Assembly: GCA_021792255.1 (NCBI GenBank) | Contig: JAJYUZ010000002.1 | Span: 192,001-256,000, forward strand | DNA: 64,000 nt | Source: Thermoplasmata archaeon | Lineage (GTDB): Archaea > Thermoplasmatota > Thermoplasmata > Thermoplasmatales > GCA-001856825 | Direction: 5' to 3' | In this document: piece by piece, positions 1 through 64,000 of the stretch | Layout: every line of letters begins with the position of its first letter | Numbering within the stretch: position 1 is the stretch's first letter | Notes under the pieces: model-generated | Told to the model about the DNA's origin: nothing | The model's input: the letters and a program-made list of their open reading frames with translations, nothing else | Databases searched by the model: none | Program-made: the position numbers and the translations under genes

Positions 1-432
1 ACGAGGAGAGAAATATGCCCGTTCAAGGTTCACCAAGTACCTGAATCCGTTTTCTTTGTGAATGCCAGCTGGCTCTCCCGTGCCATAAATTCTCCTTAGC
101 TTTCTGATCCTGAAGGATCCTTCTACCCCCTCATCCAGGAAAATTGCTCTGGGTGATTGTTTTTCCTTGATTTCTTCTAATATTCGCTCCCATCCCTCTC
201 TTTGCTTTATTACAAAGAAGTCGGAGATTCTTTCAAAGCTGCCGACATGAGTCATTCTTCTCGTCACGTTCACTTCGAATTCTGTTTCGTCCTCAGAATG
301 CTTGACCGGTACAAGAATCCAGGTTCCCTCTCTTTTTACTTTATAACCAGGAAGGAGTTCGCCCATTCGCTTCAGTCTGTCTATCTCTTTCTTCGCATCG
401 ATTTGAGGAACTTTTATGTATGGGACTCTCAA
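1..432 (-). CDS. trm5: tRNA (guanine37-N1)-methyltransferase Trm5/Taw2 family (Met-10+), 5' part; runs off the window start
   Basis: Not in the ORF track; translated by hand from TTG at 432: LRVPYIKVPQIDAKKEIDRLKRMGELLPGYKVKREGTWILVPV...HKENGFRYLVNLERAYFSPR. Shows a Trm5 N-terminal domain and the HKENG..YFSPR motif; open to position 1. Confidence 0.8.
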   Translation of the reverse strand, partial: MRVPYIKVPQIDAKKEIDRLKRMGELLPGYKVKREGTWILVPVKHSEDETEFEVNVTRRMTHVGSFERISDFFVIKQREGWERILEEIKEKQSPRAIFLDEGVEGSFRIRKLRRIYGTGEPAGIHKENGFRYLVNLERAYFSPR

Positions 433-472
433 CGTAGGAAAATGTATTTATTTAATATAACTTTGGGAATTT

Positions 473-778
473 GTGTTCTGTCCTAAATGTGGATCTATGA
501 TGTTCCCAAAAGGTGATTTTTGGGTCTGCAGGAAATGCGGAAATACCTTTCAAATCAAAGAAGAAGAGAAGAAGGGGATAGTGGAGAAAGGGAAAAAGAA
601 AGAAACGATAGTTGTAGAAAAAGAGGAAATCAATCTTCCGATAGACAAGACCGTCCAGTGTCCAAAATGCCACGAGTTCGGTGTCTACTGGGAGGCCATG
701 CAGACCAGAGCCGCGGACGAACCGGAAACTAGATTCTACACGTGCACTCACTGCGGCCACAGATGGAGAGAGTACTGA
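473..778 (+). CDS. tfs: Transcription factor S (TFS, RpoM/TFIIS-like)
   Basis: Two Zn ribbons (CPKC..CRKC; CPKC..CTHC) and QTRAADEP with an intact acidic DE hairpin. Confidence 0.95.
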   Translation: MFCPKCGSMMFPKGDFWVCRKCGNTFQIKEEEKKGIVEKGKKKETIVVEKEEINLPIDKTVQCPKCHEFGVYWEAMQTRAADEPETRFYTCTHCGHRWREY

Positions 779-838
779 ATCCTCCATAATCCCATATTGG
801 AATTATTTTCGATATTGCGCGTTGCCTTTATTTTGGAA

Positions 839-1234
839 TTATCCGAATCCCACTACGTCCTTCTTCTTCTGTAAAGTCGGCATTGGAATTGGAGGGGGAA
901 GACGCAAATCCCTCGCAATAAGTATAGTTTCAATCACTGACGAGGAGAAAATTGCTGTTTGAACCTCGTTGGCCACAGAATCGGGGAGAATCTTATCCTT
1001 CTTCCACTTGACTTCGAATTCTTCATCACCCTGATAAAGCAAAGAACCTTCAAGCGAAATGGCTCCCAGAGCCGAAAATGATGAGGTGAATTTGTAGACA
1101 ATTCTTGAGAATTCGTTTTCTTTCCTAACGTCTACTATCGTAAGATTTTGATCTATCCTCACTTCTTGGGGCCTGGTGTCGATAACGGTGTATCTTCTTC
1201 CCTCTATCGAGGTAATCTCAAGATCTTTTATCAC
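839..1234 (-). CDS. Conserved archaeal hypothetical protein (possible SecB-like fold)
   Basis: 131 aa; beta-rich N-half, then a helix and C-terminal LPPPIPMP motif. Confidence 0.6.
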   Translation of the reverse strand: MIKDLEITSIEGRRYTVIDTRPQEVRIDQNLTIVDVRKENEFSRIVYKFTSSFSALGAISLEGSLLYQGDEEFEVKWKKDKILPDSVANEVQTAIFSSSVIETILIARDLRLPPPIPMPTLQKKKDVVGFG

Positions 1235-1306
1235 AATTCGTCAGTATAATTCAGATAAATTGTTTTTCCTTTCCGGAATACAGATCAGGTGATCACCGAA
1301 TACCAA

Positions 1307-2038
1307 TCACTTATTTCTGATCTTCAGAAATTCCGAATAAAATTCAGGGATGCTTTCGTATTCGATTGGGTCTTCCGAGTCTGCCTGCATAAAGCCCTTG
1401 AGTCTAAGCTTGCATGAATCACAAACTCCACATGCCTTTTCTCCTCCCTTATAGCAAGACCAAGTGAGTTCTAGTGGTGTTTTCAACCTGATGGCAAGTC
1501 TTACTATATCTGCCTTGGAGTACCTAAGGAGTGGGGCCTCAACCTCGATGCTTCCACCCTCCACAGTCTTCTTGGTAGCCAGACTGAAAGTTTTATTGAT
1601 CGACTCAAAATATTCGGGTCTACAGTCTGGATAGCCAGAATAATCGAGTGAGTTGGCCCCTATGAAAATTTTTGATGAATCAGTGACCTCTGCAAGTCCC
1701 AGTGCTATCGAAAGCATTATCGTATTCCTTGCAGGAACATAGGTCACCGGTATCTCCTTACCTATGTCGTTGAGAGATTTTTCAGGAACCGAAATATCAT
1801 CGGTCAAAGCGCTTCCACCTATCATTCTCAGGTCCATTTTCATGATCTTGTGTTTGACCCTGTAGTAGTCCGCAATCTTTCTGGCTGACTCCAGCTCCTT
1901 GCTGTGTCGCTGCCCATAATCAAAAGACAGCGCCACTACTTCATAGCCTTGCGAAACAGCATAGGAAAGAAGAGTAGAACTGTCGAGTCCACCCGACAGC
2001 AGACTTACTGCTTTCTTATTTCCAGATCGATTTAGCAT
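1307..2038 (-). CDS. queC: 7-cyano-7-deazaguanine synthase
   Basis: SGGLDS PP-loop, FDYGQRH, TYVPARN, YPDCRPE, TWSCY..CGVCDSC Zn motif. Confidence 0.97.
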   Translation of the reverse strand: MLNRSGNKKAVSLLSGGLDSSTLLSYAVSQGYEVVALSFDYGQRHSKELESARKIADYYRVKHKIMKMDLRMIGGSALTDDISVPEKSLNDIGKEIPVTYVPARNTIMLSIALGLAEVTDSSKIFIGANSLDYSGYPDCRPEYFESINKTFSLATKKTVEGGSIEVEAPLLRYSKADIVRLAIRLKTPLELTWSCYKGGEKACGVCDSCKLRLKGFMQADSEDPIEYESIPEFYSEFLKIRNK

Positions 2039-2480
2039 ACTGACCAGGTCCTTCGTGAACTTCTATTTCCACCTGCTCCACGTTCAGTCCTAGAGATTTG
2101 ACAAACTTGTCTAGAATATATTCGCTCAAGCACTCTGCCGTTGTGTCCTTCACCGGCAAAACTCTACACTCTTCCTCAGGGAAGCTGTACTTTTTACCTT
2201 CTAAGCTGACAGTAAGGTTGCCTTCTTTCCTTTCAAAGACTATTCCTCTTCTCTTCTCTGGGATGAGAACCCTGTGGTCAAGAAAATCCGCGATTTCTCT
2301 CAAATTAGACTTACCCTTTGTGAAGTCTAGAAAATAGGTCTTGTCATCCATCGCACCGATGATCTTGACAGAAATAGAATAGTCGTGGCCGTGAATCCTA
2401 GAGCATTTCCAGTCTCCCGGAATAAAGTGGGCTGAGGAAAATCTTATGTTTGAGTAATTCCCATCTATGAATATCTCCAC
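2016..2480 (-). CDS. queD: 6-carboxy-5,6,7,8-tetrahydropterin synthase (PTPS family)
   Basis: FSSAHF, CSRIHGHDY, LDHRVL, TTAECL; likely GTG start at 2480; overlaps the queC start. Confidence 0.88.
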   Translation of the reverse strand: MEIFIDGNYSNIRFSSAHFIPGDWKCSRIHGHDYSISVKIIGAMDDKTYFLDFTKGKSNLREIADFLDHRVLIPEKRRGIVFERKEGNLTVSLEGKKYSFPEEECRVLPVKDTTAECLSEYILDKFVKSLGLNVEQVEIEVHEGPGQYAKSIWK

Positions 2481-2560
2481 GGCAGGGTATCTACATTTAC
2501 GCAAAAATCCTTTGGGGTAGAGTCAGCAAGAATTATATGTACTGTGAGAGTTAAGAGGAT

Positions 2561-2902
2561 ATGACCAAAATACTCTACTTGGTTATGAGTGGAAAAGAAG
2601 CAGAACAGAAATTCGACATGGCGATCATCTCAGCTCTTAGAATGATCGAAAACAAGAGGGTAGAAAAGATGAAGCTATTGTTCTATGGGCCAAGTGAGAC
2701 GCTTCTCGCTCAAGTAACTGGCGAAAGAGCAGAAACGATAAAGAAGCTCATTGGTTACGGTGCAGTGGACTCTGCCTGCACTATGTTTGCCAAAAACATG
2801 AAGATAGAAAATGAACTGAATATTCTAGGGGTCCCTCTCGAAGCCTATGGACAGAGGTTAGCTGCCCTCCTAGGGGAGGGTTATATCCCGGTCTCATTCT
2901 GA
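2561..2902 (+). CDS. DsrE-like small protein
   Basis: 113 aa, LLFYGPSE and ACxxxA pattern typical of the DsrE/F-like fold. Confidence 0.6.
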   Translation: MTKILYLVMSGKEAEQKFDMAIISALRMIENKRVEKMKLLFYGPSETLLAQVTGERAETIKKLIGYGAVDSACTMFAKNMKIENELNILGVPLEAYGQRLAALLGEGYIPVSF

Positions 2903-4530
2903 GACTCAATGTATTCTGGCTGCGATTGATCACCAATTGGAGGAATAAGCAGAAGACTGGTGTTAGAGGGCATCTCTCCTCTCTTCTCTCTAAAAGCGGA
3001 AAATATCACGTTCGGATAAAACTTCATTTTCTCCAGCATCCTCCCCCTTCTGTTTAGGTCAGAGTATTCGCACTCCACCGGGATTTTCCTGTCGTCTTTT
3101 ATGATCACCAGATCTGGGCGATGTCCATCATAATCTAGGCCTTCGTACACTTCATATCCCTTGCTTTTGAAAAAGAAGTAGGATCTGGTGATGAGGTACC
3201 TATGAAACAACGATTCGTTTCCTTTCACGTGTCTAGAACCGATCTTTTCGTAATACTCCATCTCAAGGTGCACTTTTCCATCTACGATCGTCGCTAGACC
3301 AAGCGAAACCAGATGGCTCAGGTAGGCTGGGTCTATGTTCTCGGGGAATTCCTGATCTACAAATTCCCTGCTCCCGTCAAAATCGTAGAACTCTTCAGAG
3401 ACCGAAAATTCCCTAGTCTGTTCTGCCAATCTTGTTGTTCCCGTAAACAAGCTCCCAGTTCTTGGCACAAGACAATTAAAGTGATAGAAGTCGGGAGCCC
3501 TCAGAATCCTGCCATCCCGTCTGAAAGTGTACGCGTCCTCATCAGAGAGCTGGAAAAGGAAGAAATTATGGACATTTGTCTTTATGCTGGAAGCTAGTGT
3601 CGGATCCAATCCCGAGAGCGACTGCGTGCTCATCAGCGCCCAGAGAGAGAACTTTCTGCCTTCGGTCACAATTCTCTGTGAAATATGAGGAGACAGGGTT
3701 TGGAACTCGTCCATTATCACCACTACATCCTTCATTCTCCTTAGAATAATATTGTTCCAAATCTTGTAGAGAAGCATAATGGAAAATGGTCTGGAAAGGG
3801 AAGAAGGAGAGTACTCCCCTGATAGTTCCACATAGAGCGTGCTGTCAAGTTTCGAAATGTCGTAAAAGTCCTCTCTTGATGAGAACATTCGTTTCGATAC
3901 TTCGTTTGAAATCAGCGGCAGTATCTTATTGACCGTAGAAGAGATGAAGTCGTACCCCTGATTGAATATTGAGAGGAATTCTGTCCTTTCGTCTGGTTCG
4001 AGAGATGAGGCAAAATCCTTCCTCTTGTAATAATTCAATAGCAGGTCTGCGAGGTCCTGTATTGTAGGGGTAACTTTGTACTTTAGCAGCAACCTGGTCA
4101 CGATGGTGAAGATCAACTCTATCCTAGGGCCCCACGTGCCTATAGAAAAGGCAGACTCACTTGAAAATATGTCTTTCAGAGTCTGAACGACCAGCTCCTC
4201 GTTTATCAGCCTCTCCCTTTCGTTCCGGTACGGCAGTACTGACATCAAATTGAATTTCAGGTATCCAGTGCGTACTCCAGAATAAGGTGACAGAGTTATG
4301 ACAGAAGAGTCAGGCTTCCCATATTTCCACAGCTCCCCGTGAGGATCGAACACGATAACTTTTTTTCCGTCTTCTTCATACAATCGAATCAACTGAACGA
4401 GCAGGTTGGACTTACCCGTTCCAGTCTTTCCAAGTATGAGAGAGTGATTTTCCAAAAATTCTGGAGGAAAGATTATTCTCTTCTCCTTAAGAGGGAATGG
4501 TATCCCAGATTCATAAGGCCAGTAATCCAT
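2881..4530 (-). CDS. HerA/VirD4(TraD)-like P-loop ATPase with C-terminal PD-(D/E)XK nuclease-like domain
   Basis: Walker A GKTGTGKS, FDPHGE, WGPRIE, Walker B VIMDEFQ, EGRKF..STQS; C-terminal SLFHRYL..GY..RPDLVIIKDDRKIPVECEYS; start at 4530 follows a GGTGA SD. Confidence 0.8.
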   Translation of the reverse strand: MDYWPYESGIPFPLKEKRIIFPPEFLENHSLILGKTGTGKSNLLVQLIRLYEEDGKKVIVFDPHGELWKYGKPDSSVITLSPYSGVRTGYLKFNLMSVLPYRNERERLINEELVVQTLKDIFSSESAFSIGTWGPRIELIFTIVTRLLLKYKVTPTIQDLADLLLNYYKRKDFASSLEPDERTEFLSIFNQGYDFISSTVNKILPLISNEVSKRMFSSREDFYDISKLDSTLYVELSGEYSPSSLSRPFSIMLLYKIWNNIILRRMKDVVVIMDEFQTLSPHISQRIVTEGRKFSLWALMSTQSLSGLDPTLASSIKTNVHNFFLFQLSDEDAYTFRRDGRILRAPDFYHFNCLVPRTGSLFTGTTRLAEQTREFSVSEEFYDFDGSREFVDQEFPENIDPAYLSHLVSLGLATIVDGKVHLEMEYYEKIGSRHVKGNESLFHRYLITRSYFFFKSKGYEVYEGLDYDGHRPDLVIIKDDRKIPVECEYSDLNRRGRMLEKMKFYPNVIFSAFREKRGEMPSNTSLLLIPPIGDQSQPEYIESQNETGI

Positions 4531-5068
4531 TCTTATCACCCCCATTTATTAGAGAATACAACTCGAAGCTGGTCACTATCAGAGAATTGCCCTTCTTGAA
4601 TGTCAGGGACTGCTTTCCATCTTTGCTGGAATAGTCTCGTGCGAGGAATGGAGAAAACAGTCTGATTCTGTACAACACTCTCTTCGCCTTTCCCCCTAGT
4701 CTCTTTCTCTTGAAGGGATTCAGTGTGCGGTACCTCTCGACCTTCAATCGTATCTCATCTCCCTTAATCAATAAGATTGCCGTCTCAGTTAAAAAAGGAA
4801 AAACAGGATCAAAATAGAATTTCGGCTTGTTAAGCAGGAATATATTTTCTTTCCAGCGATCACTCAAGAAAGATCGTTCCATTTTGTTTCCCAGTTCCTC
4901 TCTAGCGTATCGAAGGATCTCAGCTTCTTTCCCGTCGTCGTTGATGAGTATCGTAAGATTCTCATTCTTCCGGATAGTCATTTCGGTTTCTCTGTTCACC
5001 AATATCAGGTTCAGAAGCGTCTGGAGATTGTCTCTGTCCTTGACGTATATCTTCCATTTCGAATACAT
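4511..5068 (-). CDS. Hypothetical basic protein, overlaps the ATPase gene
   Basis: 185 aa ORF overlapping the ATPase start; no recognisable motif. Confidence 0.65.
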   Translation of the reverse strand: MYSKWKIYVKDRDNLQTLLNLILVNRETEMTIRKNENLTILINDDGKEAEILRYAREELGNKMERSFLSDRWKENIFLLNKPKFYFDPVFPFLTETAILLIKGDEIRLKVERYRTLNPFKRKRLGGKAKRVLYRIRLFSPFLARDYSSKDGKQSLTFKKGNSLIVTSFELYSLINGGDKNGLLAL

Positions 5069-5215
5069 TCAATTCACTCCTCCAGCACTGCCATCCGTCG
5101 AGATGGAACCTTCATCAAGCAATTCTATGTCCCTGCCAATTTTTCCGAAATTAGAATTGTAGGCAATTTCATTCTCTCCTACAAAAAAGTTGGTCAATGC
5201 TTCTTTCGTTTTCAT
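5069..5215 (-). CDS. 48-aa small ORF heading the ATPase-nuclease operon
   Basis: MKTKEALTNFFVGENEIAYNSNFGKIGRDIELLDEGSISTDGSAGGVN*; GAGGTG SD at 5226-5221; its TGA abuts the next ATG (TGAATG). Confidence 0.55.
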   Translation of the reverse strand: MKTKEALTNFFVGENEIAYNSNFGKIGRDIELLDEGSISTDGSAGGVN

Positions 5216-5432
5216 AAAAACACCTCTAATCCATTTTCGACGATTCACTAATTTTCAAGAGTCTTCATCAAGGTTAAATAAGCCATTTGTCCGGATTCAA
5301 AGCTAAAAATCACACTATTCTCAAGCAGGCAATACGCACCGCTTTTGTCAGAAAACCTTAGTCCTATACACGAAAATGGATTACAAGATTGAATTCGACC
5401 CAGATATATAAGCTTTAACAGTTATAAGAATG

Positions 5433-5459
5433 GAAAGAAAATAAAATAATAAAAAATTA
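5433..5459 (-). terminator. U-rich archaeal terminator after HU
   Basis: Minus strand TAATTTTTTATTATTTTATTTTCTTTC just after the stop codon. Confidence 0.5.
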
Positions 5460-5467
5460 AGATGAGT

Positions 5468-5737
5468 TTACTTGTACTTTATCTTGGAAGACGCACTGAA
5501 GTGTACTTTGTTCTTGGAGGGGACCTTTATGATTTGCTTTGTCCTTGGATTCTTAGCATTCCTCGCCTTTGTCTGTTTCCTCGAGAAAATTCCGAATCCT
5601 GCTATCCTTACCTTCTGCCCCTTGTTTATGTTCGTCACAATAGCCTTGAAGGTTCCCCTAATTACTGACTCAGCACTTCTGACAGATACGCCGGAACTCT
5701 TGGCGATGTCTCTGGCAATCTCGTTTATTCCGACCAT
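5468..5737 (-). CDS. HU-family DNA-binding protein (HTa-like)
   Basis: 89 aa basic; KVRIAGFGIF, ARNAKNPRTKQIIKVP; HU/IHF signature. Confidence 0.95.
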   Translation of the reverse strand: MVGINEIARDIAKSSGVSVRSAESVIRGTFKAIVTNINKGQKVRIAGFGIFSRKQTKARNAKNPRTKQIIKVPSKNKVHFSASSKIKYK

Positions 5738-5876
5738 ATTGAGAATATCTACATTTAATATATAAAGTTAGTGCTATTTTTAAAATCACGGCTGGTATGA
5801 GGAATATCCATTTTATATGAAATATCTTATAGAATACATCAAATATAAATAAGTAGGGTTTAAATACTCCAAGAGT

Positions 5877-6296
5877 CTAGTTTGACATCTTTTGGTGAGT
5901 GACCATTATGCAGATTCCATAGACTACATCGAGGTTTTTGGACAATGCTGTCTTGATTACGTCGGGGTTCTCTGCTCCAAGCTGAAGCCACACAGCCCTT
6001 GGATTCAGACTAGGGGCTTGAAGCACAACTTCTTTGGAAGCCTCCGGATTTCTGAAAATATCTACTATATCGATCTTTATGTCTTTTGGAATGTCTAATA
6101 TCGACGGATATGTTTTCTTTCCATAGATCTCGCTTACACTCGGGTTCACTGGTATTACATTATATCCTTTGTCGATTAGGTACTTTCCGACCTTATTTGA
6201 ATCCCTCTCGGGGTTGGGGGACATTCCGACCACTGCAATATTCTTGCTCTTTTCCAGTAGATCCTTGATCATAGCTGGCTTATCCAGAATCATCAA
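5877..6296 (-). CDS. CoA-binding protein (YccU-like)
   Basis: IAVVGMSPNPERDS, VIPVNP, DIVDIFR, AVWLQLG. Confidence 0.92.
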   Translation of the reverse strand: MMILDKPAMIKDLLEKSKNIAVVGMSPNPERDSNKVGKYLIDKGYNVIPVNPSVSEIYGKKTYPSILDIPKDIKIDIVDIFRNPEASKEVVLQAPSLNPRAVWLQLGAENPDVIKTALSKNLDVVYGICIMVTHQKMSN

Positions 6297-6343
6297 GTAC
6301 TAGATTAAAAATTTCAAATAAAGTTTTCCGAATTTGGACACCG

Positions 6344-7267
6344 TCAAGATGTCGAGAAATAGTCCGTATTCGTTTCTGCCTCTCTGAATAACTTCCCAAG
6401 TCTTCTGACTTCAGAAAGCTGGTAAAGTGAAGAAAAGGAGATGGTAACAGTAGAGCTTTCTTGTTCAAATTGAATTATGGCCGGTCCATTGTTTCTCCTA
6501 AAACCGAATTTTGTTTCACCTTCTTCGAACAGATCGAAAAAGTTCCCTCCATTTCTAAATTCATAGGTTGTGTGCTCGGTAGAAGCGTCTGGGTTGCCAA
6601 TGTCTATCCAGACAGCTCTTCTATTGTAGTCTTCTGAGAGCACAAAGATGGCATGAATTGTCCTATTATCCCTCCGAAAGATTCCTACGGAGTCCAGACA
6701 GAGATTCCCTTCACAGAATTTTCTAAAGGGAGGGGTCCAAGAAAGCCTACCGATACGCTCTTCTTCGAACCACTGCGGGTTTCCATTATTTGCCAAGAAC
6801 GAGCGCTTGTAGAACGGATAGTTTTTGAATCTCGCACTGATGTACGGAGCTACGAGGCTTTCGCTGAGTTTTCTGACATTAAGGCTGGTCTCCCCCTCAA
6901 TTTCGATTTGAGTCCCAAGAGAGAAAGAAGACGATGCCTCTTTTCCCTTGTAATTCTTCCCATAGAATATCACTGCGTCAGTAGTATCGGTACTGGCCAA
7001 GATGGAATATGAAGAGACGAAAGAATCCATAAGGCTCTTTGGAAAACCTGGATAAAACCAGTCAAGAAAGAATTCCTTTACTCTGAGTTTTTCGTTCCCA
7101 ATTGTGCACTCGAATCTTAACGTCGCCCACTTTCTCCCAGGTTCCCTATAAGTCGAGTTATGTACTTCCAGTTCTTCGGGGAGATAGATAAGGAATGGTG
7201 CCTTTTCTTGGAGTTTTTTAAAATCACCGATTCGAATGATCTCGTCTAGCATCGCTCTCGTTTGCAA
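6344..7267 (-). CDS. Hypothetical protein
   Basis: 307 aa ORF, no motif recognised. Confidence 0.6.
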   Translation of the reverse strand: MQTRAMLDEIIRIGDFKKLQEKAPFLIYLPEELEVHNSTYREPGRKWATLRFECTIGNEKLRVKEFFLDWFYPGFPKSLMDSFVSSYSILASTDTTDAVIFYGKNYKGKEASSSFSLGTQIEIEGETSLNVRKLSESLVAPYISARFKNYPFYKRSFLANNGNPQWFEEERIGRLSWTPPFRKFCEGNLCLDSVGIFRRDNRTIHAIFVLSEDYNRRAVWIDIGNPDASTEHTTYEFRNGGNFFDLFEEGETKFGFRRNNGPAIIQFEQESSTVTISFSSLYQLSEVRRLGKLFREAETNTDYFSTS

Positions 7268-7323
7268 AATAACTGCATACTTAAACTGTTGGGTTTTTCA
7301 TTCTTCCATCCAACTAGAGGTCT

Positions 7324-8256
7324 CTATCTCTTGAGATTGGCAATCATGTCCTTTGTTGTCGCCTTGAAGTCGTAGTTTGGATGGAAGTCCCACTCACTAA
7401 CGGCCGCAGAAGCATCGAGTGACCCTGGCCAAGAATCTGCTATTTTTTGCCTGAAATCCGGTCTATAAGTCACTTCGAAAGAGGGGTAGTAATTCCTGAG
7501 CTCCATTTCTAATTGTTTTGGGGTCATAGAAAAAGACGAGACGTTAAAATCCGTCCTGTGTTTCAATCTCGTTTCGTCTGCTTCAGCAAGCCTTAGAAGG
7601 CAATCGAGAGCGTCTGGCATATACATCATTGGCAGCCTGGTATCCTCTCTCAGGAAACATTGGTAGCTCTTACCCTTAACGGCCTCCATTATCATCTCTA
7701 TAGAATAATCCGTGGTCCCTCCGCCCGGAGGTGTTTTATAACTTATAAGTCCAGGAAATCGCAGACCTCTCGCATTCAACCCGAACCTTGCATGATAATA
7801 ATTGCCCAGATGTTCCGCCATCAGTTTTGTGATTCCGTACATTGTCACGGGCCTAGCTATAGTCTCTATTGGAACGTTCTCCTTTGGCGTATCAGGACCA
7901 AATATTCCTATCGAGCTCGGGGTAATCACAAGTTTCACTCTACTCTTGATGGAGGACTCTAAGATATCGTAAAGTCCAGAGATATTCACCTTGTACGCGA
8001 GCTCAGGGTTCTTCTCTCCATTCGCGGACAGAACAGCGGCAAGATGGAAGATGGTATCTATCTTGTATTTATCGATCGCTAGGTCGACCGAAGCTCTATC
8101 AGTCACGTCTAACTTGAGGAATCTCGAATCTGCAGAGTTTGAGCGAATGTCTGAAGGAATCACTCTATCTCTTCCGAAAACATCAGAGAGAAATGGAACC
8201 AGTTCGCTTCCAATTTGACCACCAGCACCGGTGACGAGTATTTTTTCGAATGTCAT
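7324..8256 (-). CDS. tdh: L-threonine 3-dehydrogenase (SDR/epimerase type)
   Basis: TGAGGQIG, YGITK, PGGGTTDY, LPMMYMPD, RQKIADSWP; divergent from kbl. Confidence 0.9.
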   Translation of the reverse strand: MTFEKILVTGAGGQIGSELVPFLSDVFGRDRVIPSDIRSNSADSRFLKLDVTDRASVDLAIDKYKIDTIFHLAAVLSANGEKNPELAYKVNISGLYDILESSIKSRVKLVITPSSIGIFGPDTPKENVPIETIARPVTMYGITKLMAEHLGNYYHARFGLNARGLRFPGLISYKTPPGGGTTDYSIEMIMEAVKGKSYQCFLREDTRLPMMYMPDALDCLLRLAEADETRLKHRTDFNVSSFSMTPKQLEMELRNYYPSFEVTYRPDFRQKIADSWPGSLDASAAVSEWDFHPNYDFKATTKDMIANLKR

Positions 8257-8429
8257 TCCCCTAAACAGTCACGCGAAAATAAAAAATATTTCGTACCGCG
8301 CATGAATACCCCAACCTCTATCGATCTCTCGTCTCTGAGAATCCTTCACGGACGTATTTATTCAGCCGTCCCAATCAAATGGGAAGAGGTCCTAAGCAAA
8401 CTATTTGATGACTGAGAATATTTGGAGCC

Positions 8430-9608
8430 ATGGGGAAAATGGACTGGGTACAGGAAGAGATTAATGTTTTGAAAGAAACCGGTCGTTACGTTCCCATTAG
8501 AACTCTGCAAACTTCACAGGGTGCGTGGGTCAAAATCGATGGTAGAAAGGTACTCAATCTGTGCTCTAACAATTATCTTGGTCTAGCTAACAATCCTGAA
8601 GTTAAGAAAGCGATGCACGAAGCTATAGATACTTTCGGAGTAGGGGCAGGTGCTGTCAGAAGTATCGCTGGAACGATGGAACTCCATATCAGACTGGAGG
8701 AAAAGATCGCGCAGTTTAAGCATATGGAATCTTCGCTCGTGTACCAGGGCGGACTGCTGGCTAATCTCGGAACAATTCCCGCACTGGTCGGAAAGGACGA
8801 TGTCGTCTTCAGCGAAGAGCTAAATCACGCAAGCATAATAGATGGAGTGAGGCTCAGTTCTGCAAAGAGGGTCGTTTTCTCTCATGTATCTGCAACGGAC
8901 CTAGAAGAGAAGCTCAGAGCAGAAAGATCGACTGGAAAGAAGGCACTGATAGTCACAGACGGAGTATTCAGCATGGATGGAGACATTGCTCCACTCAACG
9001 AAGAGGCAGAGATCGGCGAAAAGTACGACTCTATGGTGTATGTGGACGATGCCCACGGGGAAGGTGTACTCGGGGATCACGGCAGAGGCATTGTGGATCA
9101 TTTCAAGATAGGTGGGAAAGTGGACATAGAAATGGGTACCTTTTCAAAGGCCGTGGGGGTCATGGGAGGATTTGTCGCAGGAAGAAAGGACCTCATAGAC
9201 TACCTGAAACAAAAGGCAAGACCATTTCTGTTCAGTTCTGCATTGAATCCGGGGGAAGTCGCGGCCATCCTGAAGAGCATAGAGATCATGGACAGGGACG
9301 ACTCGTTGCTCAAGAAGCTTTGGAACAATTCAGATTTCCTCAAGGAAAAGCTCAGTAATCTTGGCTTCAACACGGGAAAGAGCAAGACTCCTATAACACC
9401 CGTAATGGTCGGAGGGGAGATGGAGACTGTGGAACTCAGCAAAGCACTTTACGAAGAAGGGATATTAGCATCACCCATAGTGTTTCCGACGGTGGCAAAG
9501 GGGACAGCCAGAATCAGGCTGATGCCATCAGCCGTACACTCACGAGAAGACCTGAAATATGCGGGAGATAAATTCGAAGAAGTCGGAAAGAGAATGAAAT
9601 TGATTTAA
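8430..9608 (+). CDS. kbl: Glycine C-acetyltransferase (2-amino-3-ketobutyrate CoA ligase)
   Basis: SNNYLGL, NHASIIDG, DGVFSMDG, DDAHGEG, GTFSKA PLP lysine; paired with tdh. Confidence 0.9.
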   Translation: MGKMDWVQEEINVLKETGRYVPIRTLQTSQGAWVKIDGRKVLNLCSNNYLGLANNPEVKKAMHEAIDTFGVGAGAVRSIAGTMELHIRLEEKIAQFKHMESSLVYQGGLLANLGTIPALVGKDDVVFSEELNHASIIDGVRLSSAKRVVFSHVSATDLEEKLRAERSTGKKALIVTDGVFSMDGDIAPLNEEAEIGEKYDSMVYVDDAHGEGVLGDHGRGIVDHFKIGGKVDIEMGTFSKAVGVMGGFVAGRKDLIDYLKQKARPFLFSSALNPGEVAAILKSIEIMDRDDSLLKKLWNNSDFLKEKLSNLGFNTGKSKTPITPVMVGGEMETVELSKALYEEGILASPIVFPTVAKGTARIRLMPSAVHSREDLKYAGDKFEEVGKRMKLI

Positions 9609-9615
9609 TCCAGAA

Positions 9616-11136
9616 GTGAAAATTATGAATTATGTGGAATGTGTACCCAACTACAGCGAAGGGAAAGACAGGAACAAGGTCGAGTCTATTATAGAGTCAA
9701 TCAAGAAATATCCTGTCGACGTGATAGACGTCGAAATGAATGCCGATCACAACAGGTCCGTCGTGACTATAGTAGGAGACGGAGAGTCGATGGTCGACGC
9801 AATGTTCGAATCGATTAAGAGAGCAAGCGAGCTCATCGATCTCGATTCGCATAAGGGGGAGCATCCGAGATTTGGAGCGACAGACGTTGTTCCTTTCGTT
9901 CCGTTGCTCGGAACAACCAAGGAATACTGTGTTGAGCTGGCAAAAAGGTTGGCTGTGAGAGTTGGTGACGAACTCGGAATACCCGTATTCTTGTATGGAG
10001 AGGCTGCCAATTTACCCTCGAGGAAGGAACTGCCGGATATAAGAAGTGAGAAATTTCAGTACGAACAACTTAAGGAGGCCATTTCAAAGGAAGAAAAGTA
10101 CGCACCAGATTTTGGTCCAAAGCACTTGGGTAAAGCAGGTGCGACGATTATTGGCGCGAGAGAATTCCTGATAGCTTTTAATGTGGATTTCAAATCTGAG
10201 GACCTAAAATCGACCAAGGAGATAGCGAAGAGAACAAGGGAAAGGTCCGGAGGACTGAAGAATGTGAGGGCACTTGGATTCAACCTGAGCGAAACGAAGG
10301 AAACACAGGTGTCAATGAATTTAGTGAACTACAAGGACAGCCCCGTACCTGAAATATTTGAGCACGTGAAGAGAGAGGCGCAATCGAGAGGGCTGCAAGT
10401 CAGCAGGTCCGAACTAGTCGGCATGATTCCGCTTCGGGCCGTAGAAGAAATTTACAGATTCTATTTGATGAACAGAGATTTTTCAGAAAATCAGATACTC
10501 GAGAAAAAGCTGCTCGAAATATTCTCGAAAGACAGCATAAAGGGTTACATAGGAGAACTGGCGAGTGATAAACCCGCACCAGGTGGAGGGTCAGCGAGCG
10601 GTATGGTGGGAGCGATGGGGGCTGCGCTCGTGGCAATGGTAGCAGGGCTTACGATCGGAAAGAAGGGTTATGAGGATGCAGCTGGTAAAATGAAGATAAT
10701 TCAGAAGGTGGGCTCTGAGGCAGCATGGCAACTTTACAATCAGTCGGACAGAGACACCAGGGCGTACGATAATCTATCGAAGTCGCTCTCCCTCCCGAAG
10801 GATACTTCTGCAGAAAAGGAGGAGAGGACAAGGAAAATTCAGGAGAGACTCAAGGAAGCTACTCGCGTACCGTACGACACTGGAAAAATTGCCGCTTCCT
10901 TGCTTGACTATCTCCCCATTTTGATAGAGAGGGGTAACAAGAATGCGGTTTCGGATGTTTACTGCGCATCGCTCTTTCTGTCTTCTGCGGTCTATGGTTC
11001 GATGCAAAACGTGAAGATTAACTTAGGGCTAATAAAGGACCAAGCATTCGCTGAGGAGTACAAGAAGAAGATGGAGGAGCTGAGGGAGGAGACTAGAAAG
11101 AAGACAGAGGACATATTCAATAATATGTGGAAATGA
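9616..11136 (+). CDS. ftcd: Fused glutamate formiminotransferase / formiminotetrahydrofolate cyclodeaminase
   Basis: ECVPNYSEG, DHNRSV, HKGEHPRFGATDVVPF; C-terminal PAPGGGSA..GNKNAVSD cyclodeaminase domain. Confidence 0.93.
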   Translation: MKIMNYVECVPNYSEGKDRNKVESIIESIKKYPVDVIDVEMNADHNRSVVTIVGDGESMVDAMFESIKRASELIDLDSHKGEHPRFGATDVVPFVPLLGTTKEYCVELAKRLAVRVGDELGIPVFLYGEAANLPSRKELPDIRSEKFQYEQLKEAISKEEKYAPDFGPKHLGKAGATIIGAREFLIAFNVDFKSEDLKSTKEIAKRTRERSGGLKNVRALGFNLSETKETQVSMNLVNYKDSPVPEIFEHVKREAQSRGLQVSRSELVGMIPLRAVEEIYRFYLMNRDFSENQILEKKLLEIFSKDSIKGYIGELASDKPAPGGGSASGMVGAMGAALVAMVAGLTIGKKGYEDAAGKMKIIQKVGSEAAWQLYNQSDRDTRAYDNLSKSLSLPKDTSAEKEERTRKIQERLKEATRVPYDTGKIAASLLDYLPILIERGNKNAVSDVYCASLFLSSAVYGSMQNVKINLGLIKDQAFAEEYKKKMEELREETRKKTEDIFNNMWK

Positions 11137-12788
11137 TGCCGGAAGGTGATTTAATGAAGATTGTGAATGAAATAGCAAAAGATTTAGGAATTACAGACGA
11201 TGAACTGGAATTTTATGGGAAATACATGGCTAAAGTGAACCCTAGTATACTTGGAAGGCTGTCCGGAAAACATAATGGAAAGATGATTCTGGTGACGGCC
11301 ATCAACCCCACTTCCGCAGGGGAAGGCAAGACTACAACAACGATAGGTCTTTCACAGGGTCTGAAAAAAATCGGAAAGAAAGTCATGGTCACGATTAGAG
11401 AGCCATCTCTCGGACCAAACTTCGGAATAAAGGGAGGTGGGACGGGGGGTGGAAAATGCCAGCTATTGCCGGCTGATGAAATTAACCTCAATTTTACCGG
11501 AGATTTCCCTGCCATATCGGCCGCTCACAATCTTCTCTCCGCACTCGTGAACAATCACGTCTTCCAAGGAAATGAACTAGGATTTGACCTGAAGAAGATT
11601 TCGTGGAAGAGAACGATTGATATGAACGATCGTTCCCTGAGACAGATTCTGGTGGGAATTGGTGATCAGGGAGGTGCGCTGGTCGAAGATACATTCCTCA
11701 TAACTCCCGCATCAGAGATAATGGCTATAATGGGGTTTGCGGAGAATTATGATATGCTGAAAGATATGCTTTCCAAGATAACGGTAGGTTATACCAAAGA
11801 AGGTAAGAGGATCACGGCCGGAGACTTGAAGGCACAAGGTGCTATGGCGGCCCTTCTCAAGAACACAATCAAGCCAAATCTTGTCCAATCGACCGAGGGG
11901 GTTCCGGGATTCGTTCATATCGGTCCTTTTGGTAACATAGCACACGGCCACAACAGTATAGTGGCGGACAAAATTGCTCTCAAGTTAGCGGATTATGTTA
12001 TCACGGAAGCTGGCTTCGGCTCAGAGTTGGGGGCACAGAAATTCGTAGATATAGTTCTCAGAAGAGCAGGATTTGATCTAGATTTAGTAGTCCTCGTAGT
12101 CTCCATAAAGGCTCTCAAACATCACGGAGGAATGAAGTCCACGGAGAAAGGAGGAGTAGAATTTCTTGAGAAAGGGATAGACAACTTGTTCTACCACATA
12201 GGAAACGTAGAGAGGTATGGCCTGCCTCTCATAATATCTCTCAACAGGTTCAAGGATGATCGGGAGAACGAGATCGAGTATTTGAAACGAGAAACCGAGA
12301 AAAAGGGTTACAGAATGGTCATTAACGAAGGCTACTCAAAAGGTGGGGATGGAGCCGTGGAATTTGCCCAGAGCGTGGTAGAAATGCTGGAAGCCAAGGC
12401 TTCCAATCCAAGAAATATCACCTTCTCATATGAGAGAGACGAGCCCGTCAAGACAAAAATTGACAAGATAGCCTCAAAAGTTTATGGAGCTTCAAAAATT
12501 GAATATTCCAAGAAGGCGTTGAGGGTTCTGAAGAGAGTGAAGGATGAAAGACTGGATTTCTTGGACGTCTGCATGGCGAAGACGCAGTACTCGATCACCG
12601 ATGATCAGACCAAGCTGGGATGGCCGAAGGACTTCACAATAACGATCGAAGATATAATGCTCTCCACGGGTGTCGGATTCGCGGTACCATTGCTCGGAGA
12701 GATCATGACGATGCCAGGGCTTCCAAAGCATCCCATCTCTGAGGAAGTTAATATAGATGAAAGGGGAAACATCACCGGGTTACTCTGA
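11127..12788 (+). CDS. fhs: Formate--tetrahydrofolate ligase
   Basis: TAINPTSAGEGKTT, REPSLGP, GPFGNIAHG, TEAGFG, MAKTQYS, MTMPGL. Confidence 0.97.
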   Translation: MEMMPEGDLMKIVNEIAKDLGITDDELEFYGKYMAKVNPSILGRLSGKHNGKMILVTAINPTSAGEGKTTTTIGLSQGLKKIGKKVMVTIREPSLGPNFGIKGGGTGGGKCQLLPADEINLNFTGDFPAISAAHNLLSALVNNHVFQGNELGFDLKKISWKRTIDMNDRSLRQILVGIGDQGGALVEDTFLITPASEIMAIMGFAENYDMLKDMLSKITVGYTKEGKRITAGDLKAQGAMAALLKNTIKPNLVQSTEGVPGFVHIGPFGNIAHGHNSIVADKIALKLADYVITEAGFGSELGAQKFVDIVLRRAGFDLDLVVLVVSIKALKHHGGMKSTEKGGVEFLEKGIDNLFYHIGNVERYGLPLIISLNRFKDDRENEIEYLKRETEKKGYRMVINEGYSKGGDGAVEFAQSVVEMLEAKASNPRNITFSYERDEPVKTKIDKIASKVYGASKIEYSKKALRVLKRVKDERLDFLDVCMAKTQYSITDDQTKLGWPKDFTITIEDIMLSTGVGFAVPLLGEIMTMPGLPKHPISEEVNIDERGNITGLL

Positions 12789-13995
12789 ATTTGTTACCGT
12801 GAAGGACGTAGAAGAAGCCTACGATAGGCTCAAGGGTGTCATAAAGAATACTCCCCTCGAAAGATCGAGCTCGATCAGTGAGCTCAGCGGAGCAGATGTA
12901 TTCCTCAAACTAGAAAATCTGCAGAAGGGTGGATCATTCAAGATAAGGGGGGCGTACAATCTTCTGAGCAGAGCTAAAAAAGATGTTGTTGCAGCCAGTG
13001 CGGGGAACCACTCGCAAGGGGTCGCACTTGCATCGTCATTGCTTGGCCTGAAGTCTCTCGTCGTGATGCCGCAGTTTGCACCGCCTATAAAGGTAATAGC
13101 CACTCAGAAGTACGGGGCCGAAGTCCTCCTCTACGGAAACACATTCGACGAGGCTGCGGAAAGGGCCAGAAAAATTTCTAGAGAGGAGGGGAAGGTATTC
13201 GCCCACGCTTTTGACAACAAGTACGTTATAGCCGGACAGGGTACAATAGGCATTGAAATTCTTCAAGAGATGAACGATTTTGATTACATCGTCATTCCTG
13301 TGGGAGGTGGAGGACTAATAGGAGGAATTGCCACCTACCTGAAAGAGAAGGGATACAGAGGCAAAATCATAGGTGTAGAAGCCGAGAATGCCGCAGCAAT
13401 GAAGATATCTCTCAAGCTGGGGAAACTTACGAAACTTGAATCGGTTGCGACGATCGCAGATGGCATCGCAGTAAAGTCTCCATCTGAATCCACGATGAGA
13501 ATAGCAATGAAGTATGTGGACCGAGTTGTGACGGTCAGCGACGAAGACATATCCACAGCGATGTTCACCTTGCTCGAAAGAGGAAAGATAGTTTCAGAAC
13601 CTGCAGGAGCTGCTTCCGTCGCGGCCTTGATAAAGGGAAAGATCGGGACCAAAGGTAAGAAGGTGGTAGCCCTCATATCGGGAGGGAACGTCGATATGCC
13701 TCTTCTCTCCCAGATAATAGAAAAGAATCTTCTCGAAACTGGCAGGGAGTTTATTCTCAGTTTCATCGTCAACAACATTCCGTCTGAGATGAAGAAGGCG
13801 ATAGAACTGTTTTCAGAGATGAAGCTGAATGTGGAGGAGCTCCACACTGAACTGTTCGGCGAAGACATAGGCATAGGAAAACAGAAGATTACGGTCAAAT
13901 TGAAAATTTATGGAAACGAGAACCTCACAAAGATTAGGAATAGGTTTGACTCTCTGGGTTTCGATATAATCAGCATAAGGGGGGCAAAATTCTAG
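12757..13995 (+). CDS. ilvA: Threonine ammonia-lyase with C-terminal ACT-like domain
   Basis: LENLQKGGSFKIRGA, ASAGNHSQG, PVGGGGLI, SGGNVD. Confidence 0.9.
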   Translation: MKGETSPGYSEFVTVKDVEEAYDRLKGVIKNTPLERSSSISELSGADVFLKLENLQKGGSFKIRGAYNLLSRAKKDVVAASAGNHSQGVALASSLLGLKSLVVMPQFAPPIKVIATQKYGAEVLLYGNTFDEAAERARKISREEGKVFAHAFDNKYVIAGQGTIGIEILQEMNDFDYIVIPVGGGGLIGGIATYLKEKGYRGKIIGVEAENAAAMKISLKLGKLTKLESVATIADGIAVKSPSESTMRIAMKYVDRVVTVSDEDISTAMFTLLERGKIVSEPAGAASVAALIKGKIGTKGKKVVALISGGNVDMPLLSQIIEKNLLETGREFILSFIVNNIPSEMKKAIELFSEMKLNVEELHTELFGEDIGIGKQKITVKLKIYGNENLTKIRNRFDSLGFDIISIRGAKF

Positions 13996-14185
13996 TGTAC
14001 CCCGGAATTAACAAGGAGAATCATTATCATCCCCTCTGACCTTTCCGGGGATGTGGGACTTCTTCTGGCCTTGAGTTCACAGATAGGCGACACGCCATAA
14101 CTCACTAAGGGGCCCAAAAATCCCTATAGTTCCCCGTCGTCCAGCATCTATCACTTATCAAGCGCTATTCCATAGGGAACGAACT
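13993..14185 (-). ncRNA. Box H/ACA pseudouridylation guide RNA, three hairpins
   Basis: Three stem-loops (14180-14129, 14124-14055, 14050-14000), each followed by an ANA box (AUA 14127-14125, ACA 14054-14052, ACA 13998-13996). Hairpins 1 and 3 have internal pockets and apical UGA..GAU K-loops. Confidence 0.8.
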
Positions 14186-14193
14186 AAAATATA

Positions 14194-14595
14194 TTATCGA
14201 CTCTTAACTTTTTCGAATCTAGCTATGACTCTGGTCTTGAGTCCCCCTCTAGCCTTAAACTCGCCAACAACTGCCATAAACCTTGGGGAAACGCTTTTCA
14301 CAAGATCTTCCAGAATCTTGTTTACTGCGTTCTCCTGAAAAATTCCGACGTTCCTGTACCTGTGCAGGTAGAGCTTGAATGACTTCAATTCGATTATCTT
14401 CTTGTCGGGGAGATAGTGCACTGTTATCTTCCCAAAATCAGGCATACCTGTCTTCGGGCAGATTGAGGTGAACTCGTCAGTCTCTATGGTTACGTGAGTT
14501 GAATTCTCTTGGTAGGGGAAAATAACCGAATCGATTTTCCCGAGGTCAAGATTCTTGATGCTCTTCTGCAAGTTCTCGTACTCTGACACTCTCAA
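14194..14595 (-). CDS. queF: NADPH-dependent preQ0 reductase, type I (preQ1 synthase)
   Basis: EFTSICPKTGMPDF (catalytic Cys/Asp), QueF motif ELKSFKLYL, FQEN, ARGG. Confidence 0.93.
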   Translation of the reverse strand: MRVSEYENLQKSIKNLDLGKIDSVIFPYQENSTHVTIETDEFTSICPKTGMPDFGKITVHYLPDKKIIELKSFKLYLHRYRNVGIFQENAVNKILEDLVKSVSPRFMAVVGEFKARGGLKTRVIARFEKVKSR

Positions 14596-14726
14596 GATAT
14601 CATAAACATCTAAATCAAGATTCCCTGACTGGGTCGGTTTTTACGAACTCTTTCTTTTTATTGAAAATTTAAAGGCGAGACTGTATTTACCAAAACTATT
14701 TTTAAGACGTATTACTCAGACAACCA

Positions 14727-15641
14727 ATGAAATCTCGTGTGGTCCTGATCGCACTCTTGCTAGTGGTTGCGGGATTGGTGATTTTCATCTACCACGAAAA
14801 CTACAGCAAGCAGAATACCCCTACTGGTTCCCATGTCTATCTCGGTGCAGTGTACTCAGGTCAGACCAAGTACACGAACTATATTTCTGCAAACGTTGAT
14901 TTCGGGAATGGCGCCAATCTAAAGAACAACATCTACTACATCGTACTCTCAATATGGGACAGCAATCATAGCTACGACCAACTTGGGATCTCCTCCCTTT
15001 ACGGAAAGTTTTATTCCACTTACTCTTACACTGAGACTGTTAATGGAAGCATTAAGTACATATTCGATCCACACTGGTTTCAGATAAAGCCCGGTCTTCA
15101 CTCTCTCTCGATGTATGTGAACAATGGAAATGTCGTTTTCAAGTTCGACACTTACTCATATACTGCATATACCGGAGGATATAATTTTGCAATTGAGACG
15201 AATGAGAAGATCGGGAACCATTCATTCAGCGGCCTCACTATTTACGAGGAGATATACGGTTTCAACAAAACCCTTCCTTCCATCTCGTTCAACTTTTCCC
15301 AGGTGTTATTCGGGACGACAGGATATCCAACTGGGTACGTGACGCAGTGGTACCAGTTCTATCACAACCTGACGGATAATTACACGTCACTCGTGTATAT
15401 GAGGTCGGATACAGTAAACATATACAACGCTCCTTCACTGACGCTGAAAATTACGGTACAAAATCTTCCGACTTCTGCAAATCTGATAATTTCTGACCTG
15501 AACTTAACGATACCCGGAAGCGGACAGTATCCGATCAATCTACTGGAAGGGAACTACACAATCTATCTTGTCTATCAGGGGCAGACGAAGTCATACAATG
15601 TGACCTTGAGTTCAAACACTGATTACACGATAACCGCATGA
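14727..15641 (+). CDS. Membrane-anchored/secreted beta-rich protein, possibly glutamic peptidase (G1)-like
   Basis: N-terminal TM/signal; Y/N/T/S-rich with many NxS/T sequons; YDQLG and IYEE motifs. Confidence 0.55.
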   Translation: MKSRVVLIALLLVVAGLVIFIYHENYSKQNTPTGSHVYLGAVYSGQTKYTNYISANVDFGNGANLKNNIYYIVLSIWDSNHSYDQLGISSLYGKFYSTYSYTETVNGSIKYIFDPHWFQIKPGLHSLSMYVNNGNVVFKFDTYSYTAYTGGYNFAIETNEKIGNHSFSGLTIYEEIYGFNKTLPSISFNFSQVLFGTTGYPTGYVTQWYQFYHNLTDNYTSLVYMRSDTVNIYNAPSLTLKITVQNLPTSANLIISDLNLTIPGSGQYPINLLEGNYTIYLVYQGQTKSYNVTLSSNTDYTITA

Positions 15642-15758
15642 CCGAAGCGACAACCCGTCCTCCTACACAGCAAAAGCTCCGTTTGCCACGATAGTCTGGT
15701 TGGATCGGATAGACGTGACATCGCCCAAACTTTTTATATTCTCATAAAATACCCAAAG

Positions 15759-15785
15759 ACCAATGACTGAAAAGGTGAAGGAGGT
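15759..15785 (+). promoter_or_regulatory. Kink-turn in the rpl7ae 5' UTR overlapping the SD
   Basis: ACC-AAU-GA-CU-GAAAAGGUGA-AG-GA-GGU; TATA-like TTTTTATA at about 15731. Confidence 0.65.
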
Positions 15786-15791
15786 AAGATA

Positions 15792-16160
15792 ATGGCAGAA
15801 ACTAGTTATGTAAGATTCCAAACGCCCGACGACTTAAGGACGAAAGCGCTACAGCTCGTAGAGGTTTCATCAGAGACGGGAAAGGTTAGGAAAGGAACGA
15901 ATGAAGTGACAAAGGTAGTGGAGAGGGGAGAGGCAAAGATAGTTGTTATAGCTGAAGATATTCAGCCCCCAGAAGTAGTACTTCACATACCTTTACTGTG
16001 CGAAGAAAAGGGAATACCCTATTTCTATGTACAGAAGAAGGAAGACCTTGGACAGAAGGTAAAGCTCAAGAGTTCGGCTGCTGTTGCAGTTGTTGAACCG
16101 GGCAACGGAAAACAGTTACTGACTGAGCTCACGGACAAGTTCAAGGAAATTAAGAAATAA
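15792..16160 (+). CDS. rpl7ae: Ribosomal protein L7Ae (eL8)
   Basis: GKVRKGTNEVTK, IAEDIQPPEVVLHIPLLCEEK. Confidence 0.98.
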   Translation: MAETSYVRFQTPDDLRTKALQLVEVSSETGKVRKGTNEVTKVVERGEAKIVVIAEDIQPPEVVLHIPLLCEEKGIPYFYVQKKEDLGQKVKLKSSAAVAVVEPGNGKQLLTELTDKFKEIKK

Positions 16161-16173
16161 AGAGTGATAGAAA

Positions 16174-16386
16174 ATGCCAGAGAACGACGCCATTCCTTGC
16201 GAGGTCGTGGAGCTTGTTGGGAGGACAGGAATGGCCGGCGAAGCAACTCAGGTTAAGATCAAGGTGCTGGCGGGAGGAGACCAGGGCAGAGTCCTGACAA
16301 GGAACGTAATGGGGCCCGTCAGAATCGGTGACATTCTCATGCTAAAAGAAACGGCCAGAGAAGCAAGGAAACTCTCGGTGAGGTAA
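16174..16386 (+). CDS. rps28e: Ribosomal protein S28e
   Basis: [32 protein letters not shown]. Confidence 0.98.
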
Positions 16387-16391
16387 CTGCG

Positions 16392-16688
16392 ATGGAAACC
16401 AGGTATTGTTCATTCTGTGGATCCAAGATAGAGCACGGAACTGGAAAAATGTACATAAGAAGAGATGGTTCCATCTTGTATTTTGACGCTTCAAAGTGCG
16501 AAAAGAATTTCCTTAAGCTTCATCGGGAACCAAGAAGGGTCCGATGGACAGAAGAAGGAAGAGAAGAGAAATCACAGAGAATCAAGTTCTCCAAGGAAAC
16601 GGTCCAAAAAGCAAAAGCTGCTGGCGTTGACACGGAGAAGAAAGCAGAAGAGGGCAAGGAAACAGTTGAGCCTCCAAAAGAGAGCTAA
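16392..16688 (+). CDS. rpl24e: Ribosomal protein L24e
   Basis: CSFCG..GTGKMYIRRDG..SKC..PRRVRWT. Confidence 0.97.
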   Translation: METRYCSFCGSKIEHGTGKMYIRRDGSILYFDASKCEKNFLKLHREPRRVRWTEEGREEKSQRIKFSKETVQKAKAAGVDTEKKAEEGKETVEPPKES

Positions 16689-16700
16689 GAGGGTGATCTT

Positions 16701-17141
16701 TTGAGAACTCTAGTTTTGATTAAACCCGATGGCGTCATCAGATCTAAGATTGGTGAAATAATTTCGAGGTTCGAAAACAAGGGACTCAAAATAGTTGCGT
16801 TGAAGATGGTCAAGCTGACGAAGCAGAAAGCGGAACAGCACTATGCAGTTCACAAGGGGAAACCGTTCTACGATTCGCTCCTCAACTACATCACATCAGG
16901 GCCACTCATAGCTATAATGATTGAGGGGGATAACTGCATTGAAATCGTTAGGAAGCTCGTTGGAGCTACTAACGGAGCTAAGGCAGAACCCGGCACGATA
17001 AGAGGAGATTTCTCCACAGGAATCGACTTCAATCTGATTCACGCTAGCGATTCAGAAGATTCAGCAGCCTACGAGATGCCGATATTTTTCGAAGAGAAAG
17101 AAATCATGAGCTACGAGAGGGCAGATAAAGCTTGGCTGTGA
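16701..17141 (+). CDS. ndk: Nucleoside diphosphate kinase
   Basis: LIKPDGV, PGTIRGDF, NLIHASDS. Confidence 0.98.
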   Translation: MRTLVLIKPDGVIRSKIGEIISRFENKGLKIVALKMVKLTKQKAEQHYAVHKGKPFYDSLLNYITSGPLIAIMIEGDNCIEIVRKLVGATNGAKAEPGTIRGDFSTGIDFNLIHASDSEDSAAYEMPIFFEEKEIMSYERADKAWL

Positions 17142-17147
17142 TATCAT

Positions 17148-18878
17148 ATGTGGGTCAGGCAACCAATCGTAGGGGTCCTTGGCCATGTGGACCATGGCAA
17201 GACTTCACTTCTCGATAATATCCGTGGAGGAGTAGTCGCCGCAAGAGAAGCTGGTGGAATTACCCAGCACATTGGGGCCACCGAGGTTCCTATTCAGGAA
17301 ATAGTCAGAATCTGCAAGGACATTATTGGAAACAAGGCTTTCAAAATCCCCGGATTATTATTTATAGATACTCCAGGGCACGAATCGTTTTCGAGTCTCA
17401 GAATAAGAGGCGGGTCTATAGCAGATATTGCAGTCCTCGTGATAGACGTGAGAGAAGGTATCATGCCACAGACTAGGGAATCTCTTGAAGTTCTGAAGAA
17501 GTTCAAGACGCCCTTCGTCGTCGCAGCCAATAAGGTTGACCTTGTTGAGGGATTCTCCGGGTTAAAGGGCGCCTTTATTCCTTCAACAAGGACAATAGAA
17601 CAATCACGAATCGAGGAGCTAGACAACAAGCTCTTCCAGCTTTCTTCCCAGCTTTATAGGGAAGGTTTCAGTGCTGACAGGTACGACAGAATATCGGATT
17701 TTGCCAGAAACGTCGCAATCGTTCCCTTGTCCGCTAAAACGGGATACGGTGTTCCAGATTTGCTAATGGTGCTTTCGGGACTAGCCCAAACTTTTCTGGA
17801 GTCGCAACTCACGAATGAGGACGAAACTGCGGAGGGAACAATCCTAGAGGTCAGGGAGGAAAAGGGGATGGGAGAGGTTTCGGACGCAATCCTCTACAGT
17901 GGAGTCATGAAAAGAGGGGAGACAGTATTCACAGGAACTGTGGATGGCATAAAGGCACTTAAGATCAAGGGAATATTCAAGCCTAAACCGCTCGATGAAA
18001 TCAGGGATCCAAGGGACAGATTTCTTCCAGTTTCGGAAGTTCGGGCCGCATCAGGAATCAGAATTCTGTTTCAGGGAGAAGGAGGAGTCATACCGGGTAG
18101 TCCCTTTAAGGAAGCATCTGGGGATCTTATTTCCCTGAAGAAGTCAATTGAAGATGCAATAACAGGCTCCTTTAAACCTTCTTCAGAGGGTATCGTTGCT
18201 AAAGCTGATACAGTCGGAGGACTCGAGGCACTCGTCTACGAACTGGGGAGGATCAATGTGCCAATAAAGAAGGCGGAGGTTGGCCCAGTGTCGAAGAGAG
18301 ACTTTACTGAGGCTGGAACAAACAAAGTCCCAGAGGATAGAATCATAATAGCGTTCAACGTTCCTGTCGAGGTTAAGGAGTACGCTGATGTCAAGGTAAT
18401 TGAAAACAAAATTATCTACTCAATAAAGGACGACCTGATGAAGGTAAGAGAGGAGATCAAGCAGAGGGAACTCGAAGAAAAGAGAAGGTCACTGACTTTT
18501 CCCTGCAAGCTGCTAATAATGCCAGGCAACGTTTTCAGGATCTCTAAGCCTGCCATATTTGGAGTCAGGATACTTGGAGGGAAGCTAAGGGTCAAGACTC
18601 AGCTGATGAAAGTTGACGGATCCGAGGTCGGACCTGTCAAGAGTATCAGGACGGGCGAGCAGTCGCTTCAGGACGCAAAGCAGGGTGAAGAAGTCGCGAT
18701 TGCGATGGACGGAATCACGATAGGCAGACAGCTCAGGGAAGGCGATATTCTATACTCGGAAATCAACGAGAGGGATTTCAGACTCCTCAAAGAGGAGAAT
18801 CTGAACGTGGACGAAAGTATGATTATGGAAGAGATCAAGGGTCTGAGAAGGAAGACCAGTCCATTTTGGGGAAGCTAG
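17148..18878 (+). CDS. infB: Translation initiation factor aIF5B (IF-2)
   Basis: [27 protein letters not shown]. Confidence 0.97.
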
Positions 18879-18925
18879 AAGGCTATCCGAGAGACTTTTT
18901 ATCCATGAAAGTATACCCATGCCTC

Positions 18926-19099
18926 ATGGAATTCAATTCGCTTGAGTTCTGTACATCGTGCGGTACAGGCCTGCAGGAAAGAGGCGCAACAATGTTCAAG
19001 TGCCCCTCGTGCGGTCAAGAAACAATTAGCAGATGCAATAATTGCAGGGAACTTTCGGTCCAGTATCAGTGCCCCAAATGCGGATTTAGGGGGCCATAG
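18926..19099 (+). CDS. Small Zn-ribbon protein (HVO_2753/DUF1610-like)
   Basis: Four CxxC motifs ending CGFRGP; conserved position before aEF-1beta; likely ATG at 18926. Confidence 0.85.
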   Translation: MEFNSLEFCTSCGTGLQERGATMFKCPSCGQETISRCNNCRELSVQYQCPKCGFRGP

Positions 19100-19101
19100 A
19101 T

Positions 19102-19371
19102 TTGGGGAAAGTCGCGGTTGCTTTCAAGGTAATGCCTTCCGACGAAAACAAGGATTTGACCGTGATTGAAAAGGGTCTTAAGGCTGATCTCTCCAAGAAT
19201 TTTGCACTGGGAAATTGCACAGTCGAAGAGCTCGCCTTTGGTATTAAGGTCCTGAAGCTCATCGTCATTATGGGTGACGAGGGTGGACTAGTCGACAGTG
19301 TGGAGCAAAGGATACGCTCATTTTCGGACGTCGGGGAAGTAGAGATAGAGGAAGTTTCCCTTATTTCTTAA
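19102..19371 (+). CDS. ef1b: Elongation factor 1-beta
   Basis: KVMP, LAFGIKVL, DEGG. Confidence 0.93.
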   Translation: MGKVAVAFKVMPSDENKDLTVIEKGLKADLSKNFALGNCTVEELAFGIKVLKLIVIMGDEGGLVDSVEQRIRSFSDVGEVEIEEVSLIS

Positions 19372-19428
19372 TTTTAAACCTCGAGTTTTTATATCAGAAT
19401 TTCTAGGATATATCGATAAAAAAAGAAG

Positions 19429-20385
19429 ATGACATTTGACATTAAAACGACCAGAAGCGTAGTGGTCAGGGCACTTCTGGGTGATCTGCTCATCGCAGTC
19501 TCAAAGTACGTTGCAGCTGTCCTTAGCGGAAGTGCAGCTCTACTAGCTGAAGCCATTCACTCCTCATCCGATACCGTAAACCAGTTCCTCCTCCTGCTTG
19601 GATACAACCTAAGTACCAAAAAGGACGCATCTAAATTTCCGTTCGGCAGGGGAAGAGAGCAGTTTTTCTGGTCTTTCGTCGTTTCAATTCTCGTCTTTGG
19701 AATATCAGGCGTGCTCACATTCGTTGAGGGAATCATCAAGCTCACGACTCCATACAGCATCTCAGATTCCAAAATAGCGTACCTCGTTCTTGCATTCTCG
19801 TTTGCGGTAGATGGATACGTTCTCCTCATATCTACCAGGTTCTTTCTTTCAAAGTACAGAAAACAGGGGTATCATGACGTATTTGCATTTATCACGGACT
19901 TCAAGGATCCGGTTTTGCTGACTGCGCTGATCGAGGACACCGCAGCACTAGCGGGGGTGATCACAGCGTTTTTTGGCATAACTCTCTCACTCATAACGAG
20001 AAACAATGTGTACGATGCTTCTTCTTCGATCGTTATAGGACTCATAATGATGGGGTCTGGAATATACCTCTCGAAAGAAAGCAAGGATCTGCTGATTGGA
20101 GAGGGTATTTCTACGAGGGATCAGAAGAAGATAGAAGCGATATTGAACTCGATTCACTCGGTCAACAAGATCCTAGACATAAAGGCAATATATCAGGGTC
20201 CTGAGAAAGTTTTACTCGCTATGGACCTCAACTTCAGGGACGGACTGAGTACGAGCGATATTGAGAAAGCCATTGATGAGATCGAGCACGCTATTAAATC
20301 GTCCATCCCTTACGTAGAAAGGATCTACGTTGAAGCCGAAGAAAAGATGCCAGATCAGAAACAACCTGAATTTTCAAATTCCTAA
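19429..20385 (+). CDS. Cation diffusion facilitator transporter
   Basis: AEAIHSSSD, FPFGRGRE, EDTAA, C-terminal dimerisation domain. Confidence 0.92.
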   Translation: MTFDIKTTRSVVVRALLGDLLIAVSKYVAAVLSGSAALLAEAIHSSSDTVNQFLLLLGYNLSTKKDASKFPFGRGREQFFWSFVVSILVFGISGVLTFVEGIIKLTTPYSISDSKIAYLVLAFSFAVDGYVLLISTRFFLSKYRKQGYHDVFAFITDFKDPVLLTALIEDTAALAGVITAFFGITLSLITRNNVYDASSSIVIGLIMMGSGIYLSKESKDLLIGEGISTRDQKKIEAILNSIHSVNKILDIKAIYQGPEKVLLAMDLNFRDGLSTSDIEKAIDEIEHAIKSSIPYVERIYVEAEEKMPDQKQPEFSNS

Positions 20386-21219
20386 GTCTCTGAGTTTCTG
20401 TATCCTCACTTCTGTTGACGGATGAGTTGAAAACATTTTTTTTACTGTCGAGCCTCCGAGAGGATTGACGATGAAGAGACTTGTGGTTGCAGGATTTGCG
20501 TTCTGCATCGGCTTCCTGCTGTTCCACATTTCAAGTTTTGTCAGGGCACTAATTAATCCTTCGGAGGAGTTGTTGATCTTGGCTCCGTGTTCATCTGCGT
20601 ACAGTTCTCTCTGTCTGGATATAGCCAACTGTAACATCAGAGCACCTACCGCAGCTACCAGCAGGATGACCATCACTATTATGTCCTGACCACCTCTCCT
20701 TCCACCGAACAGAGCATTGAATCCAAATATCCTTGCTCCTATCATCAGTGCTGAAGCGATGGTTGCAGCTACAGTTACCACTAGAATATCGTTATGTTTG
20801 ATGTGTCCGAGCTCGTGGCCAATAACTCCTCTCAGCTCTTTCTCGTTCAACACGTTGAGTATAGTCCTGGTGAAGACTATGTACGCATTTTTCTTGTTTC
20901 GACCAGTGGCAAAAGCGTTGGGAACAGGTATGTCCGCAATGGCAATCTTTGGCATGGGAAGTTCAGCATTTTGGGATATGTCTCTCACAATTGCAAATAG
21001 TTTGGGTTCTTCATTCTCTTGGATTAGTTTCGCGCGGTAACTCCACATCACAAGTCTGTAAGAGAAAAAATAGGAAACAAGATTCATCAGTGCTGCAAAG
21101 CAAGCAAAAACGATCAACCAACCGAGCACATCTCCTACGAAGTACCCTATAATCAATCCCGCAAGTACGAATATGAGGAAGAGAAACATGAATGCTATTA
21201 CCAATCTAAATCTGCTCAC
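20374..21219 (-). CDS. htpX: Zinc metalloprotease HtpX (M48)
   Basis: PNAFATG, HELGH, SRQRELYAD, FSTHP. Confidence 0.95.
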   Translation of the reverse strand: MSRFRLVIAFMFLFLIFVLAGLIIGYFVGDVLGWLIVFACFAALMNLVSYFFSYRLVMWSYRAKLIQENEEPKLFAIVRDISQNAELPMPKIAIADIPVPNAFATGRNKKNAYIVFTRTILNVLNEKELRGVIGHELGHIKHNDILVVTVAATIASALMIGARIFGFNALFGGRRGGQDIIVMVILLVAAVGALMLQLAISRQRELYADEHGAKINNSSEGLISALTKLEMWNSRKPMQNANPATTSLFIVNPLGGSTVKKMFSTHPSTEVRIQKLRDLGI

Positions 21220-21375
21220 GGAATCCGAAGCGAAAATATGGATTTAACCGTTTTCGATATACTTTTTGCTTTAAACATAAAATATATAAAATATAAATTT
21301 TCCAGCAAGGAAAAATCATAACAACTGTTTAATAGTAATTGTAATTACCAGACATCTTTAGGGGGTTATACCAAG

Positions 21376-24279
21376 ATGCTTAATAAATCTGGAAAAACAG
21401 CAGCTCTGTTCGTCATCACTTTAATGGTGATGGGAGGACTCTTGGGAGCGGCATTCGGCCAAGTACAGGGAGCAGAAAAAGTGTCATTTAGTTTTACGGT
21501 GCTGGGGAATGGACAAGCCCCGGCGACTGGAGTTAATGTTGAACTCGAGAGCGCGAATGGAGTAGTTTTAGCAAGCACCACGTCGAGCCCCAGTGTAACA
21601 TTCCAGGCATATCCTGGAAGCTACATAGTTTACATTCCGAGCCAGTTTGTTTCATCTGGATCAATAGTCTACAATGCGTACCAAGCCAGCGTGAGTGTGA
21701 AGGACAATGGAACCGTATATGACGGAAATTCCGTGTTTCAGTATGCAAATGTAGGTTATTTGTCAGCGACCTCTTATGTGTACGCCACAGTGAAAGGAAT
21801 CACTTCTGCTCAGATAACTTCGGTCTACCTCGAATTGCCAAATGGTCTTGATATGATGGCAACGAAGGTCAATGCATCTAATCCAAATTCTGGATATGCT
21901 GTGACCACCATTTCGGGATCGCAGATCCTGACGGTGGAATACACCTCCACATCAAGGGCATTTTATTCGATACAACTGACCAACATATCCTCTAGCAAGA
22001 ACAACAGCGTTGTCGCTAACATCTCGTCTTCACAGAATGTCCAGGGCACAGTAGTTTCGACCAAGGGAACATCTGTAAATAGAGTAGAAGTATCTATTTA
22101 CCAGTCTGGAGTTTTACTCTCTGCAGACGTGTTCTCGAACGGCTATTACTATCTTTCACTTTCACCCGGAACCTACAATCTTGTGATATCATCGCCGGGT
22201 TATCTGCCAACCGTACGCTCTGTCACCACGACTTCTGGGGGAACAGCTACTTTTCAAACGATTACACTCACTCCTTCCAATGTCGAGCAACTACAGTCAA
22301 TTTCTTTCGGTTCTAACTTCCAGAACGTTACAATAAGCGGAGGAGTCACTTTGACAAACGCAACAGTTCTACCATTTCTCCCATATTCAAACGCAGGATC
22401 ACTCTACAATCAAATGCACTTGAACAATCTGAGCCCGGGCGAACTCTGGGCATTACTAAACGTGACCGTTCCGTACTCTACGGCGAACACGGTATTGTAC
22501 AACAATTACTCATACAACTCTACTGGAATTCACACAACATTCGCTGTTGGAACTGGCGGTACATACAAGTTCAATTATACTGCTACTTACTACCAATCAA
22601 AGGTGGCGGTTCAGAGTTATAGTACCATCAGGATATATGTCAACAAGAATGACAACAATACTACTGCACTTACATACATATCTCAACTCAGCATTCCTGC
22701 CTCTTATCAGAGGGCAAACATTGTGAGTTCGAGCCTAGCAACGGTCTCCGGCTACTCCGGAACAATCAGCATAACTAACAGCAGTTTCAATGGGTTCCTG
22801 ACCATCAAGATTGCCCCTCAATCAAAGCCAATACTGAAATTATCTCAAATCTCTGCGACTTGGAATAATTCTTTTGAATCGACTATATCATCCAACACTT
22901 CCTCCAACTTTACCCTTGTAGTTCCGGTAGGTAAACAGGTCACTCTGAATGCGAGCAAAGTTCCCTACGATAGCGTCCTGGGTACAGACAACTACGCCGA
23001 AATGAACTTCACATGGACGTTCGGAACCTCTACCACAATTTATGGGTACAACATCTCGTACACATTCACGAACGGATCTCATCTCGTTTCACTTACGGTG
23101 ACAAGCTCAAGCGGTGTAAAGAATGAAACAAATCTGACCATTATAGGTGATTCGCTTAATCCCCAATTCAACCTGAGGGTAATACAGAACGGTGGACTTA
23201 AGATGAATCAGACGACAACTCACTCAGTATCATATGTGCTGTGGGTAAACCAGACTCAAACCGTTTACTTCAATTCCGTAAAATCTAAGGATTTACTTCC
23301 TTCTGGTCAATCGACGGGAATACCAATTTCTGTGACATGGGTCATAGCTGGTTCCAGCGAGACGGGAACGAACGTATCTTATTCTTTCGGTATCCCGACA
23401 TTCAATTCAACGGTTGAACACGCGTACGCCACAGTCGAGAATGGAGTTGGAAGCACCTTTAATGTCAGCCTGACGATACACGTCAATGATACAACACCTC
23501 CAGTTGTCGCACTCCAGATATTCAATGCTTCTTCTGGCAAAGTTACTAGTTCAACCAAGCAAGATCAGAACGTCACTCTGAATGCATCCAAGAGCTACGC
23601 GCCAAATGGCGGGCACATAGTTTCCTATACGTGGTACTTTACCTATTCAAACGGAACCGTTGCCAAGTCCAACGTGGATTACAAAGTTTACAGCTCATCT
23701 TCTAACAATTCCTCTCTGACTATTGCATTCCTTCAATACGGCAATTTTGAAATAAAAGTAAAAGCAGTAGATCAGTCAAACAACACGGGAACCGCGTCTC
23801 AGAGTCTGAGCGTGATTGCAGTTGGTCCAGAAATAGAGATAATGAACATAACGTATCCCAAGAGCTATGTCGAGGGATCTTCCTCGGTCTTGAAGTTCGA
23901 TCTGAAGAACGTTGGAATTGAGTCTGCTACGAGCTACTACATAACCGTAAAGATCGCAGGAAAGACTGTCAAGAACGAGACGTTCACCAATCTCTCCTCG
24001 AACCAGTCTACTAATGTATCGGTGACGTTTGCTCCTCCGAGCTCTGGAAGCTATTCTATGGTCATGAGTGTACATGCACTAAATGAGCCATCATTCTTCA
24101 ACACTAACACCTCCGTAACAAAAGCGATTTCAGTGGCGCAAGCCGCATGGAAACTGCCAGCCCTGGTTGGAGGTATAGTGGTTGCAATCGGAGTACTTTC
24201 GTTCGTCTACTACGACGTCACGGTCAGAAGAAAGAGGCCCAAGGAAGTTAAGCAGCCAAAGAAGCAGCTAAAAGTCTAA
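21376..24279 (+). CDS. Large cell-surface glycoprotein (carboxypeptidase-regulatory-like, PKD and CARDB-like domains)
   Basis: Signal peptide; S/T/N-rich; PKD-like LNASKS..SYTW; C-terminal TM with basic tail. Confidence 0.8.
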   Translation: MLNKSGKTAALFVITLMVMGGLLGAAFGQVQGAEKVSFSFTVLGNGQAPATGVNVELESANGVVLASTTSSPSVTFQAYPGSYIVYIPSQFVSSGSIVYNAYQASVSVKDNGTVYDGNSVFQYANVGYLSATSYVYATVKGITSAQITSVYLELPNGLDMMATKVNASNPNSGYAVTTISGSQILTVEYTSTSRAFYSIQLTNISSSKNNSVVANISSSQNVQGTVVSTKGTSVNRVEVSIYQSGVLLSADVFSNGYYYLSLSPGTYNLVISSPGYLPTVRSVTTTSGGTATFQTITLTPSNVEQLQSISFGSNFQNVTISGGVTLTNATVLPFLPYSNAGSLYNQMHLNNLSPGELWALLNVTVPYSTANTVLYNNYSYNSTGIHTTFAVGTGGTYKFNYTATYYQSKVAVQSYSTIRIYVNKNDNNTTALTYISQLSIPASYQRANIVSSSLATVSGYSGTISITNSSFNGFLTIKIAPQSKPILKLSQISATWNNSFESTISSNTSSNFTLVVPVGKQVTLNASKVPYDSVLGTDNYAEMNFTWTFGTSTTIYGYNISYTFTNGSHLVSLTVTSSSGVKNETNLTIIGDSLNPQFNLRVIQNGGLKMNQTTTHSVSYVLWVNQTQTVYFNSVKSKDLLPSGQSTGIPISVTWVIAGSSETGTNVSYSFGIPTFNSTVEHAYATVENGVGSTFNVSLTIHVNDTTPPVVALQIFNASSGKVTSSTKQDQNVTLNASKSYAPNGGHIVSYTWYFTYSNGTVAKSNVDYKVYSSSSNNSSLTIAFLQYGNFEIKVKAVDQSNNTGTASQSLSVIAVGPEIEIMNITYPKSYVEGSSSVLKFDLKNVGIESATSYYITVKIAGKTVKNETFTNLSSNQSTNVSVTFAPPSSGSYSMVMSVHALNEPSFFNTNTSVTKAISVAQAAWKLPALVGGIVVAIGVLSFVYYDVTVRRKRPKEVKQPKKQLKV

Positions 24280-24291
24280 CCTTTTTTTACT

Positions 24292-25890
24292 TTATATTTT
24301 ATCAGATGCTTGGATACCAAGCATCTGAAACAATTCTTCCATTGTTTTTGCATAGGTCCTGACTATCTCCACTCTCTTTTGGAAATTCTCCCCGCTGTCA
24401 ATTACTGGACAGTCCCTGTAGAACTGGTTGAACGCTCCAGCTAGTTCGAATGAGTATCTGGCTATCTTGTCTGGTCTGGAATGGGTCGCGGCTTCTTCTA
24501 CTATTTCTGGATAAATAGAAATTACCCTGAGCAAGTTGCTTTCCGGCTCGTTGAACTTCCAGACAATTTCTTCTTGCCTGTCAAGTTTTGAGAGTATGGA
24601 TTTGGCCCTTGCGTAGGCATACATTACGAAAGGAGCGGCATCTCCATCAAAATTTAGGGCATCCTTCCAATCGAAAGTGACCGGTTTATCTGGTGAATAC
24701 CTGATGATATTGTACCTGACGGCTGCGACTCCAACCTTGTTCGATATTTCTTCGACCTCTTCCTCGGACAGGTCGGTTCTCCGCTTCAGGATCTCTTCCT
24801 TGGCTAGATTCACTGCTTCTTCTATCAGGTCTCTGACATACACGACATTACCCTTCCTTGTGCTCATTTTGCCCTCCTTCGTGGTTATGTACGAGTAGAA
24901 TAACGCTCCAACGTTGTCGACACCAAGGAGGTCCATTGCGAACTCCATCTTCTTGAAGTAAGATTTATGGTCCTCTCCGAGAACAGCTATAGAATTGTCG
25001 AATTCTGAAGACTTCTTCAAGTGATGAGCAATATCTCTGGTGAAATAAACCGATGTCCCATTTGATCGAAGCAAGTACATCTTGCCCTGTTTTGATTCCA
25101 GATACTTGGCACCGTTATCGTCCTTTAATAGGGGGGTCAATCTTGCAATAATCTCCCCGACGGATCCGTTTAGAATGAACTCGCTCTCCCATACAAAGAA
25201 ATCAAATTTGATGGATAGTCTCTCCAGGTCATTCAGTACATCACCTAGGAACACTTCCAGTTTATCTTTCGACTCCTTCAAGAATCTTTTATCTCCAGAC
25301 TCTGCCTTGACCATGAATTCTTCGACTCTTGCCTTGTACTTATCAAAATCTTCGTAAACCTTCCGGTACGATTCCGTATAATTTTCCATTCCATAGAGTT
25401 CGACTCCTAGCAGGAGAGCTTCAACCTGCGTTCCTATGTCATTTACATAGTATTCAGTCGTAACGTCATATCCAAATTTCGCAAGGATTCTTGAGAACGT
25501 ATCTCCAATTATGGAATTTCTGACTCTACCTATGTGCAGCGGTCCCGTTGGATTTGCACTCGTGTGTTCGACCAGGATCTTATCCTTCTTCTTTTCAAAC
25601 TGGAATAGCTCGTTATTCCCTCCCTCTTCAAGTACCGTTTTACAAAATTCCTGATCATCGTATTTCACATTGACGAATTTTCCAACTGAAGAAAAAGTCA
25701 CATAACGATCGCTGAGGGAATTGATTTCCTCCACATCCAGACTGACTTTGCTTTTCTGAAAGTCAAATGAAAGATCACCGAAGTTCTTCTGTGGCCTATA
25801 AGTCCGATAATTCTTTTCCATAGATCGACTTGACAAGAATGAATCCATCTTCTCTCTTGCAATAGCATCGAACTTCTGGTATGGTTTCAT
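24292..25890 (-). CDS. argS: Arginine--tRNA ligase
   Basis: EHTSANPTGPLHIGRVRN, KMSTRKG, YAYAR. Confidence 0.97.
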   Translation of the reverse strand: MKPYQKFDAIAREKMDSFLSSRSMEKNYRTYRPQKNFGDLSFDFQKSKVSLDVEEINSLSDRYVTFSSVGKFVNVKYDDQEFCKTVLEEGGNNELFQFEKKKDKILVEHTSANPTGPLHIGRVRNSIIGDTFSRILAKFGYDVTTEYYVNDIGTQVEALLLGVELYGMENYTESYRKVYEDFDKYKARVEEFMVKAESGDKRFLKESKDKLEVFLGDVLNDLERLSIKFDFFVWESEFILNGSVGEIIARLTPLLKDDNGAKYLESKQGKMYLLRSNGTSVYFTRDIAHHLKKSSEFDNSIAVLGEDHKSYFKKMEFAMDLLGVDNVGALFYSYITTKEGKMSTRKGNVVYVRDLIEEAVNLAKEEILKRRTDLSEEEVEEISNKVGVAAVRYNIIRYSPDKPVTFDWKDALNFDGDAAPFVMYAYARAKSILSKLDRQEEIVWKFNEPESNLLRVISIYPEIVEEAATHSRPDKIARYSFELAGAFNQFYRDCPVIDSGENFQKRVEIVRTYAKTMEELFQMLGIQASDKI

Positions 25891-25913
25891 TTTAGAGGGA
25901 TATTTATGGCATA

Positions 25914-26756
25914 TTAAAATGCATTCAGGTTCGTCTGGCTGTCCTTTCTAACGATCTTAATGCCCATGTACTTCTGAAACTCTGCCGCATTGACGGCAGC
26001 TTTAGCCTGAGCGTGATTGTTGAAATATACGAACACATCGTCTCCCATCGTTCTCACCCTTTCGACCCAAGGGACGAGTTCTTCTTCAGAGTACAGATAG
26101 TCATACTTGTTCAGCCTCCCCTTAAGTTCCCCTTTCCCATACCAAAGGTCATTGTTACGTCCGTGAAACCTGACGTAGGAGAACGATGACGTCGGGTAGT
26201 AAAAGAAGGGGAGCCCTGGAGAATCCACACTTACCAGGGCAACGTTGTATTTCTTGAGCAAACTAAGGAAACCCGGTAGTATGTTATTTGCGAGAAAATT
26301 CTTGTTCCTAATCTCAACCGAGAGCCTGTAGTCGGAATGGATAGAAATGAACAATTTTTCCAATCTTTCCAGGACTTGTTCGTCTCTCAAAGGATCAAGG
26401 AAAGGAGAGAGTTGAAGTAGCGCAGATCCAAGAAAACCAGAATTCCGTATCGGAAGGATCACCTTTGTGACGAATTCTTTTGCGGTTTCAATGGACTTGT
26501 CCGTAATGCCTTCCTGGTCGTGTGTCACTTCTCTGGGAAACTTCAGAGAATAGAGAAAGTCCTCCTTCCCCTGAATCTTGGATATCCATGAATTCACTGT
26601 CTTATCTCCAGGGAATGAGTAATATGTCGAGTCTATCTCAACAGAGTTGAAGAATTTGTAATAGTAAAGCAGGTACTTGCTCTCTTCCATTCCTTTGGGG
26701 TAGAACGTCTCTTTCCAATCCTCATACTGGAAACCAGAGCATCCCAGATATAGCAT
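25914..26756 (-). CDS. DUF72 (YecE-like) protein
   Basis: GCSGFQY..W, VEIDSTYY, YVRFHGR, YDYLYS, YFNNH. Confidence 0.93.
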   Translation of the reverse strand: MLYLGCSGFQYEDWKETFYPKGMEESKYLLYYYKFFNSVEIDSTYYSFPGDKTVNSWISKIQGKEDFLYSLKFPREVTHDQEGITDKSIETAKEFVTKVILPIRNSGFLGSALLQLSPFLDPLRDEQVLERLEKLFISIHSDYRLSVEIRNKNFLANNILPGFLSLLKKYNVALVSVDSPGLPFFYYPTSSFSYVRFHGRNNDLWYGKGELKGRLNKYDYLYSEEELVPWVERVRTMGDDVFVYFNNHAQAKAAVNAAEFQKYMGIKIVRKDSQTNLNAF

Positions 26757-26839
26757 TTCATTTTAATATTCAAACTCGAAATTAAATTTTTCTATATAGC
26801 CTTAGGAAAACTTTTATTGCAACCTATTATTATTAAAGC

Positions 26840-27070
26840 ATGAAAAAGGTAGACCTTAGCAAATTGGACTACGATATATCCTTCAAGATCAAGATGGAGG
26901 CCTACCTATATGTTGAAGCGGACAAGATGCTGGAGGCTGGAAAGGGAGATCCGAAGAAGCTTGGAAGGTACATGAGGAAGAGAATAGAAATTATTGAGGA
27001 GCTACTGAAAATAGGCAGACCGTTTAAACTCGTGGAAGGAAAGGAGAGTCTTCTGGAAGTGAGCAAATGA
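26840..27070 (+). CDS. Small hypothetical protein
   Basis: 76 aa; ATGA overlap with the CBS gene. Confidence 0.65.
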   Translation: MKKVDLSKLDYDISFKIKMEAYLYVEADKMLEAGKGDPKKLGRYMRKRIEIIEELLKIGRPFKLVEGKESLLEVSK

Positions 27071-27606
27071 ACTTCATAAGCGTCTCCGAAGTGATGTCCC
27101 GGAATCCTATAAGGGTCGAATCATCCGTGACCGCAGAGGAGGGGGCTAAAATGATGGCAAAAAAGGGGATAAGTTCCCTACTGATTGAGGAAGAAAGAAA
27201 AATAATTGGCATAGTGACGGAAAGGGATATAGTAACGAAAATAGCTGCGAACGGACTATCTGCCGGTGAAATAAAGCTAAAGGAAATAATGAGCTCTCCT
27301 CTAGTTCATGTAGAAGGAGACAGTCCTCTTGAAACTGCAGCCGAACTGATGTGGAAGAGGAAAATTAGAAGACTACCCGTGGTAATTAACAACGAAATTG
27401 TAGGCATCCTTACGGAAAATGATATAGTCAGAATATCTCCGGGTCTGATCGAGATAACAAGGGGGATATTAGATAGCAGGAATCAGGGCGTTGTGAAAGG
27501 CATCCACGGAGTGTGCGATTCCTGCAATGAATTTTCGGAGAATCTTGTATACAAGGCAGGAAACTATTATTGCGAACGCTGTTACTCTGAAAAGGGCACT
27601 ATGTAA
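27067..27606 (+). CDS. CBS-pair protein with C-terminal Zn ribbon
   Basis: Two CBS repeats (GIVTERD, GILTEND) plus CDSC..CERC. Confidence 0.9.
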   Translation: MNFISVSEVMSRNPIRVESSVTAEEGAKMMAKKGISSLLIEEERKIIGIVTERDIVTKIAANGLSAGEIKLKEIMSSPLVHVEGDSPLETAAELMWKRKIRRLPVVINNEIVGILTENDIVRISPGLIEITRGILDSRNQGVVKGIHGVCDSCNEFSENLVYKAGNYYCERCYSEKGTM

Positions 27607-27637
27607 AGATATTTTATCAAGATGACATATTGAACAG

Positions 27638-28717
27638 GTGCAAGCAAGAGCCGAGCTAGATCTATCAAGAGGGAAGGTGGAGCTTCCACTCTTTCTACCA
27701 GTTGCAACTCGAGGTTTCGTCAAGGCAACCCCGATGCAAAAAATCAATGAGATGAACATAAAGGCGCTCATATCCAATTCCGTTCATCTGACAATTTCGC
27801 CGGGATTGGAGACTCTGGAGAAGACTGAAGGGATAAATGGATATACGGGTTTTAAAGGCAGTTATTTCACTGACTCCGGGGGTTTTCAGATACTGAGAAA
27901 GGAGTTAGTTAAGGTAGAAAGGGATGGGATCCTATTCAGAGATAGGAAATCTGGAAAAGCCATAAGAGTGACGCCTGAGGTCAGTTCTGAAATTCAAAGC
28001 AAGATAAGATCTGATGTAGCAATGATGCTTGATGATTGTCCTCCCTACGGCGCAGAAACCAAAAGATATTCTCAGTCAGTGAAGAGGACCTATGAATGGG
28101 GAAAGATATTCTCTTCACTTAAAGCTCACAATCAGAAAAGATTCGGTATCATCCAAGGAGGATTTGAAGGAGAACTGAGGTCTGAGAGTGCAAGATTGAT
28201 GACTTCCTTAGAATTTGATGGGTTTGCGATAGGAGGGTTGAAGATAGGCGAGCCTAAGGAATTCACTGACAGAGTTCTTGCAAAGACAATTCCTCTGATT
28301 CCAAAGGAATATCCAGTTTATCTTATGGGAGTTGGAGATCCTCTCTCCATAGTTGAATATACCAAGGCAGGAATAGACATTTTTGATTCGACCTATCCTA
28401 CGAGAAATGCCAGACATGGATTTGCGTTGACCAATGGTGGTCCAGTCAATTTAAAGAATGCTAAACACTCTAACGACTTTCAACCGATAGAAAGTGGTTG
28501 TTCCTGTGAAACTTGCACTTTCTACGACAAGTCGATGCTGAGGGAACTGCACAAGAATGAGGATCCTTCTTTTCAATACTTGATGACTATCCATAATCTG
28601 GACTTTATGCAGAGATTCATGGAATCAGTCCGAAATGATACTGAAAAGGCGTGGTCAATTGCCAAGAATTTCAGCAAAGTCAATAACTCAGAAGTCAATT
28701 ACGACAAAGTTGGGTAG
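27638..28717 (+). CDS. tgt: tRNA-guanine transglycosylase, bacterial (preQ1/G34) type
   Basis: PVAT, DSGGFQ, LDDCPPY, IIQGG, GGLKIGE, YLMGVG, FDSTYPTRNARHG, CSCETC..HN; 359 aa with no archaeal C-terminal/PUA domains. Confidence 0.9.
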   Translation: MQARAELDLSRGKVELPLFLPVATRGFVKATPMQKINEMNIKALISNSVHLTISPGLETLEKTEGINGYTGFKGSYFTDSGGFQILRKELVKVERDGILFRDRKSGKAIRVTPEVSSEIQSKIRSDVAMMLDDCPPYGAETKRYSQSVKRTYEWGKIFSSLKAHNQKRFGIIQGGFEGELRSESARLMTSLEFDGFAIGGLKIGEPKEFTDRVLAKTIPLIPKEYPVYLMGVGDPLSIVEYTKAGIDIFDSTYPTRNARHGFALTNGGPVNLKNAKHSNDFQPIESGCSCETCTFYDKSMLRELHKNEDPSFQYLMTIHNLDFMQRFMESVRNDTEKAWSIAKNFSKVNNSEVNYDKVG

Positions 28718-28783
28718 GTGGCAGAGCGGCTATGCACGGGACTGCAGATCCCGACTATTGGGGTTCGAATCCCCACCTACCCT
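28712..28783 (+). tRNA. tRNA-Cys (GCA), no encoded CCA, no intron
   Basis: Acceptor GGGTAGG/CCTACCC, anticodon arm CGGGA-CTGCAGA-TCCCG, T arm TGGGG-TTCGAAT-CCCCA, discriminator U. Confidence 0.97.
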
Positions 28784-29006
28784 TGAACAATTTGAGTTCG
28801 GGTACAAGAGCGTCCATTTAACGTAGGAGACCACGTATAATGGGACTTCCTGAAATGATATTTTAGAATTCAACAAGGAATTATTCGAACATTCCTATAA
28901 CCCATACGATTTGAGTCTCCGCCTACCAGAACGGCCTCAAGCCTTCTATTCGTGTGACTTACGAATGGAGGAATCGCTATGATGGAAGGAAGGTTTGAAG
29001 TGGGAG

Positions 29007-29726
29007 CTATCCACTCATGACACTAATTTCATCGTGGATAAGGGTCAGGTAGCTAGAAAGCTGCACATTTAAATCCAAAATTATGAATGCAAAGGAGCCA
29101 TGATAGCCAACAACATAGAGGGAGTAATCGTTCGTAGCGTTAAGAATTGTATATGTGTGGTTCAGTATGAAGTATGAGAAACTGAAGCCTTCATAGGTTA
29201 CATTCTGAACGTTTATAGTGTAGCTGGAATTGGTAACTCTGTAATCTTGTACTCCTTCCTCATACAAATGGCTAGAGAAATTGAAGCAGGATGATGAAGA
29301 AGAGAATTTCAGCGATTCAATGACCAGTGTGCCTGAGACGTTGCCAGAAGCAGATTTGTAATTGGAAATCATCGTTTCGTATTCGGTCACGTTGAGAGAA
29401 TAGTTGCCGGAGCTTTCGTTGCTGTAGCTCGTGAATAACTTTTGGCTCGTTAAACCGAAGACTACTGAGCTAGCGACGAGGGCTATTCGCGGGGACGTAG
29501 CTGAAGAATTGTGATCTAAAACATAAATTATCGCGGATAAGACGACGGCAATAACGACCACAACCACGATTGCAACGGCGAAGGTGCGTCCGAGTTTAGA
29601 AGAGAAAAGTGAGCGCTTAGGAGGAACGGTTGTTTCAGTCGGAGATTGAACATCTTTTTGGTCTTTCATAGTACCCATCTTGGACCTGTGTACGAAAGTG
29701 TTTGCTTCAGAGAGTGGGCTTGCCAA
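29007..29726 (-). CDS. Membrane-anchored hypothetical protein
   Basis: Single N-terminal TM then S/N/Y-rich domain; true start may be 29669. Confidence 0.6.
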   Translation of the reverse strand: MASPLSEANTFVHRSKMGTMKDQKDVQSPTETTVPPKRSLFSSKLGRTFAVAIVVVVVIAVVLSAIIYVLDHNSSATSPRIALVASSVVFGLTSQKLFTSYSNESSGNYSLNVTEYETMISNYKSASGNVSGTLVIESLKFSSSSSCFNFSSHLYEEGVQDYRVTNSSYTINVQNVTYEGFSFSYFILNHTYTILNATNDYSLYVVGYHGSFAFIILDLNVQLSSYLTLIHDEISVMSG

Positions 29727-30823
29727 AACTTGACCTCCCGTAGAAAAATGAGAAAGAAATCAAAAATCGGTCTTTTCATTTTAAAGAAAAAACGATTCTT
29801 ATACGGTATCAAAATAATCATCCCTCCAATACAGATAAAATTTCTTATATATAGTTTCCGAAATAGGTTTGGTCATAACTAACACAGTTCTCTGTTTCGA
29901 GCTACGCTTAATGAGGACAAGCATCCTTGTCTTAGTAAAGATTTCATTGGTTTTGTAATCCTAGTTATCATTTTCATTATCGTAACAAGCAAGGCTAATA
30001 GAGAGGCGCTTTGGGACACGTATGTGAATGTTGAATCTGGCCTTTCTCAAATAGCCATGGCCTCCAGATATTTGAAACATCTTGTGGCCTGGAATACCTG
30101 TCTATCCGAGTCCCCACTAGCCCAGACGTGTATGAACGCTTTATGCGCAAACTGACAATATAGGGAAAGAGAAGCTCTACACTCAAAAAGAAGGCATCAA
30201 TCACAACGACTCAAAAAGCAGCAGGCAAACTATCATACCACATATATCTATGCGTTTCAACTATCATCTGGTTAGTTAAGCTTCTCTTCTGTCGGTCCCC
30301 AATCTTCATACATAAACATCTCATTAGCCTCGCTCTATCAGCAAATTAAGTATTTCTCTAGAACGAGCATAAAGATATTCAGATGACCATGAGATGTGAC
30401 TGTCGGGAAGTACCCAATTAATTATTCAACCGGGTGCCCACCTACCCTTTTATAAAAATGTAACAACGATGCATAATATCAACAGAATTTTATGGTACAG
30501 AACGGGAGGAAATGCTGAGTTGCCAGATAGAGCCAAGGGGGTGGATTCGAATATTTTCCTAATCAAGGAGGATCGAACATCCACATATAATTACATATAA
30601 ATTAATGAATAATAATGACAACAATATACCGCAAATCATAAAGGATAAACTCTCGGAATCACGGTCTTCTTCAAGCACGGAAAGCAGAGATTCAAATACT
30701 GTAATACTGAATTGAATTCGAACGTCTAACTGTCCGTTAGAATTAGACTTAAACAAATTCGATATGAGCCTACTCGGTTTTAAGTGGGCAACGTTTAATA
30801 CCTATTGATATCTATAGCTACAT

Positions 30824-31084
30824 ATGGTCACGACCATACAAATAGATGAGAAGGTCAAGGCGAAGCTTGATGAACTCAAAATACATCACAGAGAATCTTA
30901 TAACGAACTTATCTCAAGATTGATAGCTTCTTCATCTCCAAATATTGCGAGTAGAGAGTCAATGATAGAAACACTGGAAATTCTGTCTGATCCAGAAATG
31001 ATGAAAGGAATAGCTCGTGGAATTAAAGATTACGAAGAAGGACGAATTAGACCGCTTAGAGAAATCAAGAAGGAGTTGCACTGA
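30824..31084 (+). CDS. Antitoxin (ribbon-helix-helix-like)
   Basis: TTIQIDEKVKAKLDELK..ESYNELISRLI; ETLEILSDPEMM; upstream of RelE. Confidence 0.85.
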   Translation: MVTTIQIDEKVKAKLDELKIHHRESYNELISRLIASSSPNIASRESMIETLEILSDPEMMKGIARGIKDYEEGRIRPLREIKKELH

Positions 31085-31086
31085 GT

Positions 31087-31341
31087 TTGCGTTATGAGGT
31101 GATTCTTACTGCAGAGGCAGAGGAATTTCTTCGAAAGTGTGACAACTCAGTAAAAAGAAGAATCACAAACGGACTATCTCGATTAGAGAAGGAGCCTGAG
31201 TTAGGCAAACCGCTTACCGCGGTTTTAAGAGGAATGAGAAGTTTAAGAATTGGGAATTACAGAGCTATATATCAAATAAAGGATACAGAATTGATCGTTT
31301 TAGTTGTAAAAATTGGTCATCGAAGAAATGTGTATTCATGA
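31087..31341 (+). CDS. relE: RelE/ParE family toxin
   Basis: GKPL..LRIGNYRAIY..VKIGHRRNVY. Confidence 0.93.
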   Translation: MRYEVILTAEAEEFLRKCDNSVKRRITNGLSRLEKEPELGKPLTAVLRGMRSLRIGNYRAIYQIKDTELIVLVVKIGHRRNVYS

Positions 31342-31490
31342 GTTTTGGTATGCTCCCTTATAGAACTGATAAGAAATTAATCTTTGAGCAAAAGCTCCAA
31401 GATAAGTAAATGGATGACTATAATTTCTTTAAATGTTGAGATTTGAACAAAGTTTTAAGGGAGTACAGTCAATGATTCATTTTTCTGACG

Positions 31491-31769
31491 TTAATCCAAC
31501 CACGGGTATGCATCAGAGCGTATTGCAATTCTTACCACCCTTATGGTCTCCTCTTGGAGGTAATATATAAGCCGGTAATCACCTACTCTCAGTTTGAAGT
31601 ATGTGTGTTTGGTCTCAGAAAGTTTCTTGGTATCGAGCCTGTTGGATCCGTCGTAGGGATTTTCCGCAAGCTCATTCAACTTCTCCCTTATTCTATCTTG
31701 TTCCTTCTTCTGTAGTGTTTTGAATTCCTTTGAAGCTGTAGTTGAGACGAGAACACTATTTCTCGTCAA
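31491..31769 (-). CDS. relE: RelE/ParE family toxin
   Basis: KKL..LRVGDYRLIY..RSDAY. Confidence 0.9.
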   Translation of the reverse strand: MTRNSVLVSTTASKEFKTLQKKEQDRIREKLNELAENPYDGSNRLDTKKLSETKHTYFKLRVGDYRLIYYLQEETIRVVRIAIRSDAYPWLD

Positions 31770-31941
31770 GGGGGACGAACTCCTCTGTGTCAGTTATTCT
31801 GTCAAGTTCGTTGAAGAACATGGCTTTCCTGCTAATTTCTATGAGGTTTTGTATGACTTCATCATAGGTCTGCCCCTTCCTTCCAAGTTTCTTGAGTCTC
31901 TCCCTCGTCTCTTTGGAAACTTGTATGGTAGTTTGGCTCAT
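31756..31941 (-). CDS. Antitoxin (ribbon-helix-helix-like)
   Basis: TTIQVSKETRERLKKLG..TYDEVIQNLI; overlaps the toxin start. Confidence 0.85.
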   Translation of the reverse strand: MSQTTIQVSKETRERLKKLGRKGQTYDEVIQNLIEISRKAMFFNELDRITDTEEFVPLDEK

Positions 31942-32059
31942 AGTACATAAATGCTACAGTCATATATAACCATTATTCAGATAAATACATTACACATAAC
32001 AGCACTCAGGCTAATCTCGAATGATCAATTCTAAAAGGTTGAAGGATAATGATAGAATG

Positions 32060-32123
32060 GACTGGTCGGAGTATAATTGCTAACTGCTGGAGCTCGAACA
32101 ATAACAGTTCCAATGCACTATTG
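32060..32123 (+). repeat. Diverged direct repeat, copy 1 (left of mer cassette)
   Basis: 51/64 identical to 34744-34807 by manual ungapped alignment. Confidence 0.8.
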
Positions 32124-32197
32124 TATCCAAAATAAATTACGATGTTGTTTGTAAATAGCTGAACGAGATGTTTAACCCTTCGTACTCGTGTAATTTT

Positions 32198-32572
32198 TTA
32201 TCTGACTACATTAATTATAGAATCGAGAACATCATCCACTCTCCTAGCGAGTTCTTCCAGTCCATTATACTGAGAGAAAAGCTCTGCTGCATTCTGCACG
32301 GCCAGGTGCGTTTTCTCACTTTCTTCATAGATGTAGATCCTCAAGGGTGGAACTATTCCTGCCCTTAAATCGTGGTCAAAAATTTCCTTAGCAAGTTTCG
32401 GGTGGAAAACTTCAATGATTTTGTTTCCGCCGATTTCAAAGCCAATTTTCCTCAGATTTGCTTGGGCATCTATGACTGAAACTACCTTCAGCCCATTTTG
32501 TTCCACAGATTTTTCAAGAAGCTCAACTGTTTGGTTGAACCCAAATTTTGAGATTTTTTCTTTTACTTTCAT
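32198..32572 (-). CDS. DUF302 family protein
   Basis: GLKVVSVID, IIEVFHPK, PLRIYIYE; likely start MKVKEK at 32572. Confidence 0.85.
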   Translation of the reverse strand: MKVKEKISKFGFNQTVELLEKSVEQNGLKVVSVIDAQANLRKIGFEIGGNKIIEVFHPKLAKEIFDHDLRAGIVPPLRIYIYEESEKTHLAVQNAAELFSQYNGLEELARRVDDVLDSIINVVR

Positions 32573-32577
32573 GTACT

Positions 32578-34017
32578 TCACTCCACGCAACACGCCATCT
32601 TGGACAGGTCCCTGATAAATGATTGTGCTGCAAGTTTTATCCCCTCGGATATGGAAGGGAAGATGTGGCTTGTGGCAATGATGTCGTCTATGGTGTAACC
32701 ATTCTTGACAGCATATGCGCCCTCTGTTATTATGTCTGTCGCATTTGGAGCAATGATATGCATTCCCACTACCCTGTTGTCCTTTGGGTCGACAGTGATC
32801 TTTATGACGCCTTCAGTTTCTCCCATGATGCTTGCCTTTGTAAGATTCTCCAGGGAGAACACTCTGCAGGAACACGATCCGTTCTTCTTTGAGAACTCGC
32901 TCTCTGTCATTCCAACGCCTGCAACCTGCGGGCTGGTGAATACTGCCCATGCCACCGAGTCGTAATCGATCTTTAGATTTTCGCCGAACATGTTGCTCAC
33001 GGCTATGACACCTTCTCTGGCGGCCAGAGTTTCGAGGAACATTTTTTTGGAAACACAGTCTCCTGCGGCATAAATTCCAGGTGAGGATGTCTTCATTTTA
33101 TCAGAAGTGATTATTTGTCCTCTTGAATCAGTGTTTACACCGGCAGTCCCAAGGTCCAGATATTCTGTGTTGGGCTGTCTTCCGGTTGCGACTATGATTT
33201 CCTGAGCTTCTATTTTCTCCTTCCCCTTGTGGGTTATGACATCAATATATTTCCCGCTTCTAGATGAGCTTACGGCACTAACTCTTGCTCTCAGGAAGAA
33301 TTTCATACCTTCCTCCTCCAGGTGCTTTTTCATGACTGAACCTATCTCAGGCTCAGTTTGTGGTAGAAGGACATCGAGCGCCTCAATCACCGTTACCTTT
33401 GATCCAAAATGGAGGAGCGCCTGGCCTATTTCAAGACCAATGGCCCCTCCACCTATTATTGCAATTGATTCAGGAAGATCTTTGACGTCCCATATGGTAT
33501 CGCTTGTCAGAAATCCTGACTCATTCAAACCTTCGATGTTTGGAACTGCTGGATGCGATCCTGTTGCAATGAGGATATTTGATCCTGAAACCACTGCAAC
33601 CTCAGATCCATCAGAATCTGATATCATTATGGTCTTTTTATCCACAAATTTCCCCAGACCTGCGAAGAGCTTCACGTTCCTGTAGTTCTCAATCACCCTT
33701 ACATATTTTGAATCCCTTGCGTGTGCAACGTAAGATCTCAGGCCATTCATAACTTTAGCAAAATCATATTTGACTTCCGTTGGGTGTATTCCTGCCATTT
33801 TTGGGTGTTCTGGCTTGAAAACTGAATGAGAGGCCTCAAGCAGATATTTTGATGGAACGCAACCTACGTTCACGCACGTTCCTCCCAATGGCCCCGTGCC
33901 GATCATCGCTATGGTCATCTCTCCGTTGCTGAGCTCTGAGGCCTTTATTGCAGCGGAAAATGCCGCCGCCCCTCTTCCAAGTATTACTAGATCGAATTTT
34001 TGTTGATCACCGATCAA
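32578..34017 (-). CDS. merA: Mercuric reductase (no N-terminal NmerA domain)
   Basis: GGTCVNVGCVPSK, GGGAIGLE, C-terminal ACCVE cysteine pair. Confidence 0.93.
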   Translation of the reverse strand: MIGDQQKFDLVILGRGAAAFSAAIKASELSNGEMTIAMIGTGPLGGTCVNVGCVPSKYLLEASHSVFKPEHPKMAGIHPTEVKYDFAKVMNGLRSYVAHARDSKYVRVIENYRNVKLFAGLGKFVDKKTIMISDSDGSEVAVVSGSNILIATGSHPAVPNIEGLNESGFLTSDTIWDVKDLPESIAIIGGGAIGLEIGQALLHFGSKVTVIEALDVLLPQTEPEIGSVMKKHLEEEGMKFFLRARVSAVSSSRSGKYIDVITHKGKEKIEAQEIIVATGRQPNTEYLDLGTAGVNTDSRGQIITSDKMKTSSPGIYAAGDCVSKKMFLETLAAREGVIAVSNMFGENLKIDYDSVAWAVFTSPQVAGVGMTESEFSKKNGSCSCRVFSLENLTKASIMGETEGVIKITVDPKDNRVVGMHIIAPNATDIITEGAYAVKNGYTIDDIIATSHIFPSISEGIKLAAQSFIRDLSKMACCVE

Positions 34018-34030
34018 ATCAGCTCACCCT

Positions 34031-34264
34031 TCACTGATCCATGAGCGTCGCCTTGTAGTGAGATGGCTTGGAGAAGACTCTGTTCTTAAGGAGATCTTCG
34101 GGGTTTATTTTTTCAAGATCGATAGTAACGTCGCCAGTGCCATCATTCAGAGAAACACCAACATCCAGCACACCGTTCTGGGCCATCAACCCACGACTCA
34201 CTGTTGCAACACATTCATCGCAGGTCATCCCATAGATTCGAAGTTTTGCTTTTCCTGCTTTCAT
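34031..34264 (-). CDS. Heavy-metal-associated (HMA) metallochaperone
   Basis: GMTCDEC motif; directly upstream of merA. Confidence 0.9.
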   Translation of the reverse strand: MKAGKAKLRIYGMTCDECVATVSRGLMAQNGVLDVGVSLNDGTGDVTIDLEKINPEDLLKNRVFSKPSHYKATLMDQ

Positions 34265-34350
34265 GGTTTCAGCATTATTCTTAGTTATTAATACAGCAAA
34301 GTAAACTTTTTTTTACCTGTCTTGATTCAAAACTTGATGAGGTGTGATCA

Positions 34351-34722
34351 ATGGGATCCAGGGAGGATATGAGACTACACAACAAGAAAAAGGCCTGTAT
34401 GATTGAATATATGGGAACAACTGTATGTATTGACCCATCCTTGCCATTTCTAAACGTCATCGGCAAGAAATATACCATGATGATCTTGGGTGTGATAGGC
34501 AATAGGGGGAGCAGAAAGAATTTCAATGAAATAATCAGAGATATTCCATTCTCCAGCACTACAATAATTTCCAGAAGATTGAAGGAACTTCAGAACTTTG
34601 AGTTAATCCAGAGGGATGAAGACAACAATGGTGTTTCTTACTCACTTACTGATTTTGGAAAAAATGTAAGGGAGAGTTTGCTGCCTTTCCTCAGGATGGT
34701 TGAAAATACTTTACAAGATTGA
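34351..34722 (+). CDS. HxlR-type winged-helix regulator
   Basis: C..LNVIGKKYT..FNEI..SRRLKEL..YSLTDFG; divergent from the mer genes. Confidence 0.85.
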   Translation: MGSREDMRLHNKKKACMIEYMGTTVCIDPSLPFLNVIGKKYTMMILGVIGNRGSRKNFNEIIRDIPFSSTTIISRRLKELQNFELIQRDEDNNGVSYSLTDFGKNVRESLLPFLRMVENTLQD

Positions 34723-34743
34723 GTTAATGGTATTTGGGTCATA

Positions 34744-34807
34744 GACCGGTCGGAATATACTTGCTAACTGCTGGAACTGGAACAATAGCTATTTTGATGG
34801 ACTATCG
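34744..34807 (+). repeat. Diverged direct repeat, copy 2 (right of mer cassette)
   Basis: Matches 32060-32123. Confidence 0.8.
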
Positions 34808-35235
34808 CAACAGGCCCAACAGAATATTTTTTTATTCTCAATCGAACCCATGAACCCACCTATCCTTTGTCATATTTTCAAGGGCTCTTTATCTGCTATT
34901 GCCGAAGAGAATAGCTGTCTTTTATCGAAATTTTACGGGTTCTTTGTGGATCTGCGGTTCGATAGCCTCATAACCCAACCAAGTTCAAGCATCTGCCCTT
35001 AGCTTTGTACCTCCTTGATGCATGGATTAACGTAGCTGCAGAAGAACCACGAATTCAACCCCACATTCAAATTTCCATAACGTGGTGATGCTACACCAAG
35101 AGATTCTCCCATAAAGGTGGGTTTAAGAAAAAGAAAACGGCTGTTTTGCAAGCTATTGGACGGAGGGCAAGAAACTATTTAGCCTGCCTAAATCGCTAAG
35201 AACGTATTTATAGAGAGAAATTTATCTTAAACCAT

Positions 35236-36375
35236 ATGTCCAACTTTCTGGTTCTTGGCGGAGCCGGGGATATGGGTTCCGCAGTTGTGAGGGACTTGGT
35301 TTTTAGCAAGGTCGAAAGCGTAGAGATAGGGGACTTTAACAAAGGAGGAACCAATATACTGGTTCGCGAACTCAAGAATTCCAGAACTGACGTAAAGGGC
35401 CTTTTTGTCGATGCCAGTAAAAAGAAGGAACTTGTCGAGGCCATAAGTCGATCAGACATCGTGATTAATGCGGTTGGACCTTTTTACAAGTTTGAAAGCA
35501 TGATTGTGGATGCGGCAATTGAAGCTGGCAGAGACTATGTCGATATATGCGATGACTACGATGCAACTCTGCAGGTGATGAAAAAAGAGAAGGAGATTAA
35601 GAGGGGGAAATCTAGAATTCTAATTGGCATGGGTTGGACTCCAGGCATCACCAACGTCCTATCAAGAGCCGGTTATGAAGAGCTAGATAGCACATCGGAT
35701 ATCAACATCGGGTGGAGTGGTAGTGCCGCTGACTCTTCAGGCATCGCTGTTATCTCACACGTGTTTCATGCAGTGACGGGTGACGTGCCCATGTATCTGG
35801 ATGGTAAATTGGAATATGTTCCTGCAAGACAGTTTAAGAGAGAGATAGAGTTTCCAGAACCGATCTCCAAGCTAGAGACATATTTTGTCGGTCACCCCGA
35901 ACCTATTACAATTCCCAGATTTCTGAAGGGAGTCAGAAACGTCACTCTTAGAGGCGCACTAGTGCCAGATTGGCAGAATCATCTCGTAAGTCAGTTTGCA
36001 GATATAGGTCTCACAGAGGACAAGGTGATAAGAGTCGGAAACTTAGAAGTGTCGTCTAGGGATTTCTTAGCATCTTTTGTCCATCAGACTATGGAACAAT
36101 TTAAGAGCGGAGGTGCAGAAGTGTCCGGTTTCTGGGTAGAAGTCGTGGGGATGAAAAGAGGAAAAAAGACCGTAATTGAGTACAGCGGTGCAGACAAAAT
36201 GCAGAAGCTTACAGGTTGGTCCGCAAGCATCGGTGCTCAACAAATTATAAAGAACAAGAACCTAAGACCGGGATTATACGCTCCTGAAGGGGCGATTGAC
36301 CCTGCTAGCTTTTTGCAGCAATTGAAAGTCCGAAACGTCGCGGTCAAGAAAATAATCAAAATCCAGGAGAACTGA
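35236..36375 (+). CDS. Saccharopine dehydrogenase-like NAD(P) oxidoreductase
   Basis: LGGAGDMG, INAVGPF, YVDICDD, GMGWTPGITN, GHPEP. Confidence 0.88.
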   Translation: MSNFLVLGGAGDMGSAVVRDLVFSKVESVEIGDFNKGGTNILVRELKNSRTDVKGLFVDASKKKELVEAISRSDIVINAVGPFYKFESMIVDAAIEAGRDYVDICDDYDATLQVMKKEKEIKRGKSRILIGMGWTPGITNVLSRAGYEELDSTSDINIGWSGSAADSSGIAVISHVFHAVTGDVPMYLDGKLEYVPARQFKREIEFPEPISKLETYFVGHPEPITIPRFLKGVRNVTLRGALVPDWQNHLVSQFADIGLTEDKVIRVGNLEVSSRDFLASFVHQTMEQFKSGGAEVSGFWVEVVGMKRGKKTVIEYSGADKMQKLTGWSASIGAQQIIKNKNLRPGLYAPEGAIDPASFLQQLKVRNVAVKKIIKIQEN

Positions 36376-36400
36376 TCCATACTGGGGTAGTGAACTAGTC

Positions 36401-36859
36401 TTGCTCAAATTCGGCACACAAGAATTCTTTGACAGTCTGAAAGACGTCCTAAACAAAGATATGAAATTTAGGGAGCTAGGGAAGGGAAGTTACAATGCCA
36501 CGGAACTGATTGTCATAAAGGACTTGGGAATAGGAATATGGCAAAAGACCGTCGATGGCGAAGTCTTGTCGTTTACTCTTTTGAAGAAATGTGAACTCAA
36601 GGAGCTCGAAAGTTCGGCTGACCTTGTTTACTACGTTGACACTTATGAAGCAATGGTAAGGATAAGTACGGGGCAAGAGAGTTTTGTAGAGCTTGTAATA
36701 AGCGACGAGATAGTTTTCAAGGGATCGATGAAGAAGATAATGAGCATTCAAGGCCCATCTGAAAGGATGGAGTTCTTACTGAAGGATTTGACAAAGAAAA
36801 TAATCATTCCTACCAGAATCCAGTACCAGAAATGGCTGAGCGGCAGTGGGTACTTATGA
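36401..36859 (+). CDS. SCP2-like lipid-binding protein (divergent)
   Basis: KFGTQEFF..LNKD start; IVFKGSMKKIM resembles the SCP2 C-terminal motif. Confidence 0.6.
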   Translation: MLKFGTQEFFDSLKDVLNKDMKFRELGKGSYNATELIVIKDLGIGIWQKTVDGEVLSFTLLKKCELKELESSADLVYYVDTYEAMVRISTGQESFVELVISDEIVFKGSMKKIMSIQGPSERMEFLLKDLTKKIIIPTRIQYQKWLSGSGYL

Positions 36860-37266
36860 AATCACTAATGTTTTCCGTTGAATGGTTTGAAAAGTTTGGG
36901 GAGAATCTTAATTCAAATGAGAATTACAAGAAATACGCTGCAGATTGGGAAGGCGATATTGCCCTAATCATAAGAGGAGACGAAGGATCGTCTTTCTTTC
37001 GAAAGGGTGAAACGAAAAATGTGAGATTGAATCTCTATCACGGAAAGTGCAATTCGATAAGTTTTCCGGCTTCTGTCAGTTTCAAAGACGTGCCATACCT
37101 CCTGGAGAGCACGGCGACTACGTGGGAGCGCATACTCACAGGTAAAGTCAACGTGGTAACGGCTCTATTGAGAGGGGAAGTAAAGGTCACCGGAAATGTA
37201 AAAAAATTGATGAAGTACGTCAATGCTGCACAGGAGTTGGTAAGGTCTGCACAGGGAATCAATTAG
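36856..37266 (+). CDS. SCP2 sterol/lipid-binding domain protein
   Basis: FSVEW..LNSN..YAADWEG; WERILTGKVNVVTALLRGEVKVTG. Confidence 0.88.
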   Translation: MKSLMFSVEWFEKFGENLNSNENYKKYAADWEGDIALIIRGDEGSSFFRKGETKNVRLNLYHGKCNSISFPASVSFKDVPYLLESTATTWERILTGKVNVVTALLRGEVKVTGNVKKLMKYVNAAQELVRSAQGIN

Positions 37267-37311
37267 GTTGGTGAGAATACGACTATCGATAGAGAAGAAG
37301 AACTTAGAAAG

Positions 37312-37641
37312 GTGTTAGTTGAATTTAGGGAAAAAGTGAATCAAAATGAAAAAGTCCAGAAGCTCATTAGGAAGTGGAGCACGTCAGTTCTGATGTGGAG
37401 CAAGGATCTGAATACTGGATTCGTTCTACAAGTAGAGTATGGAAAGATAACGGAAATGAAGAAAGCTGACAGTATCGATGAGGGCAACGTGAGAGTAGTG
37501 AGTGGCACGGAGACGTTGCTCGACATGTTCAGAGGGAAGGAGAACATAGTTCATCTTTATATGGATGGAGTTGTTGAAACATTTGGATCCGAAAAGGATC
37601 AGATAGTCTTAGATGCGGTGGCGAAGATTTTATGGTCTTAA
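37312..37641 (+). CDS. SCP2-like lipid-binding protein
   Basis: LLDMFRGKENIVHLYMDGVVETFGSEKD. Confidence 0.7.
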   Translation: MLVEFREKVNQNEKVQKLIRKWSTSVLMWSKDLNTGFVLQVEYGKITEMKKADSIDEGNVRVVSGTETLLDMFRGKENIVHLYMDGVVETFGSEKDQIVLDAVAKILWS

Positions 37642-38948
37642 CACTCAATCGAAGATTGAAATTCACGAGACTGGTTGCCATAACGATGGGTACCCCTCTT
37701 GCGTCTTCCGTGTTCCTGAGCATAACAATAATGGTACTTATGGTTGGTTCTTTGATCAACCTAATATTCTCAGTCATAATATCCACGGCCGTAGTCATTC
37801 TGGTTTCCCTGGCGTATGGTGAATTAGTAAGCATATATCCATCCGCGGCTGGTAACAGGATTTTCCTCAAGAAACCGATGGGAAACACTTTGGCTCTCTC
37901 TTTATCGGTGATGTGGGTGATAATAATCCTTGGGGCCGCAGGTATCGAAGCGTACATGGCAGGCAACGTACTGGGCTACGTTGTCGGTATACTCCCTCCA
38001 TTTTTCTGGTCCATCTTAATCCTCAGCGTGGTCGTCCTGATAAACATCGTCGGTGTTGAAATTTCTGGAAATTTTCAAATGTTTATAACATTCTTTGTCA
38101 TTGTTTCACTCATCGTTGTTTCGGTATATTCGATATTTTTCGTAAGTAATGCTCCTCCCGTTGGATTTGGCAGCTTGAACTGGCTTTCTGTGTTTTCTGC
38201 CAGCGCTGTCTCCATTTACTTTTTCATAGGTTTTGGTAGGGTCACCACCTTGGGGGAGGAGGCTATAGACTACCGGAAGGGTATTCCCAGGGCTATGCCT
38301 TTAGGTATCTTTTTCATAGGCATCACTTTCATCCTTGCTTCAGTAGCGATATTTGAAAGGGTGCCCATTTCTGTTCTTCAAAACACCGTCATTCCTCAGA
38401 TCGTTCTTGGGAATTATATACTGACTGGAACCAAACTTCCCATCTTGATTGGCATTATCAGCATAGTCATGAGCTTTAGTGCATTTAATGCCGGTATCTT
38501 AGGAACTTCGAGGCTTGTATATGCGCTAGGAAGAGAAGGAGTGTTTCCAAAGTTCTTAGGTAACATTCACAAGAGGTTTCTCACACCATACGCCTCTTTG
38601 CTGTTCCTCTACGTTGTTGTCATGATTATTACTGCAGTAGTTTTCTTCACCAAGAACTACTCAGCAATCGTGCTCATAGCAGCGGCCTTTGATTCCTTTA
38701 TGTATGCCTTTGTCAGCTACAGTGCACTGTGGCATAAGAGAAAGTTGAAGAAGCAGGAGATTCCATTTGACGTAAGGGGTGGGACCGTCATTTACATTGT
38801 CATCACAGCAATATTCATGCTGCTCGGCATACTTCTTCTGCTAACATCTACAGCAGAGGTTGCCATAGTGGTGATAGTTGGAGTCTTTGTACTTTCACTC
38901 CTCTACTACTACCTGTACAAGTCCGGGAGATTGGGGACGAGAAGGTGA
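37632..38948 (+). CDS. APC family amino acid/amine permease
   Basis: About 12 TMs; YGELVSIYPSAAG, GEE, SRLVYALGREG.FP, TPY. Confidence 0.9.
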   Translation: MVLTLNRRLKFTRLVAITMGTPLASSVFLSITIMVLMVGSLINLIFSVIISTAVVILVSLAYGELVSIYPSAAGNRIFLKKPMGNTLALSLSVMWVIIILGAAGIEAYMAGNVLGYVVGILPPFFWSILILSVVVLINIVGVEISGNFQMFITFFVIVSLIVVSVYSIFFVSNAPPVGFGSLNWLSVFSASAVSIYFFIGFGRVTTLGEEAIDYRKGIPRAMPLGIFFIGITFILASVAIFERVPISVLQNTVIPQIVLGNYILTGTKLPILIGIISIVMSFSAFNAGILGTSRLVYALGREGVFPKFLGNIHKRFLTPYASLLFLYVVVMIITAVVFFTKNYSAIVLIAAAFDSFMYAFVSYSALWHKRKLKKQEIPFDVRGGTVIYIVITAIFMLLGILLLLTSTAEVAIVVIVGVFVLSLLYYYLYKSGRLGTRR

Positions 38949-38993
38949 GTTAATTCCAAGACACTTTGACTGCAAATGAGAATTCGGTTCAAA

Positions 38994-40259
38994 TTATTGG
39001 GACTGAGCTAGAGATTCTCTCTTTCTTTTCCACCAAGCGCCGTAAGGTCCAGCCAAACCTGACGAGGAAACAGACCCGTATGATTTCTGAAGTTTGCCAA
39101 GGTGTTCTGAGTCTATTTTTCCAATGCCGTTAAGGATCTCTTCGTATTCTTCTGTCGCCAAGTTATCTCCCGACAGCCATTTTCTCCTTATCGTCCCTAT
39201 ACTATTGATTATGTGCTCTTGCTCATCATCTACGCTGTGCATTTCATCTAAGTATGAGGCACTTCTTGATTCCTGATATTTCCGATGGATCAATTCAGAC
39301 TTTAGCCAATAATTTTGATCATAATTGAGCCAATATGTTCTTTCCTCAGAGAACAGTATAGGTTTGTACAAGGAAATGCAAGGGTTAGACGAGAAGGTCG
39401 ACCAGACGATAGATCTCTTCTCGCCGATTTCCACTACCATTGAATTAACTGTTTGGAACCTCCTCGAGAGTGGGCCAGCGTGCATACAGATATCGCCGTT
39501 GGATCCGAGTTTCGGATGGGTCCAATCTCCATCGTGATGTCTTAGTGTCTTAAAGAAGTCTCCTAATTCGATCCCACCTGACTCACTATTCAGACTGTCG
39601 GTAGTAAATTTCGATCTCTCAAATCCTCGACCCAACCTAGTATACAAGAAATCTTCTTTGTACGAAAAATTGTGCGATTTTCCTATGTCCGCTTTCTCGC
39701 TCTCTCTTTCGCGAGCTACGCTGTTCGAAATGGTATCAAATCTATTCACCTCTCTTAAGAGATATTCACTGCCAATGATGTACAGCTCAAGTACTCGTTT
39801 ACCGTCTGATATCAGGAAAGAATTATTGTAGTATTCATCCTTAAACTGATCATTGCTTCCCCCCTGTCCATATTTTTCGAGGTACTCTACTATTGTGTGG
39901 GCTGCAGAAAGGGAATCTTTTCCTCTCTCGAGACCTAATCGTAGCAGGTCCATTCCAAGTAGACCATTCTTTTTATTTTTGGGATTAGAGAAAATCGCCT
40001 CGTTTCCTATTGCGACGCCCTTTTCGTTTACTCCCATCTCCGCGCCCCACATCCACAGGGGCCTAGAAATGAGTATTGCATTCACATCTCCTTCACATTC
40101 TACCTCGATGTGAGTCGCATTCATTCTACCTTCTCTTGACATTCTTGGATAGAACTCCACTACCTGAATCTCATTTGGATCTCTATCGCTGTTTTTTCCA
40201 AATAGACCGACCTTTGGATCGCCATTATTCTTGGGAAGGCTGCACAAAGTATCGCACAT
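38994..40259 (-). CDS. Secernin/peptidase C69-like Ntn hydrolase
   Basis: MCDTL (N-terminal Cys nucleophile), KNSDRDPNE, WMWGAEMGVNE, GMDLLRLGLER, ICMHAG. Confidence 0.9.
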   Translation of the reverse strand: MCDTLCSLPKNNGDPKVGLFGKNSDRDPNEIQVVEFYPRMSREGRMNATHIEVECEGDVNAILISRPLWMWGAEMGVNEKGVAIGNEAIFSNPKNKKNGLLGMDLLRLGLERGKDSLSAAHTIVEYLEKYGQGGSNDQFKDEYYNNSFLISDGKRVLELYIIGSEYLLREVNRFDTISNSVARERESEKADIGKSHNFSYKEDFLYTRLGRGFERSKFTTDSLNSESGGIELGDFFKTLRHHDGDWTHPKLGSNGDICMHAGPLSRRFQTVNSMVVEIGEKRSIVWSTFSSNPCISLYKPILFSEERTYWLNYDQNYWLKSELIHRKYQESRSASYLDEMHSVDDEQEHIINSIGTIRRKWLSGDNLATEEYEEILNGIGKIDSEHLGKLQKSYGSVSSSGLAGPYGAWWKRKRESLAQSQ

Positions 40260-40417
40260 CCTAGTCATACCATTTTATATGCACTATTATTCTTTTCTAA
40301 CAGCTACCCGATGAAATGGAAGTTTGAATAATCAGAATCTATGGTCGATAGAGAGCGCTTAGAATTAGCGACGTCAACCTCACTTGCACTTTCAAGATAA
40401 AGAAAAGGAATAAAAAC

Positions 40418-41356
40418 ATGGAATGTGATAAGCGAGCAAAAATGAACAAGAATCTAACCTACGCTCAGGTGCATTCCCATTCTAAATTTTCAATAAACAG
40501 TCTAAGCGGAGAAGGTGTATTCCACAGATTTGTCTGGCCTTTTGAAAGAATGATAATGAAGGTACTGATGAAAAGTCCAAAGGAATTATTGAAAATGGCT
40601 AACAGGAGGGGCGTGGACTTTGTAGCAATCACAGATCACAACAACGTACCAGTGATCAAAGGAAGCAGTGAATTTCTGATAAGTGGAGAAGAGTGGGGAC
40701 AGAAAAAAGGACACTCTAATTTCATTAACATTGACTCGCCAATAGATCCCGAATGTGGATACTTTAAGGGGATCGAGTCGAGCAACCCCAAAGATTTTTC
40801 AGAAGCCGCCAAGGAAGCCAAGACGAGGGGGGCTCTTGTGTCGATCAACCATCCGTTTAAGACGAATGCGTGGTTCTGGGGCGAAGAAAGCTACGCACTA
40901 GCCGACGGAATCGAAATATGGAATGGCGACTGGGGCGAAGAAAATCAGAAGGCATTGGAACTCTGGCAAAAACTACTAGTTCAAGGTCTGAAGATATGGT
41001 GTTTTGCTGGAAACGATTTCCACGTGAATCATCTTTTCAATATAGATTCCCAGGTTCTGGCTCTTAGGGGTGTGGAGTCAAAATCTTCACTAATTTCGAA
41101 CCTCAGGAGAGGAAATTTTTCTATTACAAAAGATACCCATAGTCCCGTCGTCTTTCTCAATCACGACTTATCGTATTCTATTATAAATTATAAGGAATCG
41201 ATTGAACTTCGAGCAATTTCATCAGAGCGGACCGAACTGATAAGTAGACCCTCCAAAGAGGGAATCTTTGAAAAAAATAGGTTTAAAAACTTTGTAAGAC
41301 TAGAACTTTGGGAAGATGGCGGTCCTCTAAGTTTTTCTAATCCAACATTCCTATGA
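40418..41356 (+). CDS. PHP-domain metallohydrolase (CehA/McbA-like)
   Basis: HSHS, ITDHN, GEEW..GH, NHP, GNDFH. Confidence 0.85.
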   Translation: MECDKRAKMNKNLTYAQVHSHSKFSINSLSGEGVFHRFVWPFERMIMKVLMKSPKELLKMANRRGVDFVAITDHNNVPVIKGSSEFLISGEEWGQKKGHSNFINIDSPIDPECGYFKGIESSNPKDFSEAAKEAKTRGALVSINHPFKTNAWFWGEESYALADGIEIWNGDWGEENQKALELWQKLLVQGLKIWCFAGNDFHVNHLFNIDSQVLALRGVESKSSLISNLRRGNFSITKDTHSPVVFLNHDLSYSIINYKESIELRAISSERTELISRPSKEGIFEKNRFKNFVRLELWEDGGPLSFSNPTFL

Positions 41357-41444
41357 TCTGCTCGTATGAAAGATACATTTGAACGTCATTAAATATCAAA
41401 GCGTATCTTCATTTAATGTCACATAATGAAAGGTACTAGACTCA

Positions 41445-42740
41445 TTAAAGTTGTCCCTCCCTCGAAATATCGATTTCATCTGCCCTTGTCTTCATAATGT
41501 TTCTGAATTTAGCTACGTCTTTTGGCATGGTGAATATAAGCATTGTAAACACTATGCCGCACACCACCCAGGTCAGAGAACTGATGACAGTAATCGCATA
41601 CTGCAAAGAAATCGCCGTGGCTATAACTCCAGCCAAAAATGGCCCTACTGAGCTTCCCGCGCTCCCGAAAAAATTGAGATAAGCAGTTGCACTCCCCCTA
41701 AGTTCAGGCTCCGTTATGTCCATCACTGCTGCATTCACGCTGGGTCCAGCCATTGGTATTTCGAAGGCGGTAAAAATTCCAAGCACAAAAAATCCTCCGA
41801 AAGTAGGAGAATACATTGTAAGATAGATAAGAAGTGCAGACATGAAGACGACTACCGCACCAAGAATTGCCCTTCCGCTTGGAGTCTTTTTGAACAAATA
41901 ATCGCTCAAATATCCTGAAACGACATTTCCCGCAACCATCGCGAGTATCCATACCAACATGACTATTGTTATAGTGAAATCTGAAAGGCCCCTCCCCAGC
42001 GTCATGTACGTTATGATCCAAAAGCTGATGGTAAACCAAGGGAAAACTCCGAAAAACCCCTGAATGAACAGGAGAAGCAGAGATCTGTTCTTCAGAATCT
42101 TCCACAGATCCGATAGTTTTACCTTGTATATATCCGAAGTGAGTTTACCCTCAAGTTCTGGTTCAGCAGCTCCTCGAGGGACTTCTTTGACCAGCAGAAA
42201 TATCAGGACTCCAATCACGATACTTAGCCCCGCGGTGATAAAGAAGGAGTATCTCCAATTTAATCCGAGTCCAATTATTGTGAGAGGTATGATGATCCCA
42301 AGAAGATATCCTATCGGACTCGCTGCATTTATGAATCCCATTGCCCTTCCCCTGCTCTTGGGTCCAAAATAATCGGCAGTGAGAGTGTAGACGCCGGAAG
42401 GGGTAGGATAACCAATGGCGGTGAACATCCTGGTTATGAAGAATTGCGAGAAGACTCCAGAAAGTGCGTTTAGCCAAGTACTCGACCCAAGGAGTAAAGC
42501 TAGGAGACCGGTGAGAAATTTCCTCGAATATTTATCGTACCAGTATCCCCATAATGGGTAAAGAAGAGTTGATATTATGAGAGTGACGGAAAAAAGGAGA
42601 CCCAAAGTGACGTAGCTTACGTGAAATTCCCGGATCAGCTCCGGGTTTACCGCAGAAATAATGTACGTGTCAGCAGCCTGTATAACTAGAAAGGCTGATA
42701 AAACAGCAACGACCAACCATTTGTATCTGCCCTTGTCCAT
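41445..42740 (-). CDS. MFS transporter
   Basis: 12 TMs; DKYSRK, DYFGPKSRGRA, PELRGSA. Confidence 0.92.
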   Translation of the reverse strand: MDKGRYKWLVVAVLSAFLVIQAADTYIISAVNPELIREFHVSYVTLGLLFSVTLIISTLLYPLWGYWYDKYSRKFLTGLLALLLGSSTWLNALSGVFSQFFITRMFTAIGYPTPSGVYTLTADYFGPKSRGRAMGFINAASPIGYLLGIIIPLTIIGLGLNWRYSFFITAGLSIVIGVLIFLLVKEVPRGAAEPELEGKLTSDIYKVKLSDLWKILKNRSLLLLFIQGFFGVFPWFTISFWIITYMTLGRGLSDFTITIVMLVWILAMVAGNVVSGYLSDYLFKKTPSGRAILGAVVVFMSALLIYLTMYSPTFGGFFVLGIFTAFEIPMAGPSVNAAVMDITEPELRGSATAYLNFFGSAGSSVGPFLAGVIATAISLQYAITVISSLTWVVCGIVFTMLIFTMPKDVAKFRNIMKTRADEIDISREGQL

Positions 42741-42831
42741 TCCTCTGTATATTTTTTAGCCAGTATAAACTCTTTTTTATGAAATCTTCAGGATTTGTTC
42801 AGAACATTGACTTTCTGACATACCAAGAACA

Positions 42832-43224
42832 TTGAAAGCGCAATACATTCTTATAAATAAAGGGAATATAAAGGAGGTCAGCTTGCCAATTCAATACATC
42901 AAAGATAGTTTCAAGAAAATTGGAGAGCGAGAAATAGAATTCAAGATAAAGAACACAGAGGGTTCTGCAAGAGTCAGTGTATCGCCTTCTATATTCCTAG
43001 ATGATGTGGACGTCACCAGTCAAACTTCGATCGGTACAAAAGATGGGGGATTCATGAAAATCGAACAGAACATGGACTTGAACGTTCTCCTAGGAGGCTC
43101 AATTACACTCAGAGCGACGCTGGAAAAACCAATTGAAAAAGGGAGCCATATGGTAAAGGTTGACATAAAAGTGAACTGGCCGCTATGGACCAGTTTTGTC
43201 TCTGAATTCAAGATAAAAGCGTGA
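42832..43224 (+). CDS. Hypothetical beta-sandwich protein
   Basis: 130 aa, alternating hydrophobic strands. Confidence 0.55.
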   Translation: MKAQYILINKGNIKEVSLPIQYIKDSFKKIGEREIEFKIKNTEGSARVSVSPSIFLDDVDVTSQTSIGTKDGGFMKIEQNMDLNVLLGGSITLRATLEKPIEKGSHMVKVDIKVNWPLWTSFVSEFKIKA

Positions 43225-43227
43225 ACT

Positions 43228-44601
43228 TTACCTAAAGTGTTTTGCCATTGACTCGTTCTCGTCCAACAAAAGCAGGGCATTCACCACTTGCTCTGCCTGT
43301 TCATCATTTTTCGTACGAGGATCAGCCATCAACCACTCGAGCATTGTTTCTTTCCCCCCCTCCAGGAATGCTTCTAACGTCCATTCCATTCTTTGGACTC
43401 TGGGGCGTATTGAAAAATTCAATATCCTTATAGGAAGTCTCTTCCCAGTTTCAGCGTGGATTCCCCTTTTATCCAACAGTGCCGGCACCTCGACTGCAAC
43501 ATCGTCCGGGATGCCTTCGATTTTGCCTTTATTCATTACGTTTACCTGATGTGTACCTCCGACATCACTGCTCAGTGAGGTTATAAGAGGTACCACCGGT
43601 TCGTTACTGATGCCAGCCGGGAAGAGACGATAAAGGGGGGCAGCAGCGTTTTCCAATGCATTCTTAATCATGCTAATGTTCCTATCTTCCATATCAAGAT
43701 AAAATTTCCATCCTTCAGGAGAATCAAAGCCACCCGCTCGCCCGTACCACCTCATCTTTGTCTTTAGATTTCTGTGGTACTTCCATGTACCGCTCCTTAC
43801 CGTATCGCCTACAGGGACCAGTCCGTATTCCTTGTACATATCCACCATTGCTGGGGACATCTGCATGCCGAGTGGGTTTGACTTCGATGCTTTCAACCAG
43901 TCTTTGTAAAATGACCGATATTCTTTGTCTATCCACTCATTGAAAATTGGATACGCATCCTCTTTTCCTCTTTTGAATCTGGTCATCCAAATGGTGTGAT
44001 TCAGACCAATTGATTCGACCTCCATATCGTTTTCATTGAGTCGTAAGGAACCTACGATGTCCCTGTAGTCCAGATGGCCATGGCACACGCCTACCAAATT
44101 TAACCTCATTTGTCTTCCTATGAGGGTTGTAAGCTCGAAAACGGGATTTGAAAGTTGTATGAGCCAAGAACTGGGGCTCAACGACTCTACGTCTTCGGCT
44201 ATATCCATAGCCAATTTGAACTGATAATAACCCCATATGGTGTGGTAGTCGGAGACCATGTTCCACTCCACGCTATTTATTCCCCTAAAATAGCCAAACT
44301 TTTCCGAAATTGTCCTCATTTTTTCATAATATTGGTGTCCCCCAGCCATTGCAACATTTAGTACAAAATCTGAGTCTCGTATTGCCTCTCTCCTATCCGT
44401 GGTCTTGTAGAATTTGATATCGAACCTTACCTCCGAAGAGTACCTAACGGCAAAATGGTAAATGGTGTCAAGGCGCTCTTTGTCTACGTCCATCAAGTAA
44501 ATTTTGCTTCCTCTCATCTCGGGAGTCAAACAAAGATCGTGAATCAAAGTCGAACTCCAAAACAGGCTACCTGCCCCGATAATCGCAATTTTTAAAGTCA
44601 T
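43228..44601 (-). CDS. Family 4 glycoside hydrolase (NAD-dependent alpha-glucosidase/galactosidase)
   Basis: IIGAGS, NPVFE, GVCHGH, GLNH, VEVPA. Confidence 0.93.
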   Translation of the reverse strand: MTLKIAIIGAGSLFWSSTLIHDLCLTPEMRGSKIYLMDVDKERLDTIYHFAVRYSSEVRFDIKFYKTTDRREAIRDSDFVLNVAMAGGHQYYEKMRTISEKFGYFRGINSVEWNMVSDYHTIWGYYQFKLAMDIAEDVESLSPSSWLIQLSNPVFELTTLIGRQMRLNLVGVCHGHLDYRDIVGSLRLNENDMEVESIGLNHTIWMTRFKRGKEDAYPIFNEWIDKEYRSFYKDWLKASKSNPLGMQMSPAMVDMYKEYGLVPVGDTVRSGTWKYHRNLKTKMRWYGRAGGFDSPEGWKFYLDMEDRNISMIKNALENAAAPLYRLFPAGISNEPVVPLITSLSSDVGGTHQVNVMNKGKIEGIPDDVAVEVPALLDKRGIHAETGKRLPIRILNFSIRPRVQRMEWTLEAFLEGGKETMLEWLMADPRTKNDEQAEQVVNALLLLDENESMAKHFR

Positions 44602-44792
44602 TCTCTACCACCTTCTTCGATCGTCCTCTCTTTCCGATCAACTCGCACACTAAACGTCGTCCCTCTTTCAAGTGATGCCTTTGAGGTCACTTGAATTCTA
44701 ATCAGATCTTCAGGCGATGCTAGAATGAGTGTGTCTTCGCTCTGTTTAGCGTCTGCAAACCAAATTTCGTCATTTGTACCGCCTGCGCTCAT
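44598..44792 (-). CDS. Small ORF or gene relic
   Basis: 64 aa, ATGA overlap with the GH4 start; no motif confirmed. Confidence 0.3.
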   Translation of the reverse strand: MSAGGTNDEIWFADAKQSEDTLILASPEDLIRIQVTSKASLERGTTFSVRVDRKERTIEEGGRE

Positions 44793-45020
44793 TGTATTTC
44801 AATTTCTTTTTATTTGATATTCTTTTTCCTCGAGAGATCTAGGCGCTGAGAAAGATCAGAAAGTCCTAGTGGAAAGATTCAACAGCGCTTATATGTATGC
44901 TGTTCGGGAGAGACTTATAAAAAACGAATACAAGTGGCTCATTTCGAGACAGAATGCGGTTCACATCTTGGGCTATTCAAACCAACAATCGCCTCCTGCA
45001 TCATACATAAGAATCGCTCG

Positions 45021-46460
45021 CTAATCTATTGGAAGTCCCTTACAGATTCGTTCGTAGGTCTCTGCTGAATTTCTCTTCCTTCTCTCCTTCGTGCGATAAT
45101 CCACTTCGTACAGTCCGAATTTCATGGAATATCCGCTCGCCCATTCAAAATTGTCGAAAAGAGTCCAGTGGAAATAGCCCTTTACGGGTACTTTGTCTAT
45201 TTCAATAGCTTCCTGGAGAGCCTTCAAATGGTCGACGATATACCTTTTCCTCTTTTGATCGTTCGAATCCGCTATGCCGTTTTCAAGTATGTACAGAGGT
45301 AGTTGGAATCTGTCATATATCCATTTCAAAACTGGTCTCATTCCTTCCGCATAAATATCCCACTTGAAGTCGTTGCAATCCTCACAAGGAAGGACCTTCA
45401 TGGGAAGAGCCCCTGCATACAACTCTTCTTCAGAATATTCTACTCTCATTCTTGTATAGTAGTCAATTCCAATATAATCTGATCCACCGAAATTAGCTAT
45501 CTTCTCATCTGGAGTTCCTGAAAGATTGTTATCAAATTCACCTCTCAACGCAGCATTCAGAATCCATTCGTTGTTGAGGTATCTAGCTGTATTCGCAACC
45601 TCTCTGTCTTTTTCACCGCCAGTTACTGGCTCAAAATATGGGGGGGCGGTTCCAATTCCTACCTCTTTGCCCGTGTATTTCTTGAGTGTCCTGAATCCCA
45701 AATTATGGGCGAATGCGAGATTTCTTTCTACTCTAAATGCCAATGGTATATTCTCGAGTCCGGGAGGAAAACCTGCGCTCTTACCGAAAACGTAGCCGTT
45801 CGTAGCGATAACCTCTGGTTCGTTTATTGTCTCCCAAGCATCGACCTTTGTACCTAGGGTCTCTGAAACAAAATAGGAATATTTTGCGAATTCCTCAACA
45901 GTTTTGATGTCAAGCCATCCTCTTTCCTTCGCATTATCTAGGTCTCTGTGACACTTTACCGGCCTATGAAGCCATAATGGAAGAGGCCAGTGATACAGAG
46001 TCATAAACACCTTTAATCCGATGGAATGAGCATAATCTATCATTTTCTTATAGTGATCCAAGGCGTCTCGGTTCGCCGTCGACTTAAGTTGGCTGAGAGT
46101 AGTTCCAGTAGGTGAAAAACTCAGGGGTTCTCCTTTCTCATTTCTCTTGAACTGTCCATCCACAGCAGAGGTATCATCGCTGAATATCCTGGCCCACTCA
46201 ATACTCATTCTTAGGGAGTCATTTCCAAGAGACTTTGCCAGTCTCATATCCTCCTCATACAGATCCCAGAAACCATCTCCTTCTTGCGGCTTATCCCCAG
46301 AGACCAGACCTTCCTTGATGATTTCTTCACTGTTCGTCCATTCAAACCAATCTGTCCCACCAAAGTTGGAGGCTTCAGAGCTTCCCATTTCAGTCTGAAA
46401 TGCTGAAATTGCAGTTCCCCAGCTAAATCCCTTCGGAAACTTCAGTTCCATAGAACTCAA
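45021..46460 (-). CDS. Family 1 glycoside hydrolase (archaeal beta-glycosidase)
   Basis: FSWGTAISAFQTE, TINEP acid/base, ILENG nucleophile, DNFEWASG. Confidence 0.95.
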   Translation of the reverse strand: MSSMELKFPKGFSWGTAISAFQTEMGSSEASNFGGTDWFEWTNSEEIIKEGLVSGDKPQEGDGFWDLYEEDMRLAKSLGNDSLRMSIEWARIFSDDTSAVDGQFKRNEKGEPLSFSPTGTTLSQLKSTANRDALDHYKKMIDYAHSIGLKVFMTLYHWPLPLWLHRPVKCHRDLDNAKERGWLDIKTVEEFAKYSYFVSETLGTKVDAWETINEPEVIATNGYVFGKSAGFPPGLENIPLAFRVERNLAFAHNLGFRTLKKYTGKEVGIGTAPPYFEPVTGGEKDREVANTARYLNNEWILNAALRGEFDNNLSGTPDEKIANFGGSDYIGIDYYTRMRVEYSEEELYAGALPMKVLPCEDCNDFKWDIYAEGMRPVLKWIYDRFQLPLYILENGIADSNDQKRKRYIVDHLKALQEAIEIDKVPVKGYFHWTLFDNFEWASGYSMKFGLYEVDYRTKERRKRNSAETYERICKGLPID

Positions 46461-46584
46461 TTCCTTTCAATGATATGAAATTGTTTCAAAGATGGAGATA
46501 GCTCTCGTGATACGAGTGGGGTCGGAAAGAGGGGTTGTTTAATGCAGCATTCACGATATCACTGATGTCAACTTTCTCCGAGAT

Positions 46585-48165
46585 TTATTTTCCTGACCGA
46601 CTCATTAGTGCTCGAACAAGGAACGCAGAAGAACCCGGAAAGTGGATGCCTGTGTGACATTTCCCATCGTTTTCGTCTATCGTCTCACAGCTAAGTCCAT
46701 CATCTAGCGGTATCCCTTCCAATATGTTTTTGTCGGTCAGACCAGACAGCACCTCAGTAACGTAAGAATGAACCCATGGGTGTTTGACGTGTCTGTTACC
46801 GATGCCAGAGAATCTTCCTTCTACCTTGTACTCATTCTTGTTTGATTTGATCCAGTCAAAGGTATTCTTGAATATTCTCGACTCTCTATCGACGAATCCC
46901 AGAAATGGAAGGAGGAGTAGAGAACCGGTGGGATCATCGTAAAACTCGTTGTTTCCATTCAAATCAGTGGAATAGCAGAACATTTCATTGCTTACCATCT
47001 CTTTCATAATGTCTTCTCTTATCTTGTCGGAGTACTCCAGGTACGACTTGTCCAAAAGAAGTTCCTTGATTCTAGCCCCATACGTCCTCATTGAGTACCA
47101 TAGCGCAACGTTATTGAACGTAACATAGGGATAAGTCACGGGGTCATCAGAGCTGTTAAGGTCAGTACTGTATAAGTGGTATTGATCACTCTTCCTTGTA
47201 ATAAGCGCATCCATCAAATGACTTGCCCGCACAACGGAGTCTTCAGGTTCAATCACTTTATGGGCAATTGCCCTCTCGAGAGCAATGAAATAGTATGACA
47301 GCTGATCGAGCTCAAAACCATCGTACAAAATTCTACCGTCCAGATAGAGTGCGTGCGTACCCTTGTGATTCCAATATTTCTTCAGCAGCAAAGAGAGTAG
47401 TTCTTTGGCTCTGGCTGTATCATATCTCTCTATTATCGGTAGAACCCAGAAGACGAAATCCCTAGCCCAGAACCCACTAGACACATAATATTTTGGACTC
47501 TTTGAAGCCATTATGCAGTTGTCCTCCTTGTCTATGAAGATTGAGTTTGAGTTGAAGATTGACATCAGGATATTGTCTCTTGTGACCTTGTCCTTTACTC
47601 CGTTGAATCTATCCATGAATTTGTTCGTCTCTGTTTCAAGACTATTCACTCCAATTCTTGAAAGATGTATGGTGTTCAGAACTGCTCTATCTGGTGTGTC
47701 TCCGATGCCGATAAAATAGCCATTTTCGTCCCTTCTGAACGCAATAGAAGGAGTGCCGTTCCCTGTAGCGACGTAGTAGGCTGGAGAATCTGACCAATTT
47801 ACCTTCAAGGTCTCAACGGTCATTGGTATCTCCCAAAATATCTTGTAATAGGCCTCAACCTTCAACTTTCTAAATACTGGAGTACCAATGAAAAAACCGG
47901 GTCTATAAGGAGGTACGATTATTTTCACATCTTTTTCTTTCGAACAATTTTCGATCCACCCTACCCCTCTAAAGTCGTTTTCGGAGATGAATCTGCTAAT
48001 CTTGAAGCACACAAGTGAGGATGCGCTTTCAATCGGGAAACACAGCTCAAGTGTCCCACCTCGAAGGACGATGGAAAGGAAATAATTGGCAGTCACTCTA
48101 TAATTCTGTTCAACGACGCTATCTGGAGACGTTACCACCATTCTTCTGGAAAAGTTATAACTCAA
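46585..48165 (-). CDS. (alpha/alpha)6 glycosidase, GH125/GH15-like
   Basis: FWARD, FELDQ, SSDD, GSLLLLPFLG, SCE..F. Confidence 0.7.
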   Translation of the reverse strand: MSYNFSRRMVVTSPDSVVEQNYRVTANYFLSIVLRGGTLELCFPIESASSLVCFKISRFISENDFRGVGWIENCSKEKDVKIIVPPYRPGFFIGTPVFRKLKVEAYYKIFWEIPMTVETLKVNWSDSPAYYVATGNGTPSIAFRRDENGYFIGIGDTPDRAVLNTIHLSRIGVNSLETETNKFMDRFNGVKDKVTRDNILMSIFNSNSIFIDKEDNCIMASKSPKYYVSSGFWARDFVFWVLPIIERYDTARAKELLSLLLKKYWNHKGTHALYLDGRILYDGFELDQLSYYFIALERAIAHKVIEPEDSVVRASHLMDALITRKSDQYHLYSTDLNSSDDPVTYPYVTFNNVALWYSMRTYGARIKELLLDKSYLEYSDKIREDIMKEMVSNEMFCYSTDLNGNNEFYDDPTGSLLLLPFLGFVDRESRIFKNTFDWIKSNKNEYKVEGRFSGIGNRHVKHPWVHSYVTEVLSGLTDKNILEGIPLDDGLSCETIDENDGKCHTGIHFPGSSAFLVRALMSRSGK

Positions 48166-49141
48166 TTTCTATCACTCCCTCTTCGTACTTCAGTAATTTA
48201 TCGGAAACCGATTCTCTATCAACACCTTCTCTCACATCATATCCCGGAATACTTAGTATTGATTGGAACCCGGTCGATGGTAGATTTCCGATATAAGACA
48301 TCTTTGTATCTGTCTCTTCCGCCTTCTTAGTTATGCTCGACTGTCCCTCAAATCTTACTTCAAACAGATCGCCAACCATCATCGGATTAATGACGTATCC
48401 GACCTTACCAATTCTCTGAGCTATGTAATAAGCAGAGTCCATCCATTCTTCTGGTTGCCATCTTCCGTTACCGAGTACACAATTCCACTTTCCTGGGTTT
48501 GCATCCGGCTGGATAATAATGTCAGCATCTTCTAATCTTGATAGATATTGAGGCATAAAGGCGTCCAGACTGATGGCAATACCAATATTTTTACTACCGA
48601 GCTTGAAGGGAGTTGTCTGTGAAATTTTTCCTCTAGATATTCCAAGATCTAACTCCATCGAAGTAAGAAAGACCTTATCCTGTTTAAACAAAAGCTTTCC
48701 TGAAGTACCGAACACAAAGGCTGAATTGTAAACCCTTGCTTCAGTAAATTCCCCACTTTCTCCTTTCCTTAAGAACGGGGGCATGTTGTTACACGAAAGG
48801 GTGTAAACGGAATATTTCCTGGATAGTGAACTGAACAAATCGTAGAATTCACTAATGAACTTGCTGGTAAGGGACAAGAATATTGCAGATGTGAAATTTT
48901 GAATCTCTTTCTCCGTTGCAATAGCGTTGATCACATCTTGATTTCTCGAATATAGAACCCGCATAGCCTCGACGGTAGAGTGGGCAGTCAAGCCTGAGAA
49001 GGCAGTCAAAAGTCCTATGTCTTCAGGAAATATTATAAAATCCCCGGGATCAGTTTTCCTGTAAAAATTTTCGACGTGAGCTGAGAAGTTTTCCTTGAAA
49101 TCGTTGTCGTTAATTTCAAATTGGACCCCAATTAACCGCAC
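48155..49141 (-). CDS. Carbon-nitrogen hydrolase (nitrilase superfamily) with Ser at the nucleophile position
   Basis: FPED, YNSAFVF, QDKVFL, IAISLDAF, FEGQS. Confidence 0.8.
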   Translation of the reverse strand: MRLIGVQFEINDNDFKENFSAHVENFYRKTDPGDFIIFPEDIGLLTAFSGLTAHSTVEAMRVLYSRNQDVINAIATEKEIQNFTSAIFLSLTSKFISEFYDLFSSLSRKYSVYTLSCNNMPPFLRKGESGEFTEARVYNSAFVFGTSGKLLFKQDKVFLTSMELDLGISRGKISQTTPFKLGSKNIGIAISLDAFMPQYLSRLEDADIIIQPDANPGKWNCVLGNGRWQPEEWMDSAYYIAQRIGKVGYVINPMMVGDLFEVRFEGQSSITKKAEETDTKMSYIGNLPSTGFQSILSIPGYDVREGVDRESVSDKLLKYEEGVIEIEL

Positions 49142-49198
49142 AATTAATATGTCATTCAGAATTTAAATACTTTCTTGATGCGATCAAATGGAATGTGA

Positions 49199-50167
49199 TC
49201 ATTTTACGACTTTCGAAAGCTTTGAAGGTTTATCTGGGTTAAGACCGCGATAAATTGACGAGTAGTAGGCGAATAACTGTCCAAATATCAATAAAAGAAT
49301 TGACCAGGTTACTTCGTTAATTTTTGATATTCCATATTCCTCTTTCATAAAATCAGTAACATCCAACACACTTTTCGCATATTGGTTTAGATCCTTTTCC
49401 ACCTTGTTGTCTCTAGAAAACATGAAGACCGACCAGTTCTTATCAAGGATCTGTTTCGGGCCATGGAGGAATTCCCTGGTAGGGAAAGCGTAAGATATCG
49501 CGTTGCTTGTCTCCATTAATTTCAAGGAAGCTTCAAGCGCGACTGGGTAGAGTAATCCTGAGCCAAGAAATACAGTATTCGCGGTCGATCGTTCCGCAAG
49601 GCGTCTGATTGCTGTGTCCTTACTGATAATCATTCCTGCATACCTTTCGATGTCACCCATTAGGGCGTCAAGATTCTCATTCTTTCCATGCAAAGCAATC
49701 TTCAGAGATACAAGTAGCTGCGACAAATGGGACTTTGTAGCAGCAAGGGATTCCTCTTTTCCCACGTCAGTATTTATCTTAAAATCGGATCTCTTGTCTA
49801 GTTCTGAATTCGGAATATTTGTGATACCAATGACTCTTGCCTCAACCCTCTTAAGCTCTTCAACTGAATTTATAGCGTCAACGCTCCCTCCGGATTGGCT
49901 GAATACAATCGCTGCCATTTTAGGTCCCTTCTTGAGAAATAGTTGATCCGTCTCGCTGGAAAAGACTGGAAAGCAGCTCTGTCCAGTTCTGTTAAGAAGG
50001 ATTGATAAATACAATGCTGCGTGATAACTGGTTCCATTACCAACGGCATAAATTACATCGGATTCAGCAAGAATTCTGAGAATATTTTCAAAATTATCAA
50101 ACTCTTTTGCCTTGTAATTTTCTACTATAGCTGATTCTGACCTGATTTCCTCCAGCATGAAATGCAT
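49199..50167 (-). CDS. SIS-domain sugar-phosphate isomerase/deaminase (GlmS C-terminal/GlmD-like)
   Basis: GNGTSYHA, SQSG, AATKS, EASLKLME, EFLHGP, NPDKPSKLSKVV; no glutaminase domain. Confidence 0.88.
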   Translation of the reverse strand: MHFMLEEIRSESAIVENYKAKEFDNFENILRILAESDVIYAVGNGTSYHAALYLSILLNRTGQSCFPVFSSETDQLFLKKGPKMAAIVFSQSGGSVDAINSVEELKRVEARVIGITNIPNSELDKRSDFKINTDVGKEESLAATKSHLSQLLVSLKIALHGKNENLDALMGDIERYAGMIISKDTAIRRLAERSTANTVFLGSGLLYPVALEASLKLMETSNAISYAFPTREFLHGPKQILDKNWSVFMFSRDNKVEKDLNQYAKSVLDVTDFMKEEYGISKINEVTWSILLLIFGQLFAYYSSIYRGLNPDKPSKLSKVVK

Positions 50168-50517
50168 GAGAACTGAATTTGCTTCTTCTTATATTCCTTT
50201 CCTTCTATGACACTTTTGCTCCTCATATATTCTTTAAAAATATGTCCGAATAGTCTCCTTTCTATGCTTTCTGACGGGTACCTGGATTTGCACTCATTAT
50301 ATGACAACTCACACCAAGGCAGTGACCAAAAGTCACCATTTCAATTTGAAAAACGCGTGCTGCGCTAACTAATATAAATTCGCATAAGAACTTAGCATCA
50401 AAAGCTCACTCTCCAGCTCAATGATAAGAAATTCTCAAGAGATATGCTCGCCAAGAGCCATTTAGGCAGACTGAAATTCAAGTAAGGTTTAAATTATTTC
50501 GTCTTTTTCATATTTAG

Positions 50518-51270
50518 ATGGATTTTTCTGAATACCTGAGAAAAATTGAATTAGATGACACACGGAAAAATCTACTACTACAATCGAAAAGAATAGTGAC
50601 ATTTGCTCCCCATCCCGATGACAACGAACTGATCGCAGGAGGTTTTATTGCGAGTAAAATTCGGGAGGGGTCAGAGTTTTTTCTGATTGTAGCGAGTGAT
50701 GGAAGGAAGGGTAGTAAGTCAATAGGGGAAGAAGAGTTGAAAGAGATCAGAAAGAAGGAGCAGGAGAGTGCACTGGCAGTACTAGGCTCAAATAACATCA
50801 GATTCCTTGGTTACAAAGATTCAGAGGTACCGCAACCTTCTCTTTTGAGAAATGATGTGATCAAGATAATTCGTGAACTCTCACCAGACTTAGTCATAAC
50901 AGTCGATCCCTACCTTCTCTACGAATCACATCCAGATCACGTCAACGTGGGCATGGCAGTACTCCAGTCCGTACTCTTTGAAGAATTTCCAAATATTGGA
51001 GAAGGGAAAACAGTCAAGAGCCCTAATGTTGCCTTGGGCTTTACGTACAACCCTAACGTGATTCTTGACTGTACAGGTACAATGGATAAGAAGATTTTAG
51101 CAATAAAAGCCCATAAGTCCCAGTTTACGGATGATTCTTCTATCGATTTGGTCAAAGGGATTTCTGCTCTCTATGGTCATAGGGTGGGAGCTCAATTCGC
51201 AGAACCATTCAGGGTGCTACTTCCTCACGAATTGCACATCAATATTCTAGGAGGGATGAATCCATGGTAG
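50518..51270 (+). CDS. PIG-L/LmbE deacetylase (diacetylchitobiose deacetylase-like)
   Basis: APHPDDNE, HPDH, HKSQ, AEPFR. Confidence 0.9.
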   Translation: MDFSEYLRKIELDDTRKNLLLQSKRIVTFAPHPDDNELIAGGFIASKIREGSEFFLIVASDGRKGSKSIGEEELKEIRKKEQESALAVLGSNNIRFLGYKDSEVPQPSLLRNDVIKIIRELSPDLVITVDPYLLYESHPDHVNVGMAVLQSVLFEEFPNIGEGKTVKSPNVALGFTYNPNVILDCTGTMDKKILAIKAHKSQFTDDSSIDLVKGISALYGHRVGAQFAEPFRVLLPHELHINILGGMNPW

Positions 51271-52631
51271 TTTCGGAACCAGTTCCCGATAAGGAAAGCG
51301 TAAATAAACGAAACCCAGCGAAATCCTCGACAGTCTCAGGTTCCCTGCCAATGAAGTTAAAGATACTCTACAGCTTCGGTCAGATGGGAGTAAACATACC
51401 GACGTACTTCTTCGTTTATCTCTGGGCGATTTATTCCCCACATGGAGGGACGCAGTTGATTCCACCTGCCCTCCTTGGGACCGCATTTGGGGTTGGAGTA
51501 ATAGTCCAAGCAATTGCAAATCCGTTCATTGGAAACCTAAGCGACAAGTTAAAATGGAAAATGGGAAGGAGGAGGCCATTCATACTGATAGGTGCGATTC
51601 CGCTCGCAATCAGTTTTATGCTCCTTTTCAGACCGATATCCCAAAACCAATTTTCGAATTTTGTGTATGTAGCCGCTGATTTTGCACTGTTTAATTTCCT
51701 TTACACTTTTGTAGTTCTGCCGTACCTTGCAATGATTCCCGAAATTTCTTTGAACTCTGACGATAGAGTAAAACTTCTAAGCGTAAGTTCGTATTTCAAC
51801 GTCTTTCCCACCATACTGATACTTTTTCTTACAGGGATCTTACTGGAAAAAGGGTACTCTTTCTTCGTAATAGGAGCGGGTGTATCCATCCTCATCGTAA
51901 TATCATTCTTCGTTCCTCTAGTGGCGATACGAAGAGAAAGATTCCAATCTCTGTCTCCCCAATCGTTCAAACTTCCCGAGGCCATTTCCAGTACCTTCAA
52001 GAATAGAACTTTTCTGATTTACGTGTCGTCATATGTGTTTATTATTTTTGGAATGTATGCTTTCGTGAACGCCCTAACCTATTATACAGGCATAGTCATC
52101 CTTCCAGGAAGTTCCGTACAGGCTTATTCTAGTTTTTCCTCTTACATTCTTGCGATTGTATTCATTTTCCTAGCAATTTTCTCTGTCGTCACGATGAAAC
52201 TGTCAAAGAAGTTAACAAAAAAGAGAGCGATGATAATACTTTCTTCCATACTTGCCTTAGGGATGTTACTTCTCGGAATTATACCTTCAAATCCTTCTAT
52301 GGAACTGTTGATTCCGATGTTGGCAATAGTAGGACTGGGGGCGACCGCTCCGATAATCCTCACTTACGCAGTGCTTTCAGACATAATAGATGAAGACGAG
52401 ATCAGAACCGGATACAGAAGAGAAGGAATGTACTTCGGAATCCAGGGATTGATAGAGAGAGTACCATATGCGCTCTCTGGAATGTTCGTGGGTTGGTACT
52501 ATTCGGCTTTTTATCTTCCGACATCTTCTCAAATGACGATTAGATACATTCCATTCATAGCGGCTTTCTCGACGGTGATAATGGTAGTAATATTCACAAG
52601 AGTACCACTAAAAGAGAAACTCAAGGGATAG
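51264..52631 (+). CDS. GPH-family (MelB-like) sugar transporter
   Basis: GRRRPF, DIIDEDE..TGYRREGMYFG. Confidence 0.9.
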   Translation: MVVSEPVPDKESVNKRNPAKSSTVSGSLPMKLKILYSFGQMGVNIPTYFFVYLWAIYSPHGGTQLIPPALLGTAFGVGVIVQAIANPFIGNLSDKLKWKMGRRRPFILIGAIPLAISFMLLFRPISQNQFSNFVYVAADFALFNFLYTFVVLPYLAMIPEISLNSDDRVKLLSVSSYFNVFPTILILFLTGILLEKGYSFFVIGAGVSILIVISFFVPLVAIRRERFQSLSPQSFKLPEAISSTFKNRTFLIYVSSYVFIIFGMYAFVNALTYYTGIVILPGSSVQAYSSFSSYILAIVFIFLAIFSVVTMKLSKKLTKKRAMIILSSILALGMLLLGIIPSNPSMELLIPMLAIVGLGATAPIILTYAVLSDIIDEDEIRTGYRREGMYFGIQGLIERVPYALSGMFVGWYYSAFYLPTSSQMTIRYIPFIAAFSTVIMVVIFTRVPLKEKLKG

Positions 52632-52905
52632 AAGATTCGGCGCAGCATAAACTCTTTACAGACAACTTGAGATAGAAACTGCGTGGAATAGCGAGACGAA
52701 TTTAGCACCTTAAATAATAGACAAAAACAGCGGACTAAGGATGTCTGTAAGGGGTCTTGGACAAATAGCTGGGAGTGAGACACCTCTGGCTGGGATTGTG
52801 TCATAGCGTAGGGGAGGAACAAATATTGGAGTAAGTACTCAAATTCCAGTTTAGAGGAACAGCTGTGAATAATTCCAAAAGGTGATCTGACTCGAAGAAA
52901 AATAG

Positions 52906-54108
52906 ATGCTGATGGTTAAATATTTGTCACGCGTTTCATTAATCATGAATGACGGATTCAATACCCGAGCTGTCCAGTCAGGGGAGTTTAGGGACAAAAG
53001 AATTGGAAACGTTACTACCCCCATTTTCGAGACGTCAACTTTCTACAACCCGAATCCCAACGAATCTGCATACACAGATCACACCAGAAACAAACCATAT
53101 ATGTACACGAGATGGGGAAATCCGACGCTCGAATCCTTGGAGAGGAAATATGCATCACTAGATGCTGTTGAGGAGTCACTTTCATTTTCCTCCGGAATGG
53201 GGGCTATCACATCTTCGGTTCTTTCACTGCTTAAGAAGGGCGACAGGCTCCTCTCCGTGAAGGAGCTCTACGGGGAAACGTTCGTTTTCTTCACGAGATA
53301 TCTGCCCTCTATCGGCATTGATGTCGACATAGTCAAATTGGACGAGATGAATTCAGGGAATGTCAACTTGAACGGTTATGTGGGTCTATATACGGAATCT
53401 GTAGTGAATCCGACTCTCGGAGTTTGCGATATCCAGCTACTTGGTAAAATGACGAATGAAGCTGGAATCCCGCTATTTGTAGACGCAACGTTTGCTACTC
53501 CATATAATCAGAATCCATCAAAACTGGGGGCTGCTTTCACGCTTCACAGTGGAACCAAATATATTGGAGGGCATAGTGACATTTTGCTGGGACTTGCCGG
53601 CTTCGAAAGGAAGAACATGGAAGCAGTCTGGGGAAAGAGAAAACTGCTTGGAGCTTCTCCGGATCCGATCCAAGCGTATCTGGGACTCAGAGGGTTAAAA
53701 ACGCTGGGACTGAGGATGAAAGCTCACAACGAGAATGCTTTTGAAATAGCCAAGTTCTTGTCGGACCACAAAAGAGTTGCAAAAGTTCTATACCCTGGTT
53801 TGGAAGGATTTGCGTATAACAAGATAGCGAAGAGAAACTTGACTGGTTTCGGAGGCATGGTCTCTTTCGAACTTGCAGGAGGTTTGAATTCAGCCAGAGA
53901 CATGGCTAAGAAACTCAGGCTCTTCTCCTACGCTCCGAGCCTCGGAGGAGTAGAATCTCTCCTCACCCTTCCTGCTGAAACTTCTCATCTAAGTCTGACT
54001 CCAGCGGAAAGAAAGGAGGCAGGGATAGCCGATGGTCTGGTTAGAATGTCCGTCGGGATCGAGAATAAAGAGGACCTTATAGAGGATCTCAAGATCGCAC
54101 TTGGATGA
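52906..54108 (+). CDS. Cys/Met metabolism PLP enzyme (cystathionine gamma-synthase/lyase family)
   Basis: YTRWGNPT, FSSGMGAI, DATFATP, HSGTKYIGGHSD, SLGGVESL; start may be MNDG at 52945. Confidence 0.92.
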   Translation: MLMVKYLSRVSLIMNDGFNTRAVQSGEFRDKRIGNVTTPIFETSTFYNPNPNESAYTDHTRNKPYMYTRWGNPTLESLERKYASLDAVEESLSFSSGMGAITSSVLSLLKKGDRLLSVKELYGETFVFFTRYLPSIGIDVDIVKLDEMNSGNVNLNGYVGLYTESVVNPTLGVCDIQLLGKMTNEAGIPLFVDATFATPYNQNPSKLGAAFTLHSGTKYIGGHSDILLGLAGFERKNMEAVWGKRKLLGASPDPIQAYLGLRGLKTLGLRMKAHNENAFEIAKFLSDHKRVAKVLYPGLEGFAYNKIAKRNLTGFGGMVSFELAGGLNSARDMAKKLRLFSYAPSLGGVESLLTLPAETSHLSLTPAERKEAGIADGLVRMSVGIENKEDLIEDLKIALG

Positions 54109-54112
54109 GCAA

Positions 54113-55477
54113 TTAACTCTGATCAAGCTTGAATTCCGTGCCCACTTCTTCAAATATTTTCTTCTCTCTCTCAACTGCCACTGACAGACAACACTGTTTC
54201 GAGCTCTCGTATCCATTTTCTCCAAGTCTATCCGCAGCGTTGCCTATTGCTTTAAGGATCATTTCAGCGGCAGTTTCGAAATCTCCAGAAGGGAATACGT
54301 AACCATTTGAATCGTTCACGACGAGTTCACTGACCCCCGCTCCACTGCTGACGACGGCAGGCTTCTTGTTAGTCCATCCTTCTAGAACTGTTATTCCAAA
54401 TCCTTCGAGGCTCGAGGTGAGTAAGACGACTGATGCCAGATTGTAAGCAGCTTTTAGCTCTTCCCGAGAGGAATGACCAAGGAAAATCACGTTTTCCACT
54501 AGGTTTAACTCTTTCACAAGTTTTTCAAGCTCTGATTTCCAAGATGCCCCTTTCCCAAATCCAAGACCGCCCCTAGAAGACGAAGAAAAACTGCCATTTC
54601 CTATTAATGCAAGCTTCATTTTTGCTTTCTTGCTCGCAATGGCAAATGCCTTTATCCCAACGTCTTGAGACTTTATTCTGTCCATTCTTGCTACTATTAT
54701 TACTAATTTCTCATCTTCCTTGAGACCTATCTTTTTCCTCAGTTTTTCGACTTCTTCTGTTTCAGCAGGGTTAATCCAGTCTTTGGGATCGATGTAGGGG
54801 TAAAGTTGGTATGCTCTTCCTCTGTAGTCCGATTTGATTAATCCTTCTAGGTCCCTTCTTGTGCTAACAACAACTGCATCGAAACTTTCCATGCCCTTCA
54901 CTACTATTCTTCTCGCAAACTTACCCATTTTCTCTGGTACGAATGGAATGTGCCATCTTAGGACAGCAGGAGCTGCTGGACCTATGGCCGTACCAGTCAT
55001 TAGAAGTTGGAAGTCCTGGACATAAAATAGGTCTATGTCCTTTATATATTCGAACATCTTCTTTGCGTTTTCCCAGTTATAGGTCGCGTATGCATTGAAT
55101 TCATCCTGGGTAAATCTTGTCTTTCCGACACCGTGAATCTCTGACCACAAACCCTCCTTGAATATTGTGTAATTTCTAAGAACTCTTTCATCTATTTCGA
55201 CGTGAGAGATCATAAGGTTGCCTATGGAGAGGCGTGGCGGGTAGTTTATACCAAGAGAGACCCATATAACTCTGTCGAGAAATCCATCTTCCAGCATGCT
55301 CTTAACAGCAGGATAAAGCATGTTGGTTACTCCGCCCGGAGTGAACTCGTAATCTAAACCTTCTTCCAGACTCTGAATATCCAATGGGTCTGAAAGATTG
55401 CCATATTTCTCCAAGAGATCTTCGTAGCTCAGCTTAAATCTCACTACTGGAGTTTGGCTATCAACACAGATTTTCAT
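54113..55477 (-). CDS. GT4 glycosyltransferase (TreT-like)
   Basis: PGGV, LRWHIP, ARMDRIK, EGFGITVLEG. Confidence 0.82.
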   Translation of the reverse strand: MKICVDSQTPVVRFKLSYEDLLEKYGNLSDPLDIQSLEEGLDYEFTPGGVTNMLYPAVKSMLEDGFLDRVIWVSLGINYPPRLSIGNLMISHVEIDERVLRNYTIFKEGLWSEIHGVGKTRFTQDEFNAYATYNWENAKKMFEYIKDIDLFYVQDFQLLMTGTAIGPAAPAVLRWHIPFVPEKMGKFARRIVVKGMESFDAVVVSTRRDLEGLIKSDYRGRAYQLYPYIDPKDWINPAETEEVEKLRKKIGLKEDEKLVIIVARMDRIKSQDVGIKAFAIASKKAKMKLALIGNGSFSSSSRGGLGFGKGASWKSELEKLVKELNLVENVIFLGHSSREELKAAYNLASVVLLTSSLEGFGITVLEGWTNKKPAVVSSGAGVSELVVNDSNGYVFPSGDFETAAEMILKAIGNAADRLGENGYESSKQCCLSVAVEREKKIFEEVGTEFKLDQS

Positions 55478-55824
55478 CTGCTATAAATAAGAGAATTTAT
55501 TAAAAGGTTATCCCCACTTCTTAATCGAAATGTAGGTTTCGATGCTTTGATTGACTCGTAAGAGTCGTCGGAAACCCTATTTGCCCTCAAATTTTGTAAA
55601 TTTTTTAGGGTGGCCCAACTTTAATGAGAAGCTTAGGAGTCGTGGTACATTTAACGAAGTTCGGTTTGGTTTGATCAAGAACTGCCATCACGTAATTGGC
55701 CCCTACTCCTATCTCCGCGGGACTGAAAATATCCGTCAACCCGACTATTGAGTCGGAATATAATAATTTGAGTCAAGCTGCACTCTGAAGGTAAAGTTCT
55801 TTAGAGTAAATTGTTTGATACGCT

Positions 55825-56577
55825 ATGTGCAGGATGGTGCTGCTTTGGGGAGATTTCGAGAACGTTTTTGAGCCATTTTTCAGATCACTCTCGGACGTCG
55901 CTGAAAATGACTCCCTTGCAAGAAATGATAATGAACCACTTTCCCACAAAGATGGTTGGGGGATATTGAATATTTCAAAGGAAAGAATAAAACTCGAACG
56001 CTACGGAAATCCGCTAACTCTCAGAGTCGACCCTCCCGATACAAGAAAGGGTGTTGCCATAATACACGCTAGAGCAGCCGCAAAAGGAGAAGGAATGGGA
56101 ATACTGAACGCTCATCCATTTCATTTACAGGACGAAACTTATGATGTTTACATCACTCACAATGGGTGGTTTGACAAGTACAAAATCAACGAGTTGCTGA
56201 AACTAGGCTCGGTCAAGAATATGAACGACTCCGAGGTGTTCTTGAAGCTCGTAATGACCCAAAAAGGACCAATAGAAAACAGAGTCAGGACTGCATTAAA
56301 GCTATCGAGGAAGAATGGTTATATGAAGGGGGGAGCGAACGTCTACGTGGTCAGCATTAAACGGGGGACGAACAAAGTGTCCATAATTTACCATACCGAT
56401 ACCAGTCAGGAAAAAACTTATGGCGAGTACAACAAGTTGTATCTCATGAAAGGTAGGACTTGGACCGGTGTCACCTCTAGCAGCTTAAGACTATCCAGGT
56501 ATTTTCCAAAAAAGATAGAAATAGAAGAGCTCAGGAGGGGAAAAATCTACACTGCCAAAATGGAGCTTTCTAATTGA
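55825..56577 (+). CDS. Class II glutamine amidotransferase-like Ntn protein (YafJ/EgtC-like)
   Basis: MCRM, HKDGWG, HARAA, NAHPF, HNG, DSE. Confidence 0.88.
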   Translation: MCRMVLLWGDFENVFEPFFRSLSDVAENDSLARNDNEPLSHKDGWGILNISKERIKLERYGNPLTLRVDPPDTRKGVAIIHARAAAKGEGMGILNAHPFHLQDETYDVYITHNGWFDKYKINELLKLGSVKNMNDSEVFLKLVMTQKGPIENRVRTALKLSRKNGYMKGGANVYVVSIKRGTNKVSIIYHTDTSQEKTYGEYNKLYLMKGRTWTGVTSSSLRLSRYFPKKIEIEELRRGKIYTAKMELSN

Positions 56578-56954
56578 ACGTTTTCGATTCACCTCCCTAA
56601 ATATGCAGAAAACTGCTCAACTCACATTAGTAACCTCAAATCTTTCAGGGAGGAGACGCCTGGAAACAAAACCGCAAATGAAAACATAGCTAGAACAGGT
56701 TGAGCCCCGCACATGCTGAAAGACTCTTTGAATTTGAATCACTACAGTGCCGATCCAGAAAGGCACAATTAAAGATCTAGCGGTCTAAGAACTGACCAAA
56801 ACCCTCGGTACGATAAAGGTGATGATTAAGACGGATCAAAGCAGGGAGTGAAATATATCTCAAATTCTACCACTCAAAAATCTGTTTCAGGCATCCAGTC
56901 AATTATCTGACCACGCGATGAAAAATATATATATCGGAATTCTAAAGATAAGTA

Positions 56955-57569
56955 GTGCTAAACGACGATTTCTGGGATTATTTTGAAGACAAAGGTATTC
57001 CTGAATCCGAGGTCAATAGATTGCTCGAAGAGAGTAAGATAGTAGTGCAGTATGAGAGAAGTATGCTAAAGAATGGAAGATACTGGCAGATTTCAAAGGA
57101 CGAGGTCAGATCCATATATTCAATTATTAGACAGAGAAAGCCAAAAATAGTGATTGAAACGGGCATGGGTTCCGGGGTGTCCACAACGAGCATTCTTTCG
57201 GCACTTAAGCACGAGGGGAAATTGATTAGCATAGATCCAGGGATTCCATACGGGAAGGGAGACAAGGAAGTCGGTTTCATCATACCGACTGAACTCAGAT
57301 CCAATCTAGAATACGTCAAGGGTACGTCTTCAGAAAAGCTGAAAGAGGTCTTAAGTTCCTTGCAATCACTCGACGCATTCTTTCACGACTCTGATCATTC
57401 TTACGATAATGTAATGTTTGAGTTGAATTGCGTCTGGTCAAAGATAAGATCGGATCCTCTCATGCTGATTGATAATTATGACTGGTCGGAGGCCGCCAAA
57501 GATTTTGCAAAGAAGAAGCACTTAAAGCTGAGAAACCTTGCAGATGATCTTGCACTTTTATCTAAGTGA
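56955..57569 (+). CDS. Class I SAM-dependent methyltransferase
   Basis: IETGMGSGVST, FFHDSDHSY, IDN. Confidence 0.85.
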   Translation: MLNDDFWDYFEDKGIPESEVNRLLEESKIVVQYERSMLKNGRYWQISKDEVRSIYSIIRQRKPKIVIETGMGSGVSTTSILSALKHEGKLISIDPGIPYGKGDKEVGFIIPTELRSNLEYVKGTSSEKLKEVLSSLQSLDAFFHDSDHSYDNVMFELNCVWSKIRSDPLMLIDNYDWSEAAKDFAKKKHLKLRNLADDLALLSK

Positions 57570-57590
57570 AATTGAATCTCAAGTACCAGT

Positions 57591-58364
57591 CTACCGTGCT
57601 TCCAGGAAATCGAGTGAATCGGTCAGTTCTCTTACGTCGTCGTTGATACCAGATAACCAGTAGAAGTCCTGAATGATTCTGGACCTAATGACGTTCAGAT
57701 TTTTAGATTTGTAGCTGCGGAATTCAAATGGTGGACTTGTTCTTAAGAGGATCAGATTACTCGCTTTTCCCTTGTACACCGCCTTCTTTTTTCCAGTGAG
57801 TAGTTCTCTCCATTCTTCGTCCGATACCTTCCCCTCGCTCCTCCTTATGATCGTCTCTGCAGATATCCTCACGAAGTTCCATGAAAAAGACATTCCTTCA
57901 AAGAGAAGAAGGGTGTGAGTTTTCTTTATCAAAAACAGAACTCTCGAAAGTACCACCTTTTTCGCGGGGTCTCTTGAAAACGAAGTAAGTTCGCCACTCA
58001 AAAACTCTCTAATGGTCTTCTTCAACGACGTCTCATTCAGGGCCCTGTCACAAAAATAGAGGTATTCTTTTTTGAGGGACCTCCTAAGGTTTACAAAATT
58101 GTCGGTCTCATAGTACCCTCTAACCGCAATTCCTCTTATCGAGTCCACTATCTTGCAGACTTTCTGTGAATCTTCGTGCTGTACTTCTATAATGGAAGAA
58201 GATGATCTAACATGAGAGTCTGTCCTCGAAGAGCCATATATTTTCTTTATACCGATGGGTGATAGTGCTTTCAATATTTCTCCCTGAACAGTAGGTAAGT
58301 TGGGCTGGATCTGGAAACCGTAAAACGATTCATCGTAGGCTATCTTGAGTAAGCAGTATTTCAT
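57591..58364 (-). CDS. truA: tRNA pseudouridine(38-40) synthase
   Basis: KIAYD..GFQIQP..TVQGE, SRTD, SF.WN.VR; start MKYC at 58364. Confidence 0.85.
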   Translation of the reverse strand: MKYCLLKIAYDESFYGFQIQPNLPTVQGEILKALSPIGIKKIYGSSRTDSHVRSSSSIIEVQHEDSQKVCKIVDSIRGIAVRGYYETDNFVNLRRSLKKEYLYFCDRALNETSLKKTIREFLSGELTSFSRDPAKKVVLSRVLFLIKKTHTLLLFEGMSFSWNFVRISAETIIRRSEGKVSDEEWRELLTGKKKAVYKGKASNLILLRTSPPFEFRSYKSKNLNVIRSRIIQDFYWLSGINDDVRELTDSLDFLEAR

Positions 58365-59229
58365 CTCGATACCTCCTTGATAGTTTGTCGGCATATTTCG
58401 TTTGGGGGAAATGGGGCTCACTCTCCAGTACTTTTATGCACTCTTTAAGACTCATTCCAAATCCCCTAGAAACGATGTATTTTCCCATCTTCTCACCAAT
58501 CTTCTTGGTACCCAAAAAGATGCCATTTCCTTTCTCCGTACCTAGCAGCAAGCTCTTTGCAAGACCAATCGTTGCAGAATTCTTTGTAACCCCGACTAGA
58601 GTTGCGACGCCTCTCTGGTCCCTATGAAGAATTCCGTTTCCATCTATCACGTTAATCAAATCTGTCTTGACCAAGGATTCAAAAATCTCACCTTCTCTTA
58701 AATAGAGATAATTTGGAATGTATGGCGATCTTGTCTCTTTTATAGAAATCTCGTAACTGATGGGTTCCTGAAAATCCACGGCGACTCCCACAGCTAATCT
58801 TCCCTTATAGGATACGTCCATAGCTCTCAACCCTCCCGAGTGTTCCACTCTCTTGTTGATGTCTATCCTGCCTATTTCTTCCCTAAATCTCTTTAGTGGA
58901 AAATTTGATTTGAATTCTCCGAATCTTACCTTGTCAAGATTCTCCACCTTCCCTCTGGAAATTATGATACCATCTCTTTTGAGCCTTCGTACCTTTTCCT
59001 TGACTCCGTCTGGATTGGTATAACCACCAAGAGTACCATCTGACATAATGACCCTGTAGCACGGATAGGTGTCAGGATACTGATTCTCAGAGAGCATCTC
59101 TCCGACCGCTCTCGAAGCTATTACGTCTCCTAGCTGACGTGCCATGTCCCCATAGGTAGATACAAATCCTTCAGGGATCTGAGCAAGAAGCCTGTAGAAT
59201 TCTTCGTAAATGTCAGGCTTGCTGATCAT
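58330..59229 (-). CDS. O6-alkylguanine alkyltransferase - endonuclease V fusion
   Basis: IPEGFVSTYG, RAVG, PCYRV; then DVSY, YIPNYLYLRE, DGNGILH, IGLAKS. Confidence 0.9.
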   Translation of the reverse strand: MISKPDIYEEFYRLLAQIPEGFVSTYGDMARQLGDVIASRAVGEMLSENQYPDTYPCYRVIMSDGTLGGYTNPDGVKEKVRRLKRDGIIISRGKVENLDKVRFGEFKSNFPLKRFREEIGRIDINKRVEHSGGLRAMDVSYKGRLAVGVAVDFQEPISYEISIKETRSPYIPNYLYLREGEIFESLVKTDLINVIDGNGILHRDQRGVATLVGVTKNSATIGLAKSLLLGTEKGNGIFLGTKKIGEKMGKYIVSRGFGMSLKECIKVLESEPHFPQTKYADKLSRRYRDEILLTQDSLR

Positions 59230-60136
59230 TAATGCTAACTTCCATCTCCATCAGTTCATCTGCGGCTGTCACATTTGGAAAAATTGACCTTGCCTCTTCG
59301 ACTATTGGTCCTATGTCGATGTACCTTGGACTGAAATGAACCAAGACGAGTCTCTTAGTATTGGAATCTCTAGCTTGAATACCCGCATCTTTTCCAGTTG
59401 AGTGACCATAAGATATTACTTTGTTTTCGTTGCTCTTTTCTCCCGTGGACTCGTGAATCAGAATAGTGGAATTCCTGAAAAAATTTGTAAGGCTTTCGTC
59501 CTTCCTCGTGTCTCCGGAATATGATATTTTCCTTCCCTTTCTGACTCCCGCCGAAATGTCTTCGAGACGGATCGTCTTTCCGTTCACCTTAACGGCTCCT
59601 TCTCTTCTTATCTTTTCAAGCAGATTTCTTGGAACCTTCTGTTCTTGAATCTTTGCTTCTTCCAATTTCGCATAGTCCCTTTCAATCAAAGAATAGCTTA
59701 GGGCTGGAATGGTATGATTTGCCTTTGCATAGGCGATGGAATAGTCTCCGAAGTCCAGTGATGAATTTCCCCTCAGTTCTTCAATCCTGATTTCGAAATT
59801 TAGCGAGTAGTATCCTATCGACAACAGATTTCCCAGCACGGTTGATGCACCTACGGGACCGTAAATTTCAAGTGGATCTGTTCTTCCATAAAAGCTCATA
59901 GTCTGTATTAGTCCCGGCAACCCGAGAAAGTGATCGCCGTGGAAGTGAGTTATGAAAATTCTTTTTATCTTCATCAGCGAAAGAGAACTCTTCATCAGGG
60001 ACGTTTGAGTGCTCTCTCCACAATCAAAGAGAATAGCTTCGTCGTTGATCCTTATTCCAATGCTGAGGGTATTTCTTTGAGGCGTTGGCCACGAACCTCC
60101 TGTCCCCAGAAAATAGACTCTAATGGAGGATATCAT
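59213..60136 (-). CDS. rnz: Ribonuclease Z
   Basis: LGTGG..P, DCGE, THFHGDH, SGDT, HEST, HST, HFSPRY. Confidence 0.95.
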   Translation of the reverse strand: MISSIRVYFLGTGGSWPTPQRNTLSIGIRINDEAILFDCGESTQTSLMKSSLSLMKIKRIFITHFHGDHFLGLPGLIQTMSFYGRTDPLEIYGPVGASTVLGNLLSIGYYSLNFEIRIEELRGNSSLDFGDYSIAYAKANHTIPALSYSLIERDYAKLEEAKIQEQKVPRNLLEKIRREGAVKVNGKTIRLEDISAGVRKGRKISYSGDTRKDESLTNFFRNSTILIHESTGEKSNENKVISYGHSTGKDAGIQARDSNTKRLVLVHFSPRYIDIGPIVEEARSIFPNVTAADELMEMEVSINDQQA

Positions 60137-61227
60137 CCTGATCTACCGAGTATCTTGAGTTCTACTTCGTTCATCTCTTCTGGGCTGCTCTTGGTTCTTG
60201 GTCTAGAGGGGAGGAAGTGACAGTCACACGATGAGGTATCAGAAAGGAAGATGTCGAAAGCTCCAATTTTCTCCGAAAGTCTTTCGATTTCGATCTTGTC
60301 AAACCCGATTAGCGGTCTGAATACTGGGATATTGACCTTCTCCTCTATTGTATTCAGGTTATCGAGGGTCTGACTTGCCACCTGACCTAAATCCTCTCCT
60401 GTTATAATCGCTTTCCCTCCGATTTCCCTTGCATAGTTTTCTCCCTCCTTGTACATCTCTCTCTTGCAGAAGATGCACGTCCACCTTTGCTCCTTGCTCT
60501 TCCTGAGTTCCATCACAGTCTTCCCGATCATTTTTCTATGGTCCATGACCTTAATCTCAATAGGATAGGGGGAATACTGTTCCAGCAGTTCTTTGTTCCT
60601 GAATACCTTCTCGAGAGTTCTGGAACTCTGAAAATAGTGAATAAGATTCAGTTCCATTCCCCTCTTCATCATCATATACGCAGCTACAGGGGAGTCGATT
60701 CCCGCAGATATCAGAGCAACACCCTTGCCCTGGGATCTAACTGGCATTCCACCTACTCCTTGAACTGTCACTTCGTAAATATAAGTAAATCTCGATCCAA
60801 TGTCAATTCCTATATTCTTCTCATAGTTGAATAGGTCCACCTTCGCTCTGGGATTCGCATCAAGAACTAATTCGCCAAGTTTAGCAGAAAACTCTTGTGA
60901 AGTGATCGGAAAATTCTTATCTCTCCTATTAACGGTGACTCGAAAACTCCCATTGACTTCGATTCTCACCACTCTCTTCACTATTTCTTCGACGCTGGAT
61001 GGTATCCTCTCCACGGCAGAAAAGGAGGAGATGCCAAATATTTTTGATAGCAAATGATCTACTCTTTCTTCTGATTCGACTATCAATCTGGATTCTTCCG
61101 TGTTCACGCGACCCTTGACAGAACTTTCGTTCAGTTTTGCCATGATATTTCTCGCAAGAAGCTCCTCGAAATAGTTCCTATTATCACCTTTAGTACCTAT
61201 TTCTGAATATCTGACGAGGGTTAGCAC
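60133..61227 (-). CDS. thiI: tRNA 4-thiouridine synthase (THUMP + PP-loop, CxxC type)
   Basis: RYSEIGTKG, SAGIDSPVA, CIFCKR, GEDLGQVASQT, RPLIG. Confidence 0.93.
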   Translation of the reverse strand: MLTLVRYSEIGTKGDNRNYFEELLARNIMAKLNESSVKGRVNTEESRLIVESEERVDHLLSKIFGISSFSAVERIPSSVEEIVKRVVRIEVNGSFRVTVNRRDKNFPITSQEFSAKLGELVLDANPRAKVDLFNYEKNIGIDIGSRFTYIYEVTVQGVGGMPVRSQGKGVALISAGIDSPVAAYMMMKRGMELNLIHYFQSSRTLEKVFRNKELLEQYSPYPIEIKVMDHRKMIGKTVMELRKSKEQRWTCIFCKREMYKEGENYAREIGGKAIITGEDLGQVASQTLDNLNTIEEKVNIPVFRPLIGFDKIEIERLSEKIGAFDIFLSDTSSCDCHFLPSRPRTKSSPEEMNEVELKILGRSG

Positions 61228-61407
61228 AAGGGTCTAAAGTATCCTATTTTATCAATCTTTCTTAGTTCTCTCACGCACTCGAAGTCACGAAAGAACCTAT
61301 TAAATCCATCGCCGTTGTCGGACCCAAGAATCGACATTTTTTCGACACGATTTGTTTTAAAAATCTCAAAATAAAGATTAATAGTGACGGCGCATATAAG
61401 CTAGAAA

Positions 61408-62019
61408 ATGATTCTCTCCGATGAGTTTCTACACATAACGATAGAACTTTTTGTCGTAGTAGACCCATTTGCTGCAATGATTATGTTCATAACCTTTGCT
61501 CGGGGGGAGACAGAAAAGGAAAGGATGAGACTAGCCAATGACGCCACTATATCGAGTTTCCTGATTCTCCTTTTCTTCGCGTTTGCAGGCTATTATATTC
61601 TCCTCTATTTTGGAATATCTATAGCGGCTCTGGAGATCGCTGGAGGTATCCTGATACTATTGACGAGTATAGAAATGGTCACCGAGGGAGACAAACCTTC
61701 AGGGAAAAAAGGTACGGGTGTGGAGGGATCTGAAAAGAGAGATGTCGGAATAGTTCCCCTGGGAACACCACTGCTGGCTGGACCAGGAGCAATATCACTG
61801 GTCATACTCTTAATGCACGATTACAATCCAGTACTAGTGGTACTGGCAATAGTTGTGGTATCTGCTATCACCTTCATTCTCTTCCTTTCTAGCTTTTACA
61901 TTTACAAAATTATAAAAGAGAAGGGAGCGAGGGCTCTCACAAGAGTTTTCGGTATTTTGGTCGCAGGATTTGCCGTTCAATACATACTCACTGGAGCGCT
62001 TCATTTTTTTAACCTATGA
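61408..62019 (+). CDS. MarC family membrane protein
   Basis: VVVDP, IAGGIL, VPLGTPLLAGPGAI. Confidence 0.93.
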   Translation: MILSDEFLHITIELFVVVDPFAAMIMFITFARGETEKERMRLANDATISSFLILLFFAFAGYYILLYFGISIAALEIAGGILILLTSIEMVTEGDKPSGKKGTGVEGSEKRDVGIVPLGTPLLAGPGAISLVILLMHDYNPVLVVLAIVVVSAITFILFLSSFYIYKIIKEKGARALTRVFGILVAGFAVQYILTGALHFFNL

Positions 62020-62060
62020 ATTGTCCCAGTTTATTAACAAGGTAGAATTATGGTAATCTA

Positions 62061-62657
62061 ATGAGCGTCATCAAGGCAGATATCGCGAACGTGCAGACCA
62101 TTGTAGACGCGATGGCAAGAGGACCAGTGGTTCTGCCGACCGAAACCCTATATGCCTTGGCGGTTCCGATAAGCAACAAATCAGGTTACGATGCGGTGTA
62201 CAAGCTCAAGAACATAAAAATGCAGACAGCGAGTCCTATAGGCTTCTACGGTCTGAGAGATATGGAAAAATATTGTGTGATGGACGAAGGCGCAAAGAAC
62301 ATAGTCAGGAAGATTTTGCCAGGTCCGTTGACGCTTATTCTGAGGTCTAAGATGGATGCTCACTGGGTGGTGAATGAACGGATTGCAGCAAGGATTTCCT
62401 CAAGTCTGCTCGTGAGAGAGATCGTAAGGAAAGTCGGACCCATCACTCTGGTTGGAGCAAACATAAGGGGATTCAGATCTTCATCAAACCTTCAAGAAAT
62501 AATCGGACAGTTCGGGAACAAAATAGATCTCTATGTCAATGGAGGAGAGATCAGCGGTATTCCTTCCGCTATCTACGACTATACGATAAAGAAAATGCTG
62601 AGGGACGGAGTGATCACCCTCAAGTCGATAAAGGAGGCAGAACGTGGAATACGATGA
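62061..62657 (+). CDS. YrdC/TsaC (Sua5) family protein, motif-divergent
   Basis: PTETLYAL, PGPLTLIL; KxR and SxN motifs altered. Confidence 0.8.
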   Translation: MSVIKADIANVQTIVDAMARGPVVLPTETLYALAVPISNKSGYDAVYKLKNIKMQTASPIGFYGLRDMEKYCVMDEGAKNIVRKILPGPLTLILRSKMDAHWVVNERIAARISSSLLVREIVRKVGPITLVGANIRGFRSSSNLQEIIGQFGNKIDLYVNGGEISGIPSAIYDYTIKKMLRDGVITLKSIKEAERGIR

Positions 62658-63507
62658 TTATGTTCAGTCGGGAAAGGTAGCTTCAAAGGCAAGACGGGAA
62701 GGATACAAAATGATAGAGGAAGGCTTTGAGCTCAGAAAGCTTGCGGATTATCTCGAAGACCTCATAAGGAGCGAGGGAGCAAATATAGGATTTCCCGTCA
62801 ATCTTTCCATCAACCACGAGGCAGCGCATTTTACCCCTGCCCCGGATACCGACGTGAGGTTTCAGCAAGGAGATCTGGTAAAGCTTGATCTGGGTGCGGA
62901 GATAAACGGATGTCTAGCAGATACGGCAGTGTCGAAAGAAGTGACTACCGATAAATGGACAAGCCTCATAAAGGCATCCGAAGAGGCCACGGAAAACGCA
63001 ATCAAAAAGGTGAAGGTAGGGGCCTTAACCTCTGAAATAGGAAGGGAAGTGGAAGCAACGATCAAGAGATATGGATACAACCCAATTTACAACCTCACCG
63101 GTCACACTCTTGAAAAATATGTACTTCACGCAGGCACTCCTTTTCCAAATTATGACGATGGATCAAGGGTCAGATTGTATCCCGGAATGACGTTTGCGAT
63201 TGAACCTTTTGCTACAACTGGTAAAGGAAGGGTCAAAGGTCTTGAATTTGGCAACATAATGCTCTGCCTGAAAGAGGACTCGGAGGACTCAATGAAGACT
63301 CTTAGGAAAGTGTCAAGAGGTCTACCATTCTCGATGAGGGACGCAGCAAGAACCTTTGAGAATTATGACTATGTGATAAAAGAGGCCCAGAAGAAGAAGT
63401 ATCTTTATTTTTATCCCATACTGAAAGAGACCAAGGGAGAAATGGTAGCGCAAACTGAACACTCCATCTTTCTAAGAGAAGACGGCCCAGTCATAACAAC
63501 TTTGTAA
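62644..63507 (+). CDS. map: Type II methionine aminopeptidase
   Basis: AAHFTP, KLDLGA, ADTA, NLTGH, AIEPF, QTEHS. Confidence 0.96.
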   Translation: MEYDDYVQSGKVASKARREGYKMIEEGFELRKLADYLEDLIRSEGANIGFPVNLSINHEAAHFTPAPDTDVRFQQGDLVKLDLGAEINGCLADTAVSKEVTTDKWTSLIKASEEATENAIKKVKVGALTSEIGREVEATIKRYGYNPIYNLTGHTLEKYVLHAGTPFPNYDDGSRVRLYPGMTFAIEPFATTGKGRVKGLEFGNIMLCLKEDSEDSMKTLRKVSRGLPFSMRDAARTFENYDYVIKEAQKKKYLYFYPILKETKGEMVAQTEHSIFLREDGPVITTL

Positions 63508-64000
63508 CCTGTCTGTCCACTTCAGCGTACAGCTGGTCCAAGCTCCCGTTGCTGTCCACGTACACAAGGTTGTGTATCTTTCCCTTAAGGCTGTAATAAA
63601 GATTTTGGACTCCCTCAAGGTACTCCTTCTTCTCAAACCTTGATGCTGCTCCTCGCCTCATCACTCTTCGAAGTGCTATTTCAACGTCACAGTACAGCAC
63701 GAATACGTGAGTGGGCAATACGGGAAGCAGTTTAGCAGTGCTTACAAAGAACTCATAATAGTGGTCCACATCTTCAAACAGCCTGCTCAGGTAGTATCCC
63801 TGATAAGCGTAGCTGGAATAGAGCGATCGATCAGATACGACATTTCCCGGACTCTTTTTATCCCTCAGCATGACCGCCCTGTCCGCCATGAATAAGAAGA
63901 AATCAGTCACAGGATCCCAGTTGTTTTCGGATATCAGTGAACCAATACGACCTGTGGACGGCTCCTGTACAACGGAGAAATTAAACTTCTCAACAATGTG
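63491..64000 (-). CDS. tmk: Thymidylate kinase, 3' part; start lies beyond the window
   Basis: Frame open to the window end (..QEPSTG..); FMADRA, SDRSLYSSYAYQG, SRFE. Confidence 0.9.
   Translation of the reverse strand, partial: HIVEKFNFSVVQEPSTGRIGSLISENNWDPVTDFFLFMADRAVMLRDKKSPGNVVSDRSLYSSYAYQGYYLSRLFEDVDHYYEFFVSTAKLLPVLPTHVFVLYCDVEIALRRVMRRGAASRFEKKEYLEGVQNLYYSLKGKIHNLVYVDSNGSLDQLYAEVDRQVTKLL

Follow-up and report, generated by a model that had tools for sequence, protein, structure and literature searches.

We identified in the window, by which we mean the whole 64,000-nt stretch of Thermoplasmata archaeon DNA under analysis, what is very probably a genuine, unannotated gene for an archaeal H/ACA-type guide sRNA of three hairpins, predicted to direct the pseudouridylation of specific uridines in ribosomal RNA. 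The sRNA is a new family within a well-known class and not a new kind of system.

Three consecutive hairpins lie on the minus strand at 14180..13992, as seen both by reading the sequence and in a single-sequence fold, and this structured core coincides with the covariance-model match G000:C6:205992-206180. The locus is located between a QueF-like ORF (14194-14595, minus) and the 3' end of a convergent ORF for a PLP-dependent enzyme (12757-13995, plus). The base of hairpin 1 begins 14 nt past the QueF-like stop codon, and the 3' tail of the sRNA overlaps the stop codon of the PLP-enzyme ORF. The first-pass annotation had placed an unannotated RNA here at 13993..14185. The three hairpins that it quoted were all found letter for letter on the minus strand, and the locus was right, but its extent differs slightly from ours in that 14185 adds 5 unpaired nucleotides upstream of the core, and 13993 lies just past the last ACA (13998-13996) while the modelled core runs to 13992. 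The feature is indeed unannotated: at gathering thresholds over the whole window, Rfam 15 gave no match for the sRNA stretch and no H/ACA family, and at E ≤ 10 over 13700-14500 it again gave no H/ACA family and only two weak, unrelated matches. The features are as follows, with RNA position p corresponding to window position 14181-p.

13992..14180, minus strand: the complete H/ACA sRNA of three hairpins, 189 nt in the model (covariance model R1 match of 212.9 bits, alignments and pair counts)
14203..14215, minus strand: BRE/TATA-like element, with an A-run at -33..-31 and TTAA at -27..-24 from the first base of hairpin 1 (motif count, 28 loci)
14129..14180, minus strand: hairpin 1, with a 7-bp lower stem GUUCCCU/GGGGAAC, a pocket and a 10-step GA stem with a bulged A (sequence and helices 1-2)
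14168..14173, minus strand: hairpin 1 5' guide strand AUGGAA, predicted to pair through GGAA with 23S UUCC 3' of the target (UGGAAUA invariant in 21 sequences)
14151..14159, minus strand: hairpin 1 K-loop GA-UAAGU-GA (sequence reading; GA and UGA kept in 21/21)
14136..14141, minus strand: hairpin 1 3' guide strand GACGAC, predicted to pair with 23S GUCGUC 5' of the U2511 equivalent (invariant in 21 sequences)
14125..14127, minus strand: hairpin 1 ANA box AUA, 14 nt past the upper stem (both A invariant)
14055..14124, minus strand: hairpin 2, with a 9-bp lower stem, a 5+5 pocket and an upper stem with a K-turn and an apical stem-loop (helices 3-5)
14111..14115, minus strand: hairpin 2 5' pocket strand GGGCC (UGGGC kept order-wide)
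14077..14103, minus strand: hairpin 2 K-turn, comprising GA (14103-14102), the C-stem hairpin (14101-14082) and a 3-nt bulge plus GA (14081-14077) (sequence reading)
14064..14068, minus strand: hairpin 2 3' pocket strand CCAGA (YCAG kept order-wide)
14052..14054, minus strand: hairpin 2 ANA box ACA, directly past the 9-bp lower stem and 14 nt past the upper stem (alignment)
13999..14051, minus strand: hairpin 3, with an 8-9 bp lower stem, a pocket and, leading to the K-loop, a GA stem of 10 steps (helices 6-7)
14037..14042, minus strand: hairpin 3 5' guide strand AGGUCA, predicted to pair through GGUCA with UGACC of 23S helix 69 (GGUCA invariant)
14021..14028, minus strand: hairpin 3 K-loop GA-UAAU-GA (invariant at G153, A154, A156, A157, U158, G159 and A160)
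14008..14012, minus strand: hairpin 3 3' guide strand GUUAA, predicted to pair through GUUA with 23S UAAC (GUUA invariant)
13996..13998, minus strand: hairpin 3 ANA box ACA, 14 nt past the upper stem (alignment)
15792..16160, plus strand: L7Ae-family gene for the expected K-turn/K-loop binding protein (93.6 bits; context only)

Architecture, conservation and distribution

The rules for archaeal H/ACA RNAs, as laid out in the excerpts available of PMC4652768, require 7-9 bp in the lower stem, an ANA box, a pocket free of competing pairs, a distance of 14-16 nt from the closing pair of the upper stem to the ACA (14-15 nt in productive folds) and a GA stem of 8-11 steps (10 in crystal structures). 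In the window RNA, the ANA box is placed exactly 14 nt past the upper stem in all three hairpins, within the 14-16-nt rule, and both A residues of each box are invariant in 21 sequences, with variation at the middle base only. The 14 nt from pocket top to ACA previously given for hairpin 3 is confirmed. The earlier layout of hairpin 1 is also present, except that the upper stem most likely starts one pair lower (U14·G39), so that 14 nt separate it from the AUA. By sequence reading, hairpin 1 has a lower stem of 7 bp plus 1 nt and a 3' guide of 6 nt, and hairpin 2 has a GA stem of 9 steps with a bulged C and a 3' guide of 5 nt. The 3' guide of hairpin 3 is also 5 nt long; its lower stem has 8 bp in the window and 9 bp in 19 of 21 relatives. 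The GA stems of hairpins 1 and 3 have 10 steps each, and their K-loops share the form GA-N4/5-GA. Hairpin 2, which had been described as lacking a clear K-loop, indeed has none, but it contains instead an internal L7Ae-type K-turn that had been missed, with the sequence AGU-GA-G(covarying stem-loop)C-UGU-GA-AC, in which G78, A79, U102, G103 and A104 are invariant and the C-stem covaries (helix 5). All three hairpins, as read from their letters, carry a K-turn or K-loop, predicted motifs for L7Ae in which the GA dinucleotides are invariant.

The three hairpins of the single-sequence fold have a z of -2.36, which is weak by itself. A blastn search with a 211-nt stretch matched every one of the 23 other genomes in its family, from four genera and at 77-95% identity, and 0 of 16 genomes from other families of the order. 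In the alignment of 21 sequences (20 distinct), the stems vary while pocket strands, GA dinucleotides and the two outer A's of each of the three A-N-A boxes are invariant, and RNAalifold on this alignment also gives three hairpins. The hand-built structure for the 21 sequences contains 7 helices and 53 pairs, with 92.9% of the cells paired compared with 37-63% for slid partners. Compensatory changes on both sides occur at 15 pairs (2-8 in the slid controls), with four such pairs in the upper stem of hairpin 1 and eight over helices 3-5 of hairpin 2, and the covariation score was reached by none of 500 shuffles. In the minus-strand orientation, G·U pairs are found at many stem positions (UG, 20; GU, 12; and others), and because on the opposite strand these would read as A·C mismatches, it is the minus strand that corresponds to the RNA. 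Covariation across relatives, which the first-pass annotation had proposed as a check, is therefore borne out together with conservation of the stems and ACA boxes, and the hairpins, pockets, ANA boxes, covariation and G·U orientation agree on the minus-strand H/ACA architecture that it had described.

Of 150 genomes sampled from the order, 93 gave a full-length homologue with covariance model R1; several of these are single-contig, and the complete genomes G015, G041, G044, G047, G062 and G092 are among the carriers. By family, matches were found in 23 of 24 genomes (f1), 0 of 1 (f2), 1 of 1 (f3), 14 of 16 (f4), 17 of 21 (f5), 1 of 1 (f6) and 36 of 85 (f7); the covariance-model searches ran with strict filters, so that misses do not amount to absences. 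A search of 151 genomes of the class gave 16 matches, five of which lie outside the order (E-values between 1e-8 and 1e-11) and retain recognisable hairpins 2 and 3. When 185,579 species genomes were scanned for an exact pattern, the result was 33 loci that, judged by title, belong to Thermoplasmata, Thermoplasmatales or other archaeal MAGs in 23 cases and to bacteria in 10. This distribution of sequence matches places the lineage in the Thermoplasmatales. Consistent with that placement, the 16S and 23S genes are unlinked in the relatives, as has been reported for Thermoplasma in the portion available of PMC3608112. An order-wide H/ACA guide family in the Thermoplasmatales is apparently undescribed: a literature search turned up no account of such an RNA from Thermoplasma or its relatives, and a Methods Enzymol article (ref. 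25 of PMC2377435) may list predictions for other archaea.

The genes that flank the sRNA vary across the families of the order and include TrkH, a peptidase M50, a Na/H exchanger, a seryl-tRNA synthetase and others. Because the neighbours differ between families, the sRNA is not an appendage of one gene. The L7Ae-family gene lies 1.6 kb from the sRNA in the window; we considered this linkage as meaningful and rejected it, as it is not kept in the other families examined. Upstream of hairpin 1, the BRE/TATA-like element overlaps the final codons of the QueF-like ORF. Among 28 loci from several families, an AA-N(1-4)-TWAW motif begins at -40..-28 in 27, A is present at -33..-31 in 22-24, and positions -27..-24 are T/A-only with no G. 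The spacing of the A-run and TATA upstream of the start is that of an archaeal BRE/TATA promoter, and the element would place the transcription start at about 14180.

The genome encodes, above cut-offs, Nop10 (71.3 bits), the Cbf5 DKCLD domain (45.8 bits) and L7Ae (93.6 bits), and it has a weak Gar1 match below the cut-off (21.6 bits). We infer transcription, RNP assembly and pseudouridylation for this sRNA system. A stand-alone gene would be transcribed from the minus strand off its own BRE/TATA promoter, and in every hairpin the K-loop or K-turn would be occupied by a single L7Ae, and the lower stem and ANA box by a single Cbf5-Nop10-Gar1 set.

Predicted 23S rRNA targets of hairpins 3 and 1

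No 16S or 23S gene was found in the window's own genome, which is 93.55% complete in 11 contigs, and the targets were therefore read in the 23S rRNA of relatives. The references were the 23S from two same-genus genomes, the 16S from four, and the 23S from seven further genomes of the order, with E. coli numbering assigned by alignment.

Hairpin 3 pairs with same-genus 23S rRNA over 4+5 bp, in that GUUA/UAAC and GGUCA/UGACC flank the UA of GGGUAAC-UA-UGACCCUC, and the unpaired U aligns to E. coli U1915 of helix 69. This is the target that had been read from pocket 3 at the outset, and the same-genus 23S rRNA is complementary to it as proposed. The canonical pairing at the U1915 equivalent is present in all six lineages tested (3-5 plus 6-7 bp).

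Hairpin 1 pairs over 6+4 bp, with GACGAC/GUCGUC and GGAA/UUCC flanking the UG of AUGUCGUC-UG-UUCCUAUCC in same-genus 23S rRNA, and its unpaired U aligns to E. coli U2511 in the peptidyl-transferase region. The first-pass annotation had suggested a site near U2511 provided that the host 23S has the GUCGUC variant; the relatives' 23S does have the variant and the U aligns, but only UUCC (4 bp) of the 7-nt 3' half pairs. The canonical pairing at the U2511 equivalent is found in three of the five lineages having hairpin 1. It amounts to 6+4 bp in G001 and 6+3 bp in G016, and in G018, from another family, both guide strands of hairpin 1 are changed and still pair over 4+6 bp at the U2511-equivalent site. 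In G045 the register is shifted by 3 nt, with 9+5 bp and 5 unpaired nucleotides, and in G017 GACGAC is kept but the 5' guide has no match in the 23S. Hairpin 1 is missing altogether from some f5 genomes.

The guide letters that pair are exactly the invariant ones. Both guide duplexes are short, with 9 bp formed by hairpin 3 and 10 bp by hairpin 1. When only Watson-Crick pairs were counted, an equal site in 23S plus 16S was available to 2 of 2000 shuffled pockets for hairpin 1 and to 5 of 2000 for hairpin 3; with G·U pairs allowed, 59 and 261 of 2000, respectively, matched equally. The target predictions at the U1915 and U2511 equivalents are well supported at the level of complementarity, and pseudouridylation itself is predicted. 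Hairpin 3 would pair with helix 69 of 23S rRNA and offer the U1915 equivalent to Cbf5, and hairpin 1 would pair with the peptidyl-transferase region and offer the U2511 equivalent. Hairpin 2 shares this architecture and has an invariant pocket, but it is an orphan with respect to substrate.

The pocket of hairpin 2 and competing explanations

The pocket of hairpin 2 is invariant in the family and keeps UGGGC and YCAG across the order. It departs from the rule of no competing pairing, in that GGCC of one pocket strand can pair, in RNAalifold, with the GGCC located where the upper stem meets the other strand; pairing between pocket strands counts against a productive fold, according to the excerpts of PMC4652768. 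We found no canonical 5+5 bp target in four same-genus 16S, two same-genus 23S and four order-level 23S rRNAs, nor among the 45 tRNAs, 5S, SRP RNA and RNase P RNA of the genome itself, and a whole-genome target scan gave matches at chance level only. Hairpin 2 had previously been left without a target, and these scans return no convincing one. Among the tRNAs, the tRNA-SeC called by aragorn in this genome is actually an intron-bearing CAU tRNA.

A non-canonical match to hairpin 2 (UGG, 3 unpaired nt, GGCUCG...) is seen near the 5' end of 23S rRNA at the same place in six of six lineages. It ranges from 3+6 to 3+12 bp, always with three unpaired nucleotides, and reaches 3+12 bp in G015, where it was equalled by 0 of 300 shuffles. 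In the window's family the match is at chance level, with shuffle counts of 41/300 for G001, 42/300 for G016 and 137/300 for G017, and since both partners are conserved, the six lineages are not independent. We rejected 23S near nt 34 as a target, as the match there does not exceed chance in four of the six lineages and the other two have their best match near nt 857-859. That latter site, with 5+9 bp and 4 unpaired nucleotides, was rejected as well because it is confined to f4 and the f1 23S is not compatible with it. A third rejected candidate, the E. coli U2580 region (CUGA-GAUG-GGUUCA), fits the f4 and f7 guides with 4 unpaired nucleotides and does not fit the window's family. An unlikely reading is that hairpin 2 is a conserved, non-modifying H/ACA domain whose pocket, UGGGCC / CCAG, clamps the 5'-terminal region of 23S rRNA during ribosome assembly; the clamp site may lie around nt 30-45 of 23S, pairing as UGG ... 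GGCUCGGG. If true, hairpin 2 would be an archaeal counterpart of the eukaryotic snR30/U17-type H/ACA chaperone, residing beside two ordinary guides on one RNA.

In eukaryotes, snR30/U17 acts as an rRNA folding/processing chaperone by base pairing, and the window RNA could in principle form an H/ACA-fold RNP that is mainly non-modifying, with all of its hairpins, or at least hairpin 2, working in this manner. An invariant pocket with order-wide UGGGC/YCAG yet without a canonical target would suit such a role, as would the 23S 5'-end match that recurs in all six lineages and is so extensive in G015, and chaperone activity of orphan archaeal guides has been raised in the portion available of PMC3608112. 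We nevertheless judge a mainly non-modifying RNP distinctly improbable, because the 5'-end match does not rise above chance in the window's family and its recurrence is not independent, and because the canonical targets of hairpins 1 and 3 are clean and coincide with positions known to be pseudouridylated elsewhere.

The tight fit of the RNA between its neighbours, starting 14 nt past one stop codon and ending over another, would suit a cis element, either one that serves the QueF-like ORF as 3' UTR or terminator, or one that is antisense to the final part of the convergent PLP-enzyme ORF. This is very hard to reconcile with the finding that the same RNA adjoins unrelated genes in other families of the order and with a BRE/TATA-like element kept at a fixed distance; in addition, no intrinsic-terminator-like site was seen in a sigma-70/terminator scan, a scan that is uninformative for an archaeon. 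The modest z of the single-sequence fold is all that would be natural for chance hairpins within an intergenic spacer, an explanation that is hardly credible as it is contradicted by the order-wide conservation, the compensatory changes, the invariant pockets and the invariant A-N-A boxes. The reading of the locus as a three-hairpin H/ACA guide gene is the one that we retain.

Relation to known H/ACA RNAs

Archaeal H/ACA RNAs of two or three hairpins are rare according to the part available of a 2021 review (PMC7991803). The closest to the guide sRNA of the window in layout are Pab40, Pf7, Pho40 and Afu4, three-motif H/ACA sRNAs of Pyrococcus and Archaeoglobus described in the excerpts of PMC2377435 and PMC4652768. 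Within this group, motif 3 is responsible for the conserved pseudouridine of helix 69 (P. abyssi 23S 2016, A. fulgidus L1970) in these excerpts (PMC2377435; PMC4652768), and motif 2 changes its target between species in those of PMC2377435. As far as these descriptions go, the window RNA resembles the group in having three motifs with the last one on helix 69, as well as K-turn/K-loop motifs, ANA boxes and a 14-15 nt spacing, and the unstable target of the middle motif in the group corresponds to an orphan middle hairpin in the window RNA. On this comparison by description, the window RNA is a possible orthologue of the Pab40/Pf7/Afu4 group; no Rfam family matches it. Another multi-hairpin euryarchaeal guide, Haloferax volcanii sR-h45, has two stem-loops and guides three 23S pseudouridines in the excerpts of PMC7075261, with the targets L1956, L1958 and L2621 in those of PMC4652768. 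It shares with the window RNA a helix-69 target and a 10/5/9-type fold; as described, however, it has two hairpins, one of which serves two neighbouring helix-69 uridines, whereas hairpin 3 of the window RNA is read for the U1915 equivalent only.

RluE, RluC and RluB of E. coli act at what we take to be positions 2457, 2580 and 2605. In P. abyssi, Pab35 makes the pseudouridines 2549, 2672 and 2697, given as the RluE, RluC and RluB sites in the excerpts of PMC2377435. Because the two sets of positions differ by a constant offset of 92, P. abyssi Ψ2603 would be the E. coli 2511 equivalent, and we infer that hairpin 1 targets this same residue. By the same offset, motif 1 of Pab40, which is described as targeting P. 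abyssi 2588, would act at about E. coli 2496, in contrast to hairpin 1 at the 2511 equivalent. For Ψ2603 of P. abyssi 23S, the excerpts of PMC2377435 report that no guide was found and that aCBF5-aNOP10-aGAR1 alone modified a 20-nt fragment. While the proteins, by this account, suffice without a guide in Pyrococcus, the window family has a conserved guide pocket complementary to the site. If the offset holds and the predicted guide is active, the window family would employ a guide at a residue that Pyrococcus modifies without one. In yeast, snR34 guides Ψ2880 of 25S rRNA, which we believe to be the same position as the U2511 equivalent, and snR191 guides pseudouridylation of helix 69, presumably at the same position as the target of hairpin 3. 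Both are eukaryotic two-hairpin H/ACA snoRNAs that are not known to contain K-turns, unlike the window RNA with its three hairpins and its K-loops and K-turn.

In summary, through the window RNA the Thermoplasmatales gain an order-wide, apparently undescribed family of H/ACA guides, which has weaker relatives in other parts of the class. With its covariance model, the sRNA can be annotated across the genomes of the order. The family yields two testable predictions of 23S pseudouridines, at the U1915 and U2511 equivalents, and the latter bears on the exchange of guide-dependent and guide-independent Cbf5 activity at one rRNA position.

Surroundings of the H/ACA RNA gene

Two plus-strand features lie close to the gene of the predicted three-hairpin H/ACA guide RNA (window 13992..14180, minus strand):
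13785-13852, plus strand, match to the C/D-box family sR17
15792-16160, plus strand, L7Ae gene, at a distance of 1.6 kb from the guide RNA gene

The sR17-like match is weak: it scores 23.1 bits at E 0.005, where the family's gathering score is 36. It is contained, in the same sense, in the convergent ORF for a PLP enzyme at 12757-13995 and probably represents a chance match. Across the other examined families of the order, the neighbourhood of the L7Ae and H/ACA RNA genes is not conserved.

Structural RNA genes of the genome

The genome of the window contains 5S rRNA, SRP RNA and RNase P RNA, and neither 16S nor 23S rRNA was found in it; the 16S and 23S genes of relatives lie on separate contigs. 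One locus outside the window received a tRNA-SeC call from aragorn:
C9:21881-21970 (locus L148, 101-190), tRNA-SeC call

This locus is an intron-bearing tRNA rather than tRNA-Sec: Rfam matches it to ordinary tRNA at 65.8 bits, its anticodon is CAU, and the anticodon loop carries ~17-19 inserted nt.

Hairpin 1 and its predicted target

The exact 22-nt pattern from hairpin 1, the predicted guide for the 23S U2511 equivalent (E. coli numbering), is present in ten bacterial records:
L042, L048, L053, L057, L059, L063, L067, records titled Nostoc
L050, L061, L064, remaining records

That seven of the ten are Nostoc suggests a conserved Nostoc sequence that fits the pattern by chance.

In family f5 of the order, some homologues are two-hairpin forms without hairpin 1 (L105, which is the RNA of genome G015, L110, L119, L120 and L123). 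In the 23S rRNA of the two f5 genomes G015 and G019, UC-UCCC replaces UG-UUCC 3' of the U2511 equivalent. The hairpin 1 guide may have been lost together with a change of its target, a pattern observed in a single lineage.

Follow-up and report, generated by a model that had tools for sequence, protein, structure and literature searches.

A bacterial-type tgt gene in an archaeal genome

The window, by which we mean the whole 64,000-nucleotide stretch of DNA that was analysed, contains at 27638..28717 on the plus strand an intact reading frame, tgt, that has a GTG start and encodes a bacterial-type tRNA-guanosine(34) transglycosylase (Tgt) of 359 aa with one TGT domain. Directly downstream, with an overlap of 6 bases at the tgt stop codon, is a tRNA-Cys(GCA) gene (28712..28783, plus strand; ARAGORN; Rfam tRNA, 58.1 bits), which is a neighbour of tgt and not a substrate of its product. 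The Tgt translation contains all six bacterial motifs quoted in an initial annotation of this DNA (LPVAT, TDSGGFQ, LDDCPPY, GGLKIGE, YLMGVG and PTRNARHG). The Pfam TGT model (PF01702) matches residues 5-334 with 354.9 bits and no C-terminal domain match is found beyond it, so the protein lacks the C1, C2 and PUA domains, in agreement with the missing C-terminal/PUA domains noted earlier.

We find that the protein passes the NCBIfam equivalog model for Tgt(34) (TIGR00430; 330 bits, cut-off 306.75) and fails the models for arcTGT (TIGR00432; 116.7 bits, cut-off 350) and DpdA (NF041059; 22.3 bits, cut-off 200). Among solved structures T. maritima Tgt (2ash; 8.3e-79) is the closest match, and solved bacterial Tgt enzymes match with E-values of 8e-79 to 1e-68, compared to only 2.4e-14 for arcTGT. 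A quick LG+G4 tree of the 115 aligned rows, which include 8 bacterial sequences from two phyla, was rooted on the arcTGT branch; in this tree the 17 Tgt rows of the window's family, referred to here as the clade, are monophyletic (SH-aLRT 100), sit on a stem of 1.05 substitutions per site that exceeds all others in the tree, and are sister to the Tgt from two further families within the order (SH-aLRT 85-86, quick search). The genome's own arcTGT is parted from the clade by a branch of 4.8 substitutions. Bacteria nest among the archaeal rows, a placement from which no direction of transfer can be read since only 8 bacterial sequences are included and the arcTGT root branch is long. NCBIfam scores, solved relatives and tree thus agree with the earlier assignment of a G34-type Tgt that groups with neither arcTGT nor DpdA, and a DpdA-like DNA-modifying transglycosylase is contradicted by its score.

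The host and the neighbourhood of tgt

The assembly, a metagenome-derived bin in 11 contigs, is 93.55% complete, with a contamination estimate of 0.46%. A 16S rRNA gene was not found in the assembly, and the lineage is therefore placed through named relatives only; the host is a Thermoplasmatales-like acid-mine-drainage archaeon. The ten sequencing runs listed as containing this DNA are all DNA runs, none of them RNA; they belong to three studies, on metagenomes of mine drainage, sediment and mine tailings, and seven of the ten may be the source of the assembly.

A protein family typical of bacteria, encoded in a bin of 11 contigs without an rRNA gene, raises the question of whether tgt is foreign to this archaeon, be it through a binning or assembly chimera, contamination or a recent island, or is a DpdA-like gene. 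We regard this as very improbable. The gene for aIF5B (17148-18878; TIGR00491, 630 bits, cut-off 554.75) lies 9 kb upstream of tgt on the same contig, the genome has intron-bearing tRNA-Tyr and tRNA-Trp genes, and the gene order adjoining tgt is kept in 15 independent related assemblies. Specifically, 13 of the 15 related loci preserve the block ArgRS-DUF72-orf76-CBS-tgt, while the remaining two end at contig ends with CBS-tgt still there, and seven of the 15 have a 35-base core of the tRNA-Cys at the corresponding position. Across these loci Tgt is 60-81% identical vs 49-79% for ArgRS, that is, as high or higher, and the GC and GC3 of all pathway genes deviate by no more than 2 SD from the long ORFs of the genome, indistinguishable from the host. 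The named organisms among the closest Tgt homologues are archaeal in 18 of 18 cases among the 120 matches listed; the bacterial Tgt sequences compared are 34-39% identical to the window Tgt. Synteny, composition, homologues and the DpdA score of 22.3 of 200 bits all contradict a foreign or DpdA-like gene, and the aIF5B gene, the intron-bearing tRNAs and the conserved gene order show that the contig is archaeal and non-chimeric. An old acquisition, as the initial annotation had proposed, is borne out by host-like composition, conserved synteny and the presence of the trait throughout the family; together with the sequence identities, these features suggest purifying selection and vertical descent within the family.

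Genes for queuosine and archaeosine synthesis

The queF gene (14194..14595, minus strand) encodes a unimodular NADPH-dependent preQ0 reductase (preQ1 synthase) of 133 aa (TIGR03139, 139 bits, cut-off 86.9). The protein contains EFTSICPKTG, the catalytic Cys context, and ELKSFKLY; we take the NADPH-binding QueF motif to be E(S/L)K(S/A)hK(L/Y)(Y/F/W). Its match to B. subtilis QueF (4f8b) has an E-value of 8e-25, compared to only 8.9e-5 for QueF-Like (5jyx), which, with the motifs and the TIGR03139 score, upholds its description as a true QueF and leads us to reject a crenarchaeal QueF-Like amidinotransferase. The queC gene (1307..2038, minus strand) encodes a 7-cyano-7-deazaguanine (preQ0) synthase of 243 aa (TIGR00364, 219.9 bits, cut-off 150.3; PF06508, 253.7 bits). 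A queD-like gene (2016..2504), which shares 23 bases with queC and likewise lies on the minus strand, encodes a 6-carboxytetrahydropterin synthase of the PTPS family (PF01242, 69.3 bits); the start of the gene is uncertain, either TTG at 2504 or 2480 as annotated previously. Its product contains CSRIHGH, presumably the QueD signature, and falls below both NCBIfam cut-offs (TIGR03367, 60.2 bits, cut-off 89.25; another model, 68.6 bits, cut-off 125.5). The queC and queF assignments made earlier for the window stand above their cut-offs, and the earlier queD is here called queD-like.

A search of the genome for the rest of the pathway, as the initial annotation had suggested, finds QueA (334-aa frame; 301.6 bits, cut-off 267.45), QueG on the window's contig (237.6 bits, cut-off 200), GTP cyclohydrolase IB (GCYH-IB; 231.6 bits) and a QueE candidate that is under every tested cut-off (81.8 + 30.4 bits vs 206.1). 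This candidate is split by an intein-like insert of 138 aa, which would need splicing out; an insert-free QueE, equally conserved, is present in 17 family genomes. On contig C3 we find an arcTGT of 598 aa with TGT, TGT_C2 and PUA domains, which with Tgt34 makes up the only two TGT-family genes of the genome; an ArcS-like protein is also found, below its NCBIfam cut-off and weak on related models. QueH was not found in the genome. A search for a VUT/YhhQ transporter likewise found none, which fits synthesis rather than salvage. The preQ1-I riboswitch (RF00522), the one preQ1 riboswitch class covered by our search, is absent from the genome.

From genes, scores and residues we infer the enzymatic activities, which tRNA position is modified and which nucleoside results. 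The queuosine pathway appears complete, with QueF, Tgt, QueA, QueG and QueC above their cut-offs and QueD-like and QueE candidates below, and the presence of QueA and QueG points to queuosine, and not only preQ1, as the predicted end product. Given QueA, QueG, the QueE candidate and GCYH-IB alongside arcTGT and the ArcS-like protein, the genome would encode a full de novo route to queuosine beside that to archaeosine, and we consider it likely that tgt encodes a working tRNA-guanine(34) transglycosylase that catalyses the base-exchange step of this route. In the proposed scheme, GTP would be converted to preQ0 via GTP cyclohydrolase IB, the QueD-like protein, QueE and QueC. preQ0 would be the branch point, with arcTGT placing it at G15, where the ArcS-like protein would yield archaeosine, and QueF converting it to preQ1; Tgt, probably as a homodimer, would then exchange G34 for preQ1 in tRNA-Asp, Asn, His and Tyr, after which QueA would form epoxyqueuosine and a cobalamin-type QueG queuosine. 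The genome carries one gene each for tRNA-His(GUG), Asp(GUC), Asn(GUU) and Tyr(GUA); these tRNAs share the anticodon-loop sequence C32-U33-G34-U35, and NAU accounts for 37-54% of each NAY codon pair.

The low score and split frame of the QueE candidate, and the queD-like gene that falls below cut-off, would also fit a pathway that stops short of queuosine, ending at preQ1-34 or epoxyqueuosine because of a weak QueE, a weak queD-like protein or a cobalamin-less QueG, or one that is fed by salvaged or imported preQ1. This is quite unlikely in our estimate, as the same preQ0 genes must also serve archaeosine synthesis, implied by arcTGT in 24 of 25 family genomes, the insert-free QueE of 17 family genomes shows the same conservation, QueG is above cut-off in all 25, and a YhhQ-type transporter that would support salvage was not found in the genome.

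Distribution among archaea and comparison with known systems

Queuosine is classically regarded as bacterial and eukaryotic, and archaeosine as archaeal. In a class sample of 301 genomes we find Tgt34 above cut-off in 71, QueA in 69, QueH in 67 and QueF in 51, and among the 25 genomes of the window's family QueG in 25, arcTGT in 24, QueF in 23, QueA in 22 and Tgt34 in 20 at full length, plus one fragment. Three traits are specific to this family: QueG in place of QueH, the GGLKIGE loop in 17 of 17 clade members, and the replacement of Tyr330 and His333 (see below). By gene sets, much of one archaeal class is thus equipped for queuosine, and the window's family has the whole de novo route. NCBI already labels such archaeal proteins Tgt(34).

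Passages on queuosine in Castelle et al. 2021 (Front Microbiol, PMC8204110) report bacterial queuosine genes in 34 archaeal genomes, deem this surprising given that queuosine was held to be bacterial or eukaryotic, and name DPANN and "some Euryarchaeota (Methanosarcinales)", in which QueA, a QueH-like protein and Tgt, the last three steps, are co-localised; the genome list of that paper may include Thermoplasmata. As far as those passages go, their genomes and ours have in common a bacterial-type Tgt and QueA in archaea, but in the genome studied here the queuosine genes are scattered, QueG is assigned to the last step and the QueC/D/E/F branch for de novo preQ1 is present. In our alignment, DPANN-type Tgt has Met at the Cys158 position, in contrast to Cys in the window Tgt and in bacteria. 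The literature searched yielded no account of queuosine being measured in the tRNA of archaea, and none on queuosine in I-plasma; nothing relevant was found for Aciduliprofundum, no host pathway for MGII by title or abstract among the matches listed, and for Methanosarcinales only Castelle et al. 2021 was relevant among the matches listed. The trait is real as a set of genes, is not rare and had been predicted before for other archaea, and our genomic observation repeats a published finding. The interpretation given in the initial annotation, preQ1 inserted at G34, retains the Tgt type, the true QueF and the old acquisition and is extended to queuosine; its remark that this is rarely predicted in archaea does not survive the 71 of 301 class genomes, the NCBI names and the published report.

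The window Tgt resembles bacterial Tgt (T. maritima 2ASH; Z. mobilis, ~75 entries, e.g., 1ENU; E. coli b0406) in its single TIM-barrel TGT domain with zinc subdomain, the same catalytic Asp pair, a pocket with Cys at 158, a branched residue at 233 and Glu235, and its genomic partners QueA, QueF and QueG. It differs in sequence, with 37-39% identity to the bacterial Tgt examined, in being ~10-20 residues shorter at the N-terminus, in having Lys rather than Ala/Ser at 232, and in that tgt is not in a queA-tgt operon but next to a CBS-domain gene and tRNA-Cys. arcTGT (P. horikoshii 1IQ8 and the genome's own copy) has the same superfamily, fold and preQ0 supply, but carries C2 and PUA domains and acts at G15 with preQ0; the genome's copy reads GGIVPLM and HAFGAG where the window Tgt has GGLKIGE and YLMGVG. 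Eukaryotic QTRT1/QTRT2 shares G34 specificity (QTRT1 match, 8e-60), but takes queuine and requires a non-catalytic paralogue, whereas the genome here has only Tgt34 and arcTGT; we take the eukaryotic enzyme to have Val/Gly at positions 158/233.

If queuosine does occupy position 34, it would be a wobble modification newly demonstrated for archaea, on tRNAs that would bear both types of 7-deazaguanine, and the genome would offer a natural case of preQ0 shared out between two transglycosylases.

Active site and the GGLKIGE loop

Conservation was assessed over 72 columns, those in which the 97 other Tgt34 sequences are at least 90% conserved, with Z. mobilis numbering transferred via the alignment to solved relatives. 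The clade matches the consensus at 59 of these columns and departs from it at 13. Those kept include D79, D132, C134, Q173, G199-G200, E205, M230 and D250 (Z. mobilis D102, D156, C158, Q203, G229-G230, E235, M260 and D280), and likewise the zinc-ligand columns C288, C290, C293 and H319 (C318, C320, C323 and H349); D79, D132, D250 and the four zinc ligands are invariant across the clade. We take Z. mobilis D280 to be the catalytic Asp nucleophile, Asp102 and Asp156 to be substrate carboxylates, CxCxxC...H to be the Zn site, and the preQ1-type pocket to consist of Cys158, Gln203, Gly229-Gly230-Leu231, a small residue at 232, Val/Ile233, Glu235 and Met260. All of these pocket positions are kept in the window Tgt, save for Lys at 232; Cys134 and Ile203 are the counterparts of bacterial Cys158 and Val233, which presumably fit preQ1.

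The Lys of GGLKIGE, which the initial annotation had singled out, is indeed present, all 17 members of the clade share it, and site 232 is A, S, C, L, G or T in the 97 other Tgt34 rows, with Lys in none. Lys202, at the Ala232 position, presumably adjoins the Leu231/Ala232 peptide switch. Among the 13 altered columns are those of Tyr330 and His333 (see below), a T-to-L change in the universally conserved "ETP" motif and, within GLHxFM, His90 to Asn, Phe92 to Tyr (15 of 17 members) and Met93 to Thr. Such changes, along with the clade-wide Lys, the long stem branch and the rebuilt N-terminus and dimer surface, might be expected of an active enzyme of shifted specificity that inserts another 7-deazaguanine (e.g., preQ0 rather than preQ1) or acts on another tRNA or position. 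We judge this unlikely, since the base-contacting and catalytic residues are all kept, including Cys134 and Ile203 in the roles assumed here, position 232 is the most variable of the loop across archaeal homologues, and QueF, QueA and QueG, which act on preQ0, on preQ1-34-tRNA or on its product and would otherwise be pointless, are co-conserved in the family.

A probable homodimer with altered interface residues

Passages on the dimer in Nguyen et al. 2020 describe a bacterial Tgt homodimer held by an aromatic cluster of Trp326, Tyr330, His333 and Phe92', in which Tyr330 and His333 are termed "strictly conserved" and "nearly invariant" among the bacterial enzymes, and report that a Tyr330Phe mutant dimerises poorly and loses about two-thirds of its activity. 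At the residue level the window Tgt does not have this cluster: the Tyr330 position is Met (K, M, A, G or E across the clade), the His333 position is Glu in all 17 clade members and Phe92 is replaced by Tyr in 15 of them. The exchanges of His90 and Met93 for Asn and Thr likewise fall on dimer hot-spot residues. A homodimer is nevertheless predicted for the window Tgt with a score of 0.67, vs 0.01 for the best control, a mark attained by 20 of 30 homomers and by 1 of 23 monomers of solved structure, although this pass may reflect likeness to bacterial Tgt dimers, since those are solved. The model runs have at least 97% of contacts in common, with a partner pLDDT of at least 88, and the predicted interface (residues 25-34, 54-63, 69-71 and 278-315) is the surface that matches the Z. 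mobilis dimer interface. The window Tgt is thus probably a homodimer that uses the same surface as bacterial Tgt, and it is the hot-spot residues that fail, while dimerisation may not.

The dimer model contains a predicted Glu303-Arg25' contact in the rebuilt interface. An improbable reading is that this Tgt has been re-tuned and not just inherited, through the invariant Lys beside the peptide switch and an interface in which the predicted Glu303-Arg25' contact takes the place of Tyr330 and of His333, an acid-sensitive residue. These changes would alter the inserted base or the target, and might also enable a homodimer that is normally pH-fragile to function in a mildly acidic cytoplasm. If so, GUN tRNAs would carry archaeosine at position 15 and a queuosine-type base at 34, both drawn from one preQ0 pool. 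The changed dimer interface of this family provides a natural experiment on residues deemed essential in Shigella Tgt inhibitor work.

Identity of the window Tgt

We find that tgt (window positions 27638-28717, + strand) is a single open frame of 359 codons with a GTG start, whose translation contains every TGT motif quoted in the initial annotation. The protein has a single TGT domain (Pfam, residues 5-334, 354.9 bits) and scores 330 against the NCBIfam model for tRNA guanosine(34) transglycosylase (TIGR00430), which has a curated equivalog cut-off of 306.75. Other NCBIfam models score far under their cut-offs, at 27.8 of 440 for ArcS, 116.7 of 350 for arcTGT, the archaeosine enzyme that acts at G15 with preQ0, and 22.3 of 200 for the DNA-modifying relative DpdA, and we reject the latter two identities on these values. 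The top match among solved structures is Thermotoga maritima Tgt (8.3e-79), followed by about 45 Zymomonas mobilis entries (~1e-70) and eukaryotic QTRT1 (~1e-59), with the P. horikoshii arcTGT structure reaching only 2.4e-14. Motifs, TIGR00430 score and structural matches thus bear out the original observation of a bacterial-type TGT in an archaeon.

Host and genomic context

The host is archaeal and its contig sound. The window lies at C6:192001-256000 in a bin of 11 contigs and 1.59 Mb (completeness 93.55%, contamination 0.46%), and encodes archaeal aIF5B between queF and tgt (17148-18878; 630 bits, cut-off 554.75). No 16S rRNA gene was found in the source assembly; its tRNA-Tyr and tRNA-Trp contain introns. 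Among named public genomes, the 16 nearest loci (60-84% identity) all carry the title Thermoplasmatales, Thermoplasmata or Methanobacteriota archaeon, and include a 567-kb contig of the acid-mine "I-plasma" bin; DNA runs containing the window stretch are metagenomes of mine drainage, sediment and mine tailings. Thirteen of 15 related loci share the window's gene order ArgRS-DUF72-orf76-CBS-tgt; the other two end at contig breaks with CBS-tgt still present, and four loci extend to aIF5B. For tgt, queA, queG, queC, queE and queF, the values of GC, GC3 and codon usage stay within 2 SD of those for the genome's 725 long ORFs. A chimeric or bacterial contig is contradicted by aIF5B, the conserved synteny, the host-like composition and the low contamination.

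A tRNA-Cys(GCA) gene (28712-28783, +) overlaps the last 6 bases of tgt, which has the same orientation, and this puts the tgt stop codon (28715-28717) inside the tRNA acceptor stem; a 35-base core of this tRNA is found at the same spot in 7/15 related loci. At 4 kb downstream of tgt, a gene for the mercuric reductase MerA (32578-34017, -; TIGR02053, 529.9 bits, cut-off 454.45) fits a metal-rich mine habitat. A 967-aa ORF (21376-24279, +), with no NCBIfam match at E <= 1e-10, holds the same position in 13/15 related loci at 43-74% identity.

Queuosine and archaeosine genes in the source genome

The queC, queD and queF genes reported earlier in the window are recovered, queC (219.9 bits, cut-off 150.3) and queF (139 bits, cut-off 86.9) above threshold, and queD only as a queD-like PTPS gene that has a Pfam PTPS match and CSRIHGH but lies under NCBIfam cut-offs. 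The Cys context EFTSICPKTG, the motif ELKSFKLY and a closer match to B. subtilis QueF (8e-25) than to crenarchaeal QueF-Like (8.9e-5) mark the QueF of the window as reductase-type, as its earlier designation "true QueF" implied. The genome-wide search proposed in the initial annotation yields QueA on contig C11 (301.6 bits, cut-off 267.45; PF02547, 329.6 bits), QueG (237.6 bits, cut-off 200) and a radical-SAM QueE candidate on C6, a 598-aa arcTGT with C2 and PUA domains, and an ArcS-like DUF5591+PUA protein (213.8 bits, under the cut-off of 440), as well as GTP cyclohydrolase IB (231.6 bits); searches of this genome for QueH, for a transporter of the YhhQ type and for a class-I preQ1 riboswitch gave no hit. 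Window tgt and arcTGT are its only TGT-family genes. All four GUN tRNAs carry C32-U33-G34-U35, and NAC and NAU codons are both in heavy use.

The most likely mechanism, deduced from gene content and sequence features, is that a common preQ0 pool would be split between archaeosine-15, made by arcTGT and the ArcS-like protein, and queuosine-34, made by QueF, Tgt, QueA and QueG. We consider it probable that the window Tgt would be a working G34 transglycosylase within such a pathway, alongside archaeosine.

Clade-specific residues and the dimer surface

We built a quick maximum-likelihood tree from 115 rows, eight of them bacterial Tgt, a sample that gives neither root nor transfer direction. The window Tgt and 16 relatives group as a single clade (SH-aLRT 100), which sits on the tree's longest stem (1.05) and has as its weakly supported sister (85) the Tgt of two further families in the same order; the bacterial Tgt form a separate clade. 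Identity is 34-39% to bacterial Tgt and 41-46% to other archaeal enzymes of this type (Tgt34). Of 72 columns that are >=90% conserved in 97 other Tgt34 rows, the clade retains 59, including every catalytic, pocket and zinc residue among these columns, and alters 13. The Lys noted earlier in GGLKIGE, at pocket position 232 in Z. mobilis numbering, is present in 17/17 members, with A, S, C, L, G or T there in all other rows. The main rival explanation, an altered specificity tied to Lys202 and the remodelled surfaces, draws on these changes, and with those active-site columns retained we regard it as unlikely.

In Z. mobilis numbering, mapped through the structure-search alignment, several altered columns are "aromatic glue" positions of the homodimer: relative to Z. 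mobilis Tgt, the clade has K/M/A/G/E for Tyr330, Glu for His333 (17/17), Tyr for Phe92, Thr for Met93 and Asn for His90. According to Nguyen et al. 2020, bacterial Tgt keep Tyr330 strictly and His333 almost without exception; Tyr330Phe weakens the dimer, and His333 protonation near pH 5.5 destabilises the interface. A predicted homodimer of the window Tgt scores 0.67 (best control, 0.01; mark reached by 20/30 solved homomers and 1/23 monomers) on the surface corresponding to the bacterial one, with >=97% of contacts in common between runs, pLDDT >=88, and Glu303 contacting Arg25' and Phe27'. The enzyme may thus still dimerise through this surface, but the pass may reflect likeness to the bacterial Tgt dimers that have been solved. 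We infer that the rebuilt interface could have adapted the enzyme to a cytoplasm of mildly acidic pH.

In the DPANN-type archaeal Tgt34 clade (loci L022-L066, from DPANN and "uncultured Methanosarcinales" MAGs), marked by LDDM(S/P)xY and TDCGGFQ, Met replaces the preQ1-pocket Cys158 of bacteria, Thermoplasmata and the window Tgt, and Cys replaces Ser103, so that base preference may differ from that of bacterial Tgt. On the tree, MAGs labelled Methanosarcinales are intermixed with Woesearchaeota and Nanoarchaeota rows, which suggests that some labels or bins are unreliable.

Distribution of the queuosine genes

Across 301 class genomes, comprising the source genome, two unpublished genomes (G212 and G098, sample members only) and others, above-cut-off matches are found for Tgt34 in 71, QueA in 69, QueH in 67, QueF in 51 and QueG in at least 4 (six candidates per genome scored). 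Tgt34 and QueA occur in the same eleven families; in the order to which the window belongs, the largest family has neither, with 0/33 genomes passing either cut-off. Within the window's family, which counts 25 genomes in four genera, QueG is in 25/25, QueF in 23/25, QueA in 22/25, Tgt34 in 20/25 full-length plus one fragment, and arcTGT in 24/25, every miss falling in a bin 61-87% complete; QueG in place of QueH sets this family apart from the rest of the class.

NCBI names archaeal homologues "tRNA guanosine(34) transglycosylase Tgt", 18/18 organism-named rows in the best 120 homologues are archaeal, and Castelle et al. 2021 (PMC8204110) reported all or part of the bacterial queuosine pathway from 34 archaeal genomes, including 12 from DPANN. 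Given the class counts, the naming and this publication, the statement that this branch is rarely predicted in archaea fails, and the genes are a further case of a known oddity, neither rare nor new in print. The initial interpretation is supported in kind, and QueA, QueG and arcTGT extend it to a full predicted queuosine pathway beside archaeosine; its claim of rarity does not stand.

QueA matches at E <= 1e-5 occur in 121/301 genomes. Many class genomes without Tgt34 have full-length QueA-like frames at ~100-155 bits (cut-off 267), for example G134:C1:1398671-1399618 and G267:C1:636071-637048, and also G212 and G098; some are fused into longer proteins of 400-780 aa. These look like a QueA paralogue with a different role.

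An insert in the QueE candidate

The QueE candidate, which lies outside the window (C6:318913-319959, +; L067:988-2034, also L145), contains a putative Hint-like mini-intein of 138 aa (T37-N174), for which we found no description among the matches listed in the intein/QueE literature. Hint/intein matches are weak (Pfam Intein_splicing 24.8 bits, under the cut-off of 35.8; PDB inteins, E 0.02-0.7). The insert falls exactly within the radical-SAM cluster motif CNLRCSW|...SHN|CDT, which makes the third cluster cysteine the +1 residue; it lacks Cys and has Thr as first residue in 6/6 bearing alleles. Among 24 family genomes matched, six, all of one genus, carry the insert. In 17 others the gene encodes ~210 aa and lacks it, with residues 1-36 joined exactly to 175-348, and in the last genome a fragment is all that is present.
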